In this document: one piece after another, positions 1 through 64,000 of the stretch | How positions within the stretch are numbered: the stretch's first letter is position 1 | Layout of the letters: the number at the start of each line of letters is the position of its first letter | DNA from: Dictyostelium discoideum | Taxonomy: Eukaryota | Length of the DNA: 64,000 nucleotides | Direction: 5' to 3' | NCBI GenBank assembly: GCA_000004695.1 | Contig: CM000153.2 | Location: 1,024,001-1,088,000 of the forward strand | The notes under the pieces: model-generated | Told to the model about the DNA's origin: nothing | What the model saw: only the letters and a program-made list of their open reading frames with translations | Database searches by the model: none | Made by a program: the position numbers and the translations under genes

Positions 1-3322
<3,322 letters not shown>

Positions 3323-3365
3323 CCTATTTAATTTAATTAAATGATAAAAAGTATTAATAAATATA

Positions 3366-3367
<2 letters not shown>

Positions 3368-3459
<92 letters not shown>

Positions 3460-3460
3460 T
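3368..3460. repeat. (TTA)n microsatellite (~93 bp), intergenic between the two minus-strand genes
   Basis: A perfect ttattatta... run. Confidence 0.9.
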
Positions 3461-3473
3461 ATAGTATAGATTA

Positions 3474-4052
3474 TTACATTGATTTATCGTCATTTTTAAA
3501 TTTTTTATCTTTTCTTTTCTTTTTTTTCTCTTTTTTTCTATTTTTTCTTTCATTTTCTTCATTTTCTTCATTTTCTTGTTGTTGTTGTTCTTTTTTATAT
3601 TTCTTTCTATTGTATGTAAAACCACCACTATCATCATCACTACTATCTTGATCACTAGAACTGCTATCATTATCATCATCATCACTATTATCATCACTAC
3701 TACTATCGATGAATGATCTTTTTTTCATTATTATTTTTACTTTATCATTATTTTTTTTTTCTGTTTTTGAATAAAGGGGTGGTGATGAAGAAGGAGGAGG
3801 AGGAGAAGAAAAAGTGTTGTCACTATCTAAATTAAAGAAATCTGAAGCCCTTTTAAGTTGAGTTTTTGATGTAACTGTATCAATAACATTTTCTTGTTTT
3901 TCTTTATAACTTGAATTTGAAAACCATGATGAAGATGGTGTGTTTGTGCTTGTGACCTTTTGGTGTTCCTCTAAATATAGATCATCACCATCACCATCAC
4001 CATCATCATCGTTTGAATATGCTGCAAAAAGTGATTTTTTTGAATGTGACAT
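3474..4052 (-). CDS. Hypothetical small Ser/Asp-rich protein with basic C-terminus (192 aa)
   Basis: Track ORF 3474..4052 (MSHSKKSLFAAYSNDDDGDGDGDD...KKEKKKKRKDKKFKNDDKSM); the ATG is preceded by an AT-rich homopolymer region and there is no obvious splice signal. The composition is coding-like but low complexity, so it could be spurious. Confidence 0.4.
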   Translation of the reverse strand: MSHSKKSLFAAYSNDDDGDGDGDDLYLEEHQKVTSTNTPSSSWFSNSSYKEKQENVIDTVTSKTQLKRASDFFNLDSDNTFSSPPPPSSSPPLYSKTEKKNNDKVKIIMKKRSFIDSSSDDNSDDDDNDSSSSDQDSSDDDSGGFTYNRKKYKKEQQQQENEENEENERKNRKKEKKKKRKDKKFKNDDKSM

Positions 4053-4203
4053 CTACATTTAAAAATAAAATTATAAATAAATTTAAAGTTTATAAAGCAA
4101 TGATTTGGGGAGCTGTTATTAAGTCACTTTAAAGAAAATTAAAAAATAAAAATTTTTTATTTTTAAAAAAAAAGAGGGGTACCCCCAAAAAAAAAAAAAA
4201 AAA

Positions 4204-4252
<49 letters not shown>

Positions 4253-4581
4253 ATTTAGATACTTTTTTGACCATGTGTAAATCTAGCAATTATTTTTTTA
4301 TGAACTTCATTTCCAATAAATAAAAATGATAATAAAAAAAAAAAAAAAATAAAAAAAAATAAAATTAAATAAAATATACCTATCAGTGGATAATTTAATT
4401 CTGAAAAAGAACCGGTTATTCGGGAAAAGTTAAATCTATAGATTATAATTGAAAATATTTTCATATTATTTACTTTTTAATTTTATTATTCATTCACAAT
4501 TAAAATAAAATATGTATTAAAAAAATAAATAAAATAAAAATTATGGTTTAAAAAAAATCAGAAATATTTTGGATCGAAACC

Positions 4582-4620
<39 letters not shown>

Positions 4621-5466
4621 AATATAATTGAAAGATTAAAAAAAATAAAATAAAAACAAAAAAGATTTTTATAGATAATCCCAAAAATTATTTTATTTAC
4701 ATTTTATATTATTTTTTTTTTTTTTGATCATTGTTTTTTAGATTTTTTTTTTTTGTCATAATTTTATTGATTTTTTAAACAATATAAAATTTTCTTTTTT
4801 ACCACATTTGTTTTCATAAACACTATAATTTGTTATTTTATAAAATATCTTCTTTTTTTAAAATTTCAAATGCAATTGAGGCAATAAACCAATAATAATT
4901 TAAATAATATTTAAATTTTTTTTTTTTTTTAAAAAATATAAAAAAAGGTAATTAAATTTATTAAAAAACTTCCCTCGGGATATCCAAAATAATGATTTAA
5001 ACAAGTGAAGTAAATAAAATTAAAATTAGTAAATTTTTTTACTAAAATTTAAAATAAAATCCAATAACATTGAAATTGATACTATCTGTTGTAATATAAT
5101 TATGTAATAATTAAATTGTTACAATTATGTTTTATCAAGATATTAAATTATATACAATCTCCCTCACAAACTAAAATAATTTATGTTTATATAATTAGAC
5201 TTTTCTCACCTGGGTGGGAAAAAGCCACGTGGTGAGTTTTTAATGTCGATTGAAAAACTCACAAACATAATTTTAAATCTCAAATATATTGTGTTAATGT
5301 TCAACAACTATCCTTATTTATTTTTAAAAAAAAAAAAAAAAAAAAATATTTATCTCATAATAAAATTATTCTAAAAGTCTAGTTTTTTCCTTTCTCCCCG
5401 AAACAAGAAAAAGAATAAAAATAAACTTGATATTAAAATTTAGGATAAAAAATCTATTGTATAAAT

Positions 5467-5511
<45 letters not shown>

Positions 5512-5583
5512 AAACTTGGAAAATAAAATAAAAATACAACCAAGTTTTAGTTAACTATAATTAAATAATAGAATATCTTAAAA

Positions 5584-7872
5584 ATGGATACATTATCATT
5601 ATTTTTAGGATCAAAGGTAATAATAATAATTAGATTATTATTATTATTATTATTATTATAATTATTATTTTAAAATTAAAACCATATAATATTAATAATA
5701 TTTCTTTTATTTTAGGGTGAAAATAAAAAATTATTTAGCCAACTTTCAAAAATGGTATTAAACTCTGCAATTGATTCAAGAATTCAATACTGTGGTAATG
5801 AACCTTCAATTTTTGAAGATGATTATTTTGAATCTGATAATTTTAAAAAATCAAGTGAATTAATTAAAGAAAATACAAAGTTAATTTGTAATTATATTAA
5901 AGATTCTACTCAATTTTCAAGTTTACGATATCAAGCTCATATGATAGAAGATCCTTTAATTCCAAGTTTTATTGGTACAATTTCAGGCCTTTATTATAAT
6001 ACTAATACATGTACTCCTCAAGTTTCTAATAAATCTTCCTTTATTGAACATGCATTTGCTAGTGACCTATGTTCAATGGTAGGTTATGATACAAGTAAAA
6101 TACCAGATTATTATAATTCAATGAAAACAGTTTCAATAAAAGAAATAATTAAAAGAGAAGTTGAAACTGTATATCCTCATGGTCATAATACTAGTGGTGG
6201 TTCAGTATCAAACATTGAAGCATGTTGGTCAAGTTATTGGGTTAAATTTATTCCAGTTGCAATTAAAAATGCATTATTAAATGAAAATGATTTAATTGAT
6301 TCCAGGGAATTAACAATTACCCTAAATGATTGTAAAACTAATAAACAATTAATTGAATGTACAAATTGGGAATTATCAAATTTAAATGGAGATTTATCAG
6401 TAAAATTACCATATCAAATAAGTTTAGAATGTAATTTACCAATTGAAAATGTTTATGAAATTATTAAAAGATATCATTCGTGTTCATTGGGTGCATATCG
6501 GTTTTTTGTGGATAATCAAATTAATCAACCAATTTATTTAATACCAGCATCAGCTCATTATTGTTTTAAAAAAGCAGTATGTTTGATTGGATTAGGTTCA
6601 ACAAATATAAAATTAATAAAAATTGAACCAAATGGTAGAATAAATATAAATGATGTGAAAATGATTATTAAAAATTGTATTGAGAATCAAATTCCAATTA
6701 TTAATATCATATCGATATTAGGTTCAACCCAAGAGTATGGTGTCGATAATATTGATGAAATAGTTTCAATTAGAAATCAAGTAAGAAGAGACTTGAATTT
6801 TAATTTTGAAATGCATGTAGATGGTGCATTCGGTGGATATTCATTATCATGTATTAGAGATAACTTTCAATTGGAAAATCCATTAGATGATCAATTATTA
6901 TTTCCTAATAATATTGAAAATGAAAATAACAATCAAAATGAAATTGATTCATTTGATCCAGAATTAATAATTAGTAGTTATGTTAAAAAACAATTACATG
7001 CTTGTAAATTTGTAGATTCAATTACATTGGATGGTCATAAATCTGGCTTTTTACCATTTTCAAATAGTACAATTTGTTATAGAAATTCAAAGTATAAAGA
7101 TATTATTACACTCTCTTCTGCTTATATAGATATCTGTAAAAAGAATATTCCAAACTGTGGCGTGTTTGGTATTGAAGGTTCTCGTCCAGGTTATTCTTCA
7201 ATCGCAGGTTATTTAACTCATTCAATAATTCGTCCTTCGAAAATTGGATATGGTAAAATTTTAAAAAGATGTATTTTTAATGCAAAATTATTTTATATAT
7301 CCTTGTTAATTAAATTCGATGGTAATAATGGTAATAATATAAAAGTGTTTACAGTTGGTAATAATCCATCAAGTGATGTTTTAAATTATTTAAAAACAGA
7401 AATAATCGATTCGAATACTGGTAAAATCAAATCATTAGATCAAATTGTATCAAATAAAACATTATTACAAATTTTATCAAATTATGGAGCAGATTTAAAC
7501 GGTGTTTGTTTTGGTTTTAATTTTATTTCACCTTCAACTGGCGAATTAAATAATGATTATCAAAAATATGTAGAACTTAATAAAATGATAATTGATAGAT
7601 TCGATTATTCAAGAGGACCTGAAGCAGATTTGATATTTGGAAATACATTTTTAAATAATAGTTATGGTAATGAATTTATTTCAAATTTCCTTGAAACAAA
7701 TGAATTAAAAATTAATATCCCTATCTATAATAAAATCAAAATTCCAATACTAAGGTCATCAACTATGTCACCTTTTATTAGTGAAACATCTGAAGGTTCA
7801 TATATTGATATTATGCTTTACCTATTATTAAAAGAAATTACAGGTTTTTTATTTTCAATTGATAAATTATAA
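5584..7872 (+). CDS. PLP-dependent group II (DDC/GAD/TyrDC-type) decarboxylase-like protein, paralog A; join(5584..5616,5716..7872), about 729 aa
   Basis: Exon 1 is ATGGATACATTATCATTATTTTTAGGATCAAAG (MDTLSLFLGSK), followed by a GTAATA donor at 5617. The 99-nt AT-rich intron ends in TTTTAG at 5715. Exon 2 (GENKKLFSQLSKMVLNS...) is in frame with track ORF 5752..7872. Motifs present: HGHNTSGGSVSNIEA (TSGGSxSN), HVDGAFGGY and SITLDGHKSGF (the S-x-x-x-D-x-HK PLP-lysine motif). Confidence 0.8.
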
Positions 7873-9127
7873 TTAAGATAATAAATATTAAATAAAAAAT
7901 ATAAATATAAAAATAATACATAATCAATAAAGAATCATTAGAAATCTTAAAATGATAATAAATTTAGTATCAATGATTTTTTAATTTATCAATTATTAAA
8001 TAAATAATTTGATTAGGTGGTGTTTAATTATTTTTTTTTTTTTTTTTTTTGGAATTTATTATTAATTAAAAAAAAAAGTTTTATGATCTAACCCTATAGA
8101 TTCAAAATTCATACTAAATATTATTGACACAATTTTATCACTCACACAAGAGTATAAAATAATACAAAAGTGTTTTTAAAAATCATTATTAATGATTAAT
8201 AGATACACGTCCACCCCAAAATGGGTTATAAACAGCCAGTACAGCCCAAAGTGCACAACTAAATGCTTGTACGGGCTGTATGCAGAATCGATAGGGTTAG
8301 ATAATTACACTTTTTTATCCAATATTGTATTTATTTATTTATTTATTTATTTTTTTATAAAAAAATATTTTATTTAATTTAAATTTACACATATGAACAT
8401 ATCTGGAAAGTGGGTCATTAAAATAAAAAAAACTTTTTTTTTTAATTTTAATTAAATTTAATTTAAAATTAATTAAATTTAATAAAAATGGACATCTGTT
8501 TTAAATAATAAAGTAAAAATTGGTATATCTGTTTTAAACATTTTAATATAATTATTAAAATTTAATAAAATTTTATAATTATTATTTAAATTATTAATGA
8601 AATTAATTAAATTCTAAAAATACATTGGGTTATTAATATAACAAGATATTCTAAAACCGTATTAAAATTTCAAAAAAAAATTTCTTTGTTGCGATGAATT
8701 AGTTTTTCACAAGAGATTATATACCTTACAATAAAAAAGAATATCATTTTTTAAAAAGTAGATAAATGGATAATTAAGTAGATAATGGGATAAAAAAGTA
8801 AGATAATATTTTATGGAGTTATAATTTTAAACATATATTCTTTAATACCCGAAATTTCCTGTTTATTTAAAATTTATATTTGATAATTTTTCAAAATAAA
8901 CCAATATTAATTTGAATAGTGTTAGGTTTTTAATTTGAAATTTATAAATCGTGATAAATCTCTAAACAATTACTAATTAAATTTATATTAATTCTATAAA
9001 ATAAAAAAGTAAAATAAAAAACATTAAAAAAAAAAAAAATTTAAAACTTAATTTTTAAATTCGAAAAATTAATTAGTTATTTTAAAAATTTATATTGAAG
9101 ATAATTATAAATAAAGAATATTTTGAA

Positions 9128-11392
9128 ATGGATTCTTTATCATTATTTTTAGGATCAAAGGTAATATCTTTATATTATTATTATAAATCTCAAACCATAT
9201 TAATTAATTTTTTTTTTTTTTTAAAAAAAAATTAGGGTGAAAATAAAAAATTATTTTCTGAACTTTCAAAAATGGTATCAAACTATGCAATTGATTCAAG
9301 AATTAAATATAGTGGTAATGAACCTTCAATTTTTGAAGATGATTATTTTGAATCTGATGATTTTATAAAATCAAGTGAATTAATTAAAGAAAATACAAAA
9401 TTAATTTGTAATTATATTAAAGATTCTACTCAATTTTCAAGTTTAAGATATCAAGCTCATATGGTTACTGATCCCTTAATTCCAAGTTTTATTGGTACAA
9501 TTGCTGGTCTTTTTTATAACTCTAATATATGTACTACTCAATCTTCTAATAAAACTTCCTTTATTGAATATGAATTTGCAAATGATCTTTGTTCGATGGT
9601 AGGTTATGATACAAGTAATATACCAGATTATTATAATTCAATCAAAACAGTTTCTATAAAAGAAAAAGTTCAAAGAGAATTTGAAACTGTATATCCACAT
9701 GGTCATAATACTAGTGGTGGTTCAGTATCAAACATTGAAGCATGTTGGTCAAGTTATTGGGTTAAATTTATTCCAGTTGCAATTAAAAATGCATTATTAA
9801 ATGAAAATGATTTAATTGATTCCAAAAATTTATTTATTACATTAGAAGATGGTAAAACCAATAAATTATTAATTGAATGTACAAATTGGGAATTATCAAA
9901 TTTAAATGGTGATTTATCAGTAAAATTACCATATCAAATAAGTTTAGAATGTAATTTACCAATTGAAAATGTTTATGAAATTATTAAAAGATATCATTTA
10001 TGCTCATTAGGTACATTTAAATTTTTTGTAAAAAATAAAATTAATGAACCAATTTATTTAATACCAGCATCAGCTCATTATTGTTTTAAAAAGGCAGTAT
10101 GTTTGATTGGATTAGGCTCAGATAATATAAAACTAATAAAAATTGAACCAAATGGTAGAATGAATATAAATGAAGTAAAAACGATTATTAAAAACTGTAT
10201 TGAAAATCAAATTCCAATCATTAATATCATATCGATATTAGGTTCGACTCAAGAGTATGGTGCTGATAATATCGATGAAATTGTTTCAATTAGAAATCAA
10301 GTAAGAAGAGACTTTAATTTTAATTTTGAAATGCATGTAGATGGTGCGTTCGGTGGATATTCATTATCATGTATTAGAGAGAACTTTTGGTTGAAAAATC
10401 CATTAGATTATCAATTATCATTACCTAATAATTTTGAAAATGAACAAAATAATCAAAACGAAACTGATTCATTTGATCCAGAATTAATAATTAGTAGTTT
10501 TTTAAAAAAACAATTACATGCTTGTAAGTTTGTAGATTCAATTACATTGGATGGTCATAAATCTGGCTTTTTACCATTTTCAAATAGTACAATTTGTTAT
10601 AGAAATTCAAAGTATAAAGATATTCTAACATTAGCTCCTGTTTATGTCGATGATGGAAAAAAGAATATTCCAAACTGTGGTGTGTTTGGTATTGAAGGTT
10701 CTCGTCCTGGTCATTCTTCAGTTGCAGGTTATTTAACTCATTCAATAATTCGTCCTTCGAAAAACGGATATGGTAAACTTTTAAAAAGATGTATTTTAAA
10801 TTCGAAATTATTTTATATTTCCTTGTTAATTAAATTCGATGGTAATAATGGTAATAATATAAAAGTGGTCACAGTTGGTAATAACCCATCCAGTGATGTT
10901 TTAAATTATTTAAAAACAGAAATCATCGATTCGAATACTGGTAAAATCAAATCATTAGATCAAATTGTATCAAATAAAACATTATTACAAATTTTATCAA
11001 ATTATGGAGCAGATTTAAACGGTGTTTGTTTTGGTTTTAATTTTATTTCACCTTCAACTGGTGAATTAAATAATGATTATCAAAAATATGTAGAACTTAA
11101 TAAAATGATAATTGATAGATTCGATTATTCAAGAGGACCTGAAGCAGATTTGATATTTGGAAATACATTTTTAAATAATAGTTATGGTAATGAATTTATT
11201 TCAAATTTCCTTGAAACAAATGAATTAAAAATTAACATTCAAGCCTATAATAAAATCAAAATTCCATTACTCAGGTCATCAACTATGTCACCTTTTATTA
11301 GTGAAACATCTGATGGTTCATATATTGATATAATGCTTGACCTATTATTAAAAGAAATTACAGATTTTTTATTTTCAATTGATAAATTATAA
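9128..11392 (+). CDS. PLP-dependent group II decarboxylase-like protein, paralog B; join(9128..9160,9236..11392), about 729 aa
   Basis: Same two-exon structure as paralog A: exon 1 ATGGATTCTTTATCATTATTTTTAGGATCAAAG, GTAATA donor at 9161, acceptor AG at 9234..9235. It is about 90% identical to copy A at the protein level, with all PLP motifs conserved (SITLDGHKSGF, HVDGAFGGY). The 3' flank motif (ttaggtggtgtttaatt vs gaggtggtgttaaatt + poly-T) is also duplicated. Confidence 0.8.
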
Positions 11393-11535
11393 TAAAGATA
11401 ATTTTGAATAAAAAATTAAAAAAAAAATACTTTACATACCCAAAAAAGAACATTAAATATGGATTTCTAGAAATTAATAAAAGTTTAATATCAATACTTT
11501 TTAAAATTTAATAAATTATTAGACGAGGTGGTGTT

Positions 11536-11579
<44 letters not shown>

Positions 11580-12024
11580 TTTCTAGAAAAGTCTTAAAAA
11601 TTAATTATCTTTTAGTTTGTATATTAAAAATAACGTAGAAAGATATGAGCGTTTGGCTTATTTATTGTTGTAGTTTTGTTTTTTAGTTTTTTTAATAAGG
11701 ATAGTCTCCTCTTTTTTTATTTTTTTTATTTCTCCTTATTTTTTTTTTTATAATAATAATGAAAATTTTTTTTTAAAGAAAAAAGAATAGTGTAAGGGGA
11801 GCAGAAAAGAAAATAAAAAATAATATTAAACAAAGAATAGACCAACCGACCAGCGCCACATAAAATTACTTTTCACCACTTTAATGATGGAGTTTTTATA
11901 TCCAGCCAACCTTAGAATAGTGTTTAGGTATTGAGACAATGTTAAATCTTTGGGTAGAGTGTTGTTTTGTTTGAAAGTGTATTCTATTGGGCTATTAAAA
12001 AGTTTTAAATTTTTTAATCTTGGT

Positions 12025-13900
12025 GTTAGGATCAAAGGTAATAATTTTATATTATTATTATTATAAATTTCATACCATATTAATTATAATTTTTACAAAT
12101 TAGGGTGAAAATAAAAAATTATTTTCTGGTCTTTCAAAAATGGTATTAAACTCCGTAGTTGATTCAAGAATTCATATAGGGGTAATGAACCTTCAATTTT
12201 AGAAGACGATTATTAAAGATTCTACTCAATTTTCAAGTTTTAGATATCAAGCTCATATGGTTGTTGATCCTTTAGTTCCAAGTTTATTGGTACAATTGCT
12301 GGTCTTTTTTATAATTCTAATATCTGCACTCCTCAATCTTCTAATAAATCCTCCTTTATTGAAAGTGCATTTACAAATGATCTACGTTCGATGGTAAGTT
12401 ACGATACAAGTAAAATACCAGATTATTATAATTCAATCGAAACAGTTTCAATAAATGAAACAATTAAAAGAGAATTTGAAACTGTATATCCACATGGTCA
12501 TAATACTAGTGGTGGTTCAGTATCAAATATTGAAGCATGTTGGTCAAGTTATTGGGTTAAATTTATTCCAGTTGCAATTAAAAATGCATTATTAAATGAA
12601 AATGATTTAATTGACTCGAAAAATTTATAAATTACACTAGAAGATGGTAAAACCAATAAATTATTAATTGAATGTACAAATTGGGAATTATCAAATTTAA
12701 ATGGTGATTTATCAGTAAAATTACCATATCAAATATGTTTTGAATGTAATTTACCAATTGAAAATGTTTATGAAATTATTAAAAGATATCATTTATGTTC
12801 ATTAGGTACATTTAAATTTTTTACAAATAATCAAATTAATGAACCAATATATTTAATACCAGCATCGTCTTGTCTTAAAAAGGCAGTATGTTTGATTGGA
12901 TTAGGTTCAGATAATATAAAACTAATAAAAATTGAACCAAATGGTAGAATGAATATGAATAAAGTAAAAATGATTATAAAAGATTGTATTGAAACCAAAT
13001 TCCAATAATAAATGTCATATCGATATTAGGCTCAACTCAAGAGTATGGTGTTGATAATGTTGATGAAATATTTTCAATTAGAAATCAAGTAAGAAGAGAC
13101 TTTAATTTTAATTTTGAAATGCATGTAGATGGTGCGTTCGGTGGATATTCATTATCATGTAGTAGAGATAACTTTCAATTGGAAAATCCATTAGATGATC
13201 AATTATTATTTCCTAATAATATTGAAAATGATGATAACAATCAAAATGAAATTGTATCATTTGATCCAGAATTAATAATTAGTAGTTATTTTATGCTTGT
13301 AAATTTGTAGATTCAATTACATTGGATGGTCATAAATCTGGTTATTTACCATTTTCAAATAGTACAATTTGCTACAGAAATTCAAAGTATAAAGATGTTC
13401 TTACATTAGCTCCTGTTTATGTCGATGATGGAAAAAAGAATATTCCAAACTATGGTGTGTTTGGTATTGAAGGTTCTCGTCTAGGTCATTCTTCAGTTGC
13501 AGGTTATTTAACTCATTCAATAATTCGTCCCCTTCAAAAAGTGGATATGGTAAACTTTTAAAAAGATGTATTTTAAATTCGAAATTATTTTATAATTCAC
13601 TATTAACGAAATTCGATGGTAATAATGGTAATAATATAAAAGTGTTTACAATTGGTAATAATCCATCAAGTGATGTTTTAAATTATTTAAAAACAGAAAT
13701 AATCGATTCGAATACTGGTAAAATCAAATCATTAGATCAAATCGTATCAAATAAAACATTATTATAAATTTTATCAAATTATGGAGCAGATTTAAACGGT
13801 GTTTGTTTTGGTTTTAATTTTATTTCGCCTTCTACTGGTGAATTAAATAATGATTATCAAAAATATGTAGAACTTAATAAAATGATAATTGATAGATTAG
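12025..13900 (+). pseudogene. Degenerate third copy of the PLP-decarboxylase gene (truncated at both ends, frameshifts and in-frame stops)
   Basis: Only a remnant of exon 1 is left (ggtgttaggatcaaag|gtaataat at ~12025; the ATG is lost), followed by the intron. The exon-2 homolog starts ~12110 and is readable only as fragments (track ORFs 12391..12630, 13119..13310, 13322..13561). There is a TAA at ~12628, an internal deletion near 12200 and multiple 1-nt indels. It diverges from copy B after aaaatgataattgatagatt at ~13880, so the 3' ~280 nt are missing. Confidence 0.75.
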
Positions 13901-14050
13901 ATGATTTATTGGAACATTTAAATGGAATTTTAATTTTATTTTAATTTTCTTAAAATTTGATATTTTTTTTTTTTTTGTGTAATTCTTGGGAATAAAACCA
14001 ATTAAAAAATTAAAATTTCAACCTGTAATAAAATCTCAGTGTAAACACTC

Positions 14051-14087
<37 letters not shown>

Positions 14088-14407
14088 CTAAAACCTTTCG
14101 GTACTTTTAAAATTTGGGAAAAAATAAAACTTGACACTTTCACAAATGAAACAACCCAATTATTTCATTTAAAAACCACCTCCCAAACAAAATAAATATT
14201 TATAACTCGCCAACAAAACTATTTTTATAATTTGATATCGCGAACAAACAAAAAAAAAAAAATTAAAAAAAAATAAAAAATAAAAAAAATAATTCTCCCA
14301 TCATGATTCGATTGCAGTGCAAACAAAACGATATTTTTTATTTTATTTTTTTTTTTATTTTATTTTATTTTTTTTTTTTTTTCAAAACAATTTTTTGCAT
14401 AAAAAAC

Positions 14408-14440
<33 letters not shown>

Positions 14441-14775
14441 CCAATCAAACAATACTAATCAAAAAATATAAAAGTTAATCTATATTCGAAAGATTTATAC
14501 ATATTAATAAATTTTAATTTTAAATTATAATAATTTTATTTTATTTTTTTTCTTCAATTATAACTATTTTATTTAATTTTCATTCTTCTCGAGATTAAAT
14601 AACCTAATAAATTTTAAAAAAAAAAAAACCAAATCATAATTATTAATCATCTTGAATTAAAATACAAATTAATAAAATTTTAAAACTTTTCAGACAATAA
14701 GAAAAACATAAATATATTTTTTTTTTAATAAAATCAATCAATCAATCAATCAAAAAAAAAAAAAAAAAAAAGAAA

Positions 14776-15531
14776 ATGGAAGGTAAAACAATTTTAGTAA
14801 CTGGCGCATCTCGTGGTATTGGTAGAGAAATCTGTTTACAATTAGCATCCTTAAAAAATGTTAATGTTGCTTTAGCAGATGTTAATGTTTGTGAAGAAAC
14901 CATTAACTTGATGAAAGAGATCAACCCATCAGTCGAAACCTTATCAATCGTTTGTGATATCTCAAAGAGTGATCAAGTTGAAGATATGGTAAACAGAGTT
15001 GTTGTAAAATTTGGCCGTTTAGATGGTGCTGTTAACAATGCTGGTATCTTGGGTCAAATGGCTAGAATTGGAGAATATGACGAGTCAATGTTCTCTAAAA
15101 TGATGGATATCAATATCAAAGGTACCTGGTTATGCATTAAATATCAAGTCAAACAAATGGAAAAACAAGGTAAAGGTGACTACTCCATCGTTAACATTTC
15201 CTCAATCGCTGGTGTATTATCATTCCCATACAACAGTGGTTACTCTGCCGTTAAACACGCTATTCTTGGTATCACTAAATCTGCTGCTGCCGAATATGGT
15301 GCCCTCAACATTAGATGTAATGCCGTATTACCAGGTGCCTCTGAAACTGCTATGCTTAGAGAATATTTACCACCAGGTGAAGCAACTGCTCAATTAGAAG
15401 GTCACGTCCCACTCAAGAGAGTATCACACCCAAGTGAAATTGCCAAACCAGTCTTATTCTTATTAAGCCCAGAATCATCCTACATTACTGGTCAATCCTT
15501 AATTGCTGATGGTGGTCTTACTATTGTTTAA
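14776..15531 (+). CDS. Short-chain dehydrogenase/reductase (SDR) family oxidoreductase, 251 aa, single exon
   Basis: TGASRGIG Rossmann motif, NNAG, and a catalytic S...YSAVK triad. GC content and codon usage are higher than in neighbouring genes, typical of a well-expressed Dictyostelium gene. Confidence 0.9.
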   Translation: MEGKTILVTGASRGIGREICLQLASLKNVNVALADVNVCEETINLMKEINPSVETLSIVCDISKSDQVEDMVNRVVVKFGRLDGAVNNAGILGQMARIGEYDESMFSKMMDINIKGTWLCIKYQVKQMEKQGKGDYSIVNISSIAGVLSFPYNSGYSAVKHAILGITKSAAAEYGALNIRCNAVLPGASETAMLREYLPPGEATAQLEGHVPLKRVSHPSEIAKPVLFLLSPESSYITGQSLIADGGLTIV

Positions 15532-15784
15532 ACAATTGTTTACAAAAAACACCCCCTCCTTCCTTATCATCATTCCTAAATGATCGATCACTTTACAAAA
15601 AAAAAAAAAAAAAAAAAAAAAATTTTTTTTTTTTTTTTTTTTTTTTTTCTTTTCTTTCTTTTATTCAAATCTTTTTTTTTTCTTTTTCTTTTTAATAAAA
15701 TTATAAACAATTCAAACTTTTATTTTTTAATTTAATTTTACTTTGTTTTATTTTATTTTGTTTTACTTTTTTTTTTTTTTTTTT

Positions 15785-17314
15785 TTAATTAACATACTGG
15801 AAAAGTTTGTCAAAATGAAATGAAATTTCTATGTTATCAATTACAATATCACCTTTTATATCTTTTATTTCAAAAATAATTTTATCCATTTGGAATCCTG
15901 GGTTAATGTCATATTTTTTAGTTCCATAGTACATTTTATTTTTATTATTAATTAATGAATTGCTATTTAATATATCATTATTAAAAGAATCCATATTTAA
16001 TTTTTTAATATTAACTTTTTCTAGAAATAATTTTGTTTGATTTGTTTTTGAATATGTTGAATTTATAAATAATAAAAAAGATAATTCACTCTCTATTTCT
16101 AAACAATTATTGTTATTATTTAAATTAATTTCATTTAATTTAAAATCATTTGAACAATGAATTAATATTGAAATTTGATTAAATTGTTTTTCTCCATTAA
16201 ATGATATTGATGTTTTTAAAATTTCATTTTTATTTATTGATGAAAAAAAAGGAATTAAACCAGATACTTGATCTATTAATTCATCTTGATTATTATTATT
16301 ATTATTAGTTGTGTTGTTGTTGTTGTTGTTGTTGTTGTTATTGTAATTATTAATACAATACATTAATGACTTTGGTTGAATTTTAAAAATATATAATTCT
16401 TCATTAAAATTATTTATTATTAAATTATTTTCATTTGTTTTTTCATCTTTTTTTGCACAAATAATTTTAATTGGATATTTATAATTTAAATAATCCAATT
16501 CATTAAATCTTGAAACATTTTTTAAAGTATTGTTTATTGTTGTTTTCAATTTATAAATATTATATTCATTAGTGTTTGACAATAATTGAAAAAATGAAAA
16601 TCCAAAATTATTTTGAAATTTTATTATTTCATTACGAAATTCATTTTGTAATTGTTTTTTCTTTTTTGGGTCAATACTAAATCCCCATTCATTACCATTA
16701 TTAATATAATCAATTTTTAAACAACTATATATTGACATATTTAAAGTTGATAATTTTAAAATTTGTTTTAAAAAAGTTGAAGTTGAAAAAGATGATAATG
16801 ACGATGAAGATGATTGTATCAGTGATGAAACAGGTTTAAAATAAAAGTCACTATATTCATTTAATAAAATTATTAATTTTGAATAATAATTTCTAATATT
16901 TAATTTTAAATTTTCATTTGAAAATTTAGAAAATTCTTGAAAATTAATAGTTTTTGAATTATAATTTGTAATAATTGATTTAATAGTTTTGTTACCAACA
17001 TTTCTAATTTCCCAAATTTTTAGTAAATCACATAAATTATTTCCATTCTCTTGTAAACTATATAAATTATTATTTAAAAATATTATAATTTCATCATTTA
17101 TTTTTTCATTTATTAATTGTTCAATATCTTGAATTAAACCATAAAATATTTTATTAAAATCATTTTGGTTTAAATAATTATTATCATCAAATGAGAATAG
17201 TGTTCCCCAAAATCCACTAAATATTCCTGATTTTAATTCATTATTAAATGGATTTAATCCAATTAAATTATATAATAATTGATATGATAATTCAATTCTA
17301 TCAATATCTTCCAT
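15785..17314 (-). CDS. Hypothetical protein, 509 aa, Asn-rich, no recognisable family
   Basis: A single long minus-strand ORF (MEDIDRIELSYQLLYNLIGLNPF...) with a poly-Asn tract. No motif I can name; additional exons cannot be excluded. Confidence 0.55.
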   Translation of the reverse strand: MEDIDRIELSYQLLYNLIGLNPFNNELKSGIFSGFWGTLFSFDDNNYLNQNDFNKIFYGLIQDIEQLINEKINDEIIIFLNNNLYSLQENGNNLCDLLKIWEIRNVGNKTIKSIITNYNSKTINFQEFSKFSNENLKLNIRNYYSKLIILLNEYSDFYFKPVSSLIQSSSSSLSSFSTSTFLKQILKLSTLNMSIYSCLKIDYINNGNEWGFSIDPKKKKQLQNEFRNEIIKFQNNFGFSFFQLLSNTNEYNIYKLKTTINNTLKNVSRFNELDYLNYKYPIKIICAKKDEKTNENNLIINNFNEELYIFKIQPKSLMYCINNYNNNNNNNNNNTTNNNNNNQDELIDQVSGLIPFFSSINKNEILKTSISFNGEKQFNQISILIHCSNDFKLNEINLNNNNNCLEIESELSFLLFINSTYSKTNQTKLFLEKVNIKKLNMDSFNNDILNSNSLINNKNKMYYGTKKYDINPGFQMDKIIFEIKDIKGDIVIDNIEISFHFDKLFQYVN

Positions 17315-17763
17315 TTATATATTATATATTTATTATTTTTTTTAAAATAATTATAAAATAAAATTCAATAATACAAATAAATAATAATAATAATAAAAGA
17401 AAAAATAATAAAAATAAATAAAAAAAAAAAAAAAAAAAAGGAATATTCTTGTTGGTTGTTCAAACACACAACACAAAATTAAAATAAAATAGTTAACTAT
17501 TTTTCGAAATCGAGTGGTGAAAATAAAAAAAAAAAAAAAAAGCATGTTCCTTATCTTTTATATATAAATTTTTTTTTTTCTTTTTATTTGTTTTTTTTTT
17601 TTTATTACAATACTCTATGTTTCTTCCTTTATCTTTTCTTTTTTATTTTTTTTTTTTTTTTTAAATTTTTGAGTTTTGAATATTTTCTACAATTTCTGTA
17701 TTACTTTAACTGTATTATTATTCTTTTTATATGTATTATTTTTTAAAAAATTATTTATCGAAT

Positions 17764-18491
17764 TTAATGAGATAATGGATATTTGTGGGTGATATCGTAA
17801 TATTTTTGTTTGAGTGCTGGATTTGCTTCCAAGTATTCGCTTCTAAATAATTCATAATCGTTTTCTGATTTATTATCAAAATAACGTATTGAAAATAATG
17901 AACCAATGATTGGAAGTAAACAAAGAGCTGTTAAATAGTATGGATTCATTGGGTATGGTACTGATGGCTATTTTTTCGTTATTTTTATTATTATTCCACA
18001 TGATTTGTTGAGTGAGTGAAATTGAAATGTTAATATTGTCATCATTAATACTAATTATAAAATATTATACATACTGGTGTATTTAAAAAGTAACCTCTTG
18101 GGAATTCATCTTCAACATCATCTGGATTAACATGATCGTGGTGTTCATCATGGTGTTCATCATGGTGACCATCGTTTGCGTGACTATCGTGATGATGGCC
18201 ATGTGAACAACCTGGACCATGAACATGATGTTGTTGTTGTTGTTGTTCTTCTGCTAATTCTCTAATTTGAATTGGATCAACAATAAAATTTCCGTGTTTG
18301 TATGAATAGACTGCGTCACCAAATTCTACTCTTCTTGTAATCATTTGTGTACCTGCTTCAGGTTCAGTTGGATAAGCACCACCTGCTTCACCACCACCAT
18401 GACTTGCAAATGAACGAATGGTAGTGTGTTTTACAATTGAGTTTACAACAACATTTTTTGTAGATAATAATCTAGTTGCTCTTGATAACAT
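17764..18491 (-). CDS. Mitochondrial-presequence, His-rich protein with C-terminal transmembrane anchor; two exons: complement(join(17764..17960, 18071-or-18095..18491))
   Basis: Exon 1 is track ORF 18051..18491 (MLSRATRLLSTKNVV... presequence-like; HHVHGPGCSHGHHHDSHANDGHHDEHHDEHHDH), which reads through into the intron. The phase-1 donor is either GTATAA (exon 1 low end 18071) or GTTACT (exon 1 low end 18095). The ~110-nt AT-rich intron ends at acceptor ...ccatcag| (exon 2 high end 17960). Exon 2 continues in frame into track ORF 17764..17949 (..PYPMNPYYLTALCLLPIIGSLFSIRYF.. is a hydrophobic helix). Only the intron model is inferred; both ORFs are seen in sequence. Confidence 0.5.
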
Positions 18492-18994
18492 CCTATAATT
18501 ACTTATTTATTTTTTTTTTTTTTTTTATAAATATGAATCTAAAACAAAATCAAAAAAAAAAAAAAAAAATTAAAAAAAAAAAAAAAATTGAAAAAAAAAA
18601 AAAATTTTGAAAAAAAAAAAAAAAAAAAAAATAAAAAAAGATATGAATGAAAATAGTTAAAAACAAATAATTATTTCGTTTTTCTTATTTCCCAAAAAAA
18701 GAAAAAAAGTAAAAAATAAAAAAATAAAATAAAAAATAAAAAAAAGAAAAAAATAAGAAAAAGCAAGTTATTGGACCTACCTTGGTTTTCAAGTTTTTTT
18801 TCTTTTTTTTTTCTTTTCATAATTTTTTTTTTTATTAATTTTAAAAATTACAAGAATTTTTTAAAATAAAAAAACAATTTTACCCTTTTTTTTTTTTTTA
18901 TAAACTAAAATTTTTTTTTTTTTTGTTAAATTAAAATGAATATAAACAAATAATAATAAAAAATAAATAAACAAACAAATAAATAAATATCAAA

Positions 18995-20131
18995 ATGTAT
19001 ACACAACAAAAACAAACACAAACACAAACACAAAATGTTAACAATAATCAATCACGAATAATACCATCTTCTTTTTCTTTTCAATCATCACAATCAAATA
19101 ATAAAGTATATAAACCAATACCATTGAAAGAGATGGAATTATTTTTATTCACTATACCAAGTAAAGAAAAGACTTTAATGTTAACAGATTTAGACGAAAA
19201 TACGACAAAGAAGGATATAGAGATAGCATTTTCAAGGTTTGGTTTAATCTATGATATTGTTGTTTACACAAATAAAAACTCTAAGCGAATATTAGGGTTA
19301 ATTAAATATTGTCTTGAAAACAGTGCTATATCAGCACTGAATCATCATCATACCATTGAAAAGATAAAAATCAATGGGAGAGAATGTACATCTGTAGTAT
19401 TATCAAGTTTTAAAAGTGACAAACCCTTTGAAATACCATTTCCAAAATCATTACAAATTATCAATCATCTTTTAGGTTTTAATCAATGGTCTACTGAAAT
19501 AGATAGATTCGAACATGAATACACTCGAGAGATTTTACTTGAAACTGATTTAAATGGTGTACCACTACAAACACCAATTAGAAAATATGAATCGAAATGG
19601 TATGCTTTGGTTTATTCAACATTCAAACAAATTGACGTTAGAATTAGTACAGTTTCACATGGTGTTGGTGAAGACTCTTGTAAGATTGAGGCAACTAGAA
19701 ATGCTAAAAAGGTTGCAGTTTCAAATTCAAGAAAATTAGCATTCACAAAAATTGGTATACTAATCATTAAGGATCAATCACCAATACCCTGTATATTAGA
19801 TCAAGACTCAATAGTAGATAGTAGTTCAAATAATTTTAACTCTGATTGTAATCAATATATGTTTGATAATAATTTAATTCAAAATGATGAAAATGAACAA
19901 CAACAAGAAGAAGAAGAAGAACAACAACAACAAGAAGAATTTGATGAAAATGAATTTCAAAATAATGATATAGATTTCGATTTTGATACCAATGATAGTA
20001 ACCCAACTGATTTAGATGTTGATGTTGATGTTGACATTGATACTGATGTTGATTTTAGTTCTGATATTAAAATTGATGATTCTAATGTTGATGCAGGTGT
20101 TGATATTGATGTTGATATTTCAATACCTTGA
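18995..20131 (+). CDS. RRM-like domain plus RAD52-motif protein (RDM1-like), acidic C-terminal tail, 378 aa
   Basis: An RNP-like segment (LMLTDLDENTTKKDIEIAFSRFGLIYDIVVY) is followed by a Rad52 N-terminal-like motif block: GFNQWSTEI (cf. GYNGWS), YALVYSTFKQIDVRIS, SHGVGED...KIEATRNAKKVAVSNSRKLAFTKIG (cf. HEDVGYG...KEAVTDALKRALRxFG). The D/V-rich repeats at the C-terminus are (GATGTT)n-type. Confidence 0.5.
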   Translation: MYTQQKQTQTQTQNVNNNQSRIIPSSFSFQSSQSNNKVYKPIPLKEMELFLFTIPSKEKTLMLTDLDENTTKKDIEIAFSRFGLIYDIVVYTNKNSKRILGLIKYCLENSAISALNHHHTIEKIKINGRECTSVVLSSFKSDKPFEIPFPKSLQIINHLLGFNQWSTEIDRFEHEYTREILLETDLNGVPLQTPIRKYESKWYALVYSTFKQIDVRISTVSHGVGEDSCKIEATRNAKKVAVSNSRKLAFTKIGILIIKDQSPIPCILDQDSIVDSSSNNFNSDCNQYMFDNNLIQNDENEQQQEEEEEQQQQEEFDENEFQNNDIDFDFDTNDSNPTDLDVDVDVDIDTDVDFSSDIKIDDSNVDAGVDIDVDISIP

Positions 20132-20238
20132 AAAAATAAAATAAATAAATAAATAAAATAAAATAAATAAAAGAATAGATATATATATATATATATATAT
20201 ATATTAAATAATAATAAAAATAATAATAAATATTTATT

Positions 20239-21371
20239 TTATTCATTTATAATATAATTAAAACTTTTTTTAATTTCTTCATATAATAATAAAGTAATTG
20301 AAGTATTTGGTATAACTTTTAATGTATTTGGTACTAAACCACGATAAAATCCTATTATACCTTCATTCTTTAAAATTTTAAATATAACATCTTTTGTTCC
20401 ATTGTATACTCTAACATTATTTTGATTTGGTATATTTCTTTCATCTTGTAATCTAGTCTTTACAACTTGAAATGGATATAAAATTGTACTTGCTAAAAAT
20501 TTTGAAATACTACTTGCTATAAAAATTTCTGATGCATTCTATATAATATATATATATAAATTTATAATTAATAATAGATTATTTACTTTTTTTTTATTTA
20601 TATATATATATATGAATTAAAATAAAATAATTCTTACTAATGAATCTAATGATTTACCAGAATTTGAAGAGAAATAAAATTTAATATGTTCATATGAAGA
20701 CATTTGAATACCACCATGAAATGTTAACCATAATGATGGAATTACGCCTTTATATAAACCTTTGAAACCTTCAACTTTAACAGTTTTTTTAATTCCATCA
20801 AATATACCTGTATAATAATTTGCAGAACCAGGTGTTTGTAATTGCATACGTGTTTTAATTAAAAATATTGGATTCGTTATGAAAACTTGGGTTGCACTAG
20901 CACCAACTGCGCAAATGAAATGATCAAATGTATTTAATTGTGTAACGTTGTATTTGGATTTTAATATATTTTTATAGGCTTCGTAAAAGTGCATATAGGT
21001 TCCCCATGCTATTCCACTAGCAACAATTGTTGGTGATGATCCTCTCCAAAATTGTTTAATTCCTTCATTCTTTAAAACGTTTTTACATGTATCAATAACT
21101 CCAACCCTTTTAAATTTATTTAAATCACCTCCACTTGCAAATCCACTGCCTTGTAACCTAATTTTTAAAAAATCAAATGGTTGTAAAAATGCTGTTGCAA
21201 CTGTTGATCCTAATAATGCTGATGTTCCTTCAACATCTTTTTATTTTTAAAAAAAAAATAAAAATAAAAAAACATAAAAAAAAAAATCAAACAAATAATA
21301 ATTAATATATTTAAAGTAATAATTGATAATTGATAGTATTTAATATACATACAAGGTTGAAATAAAGACAT
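20239..21371 (-). CDS. Mitochondrial carrier family protein, folate/FAD transporter-like (SLC25A32/Flx1-type); complement(join(20239..20538,20638..21236,21353..21371)), 305 aa
   Basis: Exon 1 is ATGTCTTTATTTCAACCTT with a GTATGT donor, and the first intron ends with acceptor ...aaaag|. Exon 2 carries repeat 1 (PFDFLKIRLQ) and repeat 2 (NPIFLIKTRMQ, GFKGLYKGVIPSLW) and ends ...GAT TCA TTA|GTAAGA. Exon 3 carries repeat 3 (YPFQVVKTRLQ, GIIGFYRGLVPNTLKVIP) and ends at a TAA. Exon lengths are 19+599+300 = 918 nt, in frame. It aligns closely with human SLC25A32 along its whole length (ITNPxxxxKTRLxLQ; YKGMFD..EGxxGLYKG). Confidence 0.8.
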
Positions 21372-21671
21372 TGTAGGACTAATTTTTGAATTTCTCTGAT
21401 TTGTTAAAAGAGGTGTTAAAATATTATTAAAAAATTTGGATTGTTCAAAATTTTCAAAAAATAAAAAAAAAAAAAATAAATTAAAAAAAAAAATAAAAAT
21501 CTTTTTTTTTTCGTTTTTTGTCCCAAAATATCGTTTCGTTATTTGTTTTAGGTAAAAATTTTAAAAAATAAAAAAAAACATTTATTTATTATAATTATTA
21601 TTTTATTATTTTTATTATTATTACTATTATTTAATATATATCTCATTATAAAACATACAATTTTATTTTCA

Positions 21672-21705
<34 letters not shown>

Positions 21706-22051
21706 ATTAATAATAACTAGTTATATTAATTTTTTTAAAATATAGCCTATTTATCCAAATTTTCTATTTTTTTTTTTTTTTTACTCAACAAAAATGATTT
21801 ATTTGTTTGATCAAAAAAAAAAAAAAAAAAGGTTTCGTTTTGTGAAATTAAAAAAAAATAAAAAATAAAAAAAAAATAAATTACGGGGTTTTTTTTTTTT
21901 TTTTTTTTTTTTATTTCATTTTTAATTTTTATTTTTTTTATTTTTTTTATTTTTTTTTTTTTATATACCCACCACATACACAACAATAATATTTATTAAT
22001 AAAGCAGTCGATTTAAAAAAAAAAAAAAAAGAAATATAAATAATAATAAAA

Positions 22052-22527
22052 ATGGCAACCCCAATTATTGTTGGAGCAACCATTGCAGGTATTGCATATT
22101 CAAGTAGATTTTTAATTAGAGTTATTCAAAGAGCAAAATCAAAACAACTTTTTGAAATGGTTTCAACACCAGGTTTCACTGTTGAAACTATTGAAGATGG
22201 TTTCGAAAATAAAATGACTCCTGCTGAAGCTGCAAATATTTTAGGTTTAAAGTAAGTTTTTTATTTTACTATAAATAAATTTCATTTTCTATTATTTTTA
22301 TTTTTATAACCCCCCTTTTTTTTACAATAAAAATACTAATATTTAACTAAAATTACAATCTAATTTTGAATTATTGATTATATAGAGAAGAATCAACAAA
22401 AGAAGAAATTAAAATTAGACATAAACTTTTAATGATTAAAAACCATCCAGATAAGGGTGGTTCCTCTTATTTAGCAACCAAAATTAATGAAGCAAGAAAT
22501 GTTCTTTCTTCTAAAAACAGCAATTAG
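22052..22527 (+). CDS. Mitochondrial import motor J-protein TIM14/Pam18 (DNAJC19-like); join(22052..22251,22386..22527), 113 aa
   Basis: Exon 1 has an N-terminal TM segment ([18 protein letters not shown]) and ends TTA AA|GTAAGT. The acceptor is tatag| at 22385. Exon 2 is [46 protein letters not shown], a J domain with the HPD motif in the Pam18 context HPDKGGS. Confidence 0.85.
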
Positions 22528-22827
22528 TTGTTGATCGAATTTAAAATATAAATAAAATAAATAAAAAAAAAAGAAGAAAAGGATCCTTTTTTTCTCTCGA
22601 ATTTGTACAAATTAAAAACCCTCAAGAGATATTAATATTATAAAAAAAAGATATTGTTTTATCATTTCCAATTTTAAATTATTGTTTTTTTTTTTTTTTT
22701 ATTGTTTGTTTAATATACAAAAAAAATGTTATTAATCTTTTTTATTTTTTATTATCTTTTTTTTTTAATTTTATTTTTATTTTATTTTTATATCACACGC
22801 ACATATTTGTATTTATAATTAAAATTT

Positions 22828-23289
22828 TTAACCTCCATGTAAAGTTGAAATGAAAATGATTGTATCTTTATCTTCTACATTGTATGAGATACCACCAAAT
22901 AATTCCCAATCTGCGTCATTAATTAAAACTAAAATACCTGGACGACTATTTTTTTTTTTTTTTTTATAATTAGTAAAAAAAAAAAAAAATAATAATAATG
23001 GATTTTATATATACTTACACTGTATCATCAACTACAAATAACTCTGATCTTTCTTTGAGTAAGTTATCTCTCATATATAAAATTAAATCTTTTAATGGAA
23101 TTTCATTCTTATCTGAAAATTCAATTTCGTGTACTTTCTTTTTATCAAATAATAATTCTAATCCACCACTAAAAATAATAATTTTTTTTTTTTTTAATAA
23201 ATTATTATTATTATTATATTAGTATTACTATTATTATAAGAAGATTTATTAAATTAAGATATATACCTTAATTCAATTTTAACTTTCAT
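22828..23289 (-). CDS. urm1: Ubiquitin-related modifier 1 (URM1); complement(join(22828..22945,23019..23168,23267..23289)), 96 aa
   Basis: The spliced product [96 protein letters not shown] ends with the diagnostic STLHGG Gly-Gly C-terminus. Donors are GTATAT and GTAAGT; acceptors are ttttag| and aaaatag|. Exon lengths are 23+150+118 = 291 nt, in frame. Confidence 0.85.
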
Positions 23290-23479
23290 TTTATATTCTA
23301 TTTATATCAATTAAATTTTGAAAAAAAAAAAAAAAAAAATAAAGCAAAAAAAAAAAAAAAAAAAAAAAAGGTTTTGTTTTTCTCGAGTTTTTTTTAATTT
23401 CCATTTTTTTATTGATAAAAACCTTAAAATTTGGCACTTAAAAAAAAAAAAAAAAAAAAAAAATTATTTTTCATTTTAT

Positions 23480-23962
23480 TTTTTTTTTAACAATGATCCA
23501 AGAGCACCATCATTGAATGGTCATGATAACCCATCAGTTAATAATATGATCACTTCTGTCTCTTTCATATCAAATCCAACTACTAGATTATTATTGGCAT
23601 TCATTTGGTGATTGGAATTTAGATAAATCAAATCATGTAATTTCTTTATCACTAAATGATAATTAATGGTATTCAATTAATACATGTAATATTAATGCTT
23701 AACAAATGGATACAGATATGATTGCAAAAACCACAATAACTATATCAATAACAGTTGTGCAACAACAACAAAACAACAATGGCAACAACAGCAATCAATA
23801 AAGGTACATTAATTGAAGATAGCGTTAATAGTTCATTAAAGATTTTATGCTCAGCATTATTTAATCCACCAAATTGGTGAATACTTTGTAGGGTCATCCA
23901 ACTACAATACCTTTGAGATTATTACAAGTGATTATAATAATAATAATAGTATATTGGCATAA

Positions 23963-24003
<41 letters not shown>

Positions 24004-24420
24004 AACAACAACCACAAACAACAGGAAACTACTTTCACAATTCCAAAATAAATTGGAGACTCAAATACCACACCCACCAAATTCATTAGATAATGCAACT
24101 CCAATTACTACATCCACTGCAATTGGTGAGGATTGTAAACCTCTGTAATCATTCCAACCATATCGTTGATATGAAGAAGCAATTTAAAACCATCGCAATC
24201 TATCATAGGACTTGTATGCAAAATAAAGTCCCAAACTTTTATTTGGAGAAACTTGATCGTATTCAAGTCACTGTCATTTGTATCAATGAGTATGCTGCAA
24301 GATATCGATTGGTTGATATCATTTATGATCCATCAGAGTTTGACACATTCGTCGTTATCTTATGGAAGTAAAAATGCAAACAATATCAAAAAGTTGTAAA
24401 CCAGTTTACCATCACTACTA
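23480..24420. other. Coding-like (less AT-rich) ~0.9 kb segment without an intact ORF on either strand: unresolved multi-exon gene, pseudogene, or noncoding RNA
   Basis: Composition clearly departs from the flanking homopolymer-rich DNA. It contains a (CAACAG)n Gln-coding repeat at 23960-24005. Only short ORFs are present (e.g. 24093..24371 +), each interrupted by stops. I could not find a splice model that joins them. Confidence 0.25.
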
Positions 24421-24979
24421 CCACAGAATTCAGAGTTTGAAACTCGTTATTTTATTCTTGATTTAAAAATTAAAAAAAATAATAAAAAATAATAAAAAAA
24501 AAAAAAAAAAAAAAGTAATAACCTTTTAATTTAAATATTTTATTTTTATTTGTTTATTTTTATTTTAAATTGACCAAGAAAATATTTTTAAACTTTTTTT
24601 TTTTTTCTGTTTATATTTTTTAATCAAATTTCCAAAAAGTAAAAAAAAAAAAAAAAGAAAAATACAATAAATTACCAAAGAGATAATAAAAAAAAAATAA
24701 TAATAATAATAATAATAATAAAATCTATTTTTTGATTACATTTAAAATATAAATAAATGTTTTAGTATATAAATAAAATTTTTTTTTAAAAAAAAAAAAA
24801 AATGTAACGTTTATTCATTCCTGTTATGACCACAACAGAAATGAAAACGTGCGTTTTTTTAAAAAAAAAAAAATTACAAAAAACCGCTACTTTTCGCTTT
24901 TTTTTTTTATAAAACAAAATTTCAACTTTTTCCAAAATTTTTTTTTTTTTTGATTTTTTCCACTCTAACGTACCTAAAA

Positions 24980-25683
24980 ATGAAAAGAAACACTAGTATG
25001 TATCTTTATATCACATATCCTAATTCACCTTCAATCTATCAAAATAAATAGAGAGATAATTATTGATAATATTAGACTATCAATCTAATAATCTTCACTA
25101 TCAATCAATCACAAAATAATCTTTCACACTACCTATCCATTATCATTATATATCATCTTTCACCATTCACACATTATCTATAAAACACATTATCGTCATG
25201 CGCAATCATATGAATAATACTCTATGATTGTTATTAACATTATAATGTTTAAATACTTATTATAATGTTATCTACACAGACGTCAGCTCATCCCGTAGAA
25301 AGTCAAGAAAAGCACACTTCACCGCCTCATCAGGTGAAAGACGTATCCGTATGTCTGCTGCTTTATCTCACGATTTAAGAACTAAATACAACGTTAGATC
25401 TCTTCCAATCAGAAAAGACGACGAAGTCCGTGTTGTCTGTGGTGATAACAAGAATCACGAAGGTAAAGTTGTTGCCTGTTACAGAAAGAAATACGTCATC
25501 CACATTGACAAACTTACCGTCACCAAAACCAACGGTAACACTGCTCAAATTGGTGTCAGTCCATCAAATGTCATCTTAACTAAATTAAAATTAGATAAAG
25601 ACAGAAAAGCTTTATTAGAAAGAAAAAACAGAACCGTCGCTGCTGATAAGGGTAAAGTCAAAGTCTCTGCTGACGTCAACTAA
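24980..25683 (+). CDS. rpl26: 60S ribosomal protein L26 (uL24); join(24980..24995,25280..25683), 139 aa
   Basis: Exon 1 is ATGAAAAGAAACACTA with a GTATGT donor at 24996. The 284-nt intron ends with acceptor cacag| at 25279. The spliced protein [58 protein letters not shown]... aligns residue-for-residue with human RPL26 ([58 protein letters not shown]). The exon-2 codon bias (GC-richer, C-ending codons) fits a highly expressed gene. Confidence 0.9.
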
Positions 25684-26016
25684 ATTAAATAAATTATTTT
25701 AGGTGAAATACAAATTAAATTTGGTTTATAGTGTTTATTTATTTTAGTTTATTTTATGTGATAAAAAAAGAAAAAGAAAGAAAACAAAGAATAATATATC
25801 TAAATTTATTTTATTTAATAATTTCATACGAGTGACTTTCAACTCTTTTTTTTTTGTTATTTTTTTTGTTTTTTTTTTCACATATTATTGCAAATGAAGG
25901 ATACTAATTATAATTTGTCAATTTTAAACTATTATAATTTTAAAACTATTATATTGTTTATTGTTGTGTTATTATAATATTGAGTATTGTAGTAATTGTT
26001 TTTTTGAATTAATTTA

Positions 26017-26729
26017 TTACATCATATGATAGTCAGCTTCGATATCTATATCGTCAGATGTCTCACCACCAGTTTCATCAATTTCTTCATATTCATAATC
26101 ACGACTTGAATCATAATCTGGTTCATTATCAAATATTGAGAAAATTGGATTTTCCATTTGAGATGTCATCTTTTTTGATCTTTCAACAAAATCATTAAAA
26201 TCATCTTTGGTCTTGCAAAAGAAAGCAACTACCAATGATGGGTCAACTTCTGAAACATGTGTTCTCTTTGTGGTGCTACAAAAGAAGGTCTATTTTTTTA
26301 ATGACAATAATAATAATAAAATGATGTTAATAAAAAGTTTGAAATATATCAACTGTTATTAATGTTGTTGTTTATAATAATTTTCACTCACATTTAAAGG
26401 GAATTTAGAACCATTTTCAACTTCTATATGATTTTGAACAGTATGTGGATCTAAATAAAATAAGTTATCATCTTGTGCAGCGATAAAATAAAGTGATGCT
26501 CTTGGTTTTCCACCAACAACACCAAGATTTTGAGGAAACTTAAAGATTTCTAACAATGAAGAATGATAAATACTATTTAATCCATCCAAACCTAATCTCA
26601 TTGGAATTAAAATTAATAATGGTTCCCAAGTTTCATCATTATCTTTGTTGTTGTTTTCACTTATTTCATCTTTACTTTCATCATCAATTTTATCTTGTTT
26701 TTCATTCACATTGCTACTATCATTTATTA

Positions 26730-26795
<66 letters not shown>

Positions 26796-27311
26796 CATCA
26801 ATATTATTCTTATCCACATTTTCATTATGTTTTTCATCATTAATTTTATCATCACCATTATCTGTTGATGACTCTATTTGTTGTTGTTTTTGTTGTTGTT
26901 CAGTGGATGATGTTTTTTTCTTTTTAGAAGAAATATTTAAAAGTTGGTCTATATACAATGAACCATCCTCTGAAATGAAAACTGATATATTACATTGATC
27001 ATAATTTCTTGAGACAAGAATCCTTTTTTTTTTTTTTTTTTTTTTAATAAAAGTAAATTAGAAACATTATTCAAAAAAAAAAAAAAAAAAAAAATAAAAT
27101 AAAATAAAATAAAATAAATATAAACTTACTTTATTGTTTGAGAAATGATGGATGGTGCGAACCATTCACCAATATTCTTTCCAAGGTTTTGGCCCTCCAT
27201 GGCAATGTTATGAATAGAAAATGGAGCCGATGGTTTATCTAAAAACATTGAAATAATCTATAAAAAATAATAAAAGAAAAAAAAAAAAAAGAATTAATAA
27301 ATTTTGATTTT

Positions 27312-27349
<38 letters not shown>

Positions 27350-27914
27350 TCATTACATTATTATATACATCTGGATGAGTTGCACTTGAGGATCTTTTCC
27401 ATTCATCGCCAAGTATATTATGGAGTAATACATTTGATAATAACATTTGACCAGATCTAAGCATGCAACCCCAACCACAATCATTATCATACATTGTGTC
27501 ATCAATGCAAGGAAATCCTTGACGGTATGTAAACCAGAGAACTCTGGTAGTGAAATCATTTAAAAATTCTTTAATAAATAATTGATTTTGATTATTATTA
27601 TTATTATTATTGTTATTGTTATTCTCCTGTTGAGAGTTAATAGAAGTGGGTGTTATTGTTGGTGAAGGATCTATATTGTTACTATTTGGGTTGTTGTGGT
27701 TATTGTTATTTACATTTTCATTACCAACAATATCATCATTTGCTTCATTTTTTATTTCTAAATTATCTGCTGTTGATGTTGTTGTTGTTGTTGTTGGATC
27801 AATATTACTGCTATTTTCGCCAATATTGCTATTTATATTATTTATTGTAGTAATTAATCGATTCAATTTCAACAAGTTCTCTGCTAATGACGGTCTATAT
27901 TCATTGTCAAACAT
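26017..27914 (-). CDS. atg4: Autophagy cysteine protease Atg4 (peptidase C54); complement(join(26017..26289,26392..27022,27130..27257,27357..27914)), about 529 aa
   Basis: Exon 1 contains the catalytic Cys context DCGWGCMLRSGQM. Exon 2 (IISMFLDKPSAPFSIHNIAMEGQNLGKNIGEWFAPSIISQTIK) matches the ATG4B segment YSIHQIAQMGVGEGKSIGQWYGPNTVAQ. Exon 3 has PLLILIPMRLGLDGLN and [28 protein letters not shown] (the Asp/His region). Exon 4 has VVAFFCKTKDDFNDF. Donors are GTAATG, GTAAGT and GTGAGT, and the phases are consistent (558+128+631+273 = 1590 nt). A poly-Asn insertion is encoded at 26730-26800. Confidence 0.85.
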
Positions 27915-28848
27915 CCATATTGGTGAATTTGAAAATTGTGGTTGTGCAAGAGTATCTAAATTTTTTTTTTTTTTAAGGGGATTGTGTTAAAATTAAAATT
28001 AAACAAACTAAAAAAAAAAAAAAAAATTATTTTTTATTTTTTATTTTTTATTTTTATTTTTATTTTTATTTTTATTTCTTTTTAAAAATAATACATACTA
28101 CCCGCAGCACCTCTAATTAAATAGAGACAGTTCATCATTAACCTCCTTGGTAATGAACTAAAATTGATGTTTGATAATGAATCTATTTTCGCTTAATCCC
28201 TTTTTTCTTTCAAAAAAGAAAAAAAAAAAAAGTTTTAATTATTATTATTATTGTTGTTGGTTGTTGTTGGTTGTTTTTTACTGTTATTGTTGTTGCTTTT
28301 ATTAATTCTATAAAATTAGGTCAAAGTTTTAATTTGACTTGGTTTCTGTTCACTCAAAACACATTGATATTTGGACAATAACTATAAAAAAAAAAAAAAA
28401 AAAAAGAAAGAAAATAGAAAAATAAAAAATTTTTTATAGGTGAAATAATAGTAGTAAATAGTGGTACTAATGTGTTTTTTTTTTTTGTGTGTGTGTTTTT
28501 TTTTGAGTTTTTGTTTGTAATAAAATATTTTTTTTTTTTTAATTTTTTATTTTTTTTTTTTTTTATATTAAAAAAAAGAAAAAAAAAAATAAAAAAAAAA
28601 TAAAAAAAAAATAAAAAAAAAAAAAATATTTTTTTTAAATTATTCTTGTGAAAATATCTTATTTTTTTTTTTTATAAATAAATATTATTTTTTTTTATAA
28701 ATAAATATTTAATTTTGGAAACCAATAATTATAAAAAAAAAAAAAAAAGTATATATTAAATTTAGAAAAAAAAAAAAAAAAGTAATCAAAATAAAATATT
28801 TTCTATTTTTATTTTTTACTCCCAATTTTTTTGTTTAAAAAAAAAATG

Positions 28849-28880
<32 letters not shown>

Positions 28881-29012
28881 GAAATAAAAAAAAAAAAAAT
28901 TTAATTTTTATAAGAAAAATTTTATTTAAGGTAATTTTGTAATTGGTGTGTGTGTGATGTATGATGAAGTGTGTGAATTAACTATTTTATGTTTTTTTTT
29001 TTTTTTTTTCCC

Positions 29013-29043
<31 letters not shown>

Positions 29044-29163
29044 CCTGATTTTTTTTGGAAACCCCCAATTATTAAAAAAAAAAAAAAAAAAAACAAGGAT
29101 CCAATCCAAGTTTTAATTCTTTCTTTTAATTAATTTAAAAGGGGTTTTTTTTTTTTAGTTTTT

Positions 29164-30032
29164 TTAAACATGAAAAGAATGAGATCTATTCTTAAAAGCT
29201 TTAATATTTCTAATTGTAATTTTTTCTTTTTTCTTTTTTTCTTCTTCTTCTTTCAAGTTTGCTTGGTATAATTTATCATCCATTCTGATGTAATTACCTT
29301 CACACATATCACCTTGGAAACTTTCAAAGAATTTCTTATAACCTCCATTTAATAGATAAATCTCAGGATAGTGAATATTTGGATACTCATTATGTTCACG
29401 ATCCAACTCTCTAAATAGAGAATAACAATCTGGAGCTCTCTTTGAAGAGAATTCACAATGGAAAATGATGACATGTTGTTGATTTTTTGGTGTTGGAAAC
29501 TTAAAGAATCTATCCAATACCATTTGTCTTGAACCAGTTGGTGGAATATTAATTGCATTTTTAATATGTCCACCATCATATTCATATTTATATCTACAAT
29601 CAACAACGGTAATAATAGCATTAATAAGAGTTGGATTCTTTAAAAGTTCATAAACTGATTCTGATGAAACTCCATTATAACCTTGACGACCTGATAATTG
29701 TTTTAATAATTTTGCTTTAAATTGATCATCCTGTTGATCTTGATCTTGTGTTAAATTATTATTATTATTACTATTGCTAATATTACGTTGTTGTTGTTGT
29801 TCAATAATTTTAGCAATATTACTATTTACATTATTAATTTTATCTAATTTGTTAGTATCATTTTCATTTTCATTATTATTGTTAGTATTTGAAGTATCAA
29901 CTGGTTTTGGTAATGAATTTGAAGAAATATGAATATCAGGTGATTGTCTTGAAATAAAAGATGATGACATTGATAGAGGACGTGGTGGACGTTGTGAACT
30001 AATAGAGTTTGAACGTGAAAAATATGAAGAGA

Positions 30033-30072
<40 letters not shown>

Positions 30073-30533
30073 TAAATTTGCATTACTATTCAAATTTTGT
30101 TGAATAGCAGCCAAAGTATTTGTTACAGAAATGGTGGTTGTGGTGGTGGTGGTTGATGATGATGATGATGATGAGTTAGAAGTGGTGTTGGTAGTATTTT
30201 CAATTAAAACATTTTGTTGTTTTGGAGAGGATGAAGGTGAAATTAAACCGGTTGAACTAGTATTATTATTATTGGTTTGAGTAGAAAAACAAGAACTATC
30301 TTCATCAAGCAAATGTGAAGAAAATTTTGTGAAATCCAAACAAGTTCTAGAACGTTTACCGGTTTGTTGACTATTACTGATACTATTAAAAATAGCTGAT
30401 GAGTTTGGTGAGTGAAATGATAATTTACTTGGAGTTTTATATGGTGATCCTGAAATTTGATCTAAACTAGTATTTGGTGAATCATCTCTATCTTCACTGG
30501 TTGATTGATTATTTAAATTATTACTATTGGTTC

Positions 30534-30627
<94 letters not shown>

Positions 30628-31102
30628 TATATTATTAAAAATTCTATTTACAAGTGGAGTTGGTACCATTGGTGATAATTCAGGACTTGATGGGTAATAT
30701 TGTTGTTGATAAGGTGAAAGAAAAGATAAAGAAGATTGAGAACGTTCACGAGTTTGAACTATTGGAATTGATTGAGATGGTGATGATGATGGTGAGTTGT
30801 GATGTTGTCTCATTGAACTTACGAGTAAAGGTGGATTTAAAAGTACAGTGGCAGATCTACCCAAATGTAGGTAGGTTGTAGAGTTTGTTGCATTCAATGA
30901 TGATGATAATGATAGTGATAATGATGGATTAATTGGTGTTGGTGTTGGTCTAACCAATTGAATTGGTGTTGGTGGTGTATCATCCTCATCATCCTCACCT
31001 CCTTCCTCATCTGATAAACATAATGATCTATTATAACTATATTCTTTAACTGGTGTACTAATCAATACAATTGATTCATCATTAATTGAAATGTTACTAT
31101 TA

Positions 31103-31181
<79 letters not shown>

Positions 31182-31323
31182 TTTCTAATAGAGAAAATAA
31201 TGATGGAGCTGAAGAAGATAACATTTGTGGTGGTAATGAATTTGAACTATTAAATTTATGTGGAATTGAATTTGAAGATAATGAATGAGCAACTGTTGGA
31301 ATTGTTGGTCTATCTTGATTTAA

Positions 31324-31392
<69 letters not shown>

Positions 31393-31767
31393 AATAGTCA
31401 TATTGTTATTTTCAACACTATTTGAACTTTTACCATCAAAAGTTGAAGATTCATCAGTTGACTTAGTATTATTATTTTTATTTTTATTATCATTGGTGGT
31501 GGTATCAATATCAAATTGATGAAAATCTGAAATACAAAAAGTTTTAGATCTATAAGTCATAACATCTGGATCGCTCATACCCAAAAATGTTGATAAATCA
31601 GTGGTTGATCTTGAGTGTTTTGGTGAATCGGCATGTAAAGAGAGACTATAAAAGTTTTTTGATAAAATTTGAGAATTTCTCTGTTTTTTTTGTGGATTTT
31701 CACCATTATTGGTATTATTATTATTATTATTAATATTATTGGTATTAATATTATTATTGCTATTATC

Positions 31768-31824
<57 letters not shown>

Positions 31825-32325
31825 TATACTATTATTAGAGGAAATAGTATTTGACGCTATTAAATTTGGATCCTCTAAAAAAGTTGAGGAACTTGGAGTT
31901 GAAATTTCACTACTACATGAACTACTTGAGTTTGAGTGAAATCTTGGGGAAACACCACGTGGTGATAGTGGCCTAAAGCCAATTGAAAAAATATTATTAT
32001 TATTATTATTACTACTTGTAGTGGTACTATTTAAGGTTTTGGTTTGAATTTTTAATGGAAAACTATTAACATTACTATTAATATTTGACTGGTTTATACT
32101 ATTTTCTTTATTTGATTCGATATCAAAATTGGAATTAAATTTATTGTTATTATTATTATTATTATTATTATTAATATTATTAATATTATTATTAGCAGGA
32201 GTAAAGGTAATGGTGGCAGCAGTGGTGGTATTATTATTTATGGCAGTGGAGATACTGTTAGCAGCAGCGGTGTTTGAAGAATTTGGAAATTCAATCTCAA
32301 ATGATTGATTTTCTGTTGGTCCCAT
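29164..32325 (-). CDS. Cdc25-type dual-specificity phosphatase (rhodanese catalytic domain) with ~850-aa low-complexity N-terminal region, 1053 aa, single exon
   Basis: The C-terminal rhodanese domain has the CX5R active site IIFHCEFSSKRAP (cf. Cdc25 HCEFSSERGP), preceded by VVDCRYKYEYDGGHIKNAINI. The N-terminal ~850 aa are Asn/Ser/Thr/Pro-rich, with several (AAT)n runs at 30040-30070, 30540-30640, 31100-31180, 31330-31390 and 31780-31830. Confidence 0.8.
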
Positions 32326-32346
32326 GTTTTATTTTTCTTTTTCTTT

Positions 32347-32389
<43 letters not shown>

Positions 32390-32861
32390 ATAATTATTAT
32401 TAGTTTACTAGTTTATTATTATTATGATATTTTTATTAGGAAATGTAAAAAATAAAAAATAAAAAATAAAATTTATTTTATTTTATTTTTTTTTTTTGAT
32501 ATTTGTGGAAAAAAAAAAAAAACTAAAAGTAATTAATTAATTATTTATTTATTCAATAAATATTTGGTAATAAAAAAAAAAAATTAGTATATATTTTTTT
32601 AAATTTTTTTATGTTAATTTTTATTAATTTATTAATTTATTTATATTTATTTATTATTATCTGGATAAAATTTAATAAAAATTTAATGGGATTGAGAAAT
32701 ACGAAAATAACTCTTTGGTGGTTGTTGTTATTTTTATATGGAGTTTTATGTGTGTGTGATTTGACTTTACAAAATAATTAAAATAATTAAAATAGATATA
32801 AATTTAATTTAAATTAAATATGAACACAACTAATATTTTTTTTTTTTTTTTATTATTTAAA

Positions 32862-32897
<36 letters not shown>

Positions 32898-33425
32898 CTT
32901 TTTTTATATCGATAACAATAAATTGATAAAAAACACTTTCAAATAATTAAGTGCTATTTTTTTTTTATTATTGTTATTTTAATCAATTAAAGATACAAAC
33001 AAAGGGGTTATGAAGTTGTGTGCTAAAAAAAAAATGAAAAAAAAAAATAAAAAAATAAAAATTTTCACAAAACATCCACACAAAATTTAAATTCCAGGTT
33101 TTTCAAAAAAAAAAAAAAAAAACAACGGCTAAATTGAGATCTAAAAAAGTGGGTAAATTCTTTTTTGCTATTGTTTCCATTTTTTTTTTTTTTTAATTTT
33201 TTTTTTTATGCATTTGATGTGAATGTACTAGTAAAAAACATATTTTAGGAATGGGTGCAAAGACGATCCAAAAAAAAAAAAAAAAAAAAAAAAAAATGAA
33301 TTAAAAAAAAAAAATGAATTAAAAAAAAAAAAGATATGCAACCCAATGTTTAATAACATACTTTGTGTTGTTGCATAGGAAATTAAATTAAATTAAATAA
33401 ATTAAATTAAATAGAATAGTAGAAA

Positions 33426-33485
<60 letters not shown>

Positions 33486-33924
33486 CAGTTAAAAATGATG
33501 AAACTGATTATTTTATAATATTATTAAGTTACAGCTATTATTATTACTACTATCATTAATATTATTTTTTTTTTTTTTTTTATTTTTATTTTTTTTGAAA
33601 TTTGGTAAATACAATAATTATGCACACAATAAAATATTTTTTTTTTATTAAAATTGAAAGGAAAAAAAAAAAAAAAAACCAAAAAAGCACAATATTATTT
33701 TTTTAAAAATTAATGGAATGATTGGGATAATAAATCTGATTAAACACTACTTTATGTTTATATATATATATATATATATAAATATTTAATTTTTAATTTT
33801 TTTTTTTTATAAAAACTTGCAACACATACTTTTTTTTTAAAAAAAACAAAACATGATCTTCAAAAAGAGAAAAGAAAAAGAGAAAAAAAAAAAAAAAAAA
33901 AAAAAATTAAAAAACAAGCCGTAG

Positions 33925-33958
<34 letters not shown>

Positions 33959-34090
33959 AAAATAAAAAAAAAGTTTTTTTTTTTTTTTGAAGTTTAAGAA
34001 ATAAAAAAAATGGCCCGGGGTTTTTAAAAAAAAAAATCCCATAGTTTTAATGGGCGAAAAAACCCCCTTTATAAATTTTTTGGGGGGAAG

Positions 34091-34129
<39 letters not shown>

Positions 34130-34499
34130 TTTGTGGGGATGTGGTTATAAAAAAAAAAAAAAAATAATTAAGTGATAGACAATGAAAATGGGAAAAGAAA
34201 AAAAAAAAAAAAAAAAAAAAAGAGATCGCAGAGGAAATGGTGCTTACCTGATCTTAAAAAAAAAAAAAAAAAAAAATAAAATTAAAAATAAAATAAAATT
34301 AAAAATAAAATTAAATTAAAAAAATATATATCTTTTTTTAATTGAAAATGAAAAGTGATCGAAAAAAAAAAAAAAAAAAATCTGCAAAAATGACAAGTTT
34401 CATAAAAAAAAAAAAATTCCACAAAAACCAAACGACAAAAAAAAAAAAAATTTTTAAAAAAAGAGATATTATTGGCTCCCAATTTATTTTACCTAAAAA

Positions 34500-34599
34500 N
34501 NNNNNNNNNNNNNNNNNNNNNNNNNNNNNNNNNNNNNNNNNNNNNNNNNNNNNNNNNNNNNNNNNNNNNNNNNNNNNNNNNNNNNNNNNNNNNNNNNNN
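34500..34599. other. Assembly gap (100 N)
   Basis: A run of exactly 100 n characters. Confidence 0.99.
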
Positions 34600-34996
34600 G
34601 GGAATTTTTTTTTTTTTTTTTTTTATATTTCTTTTTCTTTTTTTTTTTTTTAGGTTTTTTTTTTTATATTATTTTTTTTGTTTCATGTGCAAAAATAATT
34701 ATTATAAACATGATCACCAAACTCTACTTACTATTTAATTATAATTGATTTTAGTGTTAACCAGGTGTAAAGAATTGAAGCATCAGATAAATAATTTATA
34801 ACAATAAAATTTTTTTTTTTAATTTAAAAAGAAAGGAGAAAAAAAAAAAAAAAAAAGTTATGATCATTTTTTTTTTATTCCAAATTTATTATTAATTTTT
34901 TTTTAATTTTATTTTTTTTTTTTATTTTTTTTTTCTTAGTTATTGTGTCATATGAGACTGCGCACCCCTATAAACTCAATAGTTTTTTTTTAATGG

Positions 34997-35030
<34 letters not shown>

Positions 35031-35472
35031 TTTAAAAAATAATATTTGCAATGATTTCAAAAATAGTTTAAGCGCATCTCTTTTTTTTTTTCACCATTTC
35101 GATTTTTATTTGTTTTTTTTTTTTTTTTTTTTTTTTTTTTTCTAAACATCATATTTTCTTAATTTATGTTCAATGAAACAATTTGTTTTTTTTTTTTTTT
35201 ATTATTAATTTAATTAAATTAATTATACCATTTTTTTTTTTTTTTTCTAAAGCACTAATACCAAATTTTAATCAATAGCCACCAATTTTAATGGATTCCA
35301 AAATTCAAATCTTTTTTTTTTTTTTTTATTTTTTTTTTCCAAAAAATTTTGATTTCAATTAATTATCGAAGAAAAATCCCAATTTTATTTGTTATTGGTT
35401 TAAAATATAAAAAAAAGTTCGGAACCAAGTTTATTAACGACTAAAAAAATAAATTCAAGTAATGGGTAGATA

Positions 35473-35522
<50 letters not shown>

Positions 35523-36449
35523 TTTAAACCTTTTCCAATTTTATTTTGGTTAAAAAAATTATCCCAAAATAAAAAGTTCCCTTTGGGAAAAAAAAAAAAT
35601 CCGGGAACCCCAAAACCAACCAAAAGGTTTTTTTTTTTTTAAAAAAAATCCCCAAATTAAAAATTTAAAAAAAAAAACGGGGCAAAAAAAAAAATTTTTT
35701 TTTTTTTCTTTTATTTAAAAGCCAATCATTCGGTTGTTAATTAAAAATAATAATTTAGTAGGGCAGAAACATAACCCAGAGGATATATTTTTTATTTTTT
35801 TTATTTTTTTTTATTTTTTTTATTTTTTTTTTTATACCAATTTTCAAGAATATCTTGGAACTGGAAAAAAAAAAAAAAAAATAAAATTCAAAAAAAAAAT
35901 TCAAAAAAAAAATTCAAAAAATAAAAACAATCATAGCACCACTTCACACAGCATCAAATAAATTAATTATACTTTTTACAATAAAAACCATGTAGAATGA
36001 CATTTTAGTATAAACCAATTAATGGTGTCAAATCACCCCCTTTCTAACGTAGCAATTGTCTGTTCATCTGCAAATTCAATAAAAAGCGAAAATAAAAAAA
36101 AAAAAAAAAAAAAAAAAAAAATAAAAATAAAAAAAAAAAAAAAAAAAAAAAAAATATCTAAATATCAAACGATTCCATTTTTAATTTATGATAAAATAGT
36201 TTTATAATTATTATTATTATTATTTTCATTTTTTTACTTTTTTTATTTTCATTTTATTTTATTTCATTTTTTTTTTTTTATTTTATTTTTACTTTTTTTG
36301 GTCTTTTTCTTATTTCCTAAATTATTATTTTTATTTTTTTATTTTTTTCTATTTTTTTTTATTTTTTTTTAATTTTTTTAATTTTTTTAATTTTTTTTTT
36401 TTTATTTTTTTTTATTTTTTTATTTTTGAAAAATTTTAATATGTAATAA

Positions 36450-38283
36450 ATGGACACATTTACAATTGAAGAAATAGTGAAATTTGATGGTGGTGGTGGT
36501 GGTATATCAACAATTAATAGTAATAATGACAATATTGGTATACCAAGTAATACCTTTGAAATGATAATATCAACTATTCAACACTTTTTAGATAGATCAT
36601 CATCAGTAGCATCAACGATTGCAGTATTTGTATTATCATTTATATTATTTTTTATGTTTGGTTGGTTTTATTTCTTAAAGATATTATTTAGAGATTATGA
36701 AGTTAAAAAAGTTTTTGTTCAATTATCATTCTCAATTACTTTTGCATTATCATTAACATTATTTGAACTTATTTTCTTTGAAATTATGGATTTTATGGAT
36801 AGAGAGTAAATTTTTTTTTAAAAATCACATAAAAAAAAATATATTTATATTAATTTTATTAATTTTTTTTTTTTTTTATTTTTTTTTTTTTTAAAAAAAA
36901 AAAAGATGGAGATATAGATTTTGGGAATTTGATTTAACATTAATGTCAATTAATTTAATTTTAGTATTACCATATTATCAATTTTATTTATTAGTTTTAG
37001 CATATGGATTTAGTAAGAGGAAAACATTATTTTTTAGTTTAGTACTATTGGTATTATATTTAATTTTATTTTGGAAGATTGGTGATCCATTCCCTATTCT
37101 AAAGGAATATACAGGTTTAGTTTCTTTAGAAATGGGTATTGGTAGAATTGGTATTGTAGGTTGTACTGTAATGTCATTACTATCGGGCTATGGTGCAGTT
37201 TATGTACCTTATAGTTATATCACTTATTTTTTAAAACCTGTAAAAGATGTTACAATTACAAAATTAGAAAAACAATTCAATCATGCTTTAGATAAAATTT
37301 TTAATAAAAAAAAAAGAGTTGTATTATTAAAACGAGAATTAACAAGAAGAAATGTAAATAATAATAATAATAATAATAATAATTATGATACATATAATTA
37401 TAATAACAATTATAATAATAATAGTAATAATAATAATAATAATAATAATAGTAATAATAATAATAATAATAATTTACCAATTATTGGGCCAATATTTTCA
37501 AAAATTTATAATTTATGGAATGTTGGATATCATCATCAATTAAGTAGACCAATTGATGATATTAAACAATTGGAACGAGAAATTAAACAATTAGAAGATT
37601 TAAATCGTGACTTATTCACTCAAATACACGAGTTAAAATTAGAGAGATTAAGAATCCAATTCTCAACAACGCTTCGTGGTAAATTTTATAATTGGTTAGG
37701 TTACTTCTTTTCAATTTATTGTATATATAAAGTAATAATGGTAAGTAGTATATTAACTAAATTGATTATATGTGTATATTAAAAATGTAAATATTTACTA
37801 ACTATTGGAGGGAAAAAAAAGAGTGCATTAAATATAGTTTTCGATAGAAGAGGTGGTATGGATCCAGTTACAAGAGGATTGGATATTGCTTTAAGATATT
37901 TTCATTTTCAAGTTGATGTAACATTTTGGTCTCAACATATATCATTCATTTTGGTTGGTTTAATGACAGCTTCAAGTATTCGTGGTTTTTTAAATCAAAT
38001 TTTAAAGGTATTTCATGAATATTCCAGTAGTTTATCTTCAAATAATATAGTTTTAATATTGGCTCAAGTAATGGGAATGTATTTCATTTCATCAGTTTTA
38101 ATGATGAGAACATCTATGCCTGAAATTTATACAAGATTTATAGTCACTCAGATATTGGGTGATATAGAATTCAGTTTCTATCATCGTTGGTTTGACTTTA
38201 TTTTTATACCAAGTGCAATTATCACAACATTAGCATTGATATTCATGTCTAAATCAAGTACTTTCCACTTAAATGATGAATAA
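36450..38283 (+). CDS. Golgi pH regulator / GPR89 (GPHR, GTG family) multi-pass membrane protein; join(36450..36805,36906..37740,37822..38283), about 550 aa
   Basis: Three track ORFs join through GTAAAT (36806) and GTAAGT (37741) donors and acceptors at 36904..36905 and 37820..37821. Similarity to human GPR89A is strong: FGWFYFLKILFRDYE vs FGWLFFMRQLFKDYE; RYRFWEFDLTLMSINLILVLPYY vs RYFHWKMNLCVILLILVFMVPFY; WKIGDPFPIL; YKVIM|SALNIVFDRRGGMDPVTRGLDIA vs WKIFMATINIVFDRVGKTDPVTRGIEIT; FWSQHISFILVG. A poly-Asn loop insertion is encoded at 37360-37470. Confidence 0.85.
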
Positions 38284-38603
38284 TTGGAAATTACCTTTTT
38301 TTTTTATGTTCTTTTTCATTTTTTTTTTTTTTTAAATAAACACCAAGTAAATTATAATTTCCAAAAAAAAAAAAAAAAAATAAAAATCTAGACTTCCTTT
38401 TCTAAGAATATTTTTATTTTTTTTAAATTTAATTTTTCAATTTTTCAATTTTTTTTTTTTTTTTTTTTTTCAAAAGTTTTTTTTTTTTTTTTTTCAGTAT
38501 CCATAAAAAAAAAAAAAAATATAAAAGTATAGATATTATTTCTTACTTGTAATAATAATAATTTATTAATTAAATAATTAATAAAAGTAGTAATAGTTTT
38601 AAA

Positions 38604-38763
38604 ATGTCAGAGGATAAATCAGGATCATTTTACTCAATGTATAAATTATGTGGTCAACTTGAGAAAGAGTCATCACATTCTGGTAAAACACAATTGATAA
38701 AATCATTTTGTAATGTTTTTAAGTATGTTGATTAAAATTATATTTTTATTAATTTAATAATTG

Positions 38764-38802
<39 letters not shown>

Positions 38803-41800
38803 TAACTATTTATTATTATTATTTTTATAAAATAAAAAAAAAAAAAAAAGAGGGGATTTATATCTATTAGCAAAATTAATGTTATGTAAAGAAGATAAAA
38901 GAGTATTTAGAATAAAAGATAAGGCAATGTTAAAAATTTGTTCACATATTTGGGATTGTGATTTAGATGATATGATTGAAGATTTAGATAATGGTGATTT
39001 CACTGAAACTTGTAAAAAAGTAAAATACTTTCAATTCTTTTTTAAAATTTTTTTAAATTTATTTTTTAAATATATTAATATTAATATTTTTTTTTATTTT
39101 TTTTTTTAGTTTTATATAGAATATGGTAAATATCCAGAAAAAAGTACATTAACATTAAAAGAAGTTGACCAAGTATTGGATTCTTTAACAGTATCAGGTA
39201 AATTTGAAGATCAAGTAAAAATTATAAATAAATTATTGAAAAGATGTACACCATTCGATTTTAGATTAGTTTGTAGAATTATTGATAGTGATTTAAAAAT
39301 AAATACTGGTGCAAAATTCTTTTTAGATGCATTTCACCCCCAAGCATATGATGCATTTAAAAAAGCAAATAATTTAAAAGGTGTAATTGAAAAAATTCAA
39401 CAACATGATTTTGATAATGATAATGGTGATGGCGATGATGGTGATGGTGATGACAATGATGATGATGATGGTGATGGTGATAGTGATAGTGATAAAAAAA
39501 AGAAAAAATCAAGTGGTGGTAGTGGTAGTGATAGTGGTAGTAAGAAAAAAAGCAAATCATTTGAAGTTGCAATTAAATTAATGACACCAATTAAACCAAT
39601 GTTACCAAAAGCAGTTAAAACTGTTGAAGGTGTTGTAAAGAGTAGTGAATGCTTTTATGCAGAGATTAAATATGATGGTGAACGTATTCAAATTCATAAG
39701 GATGGTAATCAGTTTAGTTGTTATTCTCGTAATCTTAAACCATTAATGCCATGGAAAGTGGATGAAGTTAAACCATATATTCCAAAATCAACCAAAGCTC
39801 AACAGATGATATTAGATGGTGAAATACTTTTAATGGATACTAAAACCAGCCAACCTTTGCCATTTGGTACATTAAGTGCCCATAAAAAGAATGGGTTCAA
39901 AGATGCAACGGTTTGTGTGTTCCTATTCGATATTCTATATCTAAATGGTAAGTCATTGATTCATTTACCACTTAAAGAGAGAAGAGAAATCTTGGAAAAG
40001 AATGTAATGGTGGTTAAAAATCGTATTGAGTTCTCTGAGGTGACAATTGTTAATGGTGCCTCTGAGAAATCAAAATTGACGGCATTGTTGAACAGAGTAT
40101 TTAAAGAGAAACTTGAGGGTTTGGTAATCAAAGATGCAATGTCAGAATATGAGCCAGGTTGTAGACATTGGATAAAAATTAAAAAGGATTACATTCACGG
40201 TATGGCTGATAGTGCAGATTTAATTGCAGTTGGCGGTTACTATGGTTCTGGTTCGATGGGTGGTTTGGTAACGGTTTTTTTGATGGTATGTTATGATAAA
40301 CAAAATAAAATCTATAAAACAGTGGTCAAAGCAAGTGGTGGTTTGGATGATAATATGATTGCCAAACTTCAACCAAAAGTCACAAGTACAATGACAAAAA
40401 TTTCAAAAGAAGTTTCAAAGATTCCTTATTGGTTAGATTGTCCAAAGCAATATGCGCCAGATTTCATTGTAAAAGATATTAAACAAGCTATGATATTTGA
40501 AATTGAGTCAGCTGAATTCACTAAAAGTGATCATCATACCACTGGTTATTCAATGCGTTTCCCACGTATTCTCAAAATTAGACATGACAAAGATTATAAA
40601 ACTGCAACAACCCTTGAAGAATTGGTTGAAATTGGTAAAGATATTAAAATTGTTCCAGTTGGTAAAGGTGATAATAATTCACCAACAACTACTACTACAA
40701 CAACTACTACAACAACAACAACTACTTCATCAAAATTAATTAAAAAACAACAATTATCAGATGATGATGATGATAATGATAAAGACTCTAAACAGCAACA
40801 ACAAGAACCATCAAAATTAAAATTTGTTAGTGATGATTTATTAGATCCATTTAATGACAAGTCAGATGATGAATCAAATAAAATATTTATATTGAATTAT
40901 GTTGATAATTCAGGTATTTGGAATGAAAAGGGCTTATCAGGTGCAATTGGTAAGAAATGGCCATCAATCCCAAAATCATTTTCTCAAGGTGATTCAAACA
41001 TTATAAAGAGTGGTGAAATTCGTGTTGAAAAGGTAAAAGATGATTCAATATCAACAAATAAAAAAGTTTTTATTTGTAATCTTTCTTGTATTATCCCACC
41101 AAAATCTAAAAAAGAATCTTATACTTTCTCATTAAAAGAATTTAAATCTGCAATTAAAGAAGCAAAAGGTGCGATCAATCAAAAAAAAGCTTCAGTTCAT
41201 TTAGCAAAACCACAATTCACTTCACCATCTTGGTCTGAACTTGATGAAGTACTAACAAAAGAATTATATAATAGTGGTATTAAAGTATTTGTACATTCAA
41301 TTTCAAAATCATCACCAACTACAACATCACCAACTACAACTTCACCAACTACAACATCACCAAAAATAACATCACCATCATCATCATCATCACCTTCAAA
41401 TAAATTAAGCCCATTAAAAAGAGGAAGAGATGAAAAATTAGAACATGAAATCATTAAAGATATTGAACCATCTTTACCAATATTTGAGGATGTTAATGCT
41501 GTAATTGATAGTAAAACCATTGACCAAGTTGATGTAAAGAGATTAATAAATTCAATTAAAACTATGGGTGGTCGTGTATCAGATAAATGGCAACAAGTTG
41601 GTATTGGGAAAACAACCCATTTAATTTGCAATGGTATGAGCGATCTTTATTTACATGTCGATCGTTTAGGTGGTACAATTGTTTTACCAAATTGGGTTGA
41701 TCAATGTTTTGGTTCAGATAAATTATTACCATTACATGAGGATTATATTTATTTCAATAAAAAAGATCATCCAGATTATTCACAATCATCATCATCATCC

Positions 41801-42349
41801 TCAATGTCAATTGAAGAAGAGAAAATAGTAGTAACTACCACCTCTGATGATCCATCAGAGGGTAATCAACAACAACAGGATAAAAAGGTTATAAAAGAAT
41901 CAAAAATAATTCAATCAAAAGATCATTCTTCAACAACTACTATTGATACAAAAATAACAATTACTTCAACCAATAATAATAATAATGGTAACGATAACAA
42001 CAAAACTAGAAAGAAACAACATCTTTTATCAATTTTCCAAGAATGTATTATATTTTTACATGATAATGTAAATGATAGAGAAACTTTAAAAAGATATATC
42101 ATTGCTTATGGTGGTGATATTTCTGATTCAGTCAATGATAAAACTACTCATTTAGTTGCTTCTCTACCAAATAATTTTTCAAACGTAAAACCAAAAGATC
42201 TTTTTAAATCAATAATTAATAATAATAGTAAAAATAATAATAATAATAATAATAACAATAATAATGGTATAATTGTAAATTCTTTGTGGTTATGGGATTC
42301 AATAAATATGAGTGATCTTTTAGATGTAAAAAATTATAAACTTTTCTAA
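38604..42349 (+). CDS. lig3: ATP-dependent DNA ligase III-like (N-terminal DNA-binding domain, adenylation/OB core, internal and C-terminal BRCT, plus a macro-like insert); join(38604..38722,38851..39019,39110..42349), about 1175 aa
   Basis: Exon 1 (MSEDKSGSFYSMYKLCGQLEKESSHSGKTQLIKSFCNVFK) ends with a GTATGT donor at 38723. Exon 2 (GDLYLLAKLMLCKEDKRVFRIKDKAMLKICSHIW..) ends with a GTAAAA donor at 39020 and is followed by acceptor ttttag at 39109. Exon 3 contains the track ORF from 39176. The active-site lysine motif is EIKYDGERIQIHK (Lig3-type KYDGER), and there are two BRCT-like segments (~41500-41760 and the C-terminal ~90 aa). A Gly/Asp-rich (GDGDD)n insert lies at 39420-39490, and (ACAACT)n poly-Thr runs are present. 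Confidence 0.85.
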
Positions 42350-42742
42350 AAAAAATAAAATAAAATAAAATATAAAAATAGAATTTTAAAATATAAAAAT
42401 AGAATTTCAAAAAATAAAAATAAAAAGGATTTCTAAAAATGTAAAAAAAAAATTGGCGCCAACCATATGGTGCTTACTTTTTGAATTTTTTTTTTTTTTT
42501 TATATTTTTATTTTTTTTTTTTTTTGAATTTTTTTTTTTTGAATTTTTTTTTTTTTTTTAATTTTTTATATTTTTTTTTTTTTTTTAAAATTTTGACACA
42601 ATTTTTTAATTAACACCTAATGTTCAGTGAACAATTTAACATTAGATAGACAATAAAGTTATAACTTTTATAAAAAATAAAATAAAAAAATAAAAAAAAT
42701 ACACACACAATTAAATAAATTTATAACTTTTAAATAGATATT

Positions 42743-42773
<31 letters not shown>

Positions 42774-42870
42774 AAATATTTTTTTTTTTTTTTTTTTATA
42801 AATTATTTTTAATTTTCTATGCATTAAAAAAAAAAAAAAAAAAAAAAATTTAATTTTATAAATAAATAAA

Positions 42871-43056
42871 ATGGTAATGATGGAAGGAGTTACCCCACCC
42901 CCAACAGCAAAAGTAATACCATTTTCATTAAAAAAAAAGAAGCCTGCTGCCTTAGTACCAACTACGGCAACTGTGGCAACAACAACAACAACAACAACAA
43001 CAAATTCAACTACGAATCAAAATTCAAATGATAATACACCAGTTGTAATCGAAACA

Positions 43057-43096
<40 letters not shown>

Positions 43097-43238
43097 TTAA
43101 TAATACAACAGAAACTATAGCAACAACCACAGAAACAACAGAAACAACAGCAACAATAGAAAATGATTCACCGACAATTTCATCAGAGAAAATTAAAACA
43201 TCAACTATGGAACCAATAAATCCTGCATCAATAATTTC

Positions 43239-43323
<85 letters not shown>

Positions 43324-43607
43324 AATAATGATACAATAATGAAAAATATTGAAGACGAGGAAGAGGATTTATATACAGATATTACATTTGTTAGTGGACC
43401 TTCTACGAATGTCGAGGCTGAAGATGAACAAGAGGAAGTAGAAAAACAACCACAACAAACACAACCACAACAACAACAACAACAAAGATTGGATATAAAT
43501 AAAAAAACCGATACGAATATAAATGGTGTTATACAAATGGATACAGATTCGAAATCATTGTCGTCATCATCATCATCATCATCTAGATATCAAAAAACAC
43601 CAAAAAA

Positions 43608-43638
<31 letters not shown>

Positions 43639-46600
43639 TCAATAAATAATAAAGCGAACAATGAAGCATTTTTTGATAAAGATTCATTTAAAATAAAACT
43701 ACAGGTTATTAATCCAGAATCATATTCAGAGGAGGAAATTCAAGATATTAATTTAAATTCAGTTACATCTGAAGTTTATATGAATCCAACAACGTTAGGT
43801 GATAAATTACAGCAGCATCAACAACAGCAACATCAAAAACAACAACAAAAACAAAAAAATAAAAATACCACCACCTCCAATAATAATAATAAAAATAAAA
43901 ATAATAATAAAAATCATCATGATCATGCTGGTAGTAAAGATCAAATTAATTCATTAGAGGATGAAAAGAGGTATACACAAAGATATAGATATTTAAAGAG
44001 TAATGAAGAGATATTAAATAAACCAGTTTTTAAAGAGATTGAAGAGAGTCCAATGGCTCCATATAATAAGCCGTCTGGGTATATCATTTACCAAGAGAAA
44101 TCAAGTGAAATGTTACATGATGAGGTTGAATATGATATGGATAGTGAGGATGAAAAATGGTTAGAAGAATTTAATAAAACTACCAATAATAATTATTCTG
44201 AAGATATTTTTGAATATGTTATTGATCGTTTAGAGAAAGAAACTTTTAAATATGTATGTAAACACTTAAATATATATATATATTATATTATTAGGTTTGT
44301 TTATTTTATACTAATATCATTCATTCATTTATTTGTTTATGTAGAAACAAGAGATTGGAAGTGATATGTTTCCACATTTTAGTTCAGTTGAAGCAGATGA
44401 TGTTTGTGGTGTTTGTTTTGATGGTACATCTGATGATACAAATCAAATTGTATATTGTGATGGTTGTGATATAGCAGTGCACCAAGATTGTTATGGTATA
44501 CTATTGATCCCCGAAGGTCATTGGTTTTGTCAAAAATGTGAATCACCAGATAAAGATTCAATTTCATGTGTTTTATGTTTTAAAAAGAATGGTTCTTTCA
44601 AACAAACTATCGATGGTGAATGGGTTCATTTGGTTTGTGCCTATAATATACCAGAACTATCTCAAATTATAAGTAAGTTAAAAAAAAAAAAATAATAAAC
44701 AAAAAAATATTATAATTATCATTATTACGAAATACTAATTATTAATATTATTTTCTATACAAAAAAGAAAAAGGTAGTGGTAGAGAAAAACTTGGTCCCC
44801 CAGGACTACTTAGTAATATTTTAAAGAAAAGAAAGAAATTAAAATGTATTATATGTAAAAAAATAGGTGGTGCTTGCATTCAGTGTCGTGAAAGACATTG
44901 TTCTGTGGCATTTCACCCTTATTGTATAAAAATGAATCAAAAATCAATGATTGATGAAAACTTAAATCCTCATATAATATTTTGTAAAAAACATGTAAGT
45001 ATATATATGATGGTATTACTTTTAATAAAAAAAATAATTAATTTTTTTTTATTTATTTTAGTTTTTAAGAAATAATAATATAAATGGAAATGTTAAAGAT
45101 ATTTTAGATGATGATGGTAGTAGTAGTGATGGTAGTGAAAAAGAAAATAGTAGTGACGATGATGATTATACAGATAGTAGTGATGAACATGATATATCTG
45201 GTGATGATGATAATGATGATGATGATAATGATGACGATAGTTTCGAGGTAATTAAAACGCCCTCTAAAAAATCTCATATTTCAAATAAATCTTCAAAATC
45301 TACACCATCTAAATCTAATACGAATTTAAAATCAAAACCACAACCACCAAAACCAAAGTTAAAATCAAAATCAAAATCTACACCATCTAAAAAAAAGGCA
45401 AATCATAAAAAGAAAAAAAAAAAAATTGATTCAACTGATGAAGATGAAGATAGCAATAATGAAAAAGAGGATGAGAATGAAGAAGATGAAGATGAAGAAG
45501 ATAGCGAAGAAGAAGAAGAAGAGGAAGAGGAAGAGAAAGAAGAAAAAGAAAAAATAAATAATAAAAATAAAAAGAGAAATAATAAAAATAATAAAAATAA
45601 TAATATTATTATTGATGGTAGAAAAAAGAAGAAATTAAAAACAACAGATAGTAATAATAATAAAGTGGCTACTGTCACAGCAAAAGATACAACAACTACA
45701 ACAACTACAACTACAACAACAACAACTACTACATCAACAACTACTACAGGTATTACAGCAAAGAAAGTAGGTTTAATATCATCATCAAGAGCAGCAAAAG
45801 TAATTAGAAAAGTTCCAAGTACATTTGTTCATGCAGTTTATGATTATTGGGTAAAGAAAAGGATATCAAGAAGTGGTTTAGCATTAATTAAAAGATTCCA
45901 ACCATCGATTCTATTTAGTTTGAGATCAACATTACATGCAAAAGATCCAGGTATTAATTCAGTTTCAGATTATAATAAAATGTTATCAATTCGTGAAGAT
46001 TTGGAAAGAACTAGAACCATCTTGGAGTTGGTAAAGAAAAGAGAGAAACAAAAGAGAGAACTAATTATAAATATACGTAATGAAATCGAGTCTACAATAC
46101 TTAATGATTATTACTTTCTTAGAATGGTTTTAAAGAGTTTGGAATCCATTGAACAATTAAGACCTTTCTATGTACCAGTTTTGGAAGAAGAAGCACCTTC
46201 TTACTTTTTAATCATTAAACAACCAATGTCATTTCAACAAATTAAACAATCTCTAAACACTTATGCCTACGAGAATACTGATGACTTTTGGAAAGATATA
46301 ACTTTGATCTATACAAACGCTCAATTATTTAATTGTTCAAAAACTTCAGTTTATAAAGCCTCTCGTTTACTTCAAGAGATTGCTAATAAACTAGAATCTG
46401 ATTGTCCTCCAAAAGTAACCCCTGAAGAATTGGATGACTTTATAAAGAATATTAAATATCCTTCAAAGAAACTTTTAACAACTAATCACAAAAAATTTTC
46501 AACACCATTAAAATCAGTATCATCATCAGTATCATCATCATCATCATCATCAAATACAACAAATACACAGTCAACACCAATAAAAACTACTCCAACTGAA

Positions 46601-48160
46601 ACACCAAAACCAACAAGTAGAACAAGATCAATGGTAGCTCAAGAACAAGAACAAGAACAAGGAAAAGGAAAGGAAAAAGAACAAGAAAAAGAAAAAGAAC
46701 AAGGAAAAGGAAAAGGAAAGGAAAAGGAAAAAGAAAAAGAAAAAGAAAAAGAAAAAGAAAAAGAAAAAGAAAAAGAAAAGGAAAAAGAAAAGGAAAAAGA
46801 AAAGGAAAAAGAAAAGGAAAAAGAAAAGGAAAATGAAGAACAAGTAATACCAAAGAAACGAAGAGGTTGTCCATCACAACCTGCACCTCGAACAAGACAA
46901 TCAGATTCAAAATTGGCTTCAATCGAACCAACAGAAGATCAACGACTCTCAAAAACACCTCCAACCTCAAAAGCCACATCATCAAAAACTACTCAACCTA
47001 TAACACCAAAAACTCCACAACCTACAACACCAAAAACTCCACAACCTGCAACACCAAAAACTCCACAACCTCCAAGAACTACACCAACATCGTCTTCAAA
47101 AACTCCTAATATTACCTCTCCAATGTCAGCATCTAAAATAATTACAAGATCTTCCACACCATCAAAAACTACCCTCCAAAAAAAAGAAATCCCACCACAA
47201 AAGAAAATTACTGCAAAACAAACTCCTCAAAGAATAATCAAACCAACTCTAAAATCTCAACAAGTAATACCAGCAACAACCTCAACAATATCAAGAACAA
47301 GAAGAAATTTACAAAAACAACTTGAAGAAACATTGGAGAATGACCAAGATCAAAAGGAATTGGTTGAGGAAAATGAAAATGAAAATGAAAATGAAAATGA
47401 AAATGAAAATGAAAATGAAAATGAAAATGAAAATGAAAATGAAAATGAAAATGAAAATGAAGAGGAAGAGATTGAAGAACAGGAAATGAAACAAAAAGAG
47501 GAGAAAGAAGAAGAGGAAGAAGATGATGAAGGAGAAGAACAAAAAGGAATTATTCAAAAAGGTGATGAAATAGATACAGATGTTGAAGATTATGGAGTAA
47601 AGAGAAAAAAGAAATCATTATCACCATTGAAACTAACCATTCCAAATACAAATCAGCTAATGTTATTGGATACAATGAATACCCAGACTGAAAAAAAAAG
47701 TAGAAGTAAATCTATCCTCGATCAAACTACTAAAGATCTTTTCGTTGTTCCTCAAATCATTAAAAGGGTTGCAATTATGTCACAACTCAAGCATATACCT
47801 TTAGAAATAAATTTCTCAAAAGAAATCACTGATGATCTTAGAGAATTACTCTCAATAACTCAAGAAATTCAGTCGATTGAAAAAGGTGGTTTCCTTTCTC
47901 ATGCCAATAGAGCCGTCTCTAGCAAAGAAGGTTTAAAATTCATTGAACATATTGATCTACGTATTTTCAGAGGTACCTATGATCATGACAAAAAATTATT
48001 TTGGTACCATCTTGAAAAAATCGCTCAACGTATCCCCCCTCAATTTTCAAAATCAAAAAAACTAACATTGGAAAAAATTTCTGAACTAAAAGAAAAATAT
48101 GAACAAAACCATCCAGAAATTCTTGATGAAGAAAATAATGAAGAAGAAAACGATGAATAA
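42871..48160 (+). CDS. BRPF/peregrin-like chromatin reader (EPL1/EPcA N-terminal region, PHD-Zn knuckle-PHD (PZP) module, bromodomain); join(42871..44253,44345..44672,44774..44994,45062..48160), about 1676 aa
   Basis: The EPcA-like segment EYDMDSEDEKWLEEFNK...FEYVIDRLEKETFKY precedes a GTATGT donor at 44254. PHD1 is CGVCFDGTSDDTNQIVYCDGCDIAVHQDCYG..EGHWFCQKC. The zinc knuckle/ePHD (CIICKKIGGACIQCRERHCSVAFHPYC) is split by GTAAGT introns at 44673 and 44995. The last exon is continuous from 45062 into the track ORF from 45665 and contains a bromodomain (YYFLRMVLKSLESIEQLRPFYVPVLEEEAPSYFLIIKQPMSFQQIKQSL..YTNAQLFN). All phases check out. Coding microsatellites (GAAAAR)n at 46660-46838 and (GAAAAT)n at 47369-47460 encode (KE)n and (EN)n. 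Confidence 0.8.
46660..46838. repeat. (GAAAAR)n hexanucleotide coding microsatellite encoding (KE)n/(GK)n
   Basis: ggaaaaggaaaggaaaaagaacaagaaaaagaaaaagaa...; a related (GAAAAT)n run at 47369-47460 encodes (EN)n. Confidence 0.9.
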
Positions 48161-48222
48161 TTTTTAAAAAATAAAATGATTTTGTAAAGGAAAATAAGAA
48201 AGAAAGAAAGAAAGAGAGAAAG

Positions 48223-48259
<37 letters not shown>

Positions 48260-48482
48260 TTAATTTATTTTTATTTTTATTTATTAGCTTTTTATTTTTA
48301 TTTATTTATTTTTTGCCAAAATTTTGATCATTTTCGTTTATTTTTTTTTTTATTTTTTTTATTTTTTTTTTTTTTGAATTTTTTTGTTTTTTCATATTTT
48401 TTTTTTTTTTTTTTTATTTTATTTAAATTTTTTTTTCAGACGCTGTAGTACCGTTTAATTTTAACAGATATTACATAAAAAG

Positions 48483-49637
<1,155 letters not shown>

Positions 49638-50073
49638 ACAACAGTAATAATATTTAAAAAAAAAAAAAAAAAACATTAAAAAAAAACATTAAAAAAAAAA
49701 AATATCGTATTATAATAAATATATAAAAGTATAATTAAAAGAATGGTTTTATTTTTGGATTATTTTTTTTTTTTTTTCAGAAAATAGGTTTGACAATTAG
49801 GAAATCAAAAAATATTAAAATCCACAAAACTTTGGGAAAAATTAAAAAAAAAAAAAAAGGAAAACAAAAAAGGTGAAATCATTTTCTTTTTTTTCTAATC
49901 AAATAAATAAAGGAATTTTTTTATTTTATTTTATTTTTTTATTTATTGGTTCATCGATTTACAGGTTAGTTTATATTTACAAATAAAATAAGTTGGATTT
50001 TTTTGTTTTGTTTTTGATTTTGTTTTTGATTTTGTTTTAGTTTTTGTTTTTGTTTTTTTTGTTTTGTTTTTTT

Positions 50074-52134
<2,061 letters not shown>

Positions 52135-52561
52135 AAAAAAAAATTTATTATATATGTATATATTTTATATATATTTTTTTTGTTTTTGTGTTTTTTTTAT
52201 TTTTAAAATTATTTTTTCTTAAAATTTTAATAATGTTTTATTATTATTAAATTTGAAATTTTATATAATGCGGATGTCAAAATACTAATTTTATGTAATA
52301 TATAAAATTATGTTTTTAAATTTACTTATTTATTTATTATATTTTATAAAAGGTGTGGTGTTATTTGTTTTTTTTTTTTTATATTTTTTATTTTTTTTAT
52401 TTTTATTATTATTTTGTTGTTTTATTTTTTATTTTTTTTTTTATTATCTTAAATGTTATTGAAAGTTTTTTATATTTTATTACTATTATTACTAATTTAT
52501 GTTTGTATTTGTTATTTCTTCCTTCGTTATAATTAATGAATTTTTTTGAATCATTTAAATT

Positions 52562-52637
<76 letters not shown>

Positions 52638-52663
52638 AATATATTGGTTAATAAATAGGTTAA

Positions 52664-52696
<33 letters not shown>

Positions 52697-52801
52697 TATA
52701 GTAAAAAAAGAAAATTTAAAAGAAAAAGTAGTATTTGATTTTTTTTATTTGTTTAAATTTAATTATATATAACCTTGGTAGGGTGTTAAAAAAAAATAAT
52801 G

Positions 52802-52834
<33 letters not shown>

Positions 52835-53148
52835 AGTAAAAAAAAATTTCAAAAAAAAAAAAAATAAAAAATAAAAAAAAAAAAAATTAAATTTAAATTA
52901 ATTAAAAAATATTCAAAAATAGCCATGGAATACAATGCTAAAAAATTAGCTTTGCTCTGGTGATTAAATATCATTATTTTTGTAAAATTTTATTCTATGG
53001 TTCTATCTTTTTTTATGATTTAATAAATTATATTTTTTTATTTTTGATTATTATTATTTTTATTATTATTATTTTTATTGTTATTATTTTTTTATTTTTT
53101 TATTTTTTATTTTTTTTATTATTTTTGGTGTGTCTGATTCCAACCCAG

Positions 53149-53189
<41 letters not shown>

Positions 53190-53319
53190 TTTTTTTTTTT
53201 TTTTTTATCTTTGCAGCATAAAAAAATAAAACAAAAAATCTTTTTTTGTTTTTAAAATAAAAGGATATTTACTTGAATTGAAATTTAAAATACAATGATT
53301 TGAAATAAATGAAAATAAA

Positions 53320-53352
<33 letters not shown>

Positions 53353-53529
53353 AATAAAACTACAAACAAAACTAAAACTAAAAAAAAAAAACTAAAAAAA
53401 AAAAAAAAAAAATAAAAAAAATTATTTATAGAAATTGTCCAACCGAATCACCGAAATTTTACATATTTATTTTTTATTTTTTATTTTTATATTTTTTATT
53501 TTTTATTTTAATTTTTAATATTTGAAAAG

Positions 53530-54425
<896 letters not shown>

Positions 54426-54745
54426 TTATTTTACTATATATATATATATGTTGTATGTATGTGTGTGTGTGTATTTATTTATTTATAGTTTTATATTATA
54501 TTATATGTTTTCTTTTAAAATTCGTATGTATTTATGTATTTATGGTTTGTGAATGTATGATATTAAAAAAAAAGGTATTAAATCTTGATGGAGGGAAAAA
54601 AAAAAAAATTGATGGATAATTCAAAGAATTCCTTTGAAGTTGAGCCGATTTTTGATTTTTGATCTTTGAAATTTAATTGATGGATATTATTGTCGTTTCC
54701 TGATCAAATTTTTTAATGTAAAGAATGCATAAATGAAAAACGAGA

Positions 54746-54787
<42 letters not shown>

Positions 54788-55548
54788 TTAAAAAAAAAAT
54801 GTCGTTTTTGATGTGTTCATAATAAAATAAAAAAAAAATAAAGGTAAAAAAAAAAAATAAAAAAATTATCGAATGTTATTTATATAAATAACTTAGATTT
54901 GTTTTTTATTTTTATTTTTTATTAAATTTTATTTATTTTTATTTTATTTTATTTTATTTTATTTTATTTTTTATTAAAAAGTTTAAAAAGGAGATTTCTT
55001 TTAAAATCATAATGATATTTTAATATTGTTTTTTTTGGAAATTTAACAAAAAATATATTAAAAAATATATTAAATAGTCAATTTAAATGTTGAAGAATTT
55101 GTAATCATATTTTAAATATTAATCCCTCGACAATAAAATATACAACTGAAATTTCAGAAGGAAAAAAAAAGAGGAATAAAAAAGGAAAAACAAATAAATA
55201 AAAAAAGAATTTTTTTTTAATATTTTGAATTAAAAATATTAAAAAAAAAATTAAAAAAAAAAAAAAATTATTAATTACAAGAATTGATTTGTTTCTCAAA
55301 ATATCTTTTTTAAAAAAAACAAAAAAAAAAAATAATTGGCGCCCAAAAATTATAAATGTTCACCCATTTTTTATTTTTTCCTTTTTTTTTTTTTAATTTT
55401 TAGTTTTTTTTTTTTTTATATTTTTTTTTTTTTCCTCAATTAAATTATTTGTGTGTTTTTGTTTGTTTGTTTTGTTTTGTTTTGTTTTGTTTGTTTTGTA
55501 TTTATTCCTGTAATTAATTATTTTTATTTTATTTTATTTTTTTTAAAG

Positions 55549-55960
55549 ATGGTTTTTGAAAATGGGTAAGATTTTTAATTAAAAAAAAAAAAAAAGTGTA
55601 AAAAAAAAAAAAAAATATATTAATATTTAAATAATAATTTCTAGAAATTCAGGTAATGTTAAAAAGACAATCACCTCACCAAATAAATCAATAAATGGCC
55701 AAAATCATTTTAATAAAGTGATTAAATCAACAACATCACCAATTAAAAGTACAATACCAACATTATCAAAAACTCAATCATCAACTTATTTCAAAGATTT
55801 AGATTCATTAAATAAAAAGAATGAAAATTCCTCATCCTCTGAAGTTAAATCATTGGCATCATTTTATGAAAAATTAGCAAATAGTTCAAAACCAAGTACA
55901 CCATCCATCAAAAAGAAATCACCAATTAAATTATCATCATCATCACAAAAATCAACAACA

Positions 55961-55994
<34 letters not shown>

Positions 55995-57769
55995 GTCAAC
56001 CAATTTCAACAGCTAAAAGATTATCAATTCAAAAACAACAACAAAAAAAAGATCAAGAAGAAAAAGAATTCCAAAAGAGACAACAAGAAAAAGAAAAAGA
56101 AAAAGAAGAAAAGGAAAAAGAAATTTTAAAACAAAAGGAGGAATTATTATCATCATTATCATCACCAAAAATAAATGGAACACCAATTAAATCATTACAA
56201 ACATCATTACCAAGAACACCAAATAAGGACTCACCATTAAAACTACAAGATCTTCATCAATCATCATCATCATCATCACCATCACCACTATTATATACAT
56301 CAACTGCAATTGCATCTCCAAAGAAATCTGCTACAACACCAACACCAACACCAACAACTCCAATGCAAGAATTGATGACATCAAAGCTTAGAGATACAAT
56401 TGATACTTATAGATCAAAGATTTCAGGATTAGAAGAGAAATTAGAATTATCAAACTTTGAAAATAATACATTGAAACAAGAGATTCAAGTCTTAAAAGGT
56501 AGATATGCTGTTGATACTTGTGCATTACTTGATATTATTAATGAACATGAAGTCACAATTGATTCTTTAAAAAAACAACTACAACAAAAAGAAACTGTTG
56601 TTCAACAAGAAGAACAAGATAGTATAATTCAAGAAAGGGATCCAATTGAGGAAACAGAAGATAGTGAAAAAGAACAATCAAAAAAATTAAATACTTCTTT
56701 TGAAAAACAAAAACAACAACAACAACAACAACAAAAACAACAACAACAATCATCAGATGATTCAAGTTCTGGAGAAGATGAAGAGGAGGATTCAGGTTCA
56801 GATTCATCAGAATATGATGAAGATGAAAAAATGATGTTAATTGAGAGATTGGAAGAAAAGGTACATGAACTTGAAAATGAAAAAGAAGATCTTCAACAAG
56901 AGATGTATGAATCTGAAGAATATTGTCAAAATTTACGTGAAAATAATAATCAAAAGTTAGAGACCATTGAAAAGTATAAATCAGAATTAAATGAATGCCA
57001 ATCATTGGTTTTATACTACAAGGAACAATTAACTCAAAAATCATTAGATTGTACAATCTATATGAATAAATTGACAGAAAAGAATGAAGAAATCCTTAAA
57101 CATAAGCAAAGAATTCAAAATTTCATTGATATGATGGAATTACAAAAACAATTAAATAATACTGCAAGTGTAATTTATTCAATGGATAATAATAATAATA
57201 ATAATAGTGGTAGTGGTAGTAATCCATCTTCACCATCATCATCATCATCTTTTAATATGTCACATTTTGCTCAACTTTCTCCATTAAGTAGATCAATGTC
57301 AGCAAATTCAAATGTAAATCAAACATTATCAACTACCTCATTATCATCTTCCACAACAACATCAGCATCAACATCAGCATCAACATCAGGAACATCTGCA
57401 ATAGTTGGAAAGAAACCAATACCACGTGGTTTATCAACAACACCAATTAAATCATTATCATCATCATCATTGTTATCATTGGCAGCAAATAATAATGCAA
57501 AGTCAAATGGTAACTCTGGTATTGTAACACCAAATAAATTATCATCATCAACAGTTGCTAAAAGACAATCATCTATTAATACACCAAATAATTCAAATGC
57601 CTTTAAATCACCAGCAATTAAAACACCAACATCAAGATTATCATCAAGACCTTCAAACACTGGTAACAATAATAATAATAGTTCAGTTTATCAAGTTCAA
57701 GCAGTTGGTAAATCTAAAACTCCAAGAAAAGTCATTCAATCACCAGCAACATTTAGTGATTACATTTAA
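55549..57769 (+). CDS. Coiled-coil / Ser-Thr-rich hypothetical protein; join(55549..55565,55645..57769), about 713 aa
   Basis: Track ORF 55718..57769 begins at a GTG (printed as M) with no in-frame ATG upstream within the exon. The proposed 17-nt first exon ATGGTTTTTGAAAATGG with GTAAGA donor (55566) and acceptor tctag| (55644) restores an ATG in frame. The central region is a K/E/Q-rich heptad-like coiled coil (LKQEIQVLKGRYAV..., EEKVHELENEKEDLQQEMYESEE...). The first exon is inferred. Confidence 0.55.
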
Positions 57770-57882
57770 ATATTTAAATTACTAAATAAAATAATAAAAA
57801 AATAAAAAAATAAAATAATAAAATAATAAAAGAGTGTATACTTTTTTTTTTTTAATAGTTTCATACAATATTAATTTTATTT

Positions 57883-59350
57883 TCAATCATCATTATTATT
57901 ATTATTATTACTATTATTATTATTTGATTGTTCAATAGCAGCAGTTGTAAATTTAATAATATTATTTGATAATGTAATTTCATCAGTTTCACCTAAACGT
58001 TGACCAGTTATACCTTCAGCATATAAATAATATTTATCAAGATCAGGATGTAACATACCTGCAAATTCTCTAACTTGAGTTCCTTGTGGTACTAACATAC
58101 AATCCCTAAGTATGCTACCACCAGATTTATCACATGATAAACTTTTTAAATTTTTAACAGGATAAACTGGTATGAATTTCTTTAATTCTACAGCTTCTTT
58201 TATTGCAGTTTGAATACCAGTTGAACCATATCTAAATAATACTAAATCTCTGAGTTTCTCTAATCTACCTTTTAATTTATCATCAGATTGTTTTAATTTT
58301 GTATTGATTTTCTCATTGTCACTACAATCATCATAGGTTTTAAAATTGTCGTCACCTTCTTTATATTCTATAAATCCTTGAGATTTCATTTTACGTAAGA
58401 AACATTCAGCTAATGCACTGGTTGGTATCATTGAATAGTCTGGATATTTTGAACAAATTCTTGAGATATTTAAATCTGATGTTGATTGATCAACTTTATT
58501 CAATGCTAAAACTGTTGGAAATCTAACATCTAAAAATGAATTTACAAATTTATGAACATCATCATCTGTCCACACTGATAAATTAATTGGTTCCCTTAAA
58601 TCTATATTCTCTAATGATTGTCTAACTACTGATATTCTTGTACCATATCCTGATAATTTCTTTTGTAATATTAAATCTGCTGGACTTTCTATTTATTTAT
58701 TTTTAAAAATTAATTAATTAAATTGAATTTATTTTATAAAAAAAAGGGGGGAGGGTCCATGCATAAAATTACTTTTCACCCCTCCCACTTTTTTTTTGAT
58801 ATTTAAATTTTTATATCCTTTTTGGCCAACTTTATTATTTTTTTTACTTACTTGTTGAAGCTTGTTTTCTAATTATATTACCCCATCTTTTCCAAAGATT
58901 ATTAAAAATCCAAGAATGAATTTCTTCTTTTAACCATTGAATATCATTTATTGGATCATAACCAGTGGTTTCTTCACCTTTTTCATTTGTATTACCAGAT
59001 ACATCAACGACATGAAGGAGTACATGAGCATGACGAAGATCATCGAGGAATTGATTTCCTAATCCTTTACCTTCTGATGCACCTGGTACTAATCCTGCAA
59101 CATCTAACATTTTCACTGGTATATTTCTATTACCATCTTTACATGATCCATATCTTGGTGAACATAATGAACTTTTATCATATTTTTTACATGGACATTC
59201 TGTTAAATAATATGCAACTCCTATATTTGGTTCAATCGTTGTGAATGGATAATTACCAACTTTTGCTGTAGAATCTGTTGCTGCATTTAAAAAACTACTC
59301 TTACCTGCTGATGGTTTACCAATACAACCAATAATTAATTCATGTGACAT
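57883..59350 (-). CDS. Obg-family P-loop GTPase with Cys-rich zinc-ribbon insertion and C-terminal TGS-like region (yeast YGR210C / archaeal-eukaryotic conserved type); complement(join(57883..58688,58852..59350)), 434 aa
   Basis: Exon 1 (MSHELIIGCIGKPSAGKSSFLNAATDSTAKVGNYPFTTIEPNIGVAYYLTECPCKKYDKSSLCSPRYGSCKDGNRNIPVKMLDVAGLVPGASEGKGLGNQFLDDLRHAHVLLHVVDVSG...WGNIIRKQAST) has the G1 motif GKPSAGKS, the G2 motif YPFTTIEPN, the G3 motif DVAGLV and a C-x-C...C...C insert, matching YGR210C almost motif-for-motif. The donor is ACA A|GTAAGT at 58851. The 163-nt intron ends aaatag| at 58689. Exon 2 starts K SPADLILQKKLSGYG... (cf. YGR210C [22 protein letters not shown]) and runs to the TGA at 57883. 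Confidence 0.85.
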
Positions 59351-59481
59351 ATTTCTTTTTTTTTTAATCTGAAAATGTTTTTGTGATCGTTTTTAAAAAT
59401 AAATTTTAAAAATAAATTTTTTTTTTTTTTTTTTTTTTTTCCATTTTTTTTTTTTTCTTTTTCTCAACACATTACCAAATC

Positions 59482-59520
<39 letters not shown>

Positions 59521-59585
59521 CTCAACACATTACCAAATCAAACACATTCGCAATTGCTTTTTTTTTTTTTTTTTTTTTAAAAAAA

Positions 59586-60380
59586 ATGAATAATAAAGAA
59601 TTAAAAAATTTTAATAATGAAAATCAAAATATTTTTTGGAAAGTAATACATAATAAAGTTTTATTTAATTTAATATTTTATTTTATAGAAAATGATGAAA
59701 CAATAAATCAAAATCATTTATTTTATCAACATTTTATTACAAATAATCTTGATTATTCAGATTTAAGAATTAAATTTAAAAATTTAAAAAATTTAAATTG
59801 GTTTGTTGAAAAAAATGAATATTCATTATTATTAGATAAATTAAAACATAATCAATATATAAATGTAACAACAGAATCATTAAAATTATTCCTTTCAAAA
59901 TGTGAAGATATTAAAATCATTGATTTAGTTTATAAATATTTAAATGATAAAAATTTATTACCATTTCAAAATTTAGCAGAAGAATCAATTTTAAGTGGTA
60001 ATAAAATTTCATTTGAATATTTTTATAATTATAATGATAATAATAATAATAATAATGATAATAATAAATTTATATCAATAATAAATCCAACAACTATTTT
60101 ATATTTATATGAAATTTGTTCAGATATTGAAATTATTAAATGTTTAATTAATAATTTAAAAAAAAGAAATCAATTTAAATTAATTTATAATGATTTTGTA
60201 AGAAAGAAAGCAATCTCTTACTCTTATTTAAATAAAAATTTACAAAAGAATATCCTTTTTCAATTCATTTTATCAAATGAAGAATTTTATTTTATTCCAC
60301 CTCAATTAATTCAACCATCAAATATAATTCAATCAAATACACCAATTATTTTACCTTCAAATTTAACAATTCCTCAATTA

Positions 60381-60413
<33 letters not shown>

Positions 60414-63242
60414 ATTAATAAAATTCCATTTGTTTATTATAAAGATTGTAATTATGAAACGAGAAAAAAGATATTACAATTAAATTTAGTTGAAAAAAAA
60501 GTAATTTATAATAGTTCAAAATTTGAAATTAAATTAAATGGTAAAAATCAAGATGAAGAAATTGATGAATTAAAAACAAGTATTCATGAATTTTTTCAAA
60601 TATTTGGTAAAAAGTATTTTCAAACACCAATTCATATATTAAAAAGAATTGAATTGATTGAATGTAATTATGATGGTGTTGGTGGTAGTGATGGTGATGG
60701 TGGTGGTGATGGTGGTTCTATTTCAAAATCTAATCAAATTAAAGAATTGATGGAAATTTTATTAATTGAATGTCAATTTGATTTTAATTTATTTAAAATT
60801 TATTATCAAAGATTTAATGATACAAAAGTATTAGATAAAACAGATTCAATAACTAATAATAAATTTTTATTATACTTATTTCAAACAATGGATTGTAATG
60901 GATTATTATATTTTACAAACAATCATATATCTGTAACATTAAATGAAAGGAATTCATATATAGCATCATCTAATAGTATTACAAGTGGTGGTGATGGTAA
61001 TAATTTAATAATTAAAATATTTAATCAAAATTATCCAATTTTTCAAATTAAATTATTAGAATCATTATTAGAAACTAGTGATGGTAGATATAGAATTATT
61101 GAATTTATTAAATTTTGTAATAATCAAGATTTAATTAAAATTGAGATATGGGATACATTAATTAGATATTTATTATATTCGAATAAATGTGATTGTAAAT
61201 TTTTAGATAAAATTATTTCAATCGATGGTTTCAATAAGAAATTAGTATTATTAAAATTAAAAAAACTGTCAAATCAAATTAGACCATTTGAAAAATATAA
61301 ATGGTATATTGAATCTGTTAAACAATTTATTAAACCACTTGAATATTTTGAATATAACAGTTTTTGGGAACGTAATGAAATTGAATCGATTGAACATGTT
61401 GATTACATTTTTGAAAATAAATTATCATCATTTTATACACAACAAGTTTTAAATGAAACAAATAATAAATTAATTGAAATTAATTTTAAAATCTTGGATA
61501 TCAATACTGCAAATCATTTTCATAATAAATTTCCATTCATATCAAAAGAACAAATTTATACAGATTGTTACATTAATGCATTAATTAATTGCACTGATTT
61601 AAAAACAATAGATTTAATAAATAATTTACAAGTTAATATAAAGTCAATACAATCAAAATTAAATTTTAATTCAAAATTAGAAGACTCAATTCAATTATTA
61701 ATATATTTATGTAATTATTGCAATAATTCATTATCATGGCAACCTGATTTCTTTTTTAATTTCTTTTATTCATTATTAAATTTTATTTTTAAAAATGATA
61801 ATTCAAATCACATCACTCAAGAATTATTAAAAGAAGTTTCATTTAATAATTTTTATTTTGAAAATTATAATTGTGAAATGATTTTATTATTATCAACATT
61901 TATTTTAGAATTAAATTTACAACAAGTTAAATTTTTAATATCAAGTTTTAATTTTAATTTTAATAATCAACAACAAATTCAGCCAATTAATATTTTTAAA
62001 ATATTTCCAAATCAACAACAACAACAACAAGATCATCACCATACTAATGATTTTAAATGTATTGTTGAAATGATGAATTACCTTTTAGATAATGTGGTAC
62101 CACCATCATCATCATCATCATCATTTTCACAAATAATATTATTTGATGAAATTTTTAATCATTTATTTAAAAGATTATTAATATCAAGTGATATTTCATT
62201 TAATGAAATTTTAACAATAAAATCATTTTTAATTTCAAATGGTATAAATTTAATTGATGATACACCATTTCATTTATTTAATTACCTTTTAATTAAATCA
62301 CCTTATTTTTTAAAATATATTTTAAAATCTCATCCAGAGGGTATAGAACTAGGTGAACATATATCAATTCAAAAAATAATGACATCAGAATTATTTAAAC
62401 CAGTTAATAATGATAATAATGTAGAAAATCAATCATTTATTTTTAATTCAAAGTTTTTTACACTCGATTCAATTATAAAAAGTAGTTTTAATCAATTATT
62501 TCAATTATTATCTTCACTATACTATTCAAATTGGTTAAGTAGAGGTTTAGATAGAAATAATTTCGATTTTAAATTTATATTATCGATTGGTAAATTTGAT
62601 TTAATGTCTGAAATGTTATTAAAAAAACAGTTTAAACCATTTCCAATAATGATACCACAAATTTTAAAACTACAAGATATTAAATTAATTAAATTATATA
62701 TAACTAGTTTAATAGAATATTATCAAAATAATGATAATAATAATAACAATATACATGTATATAGATTACTTTTAGAAGCAATCAAAACATCAAATTTATC
62801 AATTACACAAATAATTTTAGAGAATTTTAATGAATTTAATTTGGATATTGAAACATTGGATAAAACAATTAAAGACACCATTAACCTTTTTGAAAAAACT
62901 GATTCTCAACTTATCACCTACATATTTAAACATCATTTACATCTATTTAAATTTAATAATAATAATGATAATAATAATAATACCTCATATAAAAAGATTT
63001 TTGAGCAATTTTTCATCAATGGTTCAATAGAAGTAACTCAACTATTTTTTGAAATGTTCCCTTCTCAATCATCCAAAGATTTAGAAATCACTAAAGATAT
63101 GATATCAATAGCCCTTAATCGTAAAAATATTAATATTATTAAATATTTTTATCAAAATGGTAAAATTTCAAAAATTCCACTTATCAATCATATTAAAGAA
63201 TCTTTAAAAAATGAATTGGATCTTATTGACTGGTTAGAATAA
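59586..63242 (+). CDS. Hypothetical large Asn/Ile/Lys-rich protein, 1218 aa, no recognisable domain
   Basis: A single uninterrupted 3.66-kb ORF with an extremely AT-rich codon composition (MNNKELKNFNNENQNIFWKVIHNKVLFNLIFYFIENDE...). There are repeated FxxN/LxxL-type hydrophobic periodicities but no motif I can assign. It is likely lineage-specific. Confidence 0.6.
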
Positions 63243-63507
63243 AAAAAAAAAAAAATGAAAAAAAAAAAATTAATAAGTTTTATTTGTTTTTATTTTTTTT
63301 TTTTTTTTTAATTATCTCTTTATCATATGTCTATAGTAATCAAAAGATATTCCTAATATTATACCTTTATAAATTAAACAAAAAAAAAAATAATAATAAA
63401 AATAATAATAATATTATTATAATTATTTTTTATTGTATTTTTTTTTTTTTATTGTTTTGTTTTGTTTTATTTTTTTTAAAAAAACAGCATGAAATTAATA
63501 AATTTTT

Positions 63508-63756
63508 TTAAAAGTATTTTGATTCTGCGATGTTGTTGGATTTAATGTAATCACCAAAAAGTGTAACTAATTCTGATTTATATGAATCCCATTCTTCATT
63601 ATTTGTTGAGGAAGTTGGGTTTATTCTTTGTGAAATTTCTTTTAATGATTCTTTGATTTGTGGAGTAATTCTAGCACGACTATCAGAGGTGATTAAATCG
63701 AAATGACGAGCAACTTGTACGTTAAATTCTTCTTGTGAGATTGTTGAGTAGTTCAT
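63508..63756 (-). CDS. Hypothetical small protein, 82 aa
   Basis: Track ORF MNYSTISQEEFNVQVARHFDLITSDSRARITPQIKESLKEISQRINPTSSTNNEEWDSYKSELVTLFGDYIKSNNIAESKYF. GC content is moderately higher than the flanks, and no splice donor is evident at the 3' end. The function is unknown. Confidence 0.4.
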   Translation of the reverse strand: MNYSTISQEEFNVQVARHFDLITSDSRARITPQIKESLKEISQRINPTSSTNNEEWDSYKSELVTLFGDYIKSNNIAESKYF

Positions 63757-63815
63757 TTTTGTTATTTTAAAGTTTCTTTTTTTTGATAATAAAATTTTTT
63801 TTTTTTTTTTTTCTT

Positions 63816-63860
<45 letters not shown>

Positions 63861-64000
63861 ATTTAAAAATTGGAAAGGTAATCGAAAATAAATTTCATTG
63901 TTCATTAACTCATAAAAATAGGTTGGAATTTAATCCATTTGCAAAATTGGTACAAAAAAAAATATTTTCCCCCCTTTTCCTGAAAATGTTTTTTGAAAAA

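Follow-up and report, generated by a model that had tools for sequence, protein, structure and literature searches.

The stretch of DNA analysed here, a window of 64,000 nucleotides of Dictyostelium discoideum (contig CM000153.2, positions 1,024,001 to 1,088,000), carries three head-to-tail copies of a decarboxylase gene, designated A, B and C, and raises the question of which enzymes this array encodes and whether its intact members are redundant or distinct. Gene models and alignment confirmed the initial annotation of two intact paralogues followed by one decayed copy (Table 1). The spliced proteins of A and B were identical to RefSeq XP_638984.1 (Q54QN9) and XP_638985.1 (Q54QN8) of D. discoideum AX4, respectively; both are already annotated genes of this organism, and the new point here is a dimorphism of their catalytic loop. 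The comparisons described below make it very probable that A and B encode PLP-dependent group II decarboxylases of the clade formed by bacterial tyrosine decarboxylases (TyrDC) and the fungal noncanonical aromatic amino-acid decarboxylase (ncAAAD), and that their genes reside in a tandem array of three copies.

Table 1. Features of the decarboxylase array, in coordinates of the window.
Feature	Position	Strand	Description
Gene A	5584-7872	+	two exons, 729 aa
Gene A exon 1	5584..5616	+	11 codons, MDTLSLFLGSK
Gene A intron	5617..5715	+	99 nt, GT..AG
Gene A exon 2	5716..7872	+	including stop codon; type I catalytic loop
Gene A PLP-Lys453 codon	7039-7041	+	
Gene A catalytic-loop segment	7105..7137	+	residues 475-485, ITLSSAYIDIC; all nine sites fixed between loop types
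A 3' flank common to B	7873..8051	+	GGTGGTGTT at 8016-8024, then poly-T run
217-bp element	8086..8302	.	18-bp terminal inverted repeats; A-B spacer
B upstream region	8429..9127	+	orthologous to upstream of array position 3 in FIR and FIW; 71-73% identity
Gene B	9128-11392	+	two exons, 729 aa
Gene B exon 1	9128..9160	+	MDSLSLFLGSK
Gene B intron	9161..9235	+	75 nt
Gene B exon 2	9236..11392	+	including stop codon; type II loop at 10625-10657 (LTLAPVYVDDG)
B 3' flank	11393..11580	+	GGTGGTGTT at 11527-11535, then poly-T run
Copy C pseudogene	12026..13901	+	remnants of exon 1 (12026-12037) and intron (12038-12103); decayed exon 2 from 12104

The length of 729 aa and the identity of about 90% ascribed to A and B were upheld, the two genes sharing 92.7% of nucleotides and 89.6% of amino acids, with 160 and 76 differences, respectively, and no indels. 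Amino acid differences were concentrated at residues 101-127 and 393-434, and most sharply at 475-485, the catalytic loop, rather than at residues 500-520, where a cluster had been proposed; residues 557-679 were free of them. The motifs SITLDGHKSGF and HVDGAFGG were present in both proteins, as initially reported, and H168, H292, D380, H452, K453 and Y481 were likewise kept in both, with K453 located in DGHKSG, D380 in HVDGAFGG and H292 in SAHY. Across 68 family members D380, H452 and K453 were invariant and H292 nearly so, whilst Y481 was kept by the dictyostelid members as well as by those of the bacterial sister group and the fungi.

In group II decarboxylases the lysine binds PLP, the aspartate pairs with the pyridine nitrogen and the histidine stacks on the ring. 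By homology, PLP would form an internal aldimine on Lys453 of the Dictyostelium enzymes, with Asp380 paired with the pyridine nitrogen and His292 stacked on the ring, and after loss of CO2 a flexible loop would bring in Tyr481 to protonate the carbanion, upon which the amine would be released. Only one segment of the predicted structure has a pLDDT of less than 50, and Y481 lies in it, as would suit a mobile loop. In the alignment with structure 6EBN, Psilocybe PcncAAAD, K453 and Y481 align with its PLP lysine, Lys443, and its catalytic-loop tyrosine, Tyr471 (PMC13062060). The candidate reaction is most likely the conversion of an aromatic L-amino acid to an arylalkylamine; we infer both substrate and product, as they are drawn from relatives at 20-30% identity.

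Two types of loop, common to several strains, were found to flank Tyr481. Type I occurs in AX4_A, FIZ_1, FIZ_4, a FIZ half copy and FIY_2, and type II in all other D. discoideum-complex copies examined, including copy C; the intact copies of FIR and FIW are devoid of type I, and the loops of outgroup species are closer to type II. In this sample of five genomes from one species complex, nine nucleotide sites were fixed between the loop types, all within 33 nt (CDS nt 1423-1455), whilst elsewhere in the gene the copies cluster genome by genome; of the 53 sites at which AX4 and FIZ show fixed differences, none lies in nt 1367-1515. This distribution suggests that the paralogues are of two functionally different kinds that have stayed separate in spite of gene conversion. 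The two versions of these 11 residues are old, and since selection appears to keep them apart, the preferred substrate or reaction is probably not the same for the A and B enzymes.

The fuller proposal, that A and B are non-redundant and represent two old enzyme types of different specificity, whose loops selection has separated while conversion evened out the remaining sequence, perhaps producing amines for secondary metabolites, is offered tentatively, as a possibility that is on balance doubtful. If true, specificity might mean different aromatic amino acids, or decarboxylation versus decarboxylation-dependent oxidative deamination, and A and B might feed arylalkylamine building blocks into dictyostelid secondary metabolites. 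By our own chemical reading, a moiety of a dictyostelid metabolite is decarboxylated 3-hydroxykynurenine, a compound reported as a decarboxylation substrate of PcncAAAD (PMC13062060). The loop dimorphism thus offers a compact, testable hypothesis on the evolution of specificity in aromatic amino-acid decarboxylases, and a possible way into the arylalkylamine metabolism of social amoebae.

Among the alternatives, the one that fares best is a simple triplication in the recent history of the AX4 lineage, followed by neutral or redundant drift with accidental loop differences, and even this is improbable. In the tree the D. discoideum-complex copies all fall together, apart from D. citrinum, with B pairing with C, and amino acid changes are roughly symmetric (24 in A versus 34 in B, p = 0.24), as such a triplication would have it. 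However, A, B and C are collinear with positions 1, 3 and 4 of a four-position array in other strains, position 2 being absent from AX4, and the upstream regions of A and B are each orthologous to a different array position there. When these two regions are compared with each other, homology can be detected over no more than about 40 nt, in accord with the near-complete 5' divergence initially described. Contrary to the whole-gene tree, AX4_A, FIZ_1, FIZ_4 and FIY_2 also have the type I loop in common at the nucleotide level, down to its synonymous states. Further to this, omega is 0.2-0.3 for each copy separately (0.22-0.23 when A is compared with its positional orthologues, and 0.31-0.32 in the corresponding comparison for B); with an omega of 0.32 between A and B, these values indicate purifying selection on both.

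The initial annotation had regarded the amplification as recent and unusual, a view that does not hold. Divergence at synonymous sites between A and B amounts to a dS of 0.17, and in the tree the split of A from (B,C) predates that of AX4 from FIR/FIW. Copy number varied at this locus in every close relative examined, from one in D. citrinum and two in each of D. firmibasis and D. dimigraforme to between two and at least five units, several of them decayed, in four D. discoideum-complex genomes, and in the tree copies from one species or lineage cluster together. The (B,C) grouping may stem equally well from conversion or from a distal copy having duplicated independently in the two lineages, AX4 and FIR/FIW. 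As a tract of low divergence between A and B (CDS nt 1723-2033) did not reach significance when synonymous sites were considered (p = 0.15), gene conversion in AX4 we infer from mosaic and tree patterns. The array would expand and contract by unequal recombination, with new copies arising, being evened out in part by gene conversion, and disappearing.

Birth-and-death with concerted evolution is the general model for tandem arrays, and this one resembles such arrays in its varying copy number, internal pseudogenes, copies grouping by genome and mosaic sequences; as an ordinary gene family array, the locus is of modest interest. It differs in that a short catalytic loop, common to several lineages, escapes homogenisation. 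Escape of short segments is known from other converted families, but to our knowledge has not been described for this decarboxylase family.

The size of the proteins had been attributed to a C-terminal extension of unknown role, and a canonical group II decarboxylase of ~500 aa fused to a novel C-terminal domain was accordingly considered; such a fusion is very improbable. Both proteins matched the Pyridoxal_deC profile (PF00282), as had been expected, scoring 53 (A) and 58.9 bits (B), with a gathering cut-off of 27. The confident part of the match was confined to the centre of the protein, with the best stretch at residues 287-390, and the tyrosine decarboxylase C-terminal domain (PF21391) scored below its cut-off of 27.2 (16.1 bits for A, 17 bits for B), so that Pfam alone leaves the C-terminus unexplained. 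Against a fusion, the 6EBN catalytic domain aligned over residues 5-701 (chain 25-690, E 5e-72), practically the full length, precomputed annotations give PF21391 hits in the bacterial relatives closest to A and B, and bacterial homologues of ~750 aa align end to end, with residues invariant between bacteria and Dictyostelia up to the C-terminus. The predicted structure is a single compact fold (pLDDT 90.8, pTM 0.92) resembling 6EBN (Foldseek TM to query 0.84) and TyrDC (0.71-0.74), with canonical group II enzymes at 0.45-0.53; all of the top matches listed were PLP enzymes of fold-type I, and almost without exception group II decarboxylases. With 869 cluster representatives of homologues at E<=1e-30, mostly of 710-790 aa, about 750 aa is, judging from these sequences, the usual size in this family, which corrects the tempting misreading of large size as a novel extension.

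Relative to canonical group II decarboxylases (~470-520 aa), A and B share the HVD-A-GG aspartate and D-x-H-K lysine motifs and the type I fold, but are about 230-250 aa longer and only 12-14% identical. The extra length over the ~480-aa enzymes is presumably spread along the chain, with more of it before the PLP lysine, as estimated in DDC numbering. The TyrDC of Enterococcus and Lactobacillus (TIGR03811; 5HSI, 7CWX; match E 1e-41) have the same enlarged group II architecture, with a TM to target of 0.86-0.89 and weak similarity in the tyr_de_CO2_C domain; at ~620 aa, within an enlarged catalytic module of ~620-720 aa, they are ~110 aa shorter than the Dictyostelium proteins, which have inserts at about 140-165 and 395-425. 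The TIGR03811 equivalog cut-off for Enterococcus-type tyrosine decarboxylase was missed by far (186.6 versus 905.3 bits), and hence the relationship is that of a relative and not an orthologue, to which tyrosine-specific function is not transferable.

The best match in both sequence and structure was PcncAAAD, the only characterised eukaryotic member of the clade, beside which the uncharacterised Dictyostelium enzymes can now be set. Counterparts of its Lys443, His442 and loop Tyr471 are present in A and B, and its lid-loop site-A ligands Ser632 and Glu638 align to the acidic D641 and E647 in both. Identity is only ~23-30%, however, and PcncAAAD has 1013 aa, of which the appendage C-terminal domain (718-1013, ~300 aa) is absent from A and B, these ending at 729 aa inside the region matching its catalytic domain (Met1-Asp717). 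Family members of ~1000 aa are fungal and form a separate clade in a rough tree. Metal site B lies in the appendage domain, as does the site-A ligand Asp971; the domain is needed for calcium activation, and its removal abolishes activity (PMC13062060). As this C-terminal ligand is missing, metal site A of the Dictyostelium proteins cannot be the same as that of PcncAAAD, and regulation must differ owing to the absence of the domain; A and B would thus work without a calcium-sensing domain of this kind.

A recent horizontal transfer from bacteria into D. discoideum with subsequent amplification is less probable still. A word-indexed search retrieved close Dictyostelium relatives and next ~28%-identical bacterial proteins, and in the rough neighbour-joining tree the dictyostelids were sister (bootstrap 100) to a bacterial-context group, apart from fungi. 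An exhaustive search nonetheless recovered two genes of D. purpureum (39-40% identity) and a homologue in Cavenderia fasciculata (36%), all in one clade with the D. discoideum group, by which a recent transfer is refuted; the spliceosomal intron and host-like composition of the gene also argue against it. Given these homologues, any transfer would be older than the Dictyostelia radiation, and an ancient passage of the family from bacteria to Dictyostelia may have occurred. The least probable explanation, an assembly artefact showing one gene twice, as entertained in the initial annotation, has in its favour only the general risk attached to AT-rich repetitive genomes, and is contradicted by divergence at 7% of sites, unequal introns, unrelated upstream regions, the recurrence of identical proteins on another contig, in a second series of accessions, multi-copy arrays in seven other assemblies and collinear copies in other strains.

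The repeat unit itself was less regular than first described. A spacing of ~3.5 kb applies from A to B (3520-3544 nt) and not from B to C, where it is only about 2775-2877 nt. Nor does every copy hold the whole unit, as C is without the exon-1 start, the final ~270 nt of coding sequence and the 3' flank; GGTGGTGTT with its poly-T run occurs only after A and B, being absent after C, and was not conserved in the other genomes compared. Clear homology in C starts at 12026, within the last 12 nt of exon 1, the ATG having been lost, and its 3' end is cut by a ~520-bp deletion relative to FIW copy 4. Seven indels (-1, -71, -1, -6, -1, -13 and +2 nt), six of them frameshifting, and two in-frame stops, at 12628 and 13765, were identified. 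Because it retains the intron remnant, C is a duplicated and not a retro-processed pseudogene. The 217-bp element between A and B, which was not found in the loci compared from other genomes, has terminal inverted repeats for which 0 matches are expected by chance and a hairpin z of -5.7, and is a later insertion outside the repeat unit.

In the window, whose composition is ~20% G+C and whose open reading frames carry much poly-N and poly-Q, a repeat search recovered three copies of a decarboxylase gene in register, comprising two intact genes (A and B) and a decayed third copy (C), as the initial annotation had described. The A and B proteins were each 729 aa in length with zero indels between them, and the two genes were 92.7% identical at the nucleotide level and 89.6% at the amino acid level (160 and 76 differences, respectively), which bears out the identity of approximately 90% previously proposed. 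The spliced products exactly matched the D. discoideum AX4 proteins XP_638984.1/Q54QN9 (A) and XP_638985.1/Q54QN8 (B), both named 'pyridoxal phosphate-dependent decarboxylase family protein'; both genes are therefore already publicly annotated, and no paper naming these accessions was found in the literature searched. The observation is confirmed with corrections, and its interpretation was partly supported. The array is already annotated and of the ordinary birth-and-death kind, and its genes encode uncharacterised enzymes that belong to a known clade.

Coordinates of the decarboxylase gene copies in the window
Feature	Position	Strand	Remark
Gene A exon 1	5584-5616	+	
Gene A intron	5617-5715	+	
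Gene A exon 2	5716-7872	+	
Gene B exon 1	9128-9160	+	
Gene B intron	9161-9235	+	
Gene B exon 2	9236-11392	+	
Copy C, pseudogene	12026 to near 13901		Clear homology to A/B

The suggested spacing of ~3.5 kb held from A to B (3520-3544 nt) but not from B to C (about 2775-2877 nt). Homology between A and B extended from ~40 nt before the ATG, in keeping with the claimed divergence of their upstream regions, through a poly-T run ~170 nt past the stop codon, outside which their flanks were alike only as AT-rich noise. The GGTGGTGTT motif with poly-T, previously assigned to the 3' flank of all copies, was present in AX4 behind A and B only and was lacking after C; it was also absent behind the copies in six of seven other loci, and was on that ground rejected as a conserved signal.

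PF00282 was found above the Pfam threshold in both A and B, as had been expected, placing them among the PLP-dependent decarboxylases. The best solved relative was a noncanonical aromatic amino-acid decarboxylase of Psilocybe cubensis (PcncAAAD, PDB 6EBN; A residues 5-701 against chain residues 25-690, E 5e-72), followed by the Lactobacillus and Enterococcus tyrosine decarboxylases of ~620 aa (1e-41); the A/B protein scored 186.6 bits for the Enterococcus enzyme, where the cut-off is 905.3, and so is not its orthologue. In PcncAAAD, the catalytic domain spans Met1-Asp717, and residues 718-1013 form an appendage domain required for calcium activation (PMC13062060). From these bounds and the alignment, the Dictyostelium proteins correspond to the catalytic domain and nothing more. 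End-to-end alignments were obtained with ~750-aa bacterial homologues, with invariant residues across the final 130 residues. An exhaustive profile search retrieved 869 cluster representatives at E<=1e-30, the best of which were mostly 710-790 aa with full-length matches, whereas a word-indexed profile search yielded no further relatives beyond those known. Family members of ~1000 aa were fungal, plus one bivalve.

An AlphaFold model based on a 68-sequence alignment (pLDDT 90.8, pTM 0.92) was used in place of an unusable model from 14 sequences (pLDDT 57), and only the catalytic loop (481-485) and the N-rich insert scored low. Foldseek TM-scores, normalised to the query, were 0.84 for 6EBN, 0.71-0.74 for bacterial tyrosine decarboxylases and 0.45-0.53 for canonical group II enzymes of 460-500 aa. 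Relative to the ~480-aa DOPA decarboxylase, A and B presumably carry ~150 extra residues before the PLP lysine and ~100 after it. Because of the full-length homologues, the 6EBN alignment and the fold match, the C-terminal part, initially regarded as an extension of unknown role, is instead a conserved portion of a known, single enlarged architecture.

Residues H168, H292, D380, H452, K453 and Y481 were all retained in A and B, with K453 and Y481 corresponding in the sequence alignment to Lys443 and Tyr471 of PcncAAAD (PMC13062060). A and B are predicted to be cytosolic PLP-dependent L-amino-acid decarboxylases, with high confidence as to family and chemistry; that their substrates would be aromatic amino acids, giving arylalkylamines, is predicted at about an even chance. 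The lid-loop metal-ligand positions of PcncAAAD are D641 and E647 in A/B, whilst its third metal ligand sits in the appendage domain that A/B are missing; calcium control in the manner of PcncAAAD therefore cannot apply in the same way, and we infer that A/B are without the fungal calcium switch. PcncAAAD also decarboxylates 3-hydroxykynurenine (PMC13062060), and, by our own reading of its chemistry, a moiety of brefelamide, a compound known from D. brefeldianum and D. giganteum (both of group 4), is decarboxylated 3-hydroxykynurenine. A link of the A/B family to brefelamide through this reaction would be speculative and by analogy.

Orthologous loci from seven genomes were scanned for copies. 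Two tandem copies were found in D. firmibasis (L001) and D. dimigraforme (L002), one copy in D. citrinum (L003), four intact copies and a half copy within 22 kb in D. cf. discoideum FIZ (L004), with another copy upstream, and one intact and one decayed copy in D. cf. discoideum FIY (L005). The D. discoideum strains FIR (L006) and FIW (L007) each had four positions, of which two were decayed in FIR and two damaged in FIW, one by an internal deletion and one by a premature stop. Beyond these loci, D. purpureum encoded two genes, but on separate scaffolds and with only 39-40% identity, and Cavenderia fasciculata a single gene (36% identity). These results answer the synteny question raised at the outset: the decarboxylase family is old in the Dictyostelia and fast-evolving, and, with arrays multi-copy in relatives, the amplification is not the unusual recent event that the initial annotation had proposed. 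Genes with DDE-transposase domain hits (DDE_Tnp_4) were located in or beside two arrays, both of D. cf. discoideum (L004 6165-6671, weak; L005 15601-16856), and the arrays may be rearranged in part by mobile elements.

In a rough neighbour-joining tree of family representatives, crude in method and sampling, the Dictyostelia were monophyletic (100), with a four-sequence sister group (100) that included a protein of a Spirochaetales MAG, one encoded on a compact bacterial-like contig and another from a bacterial genome with neighbouring GGDEF/EAL and chemotaxis-receptor genes; the fungal proteins formed a separate clade. This topology would accord with an ancient acquisition from bacteria at the root of the Dictyostelia; a recent transfer into D. 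discoideum is excluded, given the homologues in D. purpureum and Cavenderia. Close to one bacterial homologue of the sister group (L008 8005-10594) are genes for an aldehyde dehydrogenase and a short-chain dehydrogenase, and this might be an amine/aldehyde-processing neighbourhood. The same short-chain dehydrogenase gene lies 3' of the array in AX4, FIR, FIW, D. citrinum and D. firmibasis; its similarity to the L008 dehydrogenase was only generic (27%), and a functional tie to the array was rejected on this basis.

Collinearity with the four-position arrays of FIR and FIW assigned A and its upstream DNA to position 1, B and its upstream DNA to position 3, and the DNA past C to that past position 4. 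Position 2 is missing in AX4, where about 0.5 kb replaces about 3.9 kb. In a bootstrapped neighbour-joining tree of exon 2, copies clustered by species or lineage, with those of D. firmibasis, D. dimigraforme, FIZ and FIY each forming a clade per genome (bootstrap 100 each). Within the AX4/FIR/FIW clade, A grouped weakly with the position-1 copies (52), and B and C formed a pair (87) sister to the FIR/FIW position-3 and position-4 copies (96). Judged from the tree, this pattern would fit either repeated lineage-specific duplication or concerted evolution, and the (B,C) pair fits both equally. The array was more diverged between AX4 and FIR/FIW than its flanks were: synonymous divergence reached 0.13-0.18 when decarboxylase copies at equivalent positions were compared (window 5716-13901 with L006 and L007), but 0.04-0.06 in the dehydrogenase gene beside the array and 0.08-0.13 in the ORF after that (window 14776-15531 and 15785-17314); candidate explanations are non-orthologous exchange, a higher array mutation rate, codon bias or old haplotypes.

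Copy C has lost its start codon, as its homology begins only at 12026, and relative to A it carries deletions of 1, 71, 1, 6, 1 and 13 nt, an insertion of 2 nt and two in-frame stops (12628 and 13765). It is a duplicated rather than retro-processed pseudogene, since an intron remnant is kept. Alignment to the intact last copy of FIW demonstrated that its 3' end reflects a clean ~520 bp deletion, which took the last ~270 nt of CDS and ~250 nt of 3' flank. Over 1793 ungapped columns, B and C agreed against A at 84 sites, A and B against C at 66, and A and C against B at 48. Fourteen informative sites of the last kind formed an unbroken run (A 6861-6944, B 10381-10464, C 13169-13252) in the N-rich insert region (residues ~393-421), reflecting either a burst of change in B or a short A-C conversion patch. 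From the site patterns and this run, C is mostly B-like but mosaic.

Nei-Gojobori analysis of A against B, a comparison proposed at the outset, gave dS 0.172, dN 0.055 and omega 0.32; against positional counterparts in FIR and FIW, omega was 0.22-0.23 for A and 0.31-0.32 for B, and A and B are each constrained on their own. Amino acid changes polarised by outgroups numbered 24 A-derived and 34 B-derived, an asymmetry that was not significant (p = 0.24). A low-divergence tract between A and B (CDS nt 1723-2033, one difference) stood out when all differences were counted (p < 5e-5) but lost significance once only synonymous ones were considered (p = 0.15); it was hence rejected as evidence of gene conversion, and strong purifying constraint on the subdomain suffices as an explanation.

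Differences between A and B are most sharply clustered on either side of Tyr481 in the catalytic loop, where residues 475-485 read ITLSSAYIDIC in A (type I) and LTLAPVYVDDG in B (type II). Type I also occurred in the first and fourth FIZ copies (FIZ_1, FIZ_4), a FIZ half copy and the decayed FIY_2, and type II in AX4 B and C, the readable FIR and FIW copies, FIY_1, FIZ_3 and FIZ_5; the loops of outgroup species were closer to type II. Only nine nucleotide sites across the whole gene were fixed between the types, all within CDS nt 1423-1455, whilst none of the 53 sites fixed between AX4 and FIZ regardless of type fell within nt 1367-1515. Between FIZ_1 and FIZ_3, divergence in 150-nt windows was 0-0.067 (<=0.04 in all but one), against 0.127 in the loop window. 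The simplest reading of these comparisons is that the two paralogue types would be older than the separation of the AX4, FIZ and FIY lineages, that gene conversion would later have homogenised the copies within each genome, and that the loop segment would have been shielded from conversion, presumably through selection. If the types do predate the lineages, the dS of 0.17 between A and B underestimates their age.

In plant enzymes, changes in this loop can switch the reaction outcome. The loop of aromatic amino-acid decarboxylases bears the proton-donating tyrosine and is essential for decarboxylation (PMC13062060). On these two grounds, it is plausible by analogy that A and B differ in function. 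The loop dimorphism is a modestly interesting, testable addition.

The FIZ copies (L004 291-2449, 7014-8189, 10112-12270, 13032-15190 and 17118-19276) carry, in array order, loop types I, I (half copy), II, I and II, and FIZ_1 paired with FIZ_4 and FIZ_3 with FIZ_5 in the tree, which suggests that a two-gene unit of type I and type II was duplicated en bloc. In FIW, the position-2 copy (L007 6223-8135) lacks CDS nt 1422-1673 through an internal deletion, starting exactly where the type-distinguishing segment starts, so that its loop type is unreadable.

Comparison of the AX4 spacers with one another revealed 57-62% AT-rich noise and nothing more, and a bacterial-type promoter/terminator scan of the A-B spacer, unsuited to a eukaryote, showed no excess over shuffled sequence (18 hits, 16.2 expected) and 0 terminators. 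The DNA replacing position 2 includes a 217-bp element (8086-8302) with 18-bp terminal inverted repeats, ATCTAACCCTATAGATTC and its complement with one mismatch, which has more G+C than its surroundings and a long-hairpin fold (z = -5.7). It occurred once in the window and was not found in the FIR/FIW loci. Neither Rfam searches (gathering thresholds for the whole window, E<=1 for the spacer) nor a tRNA scan gave a match, so the element does not correspond to any known RNA gene; a miniature inverted-repeat transposon is a candidate identity. The B-C spacer has no counterpart in FIR or FIW past its first 117 nt, and its segment 11551-11702, which may be a dispersed repeat, has 70% identity, on the opposite strand, to L002 20075-20236, an otherwise unrelated stretch in D. 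dimigraforme.

Follow-up and report, generated by a model that had tools for sequence, protein, structure and literature searches.

A GC-Rich Island Between Two Decarboxylase Genes

The window, by which we mean the whole 64-kb stretch of Dictyostelium discoideum AX4 DNA analyzed here, carries a tandem decarboxylase array that is copy-variable and may have been acquired horizontally. Copy A occupies positions 5584-7869, contains one small intron, and encodes a product identical to D. discoideum AX4 XP_638984.1/Q54QN9; copy B begins with the ATG at 9128. We found that the spacer between the two copies contains an island of unusual composition at 8202-8300, with a GC content of 45-49% (0.45 across 8200-8299, with a peak of 0.49 per 80 nt). 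The mean GC content of the non-coding DNA of the window, taken as the DNA outside open frames of at least 90 codons, is 0.16 ± 0.08, and values of 13% for intergenic DNA and 25% for ORFs have been reported for D. discoideum (PMC5295588). The island provides the highest-GC non-coding 80-nt segment of the whole 64 kb, approximately 4 SD above the non-coding background, and is present there in a single copy. The initial annotation had described a patch of about 45% GC in an AT-rich spacer, with an 8-bp stem tacagccc (8240-8247) / gggctgta (8273-8280) closing a 25-nt loop, a GTGCAC palindrome (8251-8256), and an ORF at 8192..8377. The patch is real, the stem, loop and palindrome are all present, and the ORF exists and encodes 61 aa.

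The same arrangement was found in a second assembly (GCA_054883475.1, CM142510.1; locus L005), which matches the window at 99.7% identity over 20.8 kb, with complete (100%) identity throughout the A-B spacer. The structured unit delimited below lies at CM142510.1:4,518,173-4,518,389 in that assembly, and the GCA_054883475.1 annotation calls no gene across it.

An Inverted Repeat Closes a Four-Hairpin Unit

In the span that it assigned to the candidate, the initial annotation partly missed the statistically exceptional feature of this spacer, which is an inverted repeat. The left arm, ATCTAACCCTATAGATTC (8086-8103), pairs with the right arm, GAATCGATAGGGTTAGAT (8285-8302), at 17 of 18 positions across an intervening 181 nt; ATCTAACCCTATCGATTC is a word of an inverted-repeat arm of the unit. 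When mismatches are allowed, the arms can be extended to 39 nt at 82% complementarity (8065-8103 / 8285-8323), giving a length of about 259 bp. Both outer extensions are A/T-rich and imperfect, that of the left arm covering 8065-8085 (repeat I5) and that of the right arm covering 8303-8323, where it includes AATTACAC and a T6 run at 8311-8316. We scanned the 64-kb window for complex inverted repeats (minimum 12 nt, at least 5 G/C, arms no more than 350 nt apart), and this was the sole one apart from (GAT)n/(ATC)n artefacts that lie in repetitive coding sequence. The arms form the closing helix in the minimum free energy (MFE) folds of both strands. The right arm constitutes the 3′ end of the island and is followed by the flank AATTACACT.

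Four hairpins are arranged between the arms. H1 (8132-8160) is A/T-rich, has 7+4 bp, and overlaps both TATAAAATAA and a string, TCACACAA (8142-8149), that matches the Dictyostelium upstream sequence element (DUSE) at seven of eight positions. H2 (8170-8208) is a near-perfect 39-nt palindrome, GTGT.TTTA..AATCATT/AATGATT..TAGA.ACAC. H3 (8213-8226), of the form ACCC CAAAAT GGGT, is small and is the same element as the DUSE-like string of the initial annotation, considered below. All three are present in the MFE fold. H4 (8232-8280) can adopt two registers, the 8-bp stem already described (8240-8247 / 8273-8280) and a competing one at 8232-8279, which the MFE fold prefers; H4 alone is not significant. 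Based on the closing inverted repeat and the four-hairpin fold, we define the unit as 8086-8302 (217 nt), of which the island is the 3′ half. The unit starts 214 bp past the copy A stop codon and lies about 820 bp from the copy B ATG.

Segment 8080-8310 of the plus strand folds at -64.4 kcal/mol, compared with -31.9 ± 3.8 kcal/mol for shuffled sequences (z = -8.5), and the minus strand of the same segment gives z = -6.3. The interior without the arms (8105-8284) gives z = -4.9 and -3.3 on the two strands. Folded alone, the island is no more stable than its dinucleotide-shuffled versions (plus strand, z = -1.74; minus strand, z = -0.82). That both strands of the unit fold far better than shuffled sequences is as expected of DNA palindromes.

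Known RNA Classes

The DUSE has the consensus [AT]CCCA[AT]AA, or [CT] at position 6, and lies approximately 60-63 nt upstream of the transcription start (PMC7919456; PMC3188802). In proposing a small RNA gene, the initial annotation had relied on a DUSE-like string upstream of the structured sequence, ACCCCAAAA (8213-8221). This string has one mismatch to [AT]CCCA[ACT]AA, and such matches number 289 per 128 kb of strands, or about 1 per 440 nt of the window strands, which is the chance frequency. Moreover, it sits within the island rather than approximately 60 nt before it, so that transcription initiating 60 nt past it would begin in the 3′ arm of H4, just 30 nt or so ahead of the T6 run. A second one-mismatch string is the above-mentioned TCACACAA, in which CAC replaces CCC and which lies about 60 nt before the island start. 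The window contains 17 exact DUSEs, none of which has a GC island downstream. A likeness to the 11-nt motif of Class I RNAs had also been suggested. We found no match to CCTTACAGCAA within 8195-8310 at up to three mismatches, TACAGC being the only part in common, and its matches across the window are below chance (73, vs. 103 expected from shuffling). The arguments from the DUSE and from the Class I motif are refuted.

A search of Rfam 15, which had been proposed as a check, returned zero families at the gathering score for the whole window and zero at E ≤ 10 for 7850-8650. ARAGORN predicted no tRNA in the window, and no B box was found at up to three mismatches. Considering box C/D snoRNAs, CTGA occurs on neither strand of 8080-8325, and the C-box strings are one-mismatch matches only; the A-box and Sm-like strings in the unit are poor matches. 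An ACA at 8307-8309, followed by CTT and the T6 run, looks like the 3′ end of an H/ACA RNA. Inspection revealed no H box after H2 and a distance of about 28 nt, not 14-16 nt, between the ACA and the upper stem of H4. The T6 run begins 8 nt past the right arm and is a candidate Pol III terminator for a plus-strand RNA. T runs are common in the Dictyostelium genome. The arm and core sequences are missing from the supplementary miRNA tables of two published studies (PMC11014262; PMC6161686), and a sequence-string search of the literature returned a single, unrelated mouse primer.

Coding Frames and Database Searches

Three frames are open across the island. One of them, on the minus strand at 8183-8296, encodes PYRFCIQPVQAFSCALWAVLAVYNPFWGGRVSINH in 35 codons and ends in TAA TAA TGA. 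Its GC content at the three codon positions (GC1/GC2/GC3) is 0.56/0.47/0.25, similar to the 0.47/0.39/0.27 of the local adh_short gene, and its codon periodicity (8296-8192) has a permutation p-value of 0.03, which is marginal over 36 codons. No homologue of the 61-aa plus-strand ORF or of the 35-aa minus frame was detected by shared words among 5.8 billion proteins, and the open frames across the island have no match in Pfam. Exact-product look-ups gave no record for the 61-aa ORF, for the ATG-to-stop version of copy A, or for P0025. A phmmer search with a 42-aa minus frame against 1.84 billion representatives gave a single match, P0031, a THFGLHTST repeat protein, which we consider spurious. 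We also rejected a 17-aa, chance-level likeness to the YxxxK region of SDR proteins, which was the only result of tblastn against all fetched loci.

At the nucleotide level, exact searches with a 24-mer and a 26-mer from the core found zero occurrences in the genomes of 185,579 bacterial and archaeal species (GTDB) and in JGI metagenomes, and the 24-mer had zero exact matches in IMG/VR. Searching plasmid and phage collections with blastn produced only A/T-rich noise, with nothing above chance.

Comparison With Related Strains and Species

We compared the 64 kb of AX4 with about 200 kb of related loci, comprising the decarboxylase clusters of two strains labeled "D. discoideum" (ACTFIR, locus L001; ACTFIW, L006), of two labeled D. 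cf. discoideum (ACTFIZ, L002; ACTFIY, L007 and L009), and of D. citrinum (L003), D. firmibasis (L004), and D. dimigraforme (L008). None of these seven genomes carries the GC core in its cluster, where exact spacer orthology is uncertain in an array of variable copy number. The flanking genes align with those of the relatives at 80-96%, and some spacer segments do so at about 83%, so that a conserved 100-nt GC block would be readily visible. The paralogous B-C spacer of the window also lacks the GC core. When used for an empty-site comparison, this spacer gave alignment scores of 110 vs. 96.5 in low-complexity DNA, which is only weakly in favor of an insertion.

Among the compared loci, the only relative of the unit lies at 14336-14478 of L001 and consists of the 3′ flank together with arms that have decayed. 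CCCTATCG and CGATAGGG are each found a single time in L001 and a single time in the window, and exactly the same holds for CCCTATNG and CNATAGGG. In both loci a decarboxylase copy is followed, on its downstream side, by these shared words arranged as an inverted pair. The right arm and its flank are the only part of the unit having a relative, at L001 14464-14492 (CGATAGGGGTAGAT...AATTACACT), where the two sequences align as CGATAGGG[T/G]TAGAT ... AATTACACT with 13 of 14 and 9 of 9 positions identical and an 8-nt indel. The closing stem of the L001 copy has decayed to 8+2 bp, and its mismatches are not accompanied by compensatory changes. The L001 unit is nevertheless also a helix-closed, multi-hairpin structure, with z of about -2.6 to -2.8. 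Its interior is unalignable with that of AX4, the local score in plus orientation being below the shuffle mean; an inverted 11-mer, ATAGATACACG, common to the two interiors is of marginal significance (p about 0.02-0.1).

The L001 copy is nested in an insertion of about 1.1 kb with 27-nt inverted repeats (13768-13794 / 14879-14905). The same family of terminal inverted repeats (TIRs) is found in L002, with 122-nt arms that are 98% identical (13271-13392 / 14258-14379), in L006, as a copy made up of terminal repeats only (9156-9394), and in L007 (6868-6986 / 8506-8623). No member of this family occurs in the AX4 window, and the AX4 arms are unrelated to it in sequence. We also noted a DDE_Tnp_4 transposase gene inside the ACTFIY cluster.

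These results bear on the proposal that the island is a small ncRNA or a conserved element. What stands is that the sequence is unusual in its GC richness and is more structured than had been described. The supporting arguments from the DUSE, the Class I motif, Rfam and conservation do not stand, and the ncRNA label for the island is weakened.

Origin of the Unit

Our preferred reading, which we put forward tentatively, is that the unit is a lineage-specific, non-coding DNA insertion of the foldback or MITE-like kind, or the decaying remnant of one. The unit may have arrived or expanded at the DNA level, either by transposition or by a palindrome or template-switch duplication, in which case its hairpins would be DNA palindromes and not a selected RNA fold. 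The host spacer appears to belong to a tandem array that has repeatedly gained inverted-repeat elements in related strains. If a read-through transcript were made, it would be a long-stemmed fold-back RNA that might feed the RNAi machinery. A foldback/MITE-like relic fits better than a selected RNA gene with palindromes that are bounded by an inverted repeat, with the folding of both strands, and with the restriction of the unit to one lineage, as well as with the decay of the relative without covariation, its transposon-like nesting, and the insertion-prone nature of the spacer. The unit also has terminal inverted repeats (17/18 in the core arms; 82% over 39 nt) and no coding capacity. Several observations count against a relic. 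It is a single copy within 64 kb of AX4; the outer TIR family of the relatives has no counterpart in AX4; and the inner bases of the arms, rather than the outermost, are the best conserved. Lower conservation of the outermost bases than of the inner ones is unusual for TIRs recognized by a transposase. We identified no clear direct repeat that could represent a target-site duplication, either at the flanks of the core (TTTTATG / AATTACA) or at those of the extended arms (..ATTATTA / ATTGTAT..), in an A/T-rich context that is uninformative in both cases. A GC content of 49% is above expectation for Dictyostelium repeats and closer to what structural RNA genes usually show. Because no target-site duplication was found and the GC content of the core is as high as that of structural RNA, we limit our confidence in the relic accordingly.

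The main alternative is an RNA gene. An orphan, lineage-specific gene for a structured ncRNA of no described family is in our view unlikely, and could take the form either of a plus-strand transcript of about 100-110 nt, starting at about 8202-8210 and ending at the T6 run (8311-8316), or of an RNA of about 217 nt with an 18-bp helix. Such a gene would account for a GC content that is the maximum of the window at approximately 4 SD above its non-coding background, for a multi-hairpin fold (z = -8.5) that is somewhat better on the plus than on the minus strand, for the T6 run 8 nt past the right arm, and for a DUSE-like string matching at seven of eight positions (TCACACAA, 8142-8149) about 60 nt before the island. 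However, no Rfam family was found even at E ≤ 10, there is no tRNA, box C/D motifs and a B box are absent, and the supplements of PMC11014262 and PMC6161686 do not list the locus as an miRNA. A canonical DUSE is also lacking, strings with one mismatch occurring about once per 440 nt. The core is missing at this locus from seven related genomes, and the sole related copy has undergone decay of its stem rather than covariation. In the short-RNA model, the left arm would in addition fall upstream of any promoter. We regard it as slightly less probable still that the unit as a whole, over its 217 nt, is a structured RNA gene that is young, confined to one lineage and of a type undescribed in Dictyostelia, possibly one born from an inverted-repeat DNA element. 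It would then yield a Pol III-type or read-through transcript, the ends of which would form the 18-bp helix around the four hairpins.

The remaining alternatives are all improbable. The minus frame could be a small 3′-terminal or dead exon of an unannotated minus-strand gene, encoding ...PVQAFSCALWAVLAVYNPFWGGRVSINH* and entered via the acceptor-like ...CATACAG| at 8279-8285. This would be consistent with 35 open codons ending in TAA TAA TGA, with codon-position GC values near those of adh_short and a periodicity p-value of 0.03, and with a hydrophobic peptide that resembles a transmembrane segment. We consider such an exon quite doubtful, since the frame has neither a start codon nor a convincing upstream exon, its first seven codons are rare, its periodicity is marginal over 36 codons, it has no Pfam match, and the GCA_054883475.1 annotation places no gene at this position. 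Not one of 5.8 billion proteins shares even three 5-residue words with the peptide, which is therefore in no deposited AX4 protein. Capture of a foreign fragment (from bacterial prey, a symbiont or a virus) or of an organellar or rDNA fragment, with the inverted arm generated by snap-back synthesis, would explain why the composition is unlike that of Dictyostelium, with a third-position GC content of 0.47-0.56 in two open frames, why the unit is lineage-specific, and why an inverted copy of nearby sequence directly adjoins the GC core. The probability of this origin is very low in our estimation: in the bacterial, archaeal, metagenomic and viral collections searched, the 24-mer and 26-mer are absent from GTDB and JGI and the 24-mer from IMG/VR, the plasmid and phage sets contain nothing above chance, no protein similarity was detected in the frames searched, and there is no match to rRNA or any other Rfam family. 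Similarly slight is the chance that the island is a cis-regulatory block for the adjoining decarboxylase genes, composed of a cluster of C-rich/G-box-like factor sites. It contains CACGTCCACCCC and lies about 820 bp upstream of the copy B ATG, and another GC patch that is found only in AX4, at 5205-5236 on the upstream side of copy A, contains CCACGTGG and GGGTGGG. The likeness of the two patches is, however, limited to short words, neither the orthologous nor the paralogous copies in any relative compared have a conserved counterpart upstream, and 100 nt at 45-49% GC with an 18-bp inverted repeat far exceeds what factor sites need.

In the very A/T-rich genome of Dictyostelium, islands of GC-rich intergenic DNA have classically pointed the way to structural RNA genes, so that there is value in recognizing the islands that have another nature. 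The present island fails the tests for Class I RNAs, box C/D snoRNAs, tRNAs and miRNA precursors and has the features typical of a small DNA insertion with inverted repeats; the unit is most likely a new small member of this kind of element. If it is transcribed, the product would be an orphan RNA born from an inverted-repeat element. If it is not, the unit would mark the structural turnover recently undergone by a tandem array of decarboxylase genes, the copy number of which varies between strains. Should the reading as an RNA gene be true, a foldback insertion would have been caught in the course of becoming an ncRNA or an RNAi trigger.

Comparison With Known Systems

Y RNAs and vault RNAs are Pol III transcripts that combine a conserved terminal helix with a variable interior. 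The unit resembles them in having an end-to-end helix around a variable interior and a T run after its 3′ arm. It differs from them in being about twice the usual length, in having no match to the Y_RNA or Vault families of Rfam and no internal A and B boxes, and in that the helix of the related copy has decayed without compensation. Class I RNAs of the DdR-21 type (Aspegren 2004; Avesson 2011; Kjellin 2021, PMC7919456) are about 60 nt long. Their ends pair in a short stem, of which the 5′ strand is directly followed by the 11-nt CCUUACAGCAA; they terminate in CUGU, and approximately 60 nt upstream lies either a DUSE or a DUSE plus a TGTG box (PMC7919456). In common with these, the unit has a GC content above background, is intergenic in D. 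discoideum, and has a hairpin and a nearby T run. Unlike them, it contains neither the CCUUACAGCAA motif, even at up to three mismatches, nor an exact DUSE, and its structural units are an internal hairpin of 41-49 nt or the whole 217 nt rather than about 60 nt. The unit has no match in Rfam 15, in which the presence of a Class I model is unconfirmed. With respect to DUSE-dependent snRNA and ncRNA genes more generally, the unit has its two one-mismatch strings (8142-8149 and 8213-8221), neither of them exact, of which one is located within the island; their frequency is that of chance, and no snRNA model matched.

The precursors of Dictyostelium miRNAs, which depend on DrnB (PMC6161686; PMC11014262), are intergenic like the unit, and its duplex of about 18-22 bp would in principle be diceable. 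The unit differs from these precursors in having a single short duplex and a "loop" of 181 nt. MITEs and foldback (FB-like) elements, together with the elements in the related clusters (L001 13768-14905, L002 13271-14379, L006 9156-9394), are distinguished from the unit by its lack of a recognizable target-site duplication, its single copy in the AX4 window, the conservation of the inner parts of its arms, and its unusually high GC content. In the remaining respects the unit is like them: it is short, non-coding, bounded by an inverted repeat and rich in internal palindromes, it is present in one lineage and absent from others, and it occupies the same transposon-prone spacer.

Copy number and origin of the decarboxylase array

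The array of PLP-dependent decarboxylase genes (window positions 5584-13902) varied in copy number when compared with the decarboxylase clusters of related assemblies (loci L001-L009). AX4 carries two full copies and a third, 5′-truncated copy (12026-13902), other strains of the discoideum complex carry three to seven, D. firmibasis and D. dimigraforme two each, and D. citrinum one. A D. purpureum protein is 39% identical to the decarboxylase. Aside from this protein, the closest relatives from outside the genus come from bacteria or metagenomes and are 30-33% identical, a hint that the gene was acquired horizontally long ago.

When the single-copy genes flanking the array were considered, ACTFIR (L001) and ACTFIW (L006), both labelled Dictyostelium discoideum, were only ~92-96% identical to AX4. 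Divergence of this magnitude is far above what would be expected inside a single species and suggests that the D. discoideum complex may contain cryptic species.

Other GC-rich and repeated sequences in the clusters

A second GC-richer patch, at 5160-5245, precedes the ATG of copy A, the first full decarboxylase copy, by ~350-425 bp. It contains a strong hairpin (CTCACC...GGTGAG, 5205-5236; -15.6 kcal/mol, z = -3.0) that is directly followed by a T5 run and preceded, ~45 nt upstream, by TCCCTCACAA. The patch was seen in AX4 only, and none was found in the related loci compared, those of ACTFIR, D. cf. discoideum ACTFIZ, D. citrinum, D. firmibasis, and ACTFIW (L001-L004 and L006). A further GC-richer patch (0.39), which includes CCAACCGACCAGCGCCAC, lies within the B-C spacer at 11826-11981, shortly before the truncated third copy; its sequence is unrelated to that of the GC-rich island between copies A and B. 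In D. citrinum, a tandem-repeat block (CTCATAGTGGACTGCTGCTGGCCGC...; L003 14079-14277) just downstream of the adh_short gene reaches a GC content of 0.68, which is striking against the ~16% intergenic GC of the genome.

The island's own spacer also contains, ~420 nt downstream of the island, CCTTACAATAA (8724-8734), which matches the 11-nt motif of Class I RNAs with 2 mismatches. The match is within chance expectation and is accompanied by neither a DUSE nor a stem context.

Several strains of the D. discoideum complex carry a family of TIR/foldback elements downstream of decarboxylase copies (L002 13271-14379, L001 13768-14905, L006 9156-9394, and L007 6868-8623), with arms of up to 122 nt (98%) and interiors that differ from strain to strain. 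No copy of this family was found in the AX4 window. In D. cf. discoideum ACTFIY, a DDE_Tnp_4 transposase gene of the PIF/Harbinger type (L007 15601-16856, equivalent to L009 2736-3991) lies inside the decarboxylase cluster.

What the first reader, a model, noticed from the sequence alone, without database searches (positions are those of the whole stretch)
40885..41305. DNA ligase III carries an inserted macro-like (TARG1/OARD1-type) module between the catalytic core and the BRCT domains
After the ligase core (KYDGER ... OB fold) and before the BRCT repeats there is a ~140-aa segment (FILNYVDNSGIWNEKGLSGAIGKKWPSIPKSF...VFICNLSCIIPPKSKKESYTFSLKEFKSAIKEAKGAIN...KVFVHSI). Its spacing of glycine-rich loop, central beta-strand and terminal beta-strand patterns resembles the small macro-domain fold of TARG1/C6orf130 (MGAGIAVLFKKKFGG ... 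IYYLITK ... ITVYTL). Vertebrate LIG3 instead uses an N-terminal PARP-type zinc finger to sense poly(ADP-ribose), and this gene shows no such N-terminal zinc finger. An ADP-ribose-binding macro module would be an alternative solution to the same recruitment problem.
Basis: inference. Interest (0 to 1): 0.5.

Follow-up and report, generated by a model that had tools for sequence, protein, structure and literature searches.

The report
Macrodomain inside Dictyostelium DNA ligase III
The DNA ligase III gene of the social amoeba Dictyostelium discoideum does carry a small ADP-ribose-reader-type (macro) domain between its catalytic core and its BRCT domains, but this was already reported in 2016, so the finding is correct and not new.

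Summary
The window holds D. discoideum lig3; three published lig3 primers match it exactly. The gene has three exons and encodes 1175 aa. It has a LIG3-type core, no N-terminal PARP-type zinc finger, and two C-terminal BRCT domains.

Between the OB fold and the first BRCT lies a folded domain. Low-complexity linkers flank it.

Pfam does not detect it, but other methods agree on a macrodomain:
- Its only PDB sequence hit is the human ALC1/CHD1L macrodomain (E=0.014), rising to 1.8e-17 with a LIG3-only profile.
- An AlphaFold model built from an 8-sequence alignment has pLDDT 90.5.

It therefore belongs to the ALC1-like class, which includes TARG1. ALC1 is the nearest sequence relative.

The residues equivalent to ALC1 D723 and G750 are conserved; both are needed for PAR binding in ALC1. 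The TARG1 catalytic pair K84/D125 is not conserved. The likely role is an ADP-ribose or PAR reader that brings the ligase to damage sites. This role is untested.

Gunn et al. 2016 (J Cell Sci) already listed this macrodomain, so the finding is already known.

The parts
38604..42349 (+). D. discoideum lig3 gene. Exons are 38604-38722, 38851-39019 and 39110-42349; the protein is 1175 aa.
   Evidence: This is the only splice combination that gives an open frame. Published lig3 primers match exactly at 37854, 40791 and 41715. The best PDB match of the core is human DNA ligase 3, 3l2p, E 3.8e-151.
38628..40591 (+). Ligase core, spanning two introns: DNA-binding domain (aa 9-172), nucleotidyltransferase domain (aa 259-454, with the KYDGER motif) and OB fold (aa 481-590). 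There is no zf-PARP domain in front of it.
   Evidence: Pfam DNA_ligase_A_N 9e-32, DNA_ligase_A_M 3e-55, DNA_ligase_A_C 2.2e-11.
40652..40813 (+). Low-complexity linker (poly-Thr, acidic and Gln-rich) between the OB fold and the macrodomain.
   Evidence: Codon repeats at 40683-40726. Only 29% identical to D. purpureum, with 20 gap columns.
40814..41302 (+). ALC1-like macrodomain, aa 665-827. The finding's segment 40885-41305 is its C-terminal 85%.
40835..40837 (+). Asp672, which aligns with ALC1 Asp723. D723A abolishes PAR binding in ALC1.
   Evidence: In the alignment, ALC1 'LKYVSGDVTHP' 717-727 aligns with 'LKFVSDDLLDP' 666-676. PMC7895907 and PMC7708043 describe D723A as PAR-binding deficient.
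40901..40942 (+). Loop 1, 'VDNSGIWNEKGLSG'. It contains Gly704 (40931-40933), which aligns with ALC1 Gly750. G750E is a PAR-binding-deficient mutant of ALC1.
   Evidence: D, W and G of this loop are invariant in alignments A1 and A3. G750E is described in PMC7895907.
41192..41230 (+). Loop 2 region, 'SVHLAKPQFTSPS'. It is two residues shorter and Gly-free compared with ALC1 'SVHLPRIGHATKGFN', BT1257 'SVHMPRIGCGLAGGK' and TARG1 'LSMPRIGCGLDRLQ'.
   Evidence: Alignment A4. The His is invariant in A1 and A3.
41303..41479 (+). Ser/Pro/Thr-rich linker containing (SPTTT) repeats.
   Evidence: Tandem 15-nt repeat at 41310-41377. 33% identical to D. purpureum.
41480..41764 (+). First BRCT domain (about aa 887-981).
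   Evidence: Pfam BRCT, BRCT_2 and PTCB-BRCT each report two stretches. tblastn shows a collinear match in L001.
42023..42307 (+). C-terminal LIG3-type BRCT domain (aa 1068-1162), with a poly-Asn insertion.
   Evidence: Pfam LIG3_BRCT 3.3e-14. AAT repeat at 42211-42265.

Best explanation
The segment is a compact macrodomain of the ALC1-like class. It is built into D. discoideum DNA ligase III between the OB fold and the first BRCT domain, tethered by flexible low-complexity linkers.

Shown here: the fold, the class, the domain limits (aa 665-827), conservation in D. purpureum and in more distant environmental LIG3 genes, conservation of the two positions whose mutation abolishes PAR binding in ALC1, and the absence of a PARP-type zinc finger.

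Inferred: the domain reads ADP-ribose or poly/oligo(ADP-ribose) laid down by the Dictyostelium ADP-ribosyltransferases at DNA breaks. That would concentrate, and possibly activate, the ligase at those sites. Vertebrates achieve the same end through PAR-binding XRCC1 and the LIG3 BRCT-XRCC1 interaction.

My estimates: macro fold about 0.97; non-catalytic ADP-ribose/PAR reader about 0.6.
For: Sequence:
- phmmer of the segment against all PDB sequences hits only the human ALC1/CHD1L macrodomain, end to end (E 0.014).
- A profile of LIG3-type sequences only gives ALC1 1.8e-17, BT1257 3.8e-15 and SCO6735 1.2e-10.
- The N-terminally extended profile gives ALC1 4.5e-40 over residues 701-864 of chain 7otq_K (715-878 in the native numbering of 7enn_K).

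Structure:
- AF2 with 8 sequences gives pLDDT 90.5 and pTM 0.85.
- All 22 Foldseek hits at E<=1e-3 are macrodomains or designs built on a macro scaffold, with ALC1 at TMq 0.79.

Ligand residues: Asp672 aligns with ALC1 D723 and Gly704 with ALC1 G750. Both are PAR-binding-null mutation sites in ALC1.

Selection: the macrodomain is 60% identical between D. discoideum and D. purpureum, against 15-34% in the linkers.

Recurrence of the architecture: core-macro-BRCT-BRCT recurs on environmental contig L001. Fragments P0003 and P0011 have OB fold followed by macro. Fragments P0002 and P0006 have macro followed by LIG3_BRCT.

Literature: Gunn et al. 2016 found a previously unannotated macrodomain in the Dictyostelium LIG3 orthologue, using profile HMMs seeded with ADP-ribose-binding macrodomains such as ALC1. 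The 2021 review repeats this.
Against: - No binding experiment on this domain was found in the searchable literature.
- Pfam Macro models do not detect it.
- Loop 2 normally holds the diphosphate of ADP-ribose. In the two Dictyostelium proteins it is two residues shorter and has no glycine, so the pocket could be impaired.
- In two environmental relatives (P0003, P0004) the Asp equivalent to D723 is not conserved.
- The model lacks the first strand, so the pocket geometry could not be inspected.
- The position of the macrodomain drawn in Gunn et al. Fig. 1A could not be read (figures are not held, and no supplements are held). Identity with this segment is therefore inferred, from it being the only macro-like region found in the protein.
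Confidence: 0.65

Rival explanations
1. A degenerate macrodomain. The fold is kept but ADP-ribose binding is lost. The domain would then serve as a protein-protein interaction surface or as an intramolecular regulator of the ligase, much as the ALC1 macrodomain docks on its own ATPase.
For: Loop 2 is shortened and glycine-free in D. discoideum and D. purpureum, and divergent across the LIG3-type sequences. The Pfam macro models miss the domain. The D723-equivalent Asp is lost in some relatives.
Against: The D723 and G750 equivalents, and the whole loop 1 motif VDNSGxWxxxG, are conserved in Dictyostelium. ALC1 itself has a non-canonical loop 2 and still binds PAR (alignment; PAR binding).
Confidence: 0.22
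2. A catalytic ALC1-like macrodomain, in the manner of TARG1, DarG or SCO6735. It would remove ADP-ribose from proteins or from ADP-ribosylated DNA ends, clearing the nick for the attached ligase.
Against: TARG1 Lys84 and Asp125 have no counterpart. Lys84 aligns to an alignment gap directly after Leu ('ICNL--SC'), and Asp125 falls in the loop 2 deletion. The nearest sequence relative, ALC1, is mentioned in the papers read here only as a PAR-binding protein, with no hydrolase activity described.
Confidence: 0.1
3. Not a domain at all: a disordered or low-complexity spacer whose resemblance to macrodomains is chance.
For: The single-sequence AF2 model was poor (pLDDT 38.6). There was no Pfam hit. 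The surrounding sequence is low-complexity.
Confidence: 0.01

Closest known systems
Macrodomain of human ALC1/CHD1L (PDB 7enn, 7epu, 7otq, 9t4v)
   Same: It is the nearest sequence relative, aligning end to end: aa 665-827 against ALC1 715-878. Both share the first-strand motif YVxGDxTxP, loop 1 VDxSGxWxxxG, the SVHL strand and the final strand. The D723 and G750 positions are conserved. Foldseek TM is 0.79.
   Different: The host protein is a DNA ligase, not a Snf2 remodeler. Loop 2 is two residues shorter and has no Gly. Identity is only about 20-24%. PAR binding and any autoinhibitory role are untested.
TARG1/OARD1/C6orf130 (PDB 2lgr, 4j5r)
   Different: Sequence similarity is marginal: E 0.0055 with the mixed profile and 0.31 with the LIG3-only profile. 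The catalytic Lys84 and Asp125 are absent. TARG1 is a stand-alone enzyme.
Bacterial ALC1-like macrodomains BT1257 (2afc, 2fg1), SCO6735 (5e3b) and DarG (5m3i)
   Different: They are stand-alone or toxin-antitoxin proteins. They keep the PRIGCGL-type loop 2, and at least SCO6735 and DarG are hydrolases.
Vertebrate DNA ligase III (PDB 3l2p)
   Same: The catalytic core is orthologous (E 3.8e-151), and both have a C-terminal LIG3-type BRCT.
   Different: The Dictyostelium protein has no N-terminal PARP-type zinc finger. It has an internal macrodomain and a second BRCT. The literature notes that vertebrate LIG3 has no macrodomain.
Dictyostelium APL macrodomain (Gunn et al. 2016; the rice homologue is 5lw0)
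   Same: It is another macrodomain that the same 2016 screen found in a Dictyostelium repair protein. That one was shown to bind PAR in vitro.

Membership tests
Macrodomain fold (superfamily) | Three-layer alpha/beta/alpha fold with a central mixed beta-sheet, recognisable by structure comparison | tested here: met
Pfam Macro (PF01661) / Macro_2 | Score above the Pfam gathering threshold | tested here: not met
   No macro family appears at E<=1, either for the 180-aa segment or for the full protein. One relative, P0004, gets Macro at E 0.065, below threshold.
ALC1-like macrodomain class (Rack et al.) | Closest sequence similarity to the ALC1 macrodomain | tested here: met
   ALC1 is the only PDB hit by phmmer. 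It is the top profile hit at 1.8e-17 (LIG3-only profile) and 4.5e-40. Other class members follow: BT1257, SCO6735, TARG1 and DarG.
ALC1-like macrodomain class (Rack et al.) | Minimal domain without N- or C-terminal extensions, about five helices (PMC7050489) | tested here: inconclusive
   The domain is 163 aa and is bounded directly by low-complexity linkers. The model shows four helices of at least 4 residues plus two short helical turns, but it lacks the first strand.
ADP-ribose/PAR-binding macrodomains (ALC1 type) | Conserved Asp (ALC1 D723) and loop 1 Gly (ALC1 G750), both needed for PAR binding | tested here: met
   Asp672 and Gly704 align with D723 and G750. The mutant phenotypes come from PMC7895907 and PMC7708043.
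ADP-ribose/PAR-binding macrodomains (ALC1 type) | Measured binding of ADP-ribose, oligo-ADP-ribose or PAR | not testable with these tools
   This needs biochemistry. No such experiment on the LIG3 domain was found.
TARG1-type ADP-ribosyl hydrolases | Catalytic Lys84 and Asp125 (TARG1 numbering) | tested here: not met
   In alignment A4, Lys84 falls in an alignment gap directly after Leu in D. discoideum and D. purpureum, and opposite Gln in ALC1, BT1257 and the other LIG3-type sequences. Asp125 falls in the two-residue deletion of loop 2. The TARG1 sequence I used was verified against PDB 2lgr.
DNA ligase III | ATP-dependent ligase core closest to LIG3, plus a C-terminal LIG3-type BRCT | tested here: met
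   3l2p scores 3.8e-151, against LIG4 at 9e-50 and LIG1 at 9e-41. Pfam LIG3_BRCT scores 3.3e-14.
DNA ligase III (vertebrate architecture) | N-terminal PARP-type zinc finger | tested here: not met
   There is no zf-PARP hit. DNA_ligase_A_N starts at aa 9. The upstream gene is GPHR, ending at 38283.

The most novel reading that the evidence does not exclude
The LIG3 macrodomain is not just a reader but an end-cleaning enzyme or a PAR-gated switch. In the first version it removes ADP-ribose from ADP-ribosylated DNA termini or nearby proteins so that the attached ligase can seal the nick; SCO6735 shows that an ALC1-like hydrolase can work without the TARG1 Lys/acid pair. In the second version it holds the ligase inactive until PAR binds, as the ALC1 macrodomain does for its ATPase. 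A related evolutionary reading is that a macro plus LIG3-type-BRCT cassette was exchanged between ALC1-like remodelers and LIG3 in protists. This fits the environmental ALC1 orthologues that carry LIG3-type BRCT domains.
Probability: 0.1. Interest if true: 0.65.

Novelty: already known. Interest (0 to 1): 0.2.

Why it matters
It shows that evolution can solve ADP-ribose-dependent recruitment of the nick-sealing ligase in different ways. Dictyostelium fuses a reader domain directly to the ligase. Vertebrates rely on a PAR-binding partner (XRCC1) and a nick-sensing zinc finger.

The Dictyostelium DNA-repair community has already made this point, using the LIG3 macrodomain as proof of concept that macrodomains mark repair proteins (Gunn et al. 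2016; the 2021 review PMC8529158).

This analysis adds modest, incremental detail:
- exact domain limits;
- the ALC1-like class assignment;
- conserved D723 and G750 equivalents, and missing TARG1 catalytic residues;
- a divergent loop 2;
- evidence that the same core-macro-BRCT-BRCT architecture exists in more distant, unidentified eukaryotes.

The biochemical function of the domain is still untested. That is the only open question here.

Tried and rejected
- Pfam scans of the segment and of the whole protein gave no macro hit, only a spurious DUF3775 at E 0.19.
- The word-indexed homologue search with the single segment returned nothing. With the profile it returned only three metagenome fragments.
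- Single-sequence AF2 was uninformative (pLDDT 38.6). It was replaced by the alignment-based model.
- The afdb50 structure library was unavailable, so I could not survey annotated AlphaFold entries for the taxonomic spread of LIG3-macro fusions.
- The exact 1175-aa protein is not in the protein collection. I established gene identity from published primers instead.
- No supplements of Gunn et al. are held, so the macrodomain coordinates they drew could not be compared directly.
- I considered and rejected TARG1-type catalysis, because K84 and D125 are absent.
- I considered and rejected a hidden upstream zinc-finger exon. The intergenic gap to the GPHR gene is only about 320 bp of AT-rich sequence.

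Full report
**Identity of the locus**

The window is very AT-rich (21.7% G+C) and has Dictyostelium-style homopolymer and codon-repeat tracts. The only open splice combination joins 38604-38722, 38851-39019 and 39110-42349 on the + strand, giving a 1175-aa protein.

Three primers published for disrupting D. discoideum lig3 (Kolb et al. 2017, PMC5622368) match the window exactly. They lie at 37854, 40791 and 41715, at offsets from the ATG that fit the paper (about -750, +2187 and +3111). The gene is therefore D. discoideum lig3, listed as DDB_G0283857 in PMC8529158.

The catalytic core is closest to human DNA ligase 3 (3l2p, E 3.8e-151). LIG4 scores 9e-50 and LIG1 9e-41.

**Architecture**

Pfam finds these domains:
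- DNA_ligase_A_N, aa 9-172
- DNA_ligase_A_M, aa 259-454
- DNA_ligase_A_C, aa 481-590
- two BRCT stretches, the last being LIG3_BRCT at aa 1068-1162

There is no zf-PARP hit. The DNA-binding domain starts at residue 9. The upstream neighbour is a Golgi-pH-regulator gene ending at 38283.

**The observation**

The quoted peptide is encoded at 40886-41302, which is aa 689-827 of the spliced protein. Pfam sees nothing there. A word-indexed homologue search returned nothing, and a single-sequence AlphaFold run was poor (pLDDT 38.6).

Other searches were informative:
- phmmer of the segment against every PDB sequence gave only one kind of hit, the macrodomain of human ALC1/CHD1L, aligned end to end (E 0.014).
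- An exhaustive phmmer search of 1.84 billion representatives gave seven hits.
- The first is the D. purpureum LIG3 orthologue F0ZSY6 (62% identity, E 2e-50).
- Metagenomic fragments P0002, P0003 and P0006 place the same domain after a ligase OB fold or before a LIG3-type BRCT.
- Two hits (P0007, and P0005 with its cluster mate P0008) are ALC1 orthologues; the seventh hit, P0004, is a short fragment without flanking domains.

**Fold and class**

An 8-sequence alignment (A1) raised the AlphaFold model to pLDDT 90.5 and pTM 0.85.

Foldseek against the PDB returned 22 hits at E<=1e-3. All are macrodomains or designed enzymes built on a macro scaffold. They are led by SCO6735, BT1257, ALC1 (TMq 0.79) and DarG.

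A profile built only from LIG3-type sequences avoids the pull of the ALC1 orthologues. It scores ALC1 at 1.8e-17, BT1257 at 3.8e-15 and SCO6735 at 1.2e-10. TARG1 is not significant at 0.31.

Rack et al. (PMC7050489) place ALC1, TARG1, DarG and SCO6735 in one 'ALC1-like' class. ALC1 is the closest relative by sequence.

**Domain limits and key residues**

Extending the alignment N-terminally (A3) reveals a conserved first strand, 'xYVxGDxTxP'. In D. discoideum it reads 'KLKFVSDDLLDP' (aa 665-676, window 40814-40849). The extended profile aligns to ALC1 715-878 at E 6.7e-40 (chain 7enn_K; 4.5e-40 for chain 7otq_K).

- Asp672 aligns with ALC1 Asp723, and Gly704 with ALC1 Gly750. D723A and G750E are the standard PAR-binding-deficient ALC1 mutants (PMC7895907, PMC7708043).
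- The TARG1 catalytic residues Lys84 and Asp125 have no counterpart. I verified the TARG1 sequence against PDB.
- The second ligand loop is 'LAKPQFTSP-SW'. It is two residues shorter and glycine-free compared with ALC1, BT1257 and TARG1. This is the main reason for doubt about ligand binding.

**Evidence of selection and recurrence**

Identity between D. discoideum and D. purpureum, by region:

| Region | Identity |
|---|---|
| DNA-binding domain | 82% |
| NTase + OB | 79% |
| Macrodomain | 60% |
| First BRCT | 48% |
| Last BRCT | 62% |
| Four linkers | 15-34% |

An environmental contig (L001, 33.5% G+C) encodes a collinear LIG3 with the same order: DBD, NTase, OB, macro, BRCT, BRCT. Its start leaves no room for a zinc finger. 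Fragment P0011 also shows OB fold followed by macro. The source organisms are unknown and could be other dictyostelids or other amoebozoans.

**Mechanism**

The best-supported reading is a non-catalytic reader of ADP-ribose or PAR, flexibly tethered inside the ligase. It would concentrate LIG3 at sites modified by the Dictyostelium ADP-ribosyltransferases.

Shown here: the fold, the class, conservation, and conserved binding positions. Inferred: actual binding and recruitment.

Rivals:
- a degenerate, non-binding macrodomain used for protein contacts or autoregulation (about 0.22);
- a catalytic ALC1-like hydrolase that clears ADP-ribose from proteins or DNA ends (about 0.1; it lacks the TARG1 dyad, but SCO6735 shows the dyad is dispensable);
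- a chance resemblance, which is refuted.

**Comparison with the literature and novelty**

Gunn et al. 2016 (J Cell Sci, PMC5087659) searched the Dictyostelium proteome with profile HMMs seeded with ADP-ribose-binding macrodomains such as ALC1. They reported six macrodomain proteins, three previously unannotated. They state that one is the orthologue of DNA ligase III, and that vertebrate LIG3 has no macrodomain. The 2021 review PMC8529158 repeats this as 'proof of concept'.

I could not see their Fig. 1A or any supplements. The segment studied here is the only macro-like region found in the protein, so it is almost certainly the same domain. I found no experiment on the LIG3 macrodomain itself.

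The finding is therefore correct but already known. The class assignment, limits, residue analysis and wider occurrence given here are incremental.

**Verdict**

- Observation: confirmed.
- Interpretation: supported, with refinements.
- Novelty: already known.
- Interest: low (0.2).

Noticed in passing
Proteins P0008 (654 aa) and P0007 (609 aa), from metagenomes; not in the window: These are clear ALC1/CHD1L orthologue fragments (phmmer to human ALC1 gives 3e-84 and 5.5e-42). After the macrodomain they carry one or two BRCT domains that Pfam matches to LIG3_BRCT (its top hit in P0008, a close second to BRCT_2 in P0007). Human ALC1 ends after its macrodomain. A macro plus LIG3-type-BRCT pairing thus occurs in both ALC1-like remodelers and LIG3 in some unidentified eukaryotes, which hints at shared ancestry or domain exchange.
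   Followed up: partly
L001 2795-6283 (+), ENA ERZ27269047 k141_280260: This environmental eukaryotic contig (33.5% G+C) carries a split, intron-containing LIG3 gene with the same DBD-NTase-OB-macro-BRCT-BRCT order. Its core is 54-58% identical to D. discoideum and its macrodomain 26%. Minus-strand genes end at 2618, so a zinc-finger exon upstream is unlikely. The organism is unknown.
   Followed up: partly
window 40683-40726, 41310-41377, 39412-39493, 42211-42265: Codon-repeat tracts lie inside lig3. A Thr14 run precedes the macrodomain and (SPTTT) repeats follow it. An Asp/Gly-rich acidic insert sits between the DNA-binding and nucleotidyltransferase domains. A poly-Asn run is inserted within the last BRCT domain. 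All lie in regions poorly conserved with D. purpureum.
   Followed up: partly
window 36943-38283 (+) and 42871-44364 (+): The neighbouring genes are a two-exon Golgi pH regulator / ABA_GPCR family gene directly upstream of lig3 (about 320 bp gap) and an Enhancer-of-polycomb-like (EPL1) gene downstream.
   Followed up: no
window 40791-41715: The published lig3 knockout replaces nucleotides 49-2187 of the gene. It uses 2187-3112 as the downstream homology arm, which spans the whole macrodomain and part of the first BRCT. The macro and BRCT coding sequence therefore stays in the genome of that mutant. This is worth bearing in mind if residual transcripts matter.
   Followed up: no

Follow-up and report, generated by a model that had tools for sequence, protein, structure and literature searches.

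The DNA analysed here is a stretch of 64,000 nucleotides from Dictyostelium discoideum AX4, in the following called the window. Towards its end lies DDB_G0283773, a Ygr210-type GTPase gene encoded on the minus strand (exon 1, 59350-58856; exon 2, 58692-57883). The spliced translation of the window gene and the AX4 DDB_G0283773 protein are identical at 434 of 434 residues. The exons are separated by a 163-nt intron on the same strand (58693-58855, boundaries GTAAGT...ATAG), and within it the plus-strand runs GGGAGGG (58749-58755) and CCCTCCC (58780-58786) face each other. A preliminary description of the sequence had reported these runs as a G:C stem in DNA of otherwise about 90% AT. Both the position and the surroundings of the stem were borne out, as the intron is 90% AT outside the hairpin and 46.5% AT in the hairpin part. 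Complementarity reaches into the flanking A and T runs, where the left arm (AAAAAAAAGGGGGGAGGGT, 58738-58756, plus strand) and the right arm (ACCCCTCCCACTTTTTTTT, 58778-58796, plus strand) are complementary over 19 nt at 84%. G-run/C-run palindromes flanked by A and T are found in the window at 4173-4186, 34017-34087, 35650-35682 and 58738-58796.

The 19-mer CATAAAATTACTTTTCACC occupies 58762-58780 of the plus strand, corresponding to the hairpin loop plus one base of the right arm. It had been noticed to recur exactly 47 kb away on the same strand, inside a GC-richer island. We confirm the intronic site (site B) and the distant site (site A, 11859-11877). Site A does lie in such an island (62-68% AT compared with 84% AT in the flanks), and these two are the only matches in the window, even with three mismatches allowed. 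By itself an exact 19-mer is uninformative, since a metagenome scan with it matched 13 unrelated contigs by chance, all with unrelated flanks and 30-60% GC and none of them a dictyostelid copy. Moreover, three complex exact 16-mers arise by chance in the same window. Both observations would suit a coincidence of AT-rich composition, in which sites A and B are unrelated and their common 19-mer is fortuitous. However, when the window was shuffled 200 times with its local composition kept, a complex dispersed exact repeat of at least 19 nt appeared only twice (P ~0.01), and the right flanks of sites A and B are independently alike (P 0.002-0.017). A third copy, A', has separate blocks in common with A and with B and bridges both sites, and the limits of similarity coincide with indel boundaries in sister genomes. 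The chance reading of the common 19-mer is effectively refuted and retains next to no probability; the earlier judgement that sharing by chance is very unlikely was sound.

Site A is part of a unit of about 120 nt (AAGGGGAG...GCCAACCTT, 11794-11913, plus strand). Similarity between A and B runs beyond the 19-mer over about 70-90 nt with indels, and the part of site A homologous to the intronic sequence spans 11841-11913 of the plus strand. It includes a second homology block, located on the plus strand at 11893-11913 in site A and at 58808-58834 in site B. This block consists of TTTTTATATCC (11893-11903 and 58808-58818, respectively) followed by GCCAAC-CTT in A (11905-11913) and GCCAAC-TTTA in B (58825-58834). 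Copy A' is located in the pyridoxal phosphate (PLP)-decarboxylase array of D. cf. discoideum (L021:6370-6440, minus strand) and is homologous to 11806-11873 of site A on the plus strand. In a five-way alignment A' matches different blocks in A than in B. An nhmmer profile recovers the five copies with E values of the order of 1e-10 to 1e-21 (A, 5e-11; A', 5e-10). At the level of sequence, alignment and profile establish A, A' and B as homologous.

Site A lies in an AX4-specific spacer (11562-12025) between decarboxylase copy 2 and degraded copy 3. The spacers of the decarboxylase array are rearranged between strains; in FIR and FIW the corresponding junction holds no counterpart of this spacer, and FIR, FIW, FIY and D. 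citrinum have no orthologous site A. As A and A' are oppositely oriented and site A is missing from the FIR, FIW and FIY arrays, the orthology of A and A' is read from their neighbourhood only. The A lineage is present in AX4 as well as in the sister lineage and would therefore be older than B. Concerning the relationship of the copies, B shares 11 informative columns with A and 9 with A', A and A' agree against B in only 4, and the B branch is the shortest. The putative donor and its copy are only about 75% identical. Given this near-star relation (11 versus 9 informative sites), an unseen third master copy is as likely a source of B as direct copying from A. A search of 218 kb of DNA from eight dictyostelid genomes revealed no additional copy, and a literature search for the sequence strings of the element gave no match.

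The orthologous intron was compared in seven genomes: AX4, FIW, FIR, FIZ, D. citrinum, D. firmibasis and D. dimigraforme. This comparison delimits an insert of about 93 nt (insert B, 58738-58830), which comprises an A-run, the G-run, the core and the C-run and extends up to GCCAAC. It is carried by the three D. discoideum strains AX4, FIW and FIR and is missing in D. cf. discoideum FIZ, the sister lineage, as well as in D. citrinum, D. firmibasis and D. dimigraforme. With the insert the intron measures 163 nt (AX4), about 168 nt (FIW) and about 129 nt (FIR); without it, 79 nt (FIZ), 124 nt (D. citrinum) and 73 nt (D. dimigraforme). The D. firmibasis intron reaches about 141 nt, as calculated from gene length, yet lacks insert B. 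The phylogeny is based on exon distances, which amount to 1.4-1.5% between AX4 and FIR or FIW, 2.8% between AX4 and FIZ and 6-8% to the other species. Since insert B is confined to D. discoideum sensu stricto, it was gained on that stem. The remainder of the intron is conserved to an equal degree among AX4, FIW and FIR. In the FIR allele the GTTGGCC-TATA part, which is enclosed by two TAAAGTTG/CAACTTTA repeats, has been deleted, and a core of 24 nt is invariant in all three D. discoideum alleles.

Only at site B does the G-run/C-run hairpin flank the common core, and it changes between strains. Aligning the copies revealed hairpin arms neither in A nor in A', and site A folds with a minimum free energy (MFE) of 0 to -3.7 kcal/mol, that is without a hairpin. 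The arms of FIW and FIR differ from those of AX4 without compensatory change; the covariation term over the three B alleles is +0.78, and FIW breaks five of eight G:C pairs. The hairpin had been regarded as part of the common element, a view that does not hold, since neither A nor A' has it and the strains are not alike in its arms. Some potential for G-run/C-run pairing is kept in all three D. discoideum alleles. Together with the invariant core, this could reflect weak constraint instead of short divergence time.

The preliminary description had taken the recurrence of the 19-mer as pointing to a dispersed short element, for which a transposon terminus, a shared regulatory module and a small RNA family were proposed. 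The dispersed element stands insofar as the sites are homologous beyond the 19-mer and the intron copy is a discrete insertion, and a transposon terminus and a shared regulatory module remain candidates. The small RNA family is not supported, as there is no Rfam match, DUSE, Class I motif, known miRNA or conserved structure. Rfam found nothing in the window at gathering thresholds; at E<=10, both sites gave sub-threshold noise only (e.g. STnc370, 28 bits as compared to a gathering score of 54), and ARAGORN detected no tRNA-like sequence. The DUSE, reportedly [AT]CCCA[CT]AA according to Hinas et al. 2006, occurs 6 times in the window against 9.8 expected, with none at most 150 nt from 11859 or 58762. 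Class I RNAs have a conserved 11-nt motif, CCTTACAGCAA, which adjoins the 5' half of the terminal stem. With up to two mismatches it is present 7 times in the window against 8 expected, and within neither element. The DUSE of a Class I RNA precedes the start, or a TGTG box, by about 60 nt (PMC7919456). Insert B resembles these RNAs in containing a G-starting sequence of about 45 nt that has pairable ends and a T-run behind it, and in belonging to a dictyostelid genome. It differs from them in having no DUSE about 60 nt upstream, no TGTG box and no 11-nt motif of the CCUUACAGCAA type, and in not being conserved beyond D. discoideum. A conserved terminal stem of variable sequence, as in Class I RNAs, is likewise lacking; the stem exists at site B only and is absent from A and A'.

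Precursors of miRNAs are expected to contain a duplex of about 21 nt with at least 60% pairing and an energy below -0.2 kcal/mol/nt, and to give rise to DrnB-dependent small-RNA reads of the mature 5p and 3p strands (PMC6161686 Table S1). The site B hairpin is sufficiently stable by the energy measure (-14.9 kcal/mol over 50 nt). Its stem, which encloses a 21-nt loop and has 7 G:C pairs (19 nt at 84% if the A:U runs are counted), falls short of a 21-nt duplex. Two intronic miRNA loci, mir-1180 and mir-7102, likewise form hairpins within introns of protein-coding genes; their hosts are DDB_G0293106 and DDB_G0284713 (PMC6161686), not DDB_G0283773, and their sequences do not match the one described here. 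Each of 24 published mature miRNAs was compared as well, and all of them showed 6 or more mismatches. Small or antisense RNAs may nevertheless be transcribed from the site.

Alternatively, the hairpin or its G-rich boxes could be functional, either as an intronic GBF-type cis-element acting on the GTPase gene or its splicing, or as precursor of a small hairpin RNA. G/C boxes are scarce in such DNA, and Dictyostelium transcription-factor sites are typically of that kind. The consensus of the GBF element reads (T/G)G(T/G)G(T/G)G(T/G), as a rule with paired half-sites in promoters (PMC2257962). By inspection, FIW (GGTGGGG, TGGGGGG) and FIR (GGGGGGG) match this consensus exactly. Moreover, all three alleles have the G-run upstream and the C-run downstream of the invariant core, and the minus strand carries TATAAAAA 21-27 nt upstream of the G-start, followed by a T-run. 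The AX4 candidate GBF sequence, set beside the FIW and FIR variants, is GTGGGAGGGGTG. Like GBF G-boxes and CA-rich elements (PMC2257962), insert B has G-rich and CA-rich boxes that stand out from AT-rich surroundings. The candidate site, however, is intronic instead of promoter-located, the AX4 arms miss the 7-mer consensus by one base, and the strains differ in their boxes. Neither conservation nor compensatory change supports the stem register, and the fold is no better than that of dinucleotide shuffles (z -0.7 to -1.3). A small hairpin RNA would be shorter in its stem than a miRNA duplex requires, and T4 runs, present inside the core on both strands, would terminate RNA polymerase III in either direction. 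DUSE, Class I motif, Rfam gathering score and a published miRNA match are all lacking. The window contains other G/C palindromes of this A/T-flanked type, and in it complementary run pairs are not favoured over same-type pairs (P 0.34). Finally, four related species have a working gene that lacks the insert. We consider a function of this kind very improbable.

Two further origins were rejected. Common in-frame peptides (...GYKN...VKSNFM...) and indels of 12 and 6 nt had suggested that a piece of a transposon ORF or of some protein-coding gene was involved. The minus-strand ORF of 69-85 aa has no Pfam match and no word-sharing protein among 5.8 billion, and a HMMER scan of 1.84 billion proteins returned a single spurious tandem-repeat protein. 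There is no homologue, and the A'/B indel of 16 nt is not a multiple of three. A SINE or a retroposed small RNA would have, in sense orientation, a poly(A) or A-rich tail at its 3' end and a head derived from tRNA or 5S/7SL RNA. Here the homopolymer is misplaced, being a 5' A-run on the plus strand or a 3' T-run on the minus strand in all alleles. Nothing tRNA-like (ARAGORN) and nothing in Rfam was found.

Another explanation is an undescribed, very small non-autonomous mobile element of about 90-120 bp with a target-site duplication of about 10 bp, which moves by local hops and of which B would be an internally deleted copy. Its proposed ends are A-run/GGGGAG ... GCCAAC-YTT, and A and B indeed have an (A)nGGGGAG start and a GCCAAC(C/T)TT end in common. 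The site A unit is flanked on the plus strand by a perfect 10-nt direct repeat, AGAATAGTGT (11784-11793 and 11914-11923), whose right copy begins exactly where the homology to insert B stops (P ~0.001, with a null model matched for composition). Compared with the sister genomes, B is a clean insertion. The FIZ and FIY arrays contain DDE_Tnp_4 transposase genes, which suggests that the region attracts transposons. Furthermore, the copy-2 spacer contains a single GAATAGTG-TTAGGT patch that resembles an empty site. An empty-site reconstruction for site A was discarded, as it is limited to this 21-nt patch and the broad flanks of site A fail to align with the supposed empty site. The flanking repeat at site B matches at 7-9 of 10 positions, not above AT-rich background (P 0.15-0.65), and A' has neither a flanking repeat nor the GGGGAG end. 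GAATAGTGT was counted 4 times against 0.4 expected. A third AGAATAG lies inside the site A unit itself (11834-11840), a point against a mobile element.

No terminal inverted repeats were found, the GGGGAG and GCCAAC ends not being complementary; an inverted repeat exists only internally, in the G-run and C-run of site B. A poly(A) tail is absent from either strand. Two copies per 64 kb would predict several more in the 218 kb examined, where there are none. A transposon terminus, considered since A' is near DDE_Tnp_4 genes in FIZ, was not supported: A' and the DDE gene are not connected by any inverted repeat, AX4 has no remnant of the FIZ DDE_Tnp_4 ORFs, and the intact FIY transposase gene has no adjoining copy. 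A known D. discoideum DNA transposon, thug-S, has miRNA-yielding hairpins, an intron of its own and many genomic copies (PMC4894637, PMC6161686). Like thug-S and MITE-like elements, the sequences described here are short, non-coding and hairpin-capable, occupy intron and intergenic sites and include one copy flanked by a direct repeat. Unlike these, they have no terminal inverted repeats and form no multicopy family in 218 kb, and the hairpin lies outside the common sequence. Overall, we regard a mobile element as doubtful. Should it hold genome-wide, the repeat catalogue of D. discoideum would gain an element type that is both new and unusually small. It is improbable that there is, jointly, a very small, low-copy, intron-colonising mobile element without inverted repeats and, more broadly, a class of palindromes serving as structural punctuation of dictyostelid non-coding DNA.

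Templated (filler-DNA) insertions arise during double-strand-break repair or by replication template switching of the MMBIR/FoSTeS type. As for such an insertion, insert B is missing in the sister lineages and homologous to another locus of the same genome. It is a single insert in the range of tens to about 100 bp from elsewhere on the same chromosome, lineage-specific, low in copy number and without terminal inverted repeats. The junctions are messy, with homopolymer and G/C-run filler, and short direct repeats (AGAATAG three times, CAACTTTA twice) mark junctions and later deletions. The junctions of donor and recipient are obscured by about 25% divergence and by homopolymer runs; with donor and copy only about 75% identical, the event is too old for junction microhomology to be read. 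The perfect 10-bp flanking repeat at site A is not required by simple templated repair, and a third, unseen source is possible.

We favour, as rather probable, that insert B is a young duplicate, about 93 bp long, of a low-copy non-coding sequence, neutral and spliced out with the intron. Older representatives would reside in spacers of the nearby PLP-decarboxylase array, where AX4 has site A and D. cf. discoideum has A'. From such a sequence a segment was presumably copied at the DNA level into the GTPase intron on the D. discoideum stem. This may have occurred through a tiny non-autonomous element that inserted and duplicated about 10 bp of its target, or by microhomology-mediated templated copying in break repair or replication. 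The insert would be transcribed within the pre-mRNA and removed with the intron, doing nothing specific. The hairpin would be a by-product of G-rich and C-rich tracts at the insert edges, which probably mutate fast by slippage, indels and microhomology deletion. As there is no sign of an RNA gene or of a conserved hairpin, the locus points to ordinary genome turnover.

The importance of the finding is modest only. Insert B provides a clean, datable case in which a Dictyostelium intron approximately doubled, from about 79 to 163 nt, through a short copied segment. It indicates that a conspicuous GC hairpin can arise in DNA of 90% AT without selection, and it cautions that exact k-mer sharing together with a strong-looking stem does not amount to an RNA gene.

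The stretch under study is AT-rich (about 20% GC), and its encoded proteins carry poly-N and poly-Q. The GTPase gene lies at 57883-59350 on the minus strand, with a 163-nt intron at 58693-58855, and its spliced product is identical at 434 of 434 positions to D. discoideum AX4 DDB_G0283773, a Ygr210-type OBG GTPase. A preliminary description placed a GC hairpin in this intron, in AT-rich surroundings; this is confirmed, the rest of the intron being 90% AT. A 27-nt exact direct repeat, TTTTTCTCAACACATTACCAAATCAAA, at 59458-59542 (58 nt spacing) lies in the short intergenic stretch that separates the GTPase gene from a divergently oriented 1218-aa gene starting at 59586. At 659-720 the ACT trinucleotide forms a pure microsatellite longer than 60 nt.

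The 19-mer CATAAAATTACTTTTCACC occurs exactly and on the same strand at 11859-11877 (site A) and 58762-58780 (site B, in the intron), as previously reported, and the window has no third match even with three mismatches allowed. It is the window's longest complex dispersed exact repeat, three 16-mers being present too; comparable repeats of at least 19 nt appeared in 2 of 200 shuffles that preserved local dinucleotide composition. Because 13 unrelated metagenome contigs also match it, the 19-mer is weak proof by itself, and the earlier argument that its sharing exceeds chance is upheld by other evidence. The right flanks of both sites are alike, with two indels, reading TTTTTATATCC and then GCCAAC(C/T)TT (P 0.002-0.017 against GC-matched segments). 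Strain FIZ of D. cf. discoideum carries a third copy, A', within its decarboxylase array, on the minus strand at L021:6337-6470. A' has GGTCCAT.G and ATATTTAAATTTTT in common with site B, and GCC.CATAAAATTA plus an A-rich stretch upstream in common with site A. A profile made from five copies recovered those five, with E-values of 1e-10 to 1e-21, and no other sequence. Right-flank similarity, third copy and profile establish A, B and A' as homologous, and the 19-mer match between A and B reflects real homology.

The orthologous GTPase locus was compared between AX4 and six other genomes. Insert B is present in the introns of AX4 (163 nt) and of the D. discoideum strains FIW (~168 nt) and, shortened, FIR (~129 nt). 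It is absent from those of D. cf. discoideum FIZ (79 nt, with an A34 run at the site), D. citrinum (124 nt), D. firmibasis (~141 nt, from gene length) and D. dimigraforme (73 nt). The indel boundaries, 58738-58830, fall where similarity to site A ends on either side. Exon divergence from AX4 is 1.4-1.5% in FIR and FIW, 2.8% in FIZ and 6-8% in the remaining genomes, grouping AX4, FIR and FIW together with FIZ as their sister. Insert distribution and exon phylogeny therefore make a single gain on the D. discoideum sensu stricto stem the parsimonious interpretation. The A lineage is older, since it is found in AX4 and FIZ whereas FIZ has no B. Of the informative columns, 11 unite B with A and 9 unite it with A', against just 4 where A and A' are alike and B differs; on these counts B best keeps the ancestral sequence. 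The relation of the three is nearly a star, and an unseen third sequence is a possible source of B.

Site A belongs to a tandem array of three copies of a PLP-dependent decarboxylase-like gene (Pfam PF00282) at 5590-14100, starting near 5750, 9272 and 12141 (periods 3520 and ~2795 nt), each with an 11-codon mini first exon. Copy 3 (~12026-14100) has decayed into a pseudogene, its exon 1 degraded and its reading frame broken by multiple frameshifts. Upstream of copy 1, at 5200-5245, is a GC-richer hairpin-capable box, CTCACCTGGGTGGGAAAAAGCCACGTGGTGAG (arms CTCACC/GGTGAG). Site A lies within a 460-nt segment, 11562-12025, between copies 2 and 3; no counterpart was found at the same junction in FIR and FIW, both flanks being conserved there. 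A' is in a comparable position, just past the conserved 3' flank of a decarboxylase copy, in opposite orientation. Each related genome examined differs in copy number and spacers, the extremes being a single copy in D. citrinum and at least five copies or fragments in FIZ. DDE_Tnp_4 transposase genes are found within the arrays of FIZ and FIY (both D. cf. discoideum): a fragment (E 8e-7) adjoining a 492-aa gene with a long poly-Glu tract in FIZ (L021 6802-9822), and an intact 327-aa gene in FIY (L023 12518-13773). No trace of these transposon-derived genes is seen in the AX4 window. About 200 nt from A', L021 5942-6155 forms a large palindrome (75-nt arms, 91% complementary, 64-nt spacer) within a ~600-nt segment interrupting the decarboxylase 3' flank, possibly a foldback or MITE-like insertion.

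Insert B may have been copied by rare transposition of a small mobile element. A perfect 10-nt direct repeat, AGAATAGTGT, brackets site A exactly at the homology limits (P ~0.001); GAATAGTGT is tenfold enriched in the window, and a further copy of it in the copy-2 spacer looks like an empty site. Sites A and B also have common ends, starting (A)nGGGGAG and ending GCCAAC. However, there are neither inverted terminal repeats nor a poly(A) tail, A' shows neither the element ends nor a flanking repeat, the repeat flanking B does not exceed AT-rich background, and AGAATAG is present inside the site A unit too, at 11834. No other copy was detected in 218 kb, nor beside the intact FIY transposase gene. 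Templated repair by microhomology-mediated copying may equally have made insert B, as it fits the complex spacer rearrangement just as well as transposition does.

GGGAGGG (58749-58755) and CCCTCCC (58780-58786) are present as first described, and arm complementarity continues into the flanking A8 and T9 tracts (19 nt, 84%). The shared sequence does not include the hairpin: G-run and C-run are both missing at site A and at A', and no folding is predicted for site A. In the three D. discoideum alleles the 24-nt core GTGAAAAGTAATTTTATGCATGGA is invariant except for the first base in FIR, and the 3' third of the intron is equally invariant among them. The 5' and 3' arms read GTGGGAGGGG and CCCTCCCCCC in AX4, GTTGAGAGGG and CTCCCCCCACCC in FIW, and GTGGGGGA and CTCCCCCCC in FIR, with T-runs of 8, 19 and 18 nt, respectively. 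FIW has 5 of 8 G:C pairs broken, and in FIR the GTTGGCC-TATA part is gone through a deletion between two 8-nt direct repeats. All three alleles are foldable, yet not above dinucleotide shuffles (z -0.7 to -1.3), and the covariation term of their consensus structure is positive (+0.78). Opposite-type G/C runs within 60 nt are clustered in the window (5 pairs versus 1.1 expected, P 0.004), with no preference there for complementary over same-type pairs (P 0.34). Non-coding DNA at 4173-4186, 34017-34087 and 35650-35682 has similar G-run/C-run palindromes set in long A/T runs (e.g. AAAAGAGGGGTACCCCCAAAA, AAAAAACCCCCTTTATAAATTTTTTGGGGGGAAG); a 100-N assembly gap (34500-34599) lies ~400 nt from the second. 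The GC hairpin is best regarded as an incidental, unstable by-product.

The suggested small RNA family found no support. Rfam gave no match at its gathering thresholds, what appeared at E<=10 was noise, no tRNA-like sequence was found, no DUSE lies within 150 nt of site A or B, and no Class I 11-nt motif is present. The 24 published mature miRNAs gave no match, and both known intronic miRNA loci are in other genes. Against a Pol III transcript, T4 runs on both core strands would terminate RNA polymerase III. The idea of a coding fragment, from an ORF that crosses site A on the minus strand, was rejected: the ORF has no Pfam match and no homologue among 5.8 billion proteins, a HMMER scan gave one spurious match only, and an indel relative to A' has a length not divisible by three. 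The FIW and FIR alleles match the published GBF response element; AX4 is one base short. The proposed dispersed short element is partly borne out, as a homologous dispersed sequence; neither the small-RNA nor the shared-hairpin idea is supported.

The best-supported reading is that insert B is a neutral, lineage-specific duplicated segment of ~93 bp that would be removed with the intron by splicing. It would then represent an ordinary kind of genome turnover, here seen in unusual detail.
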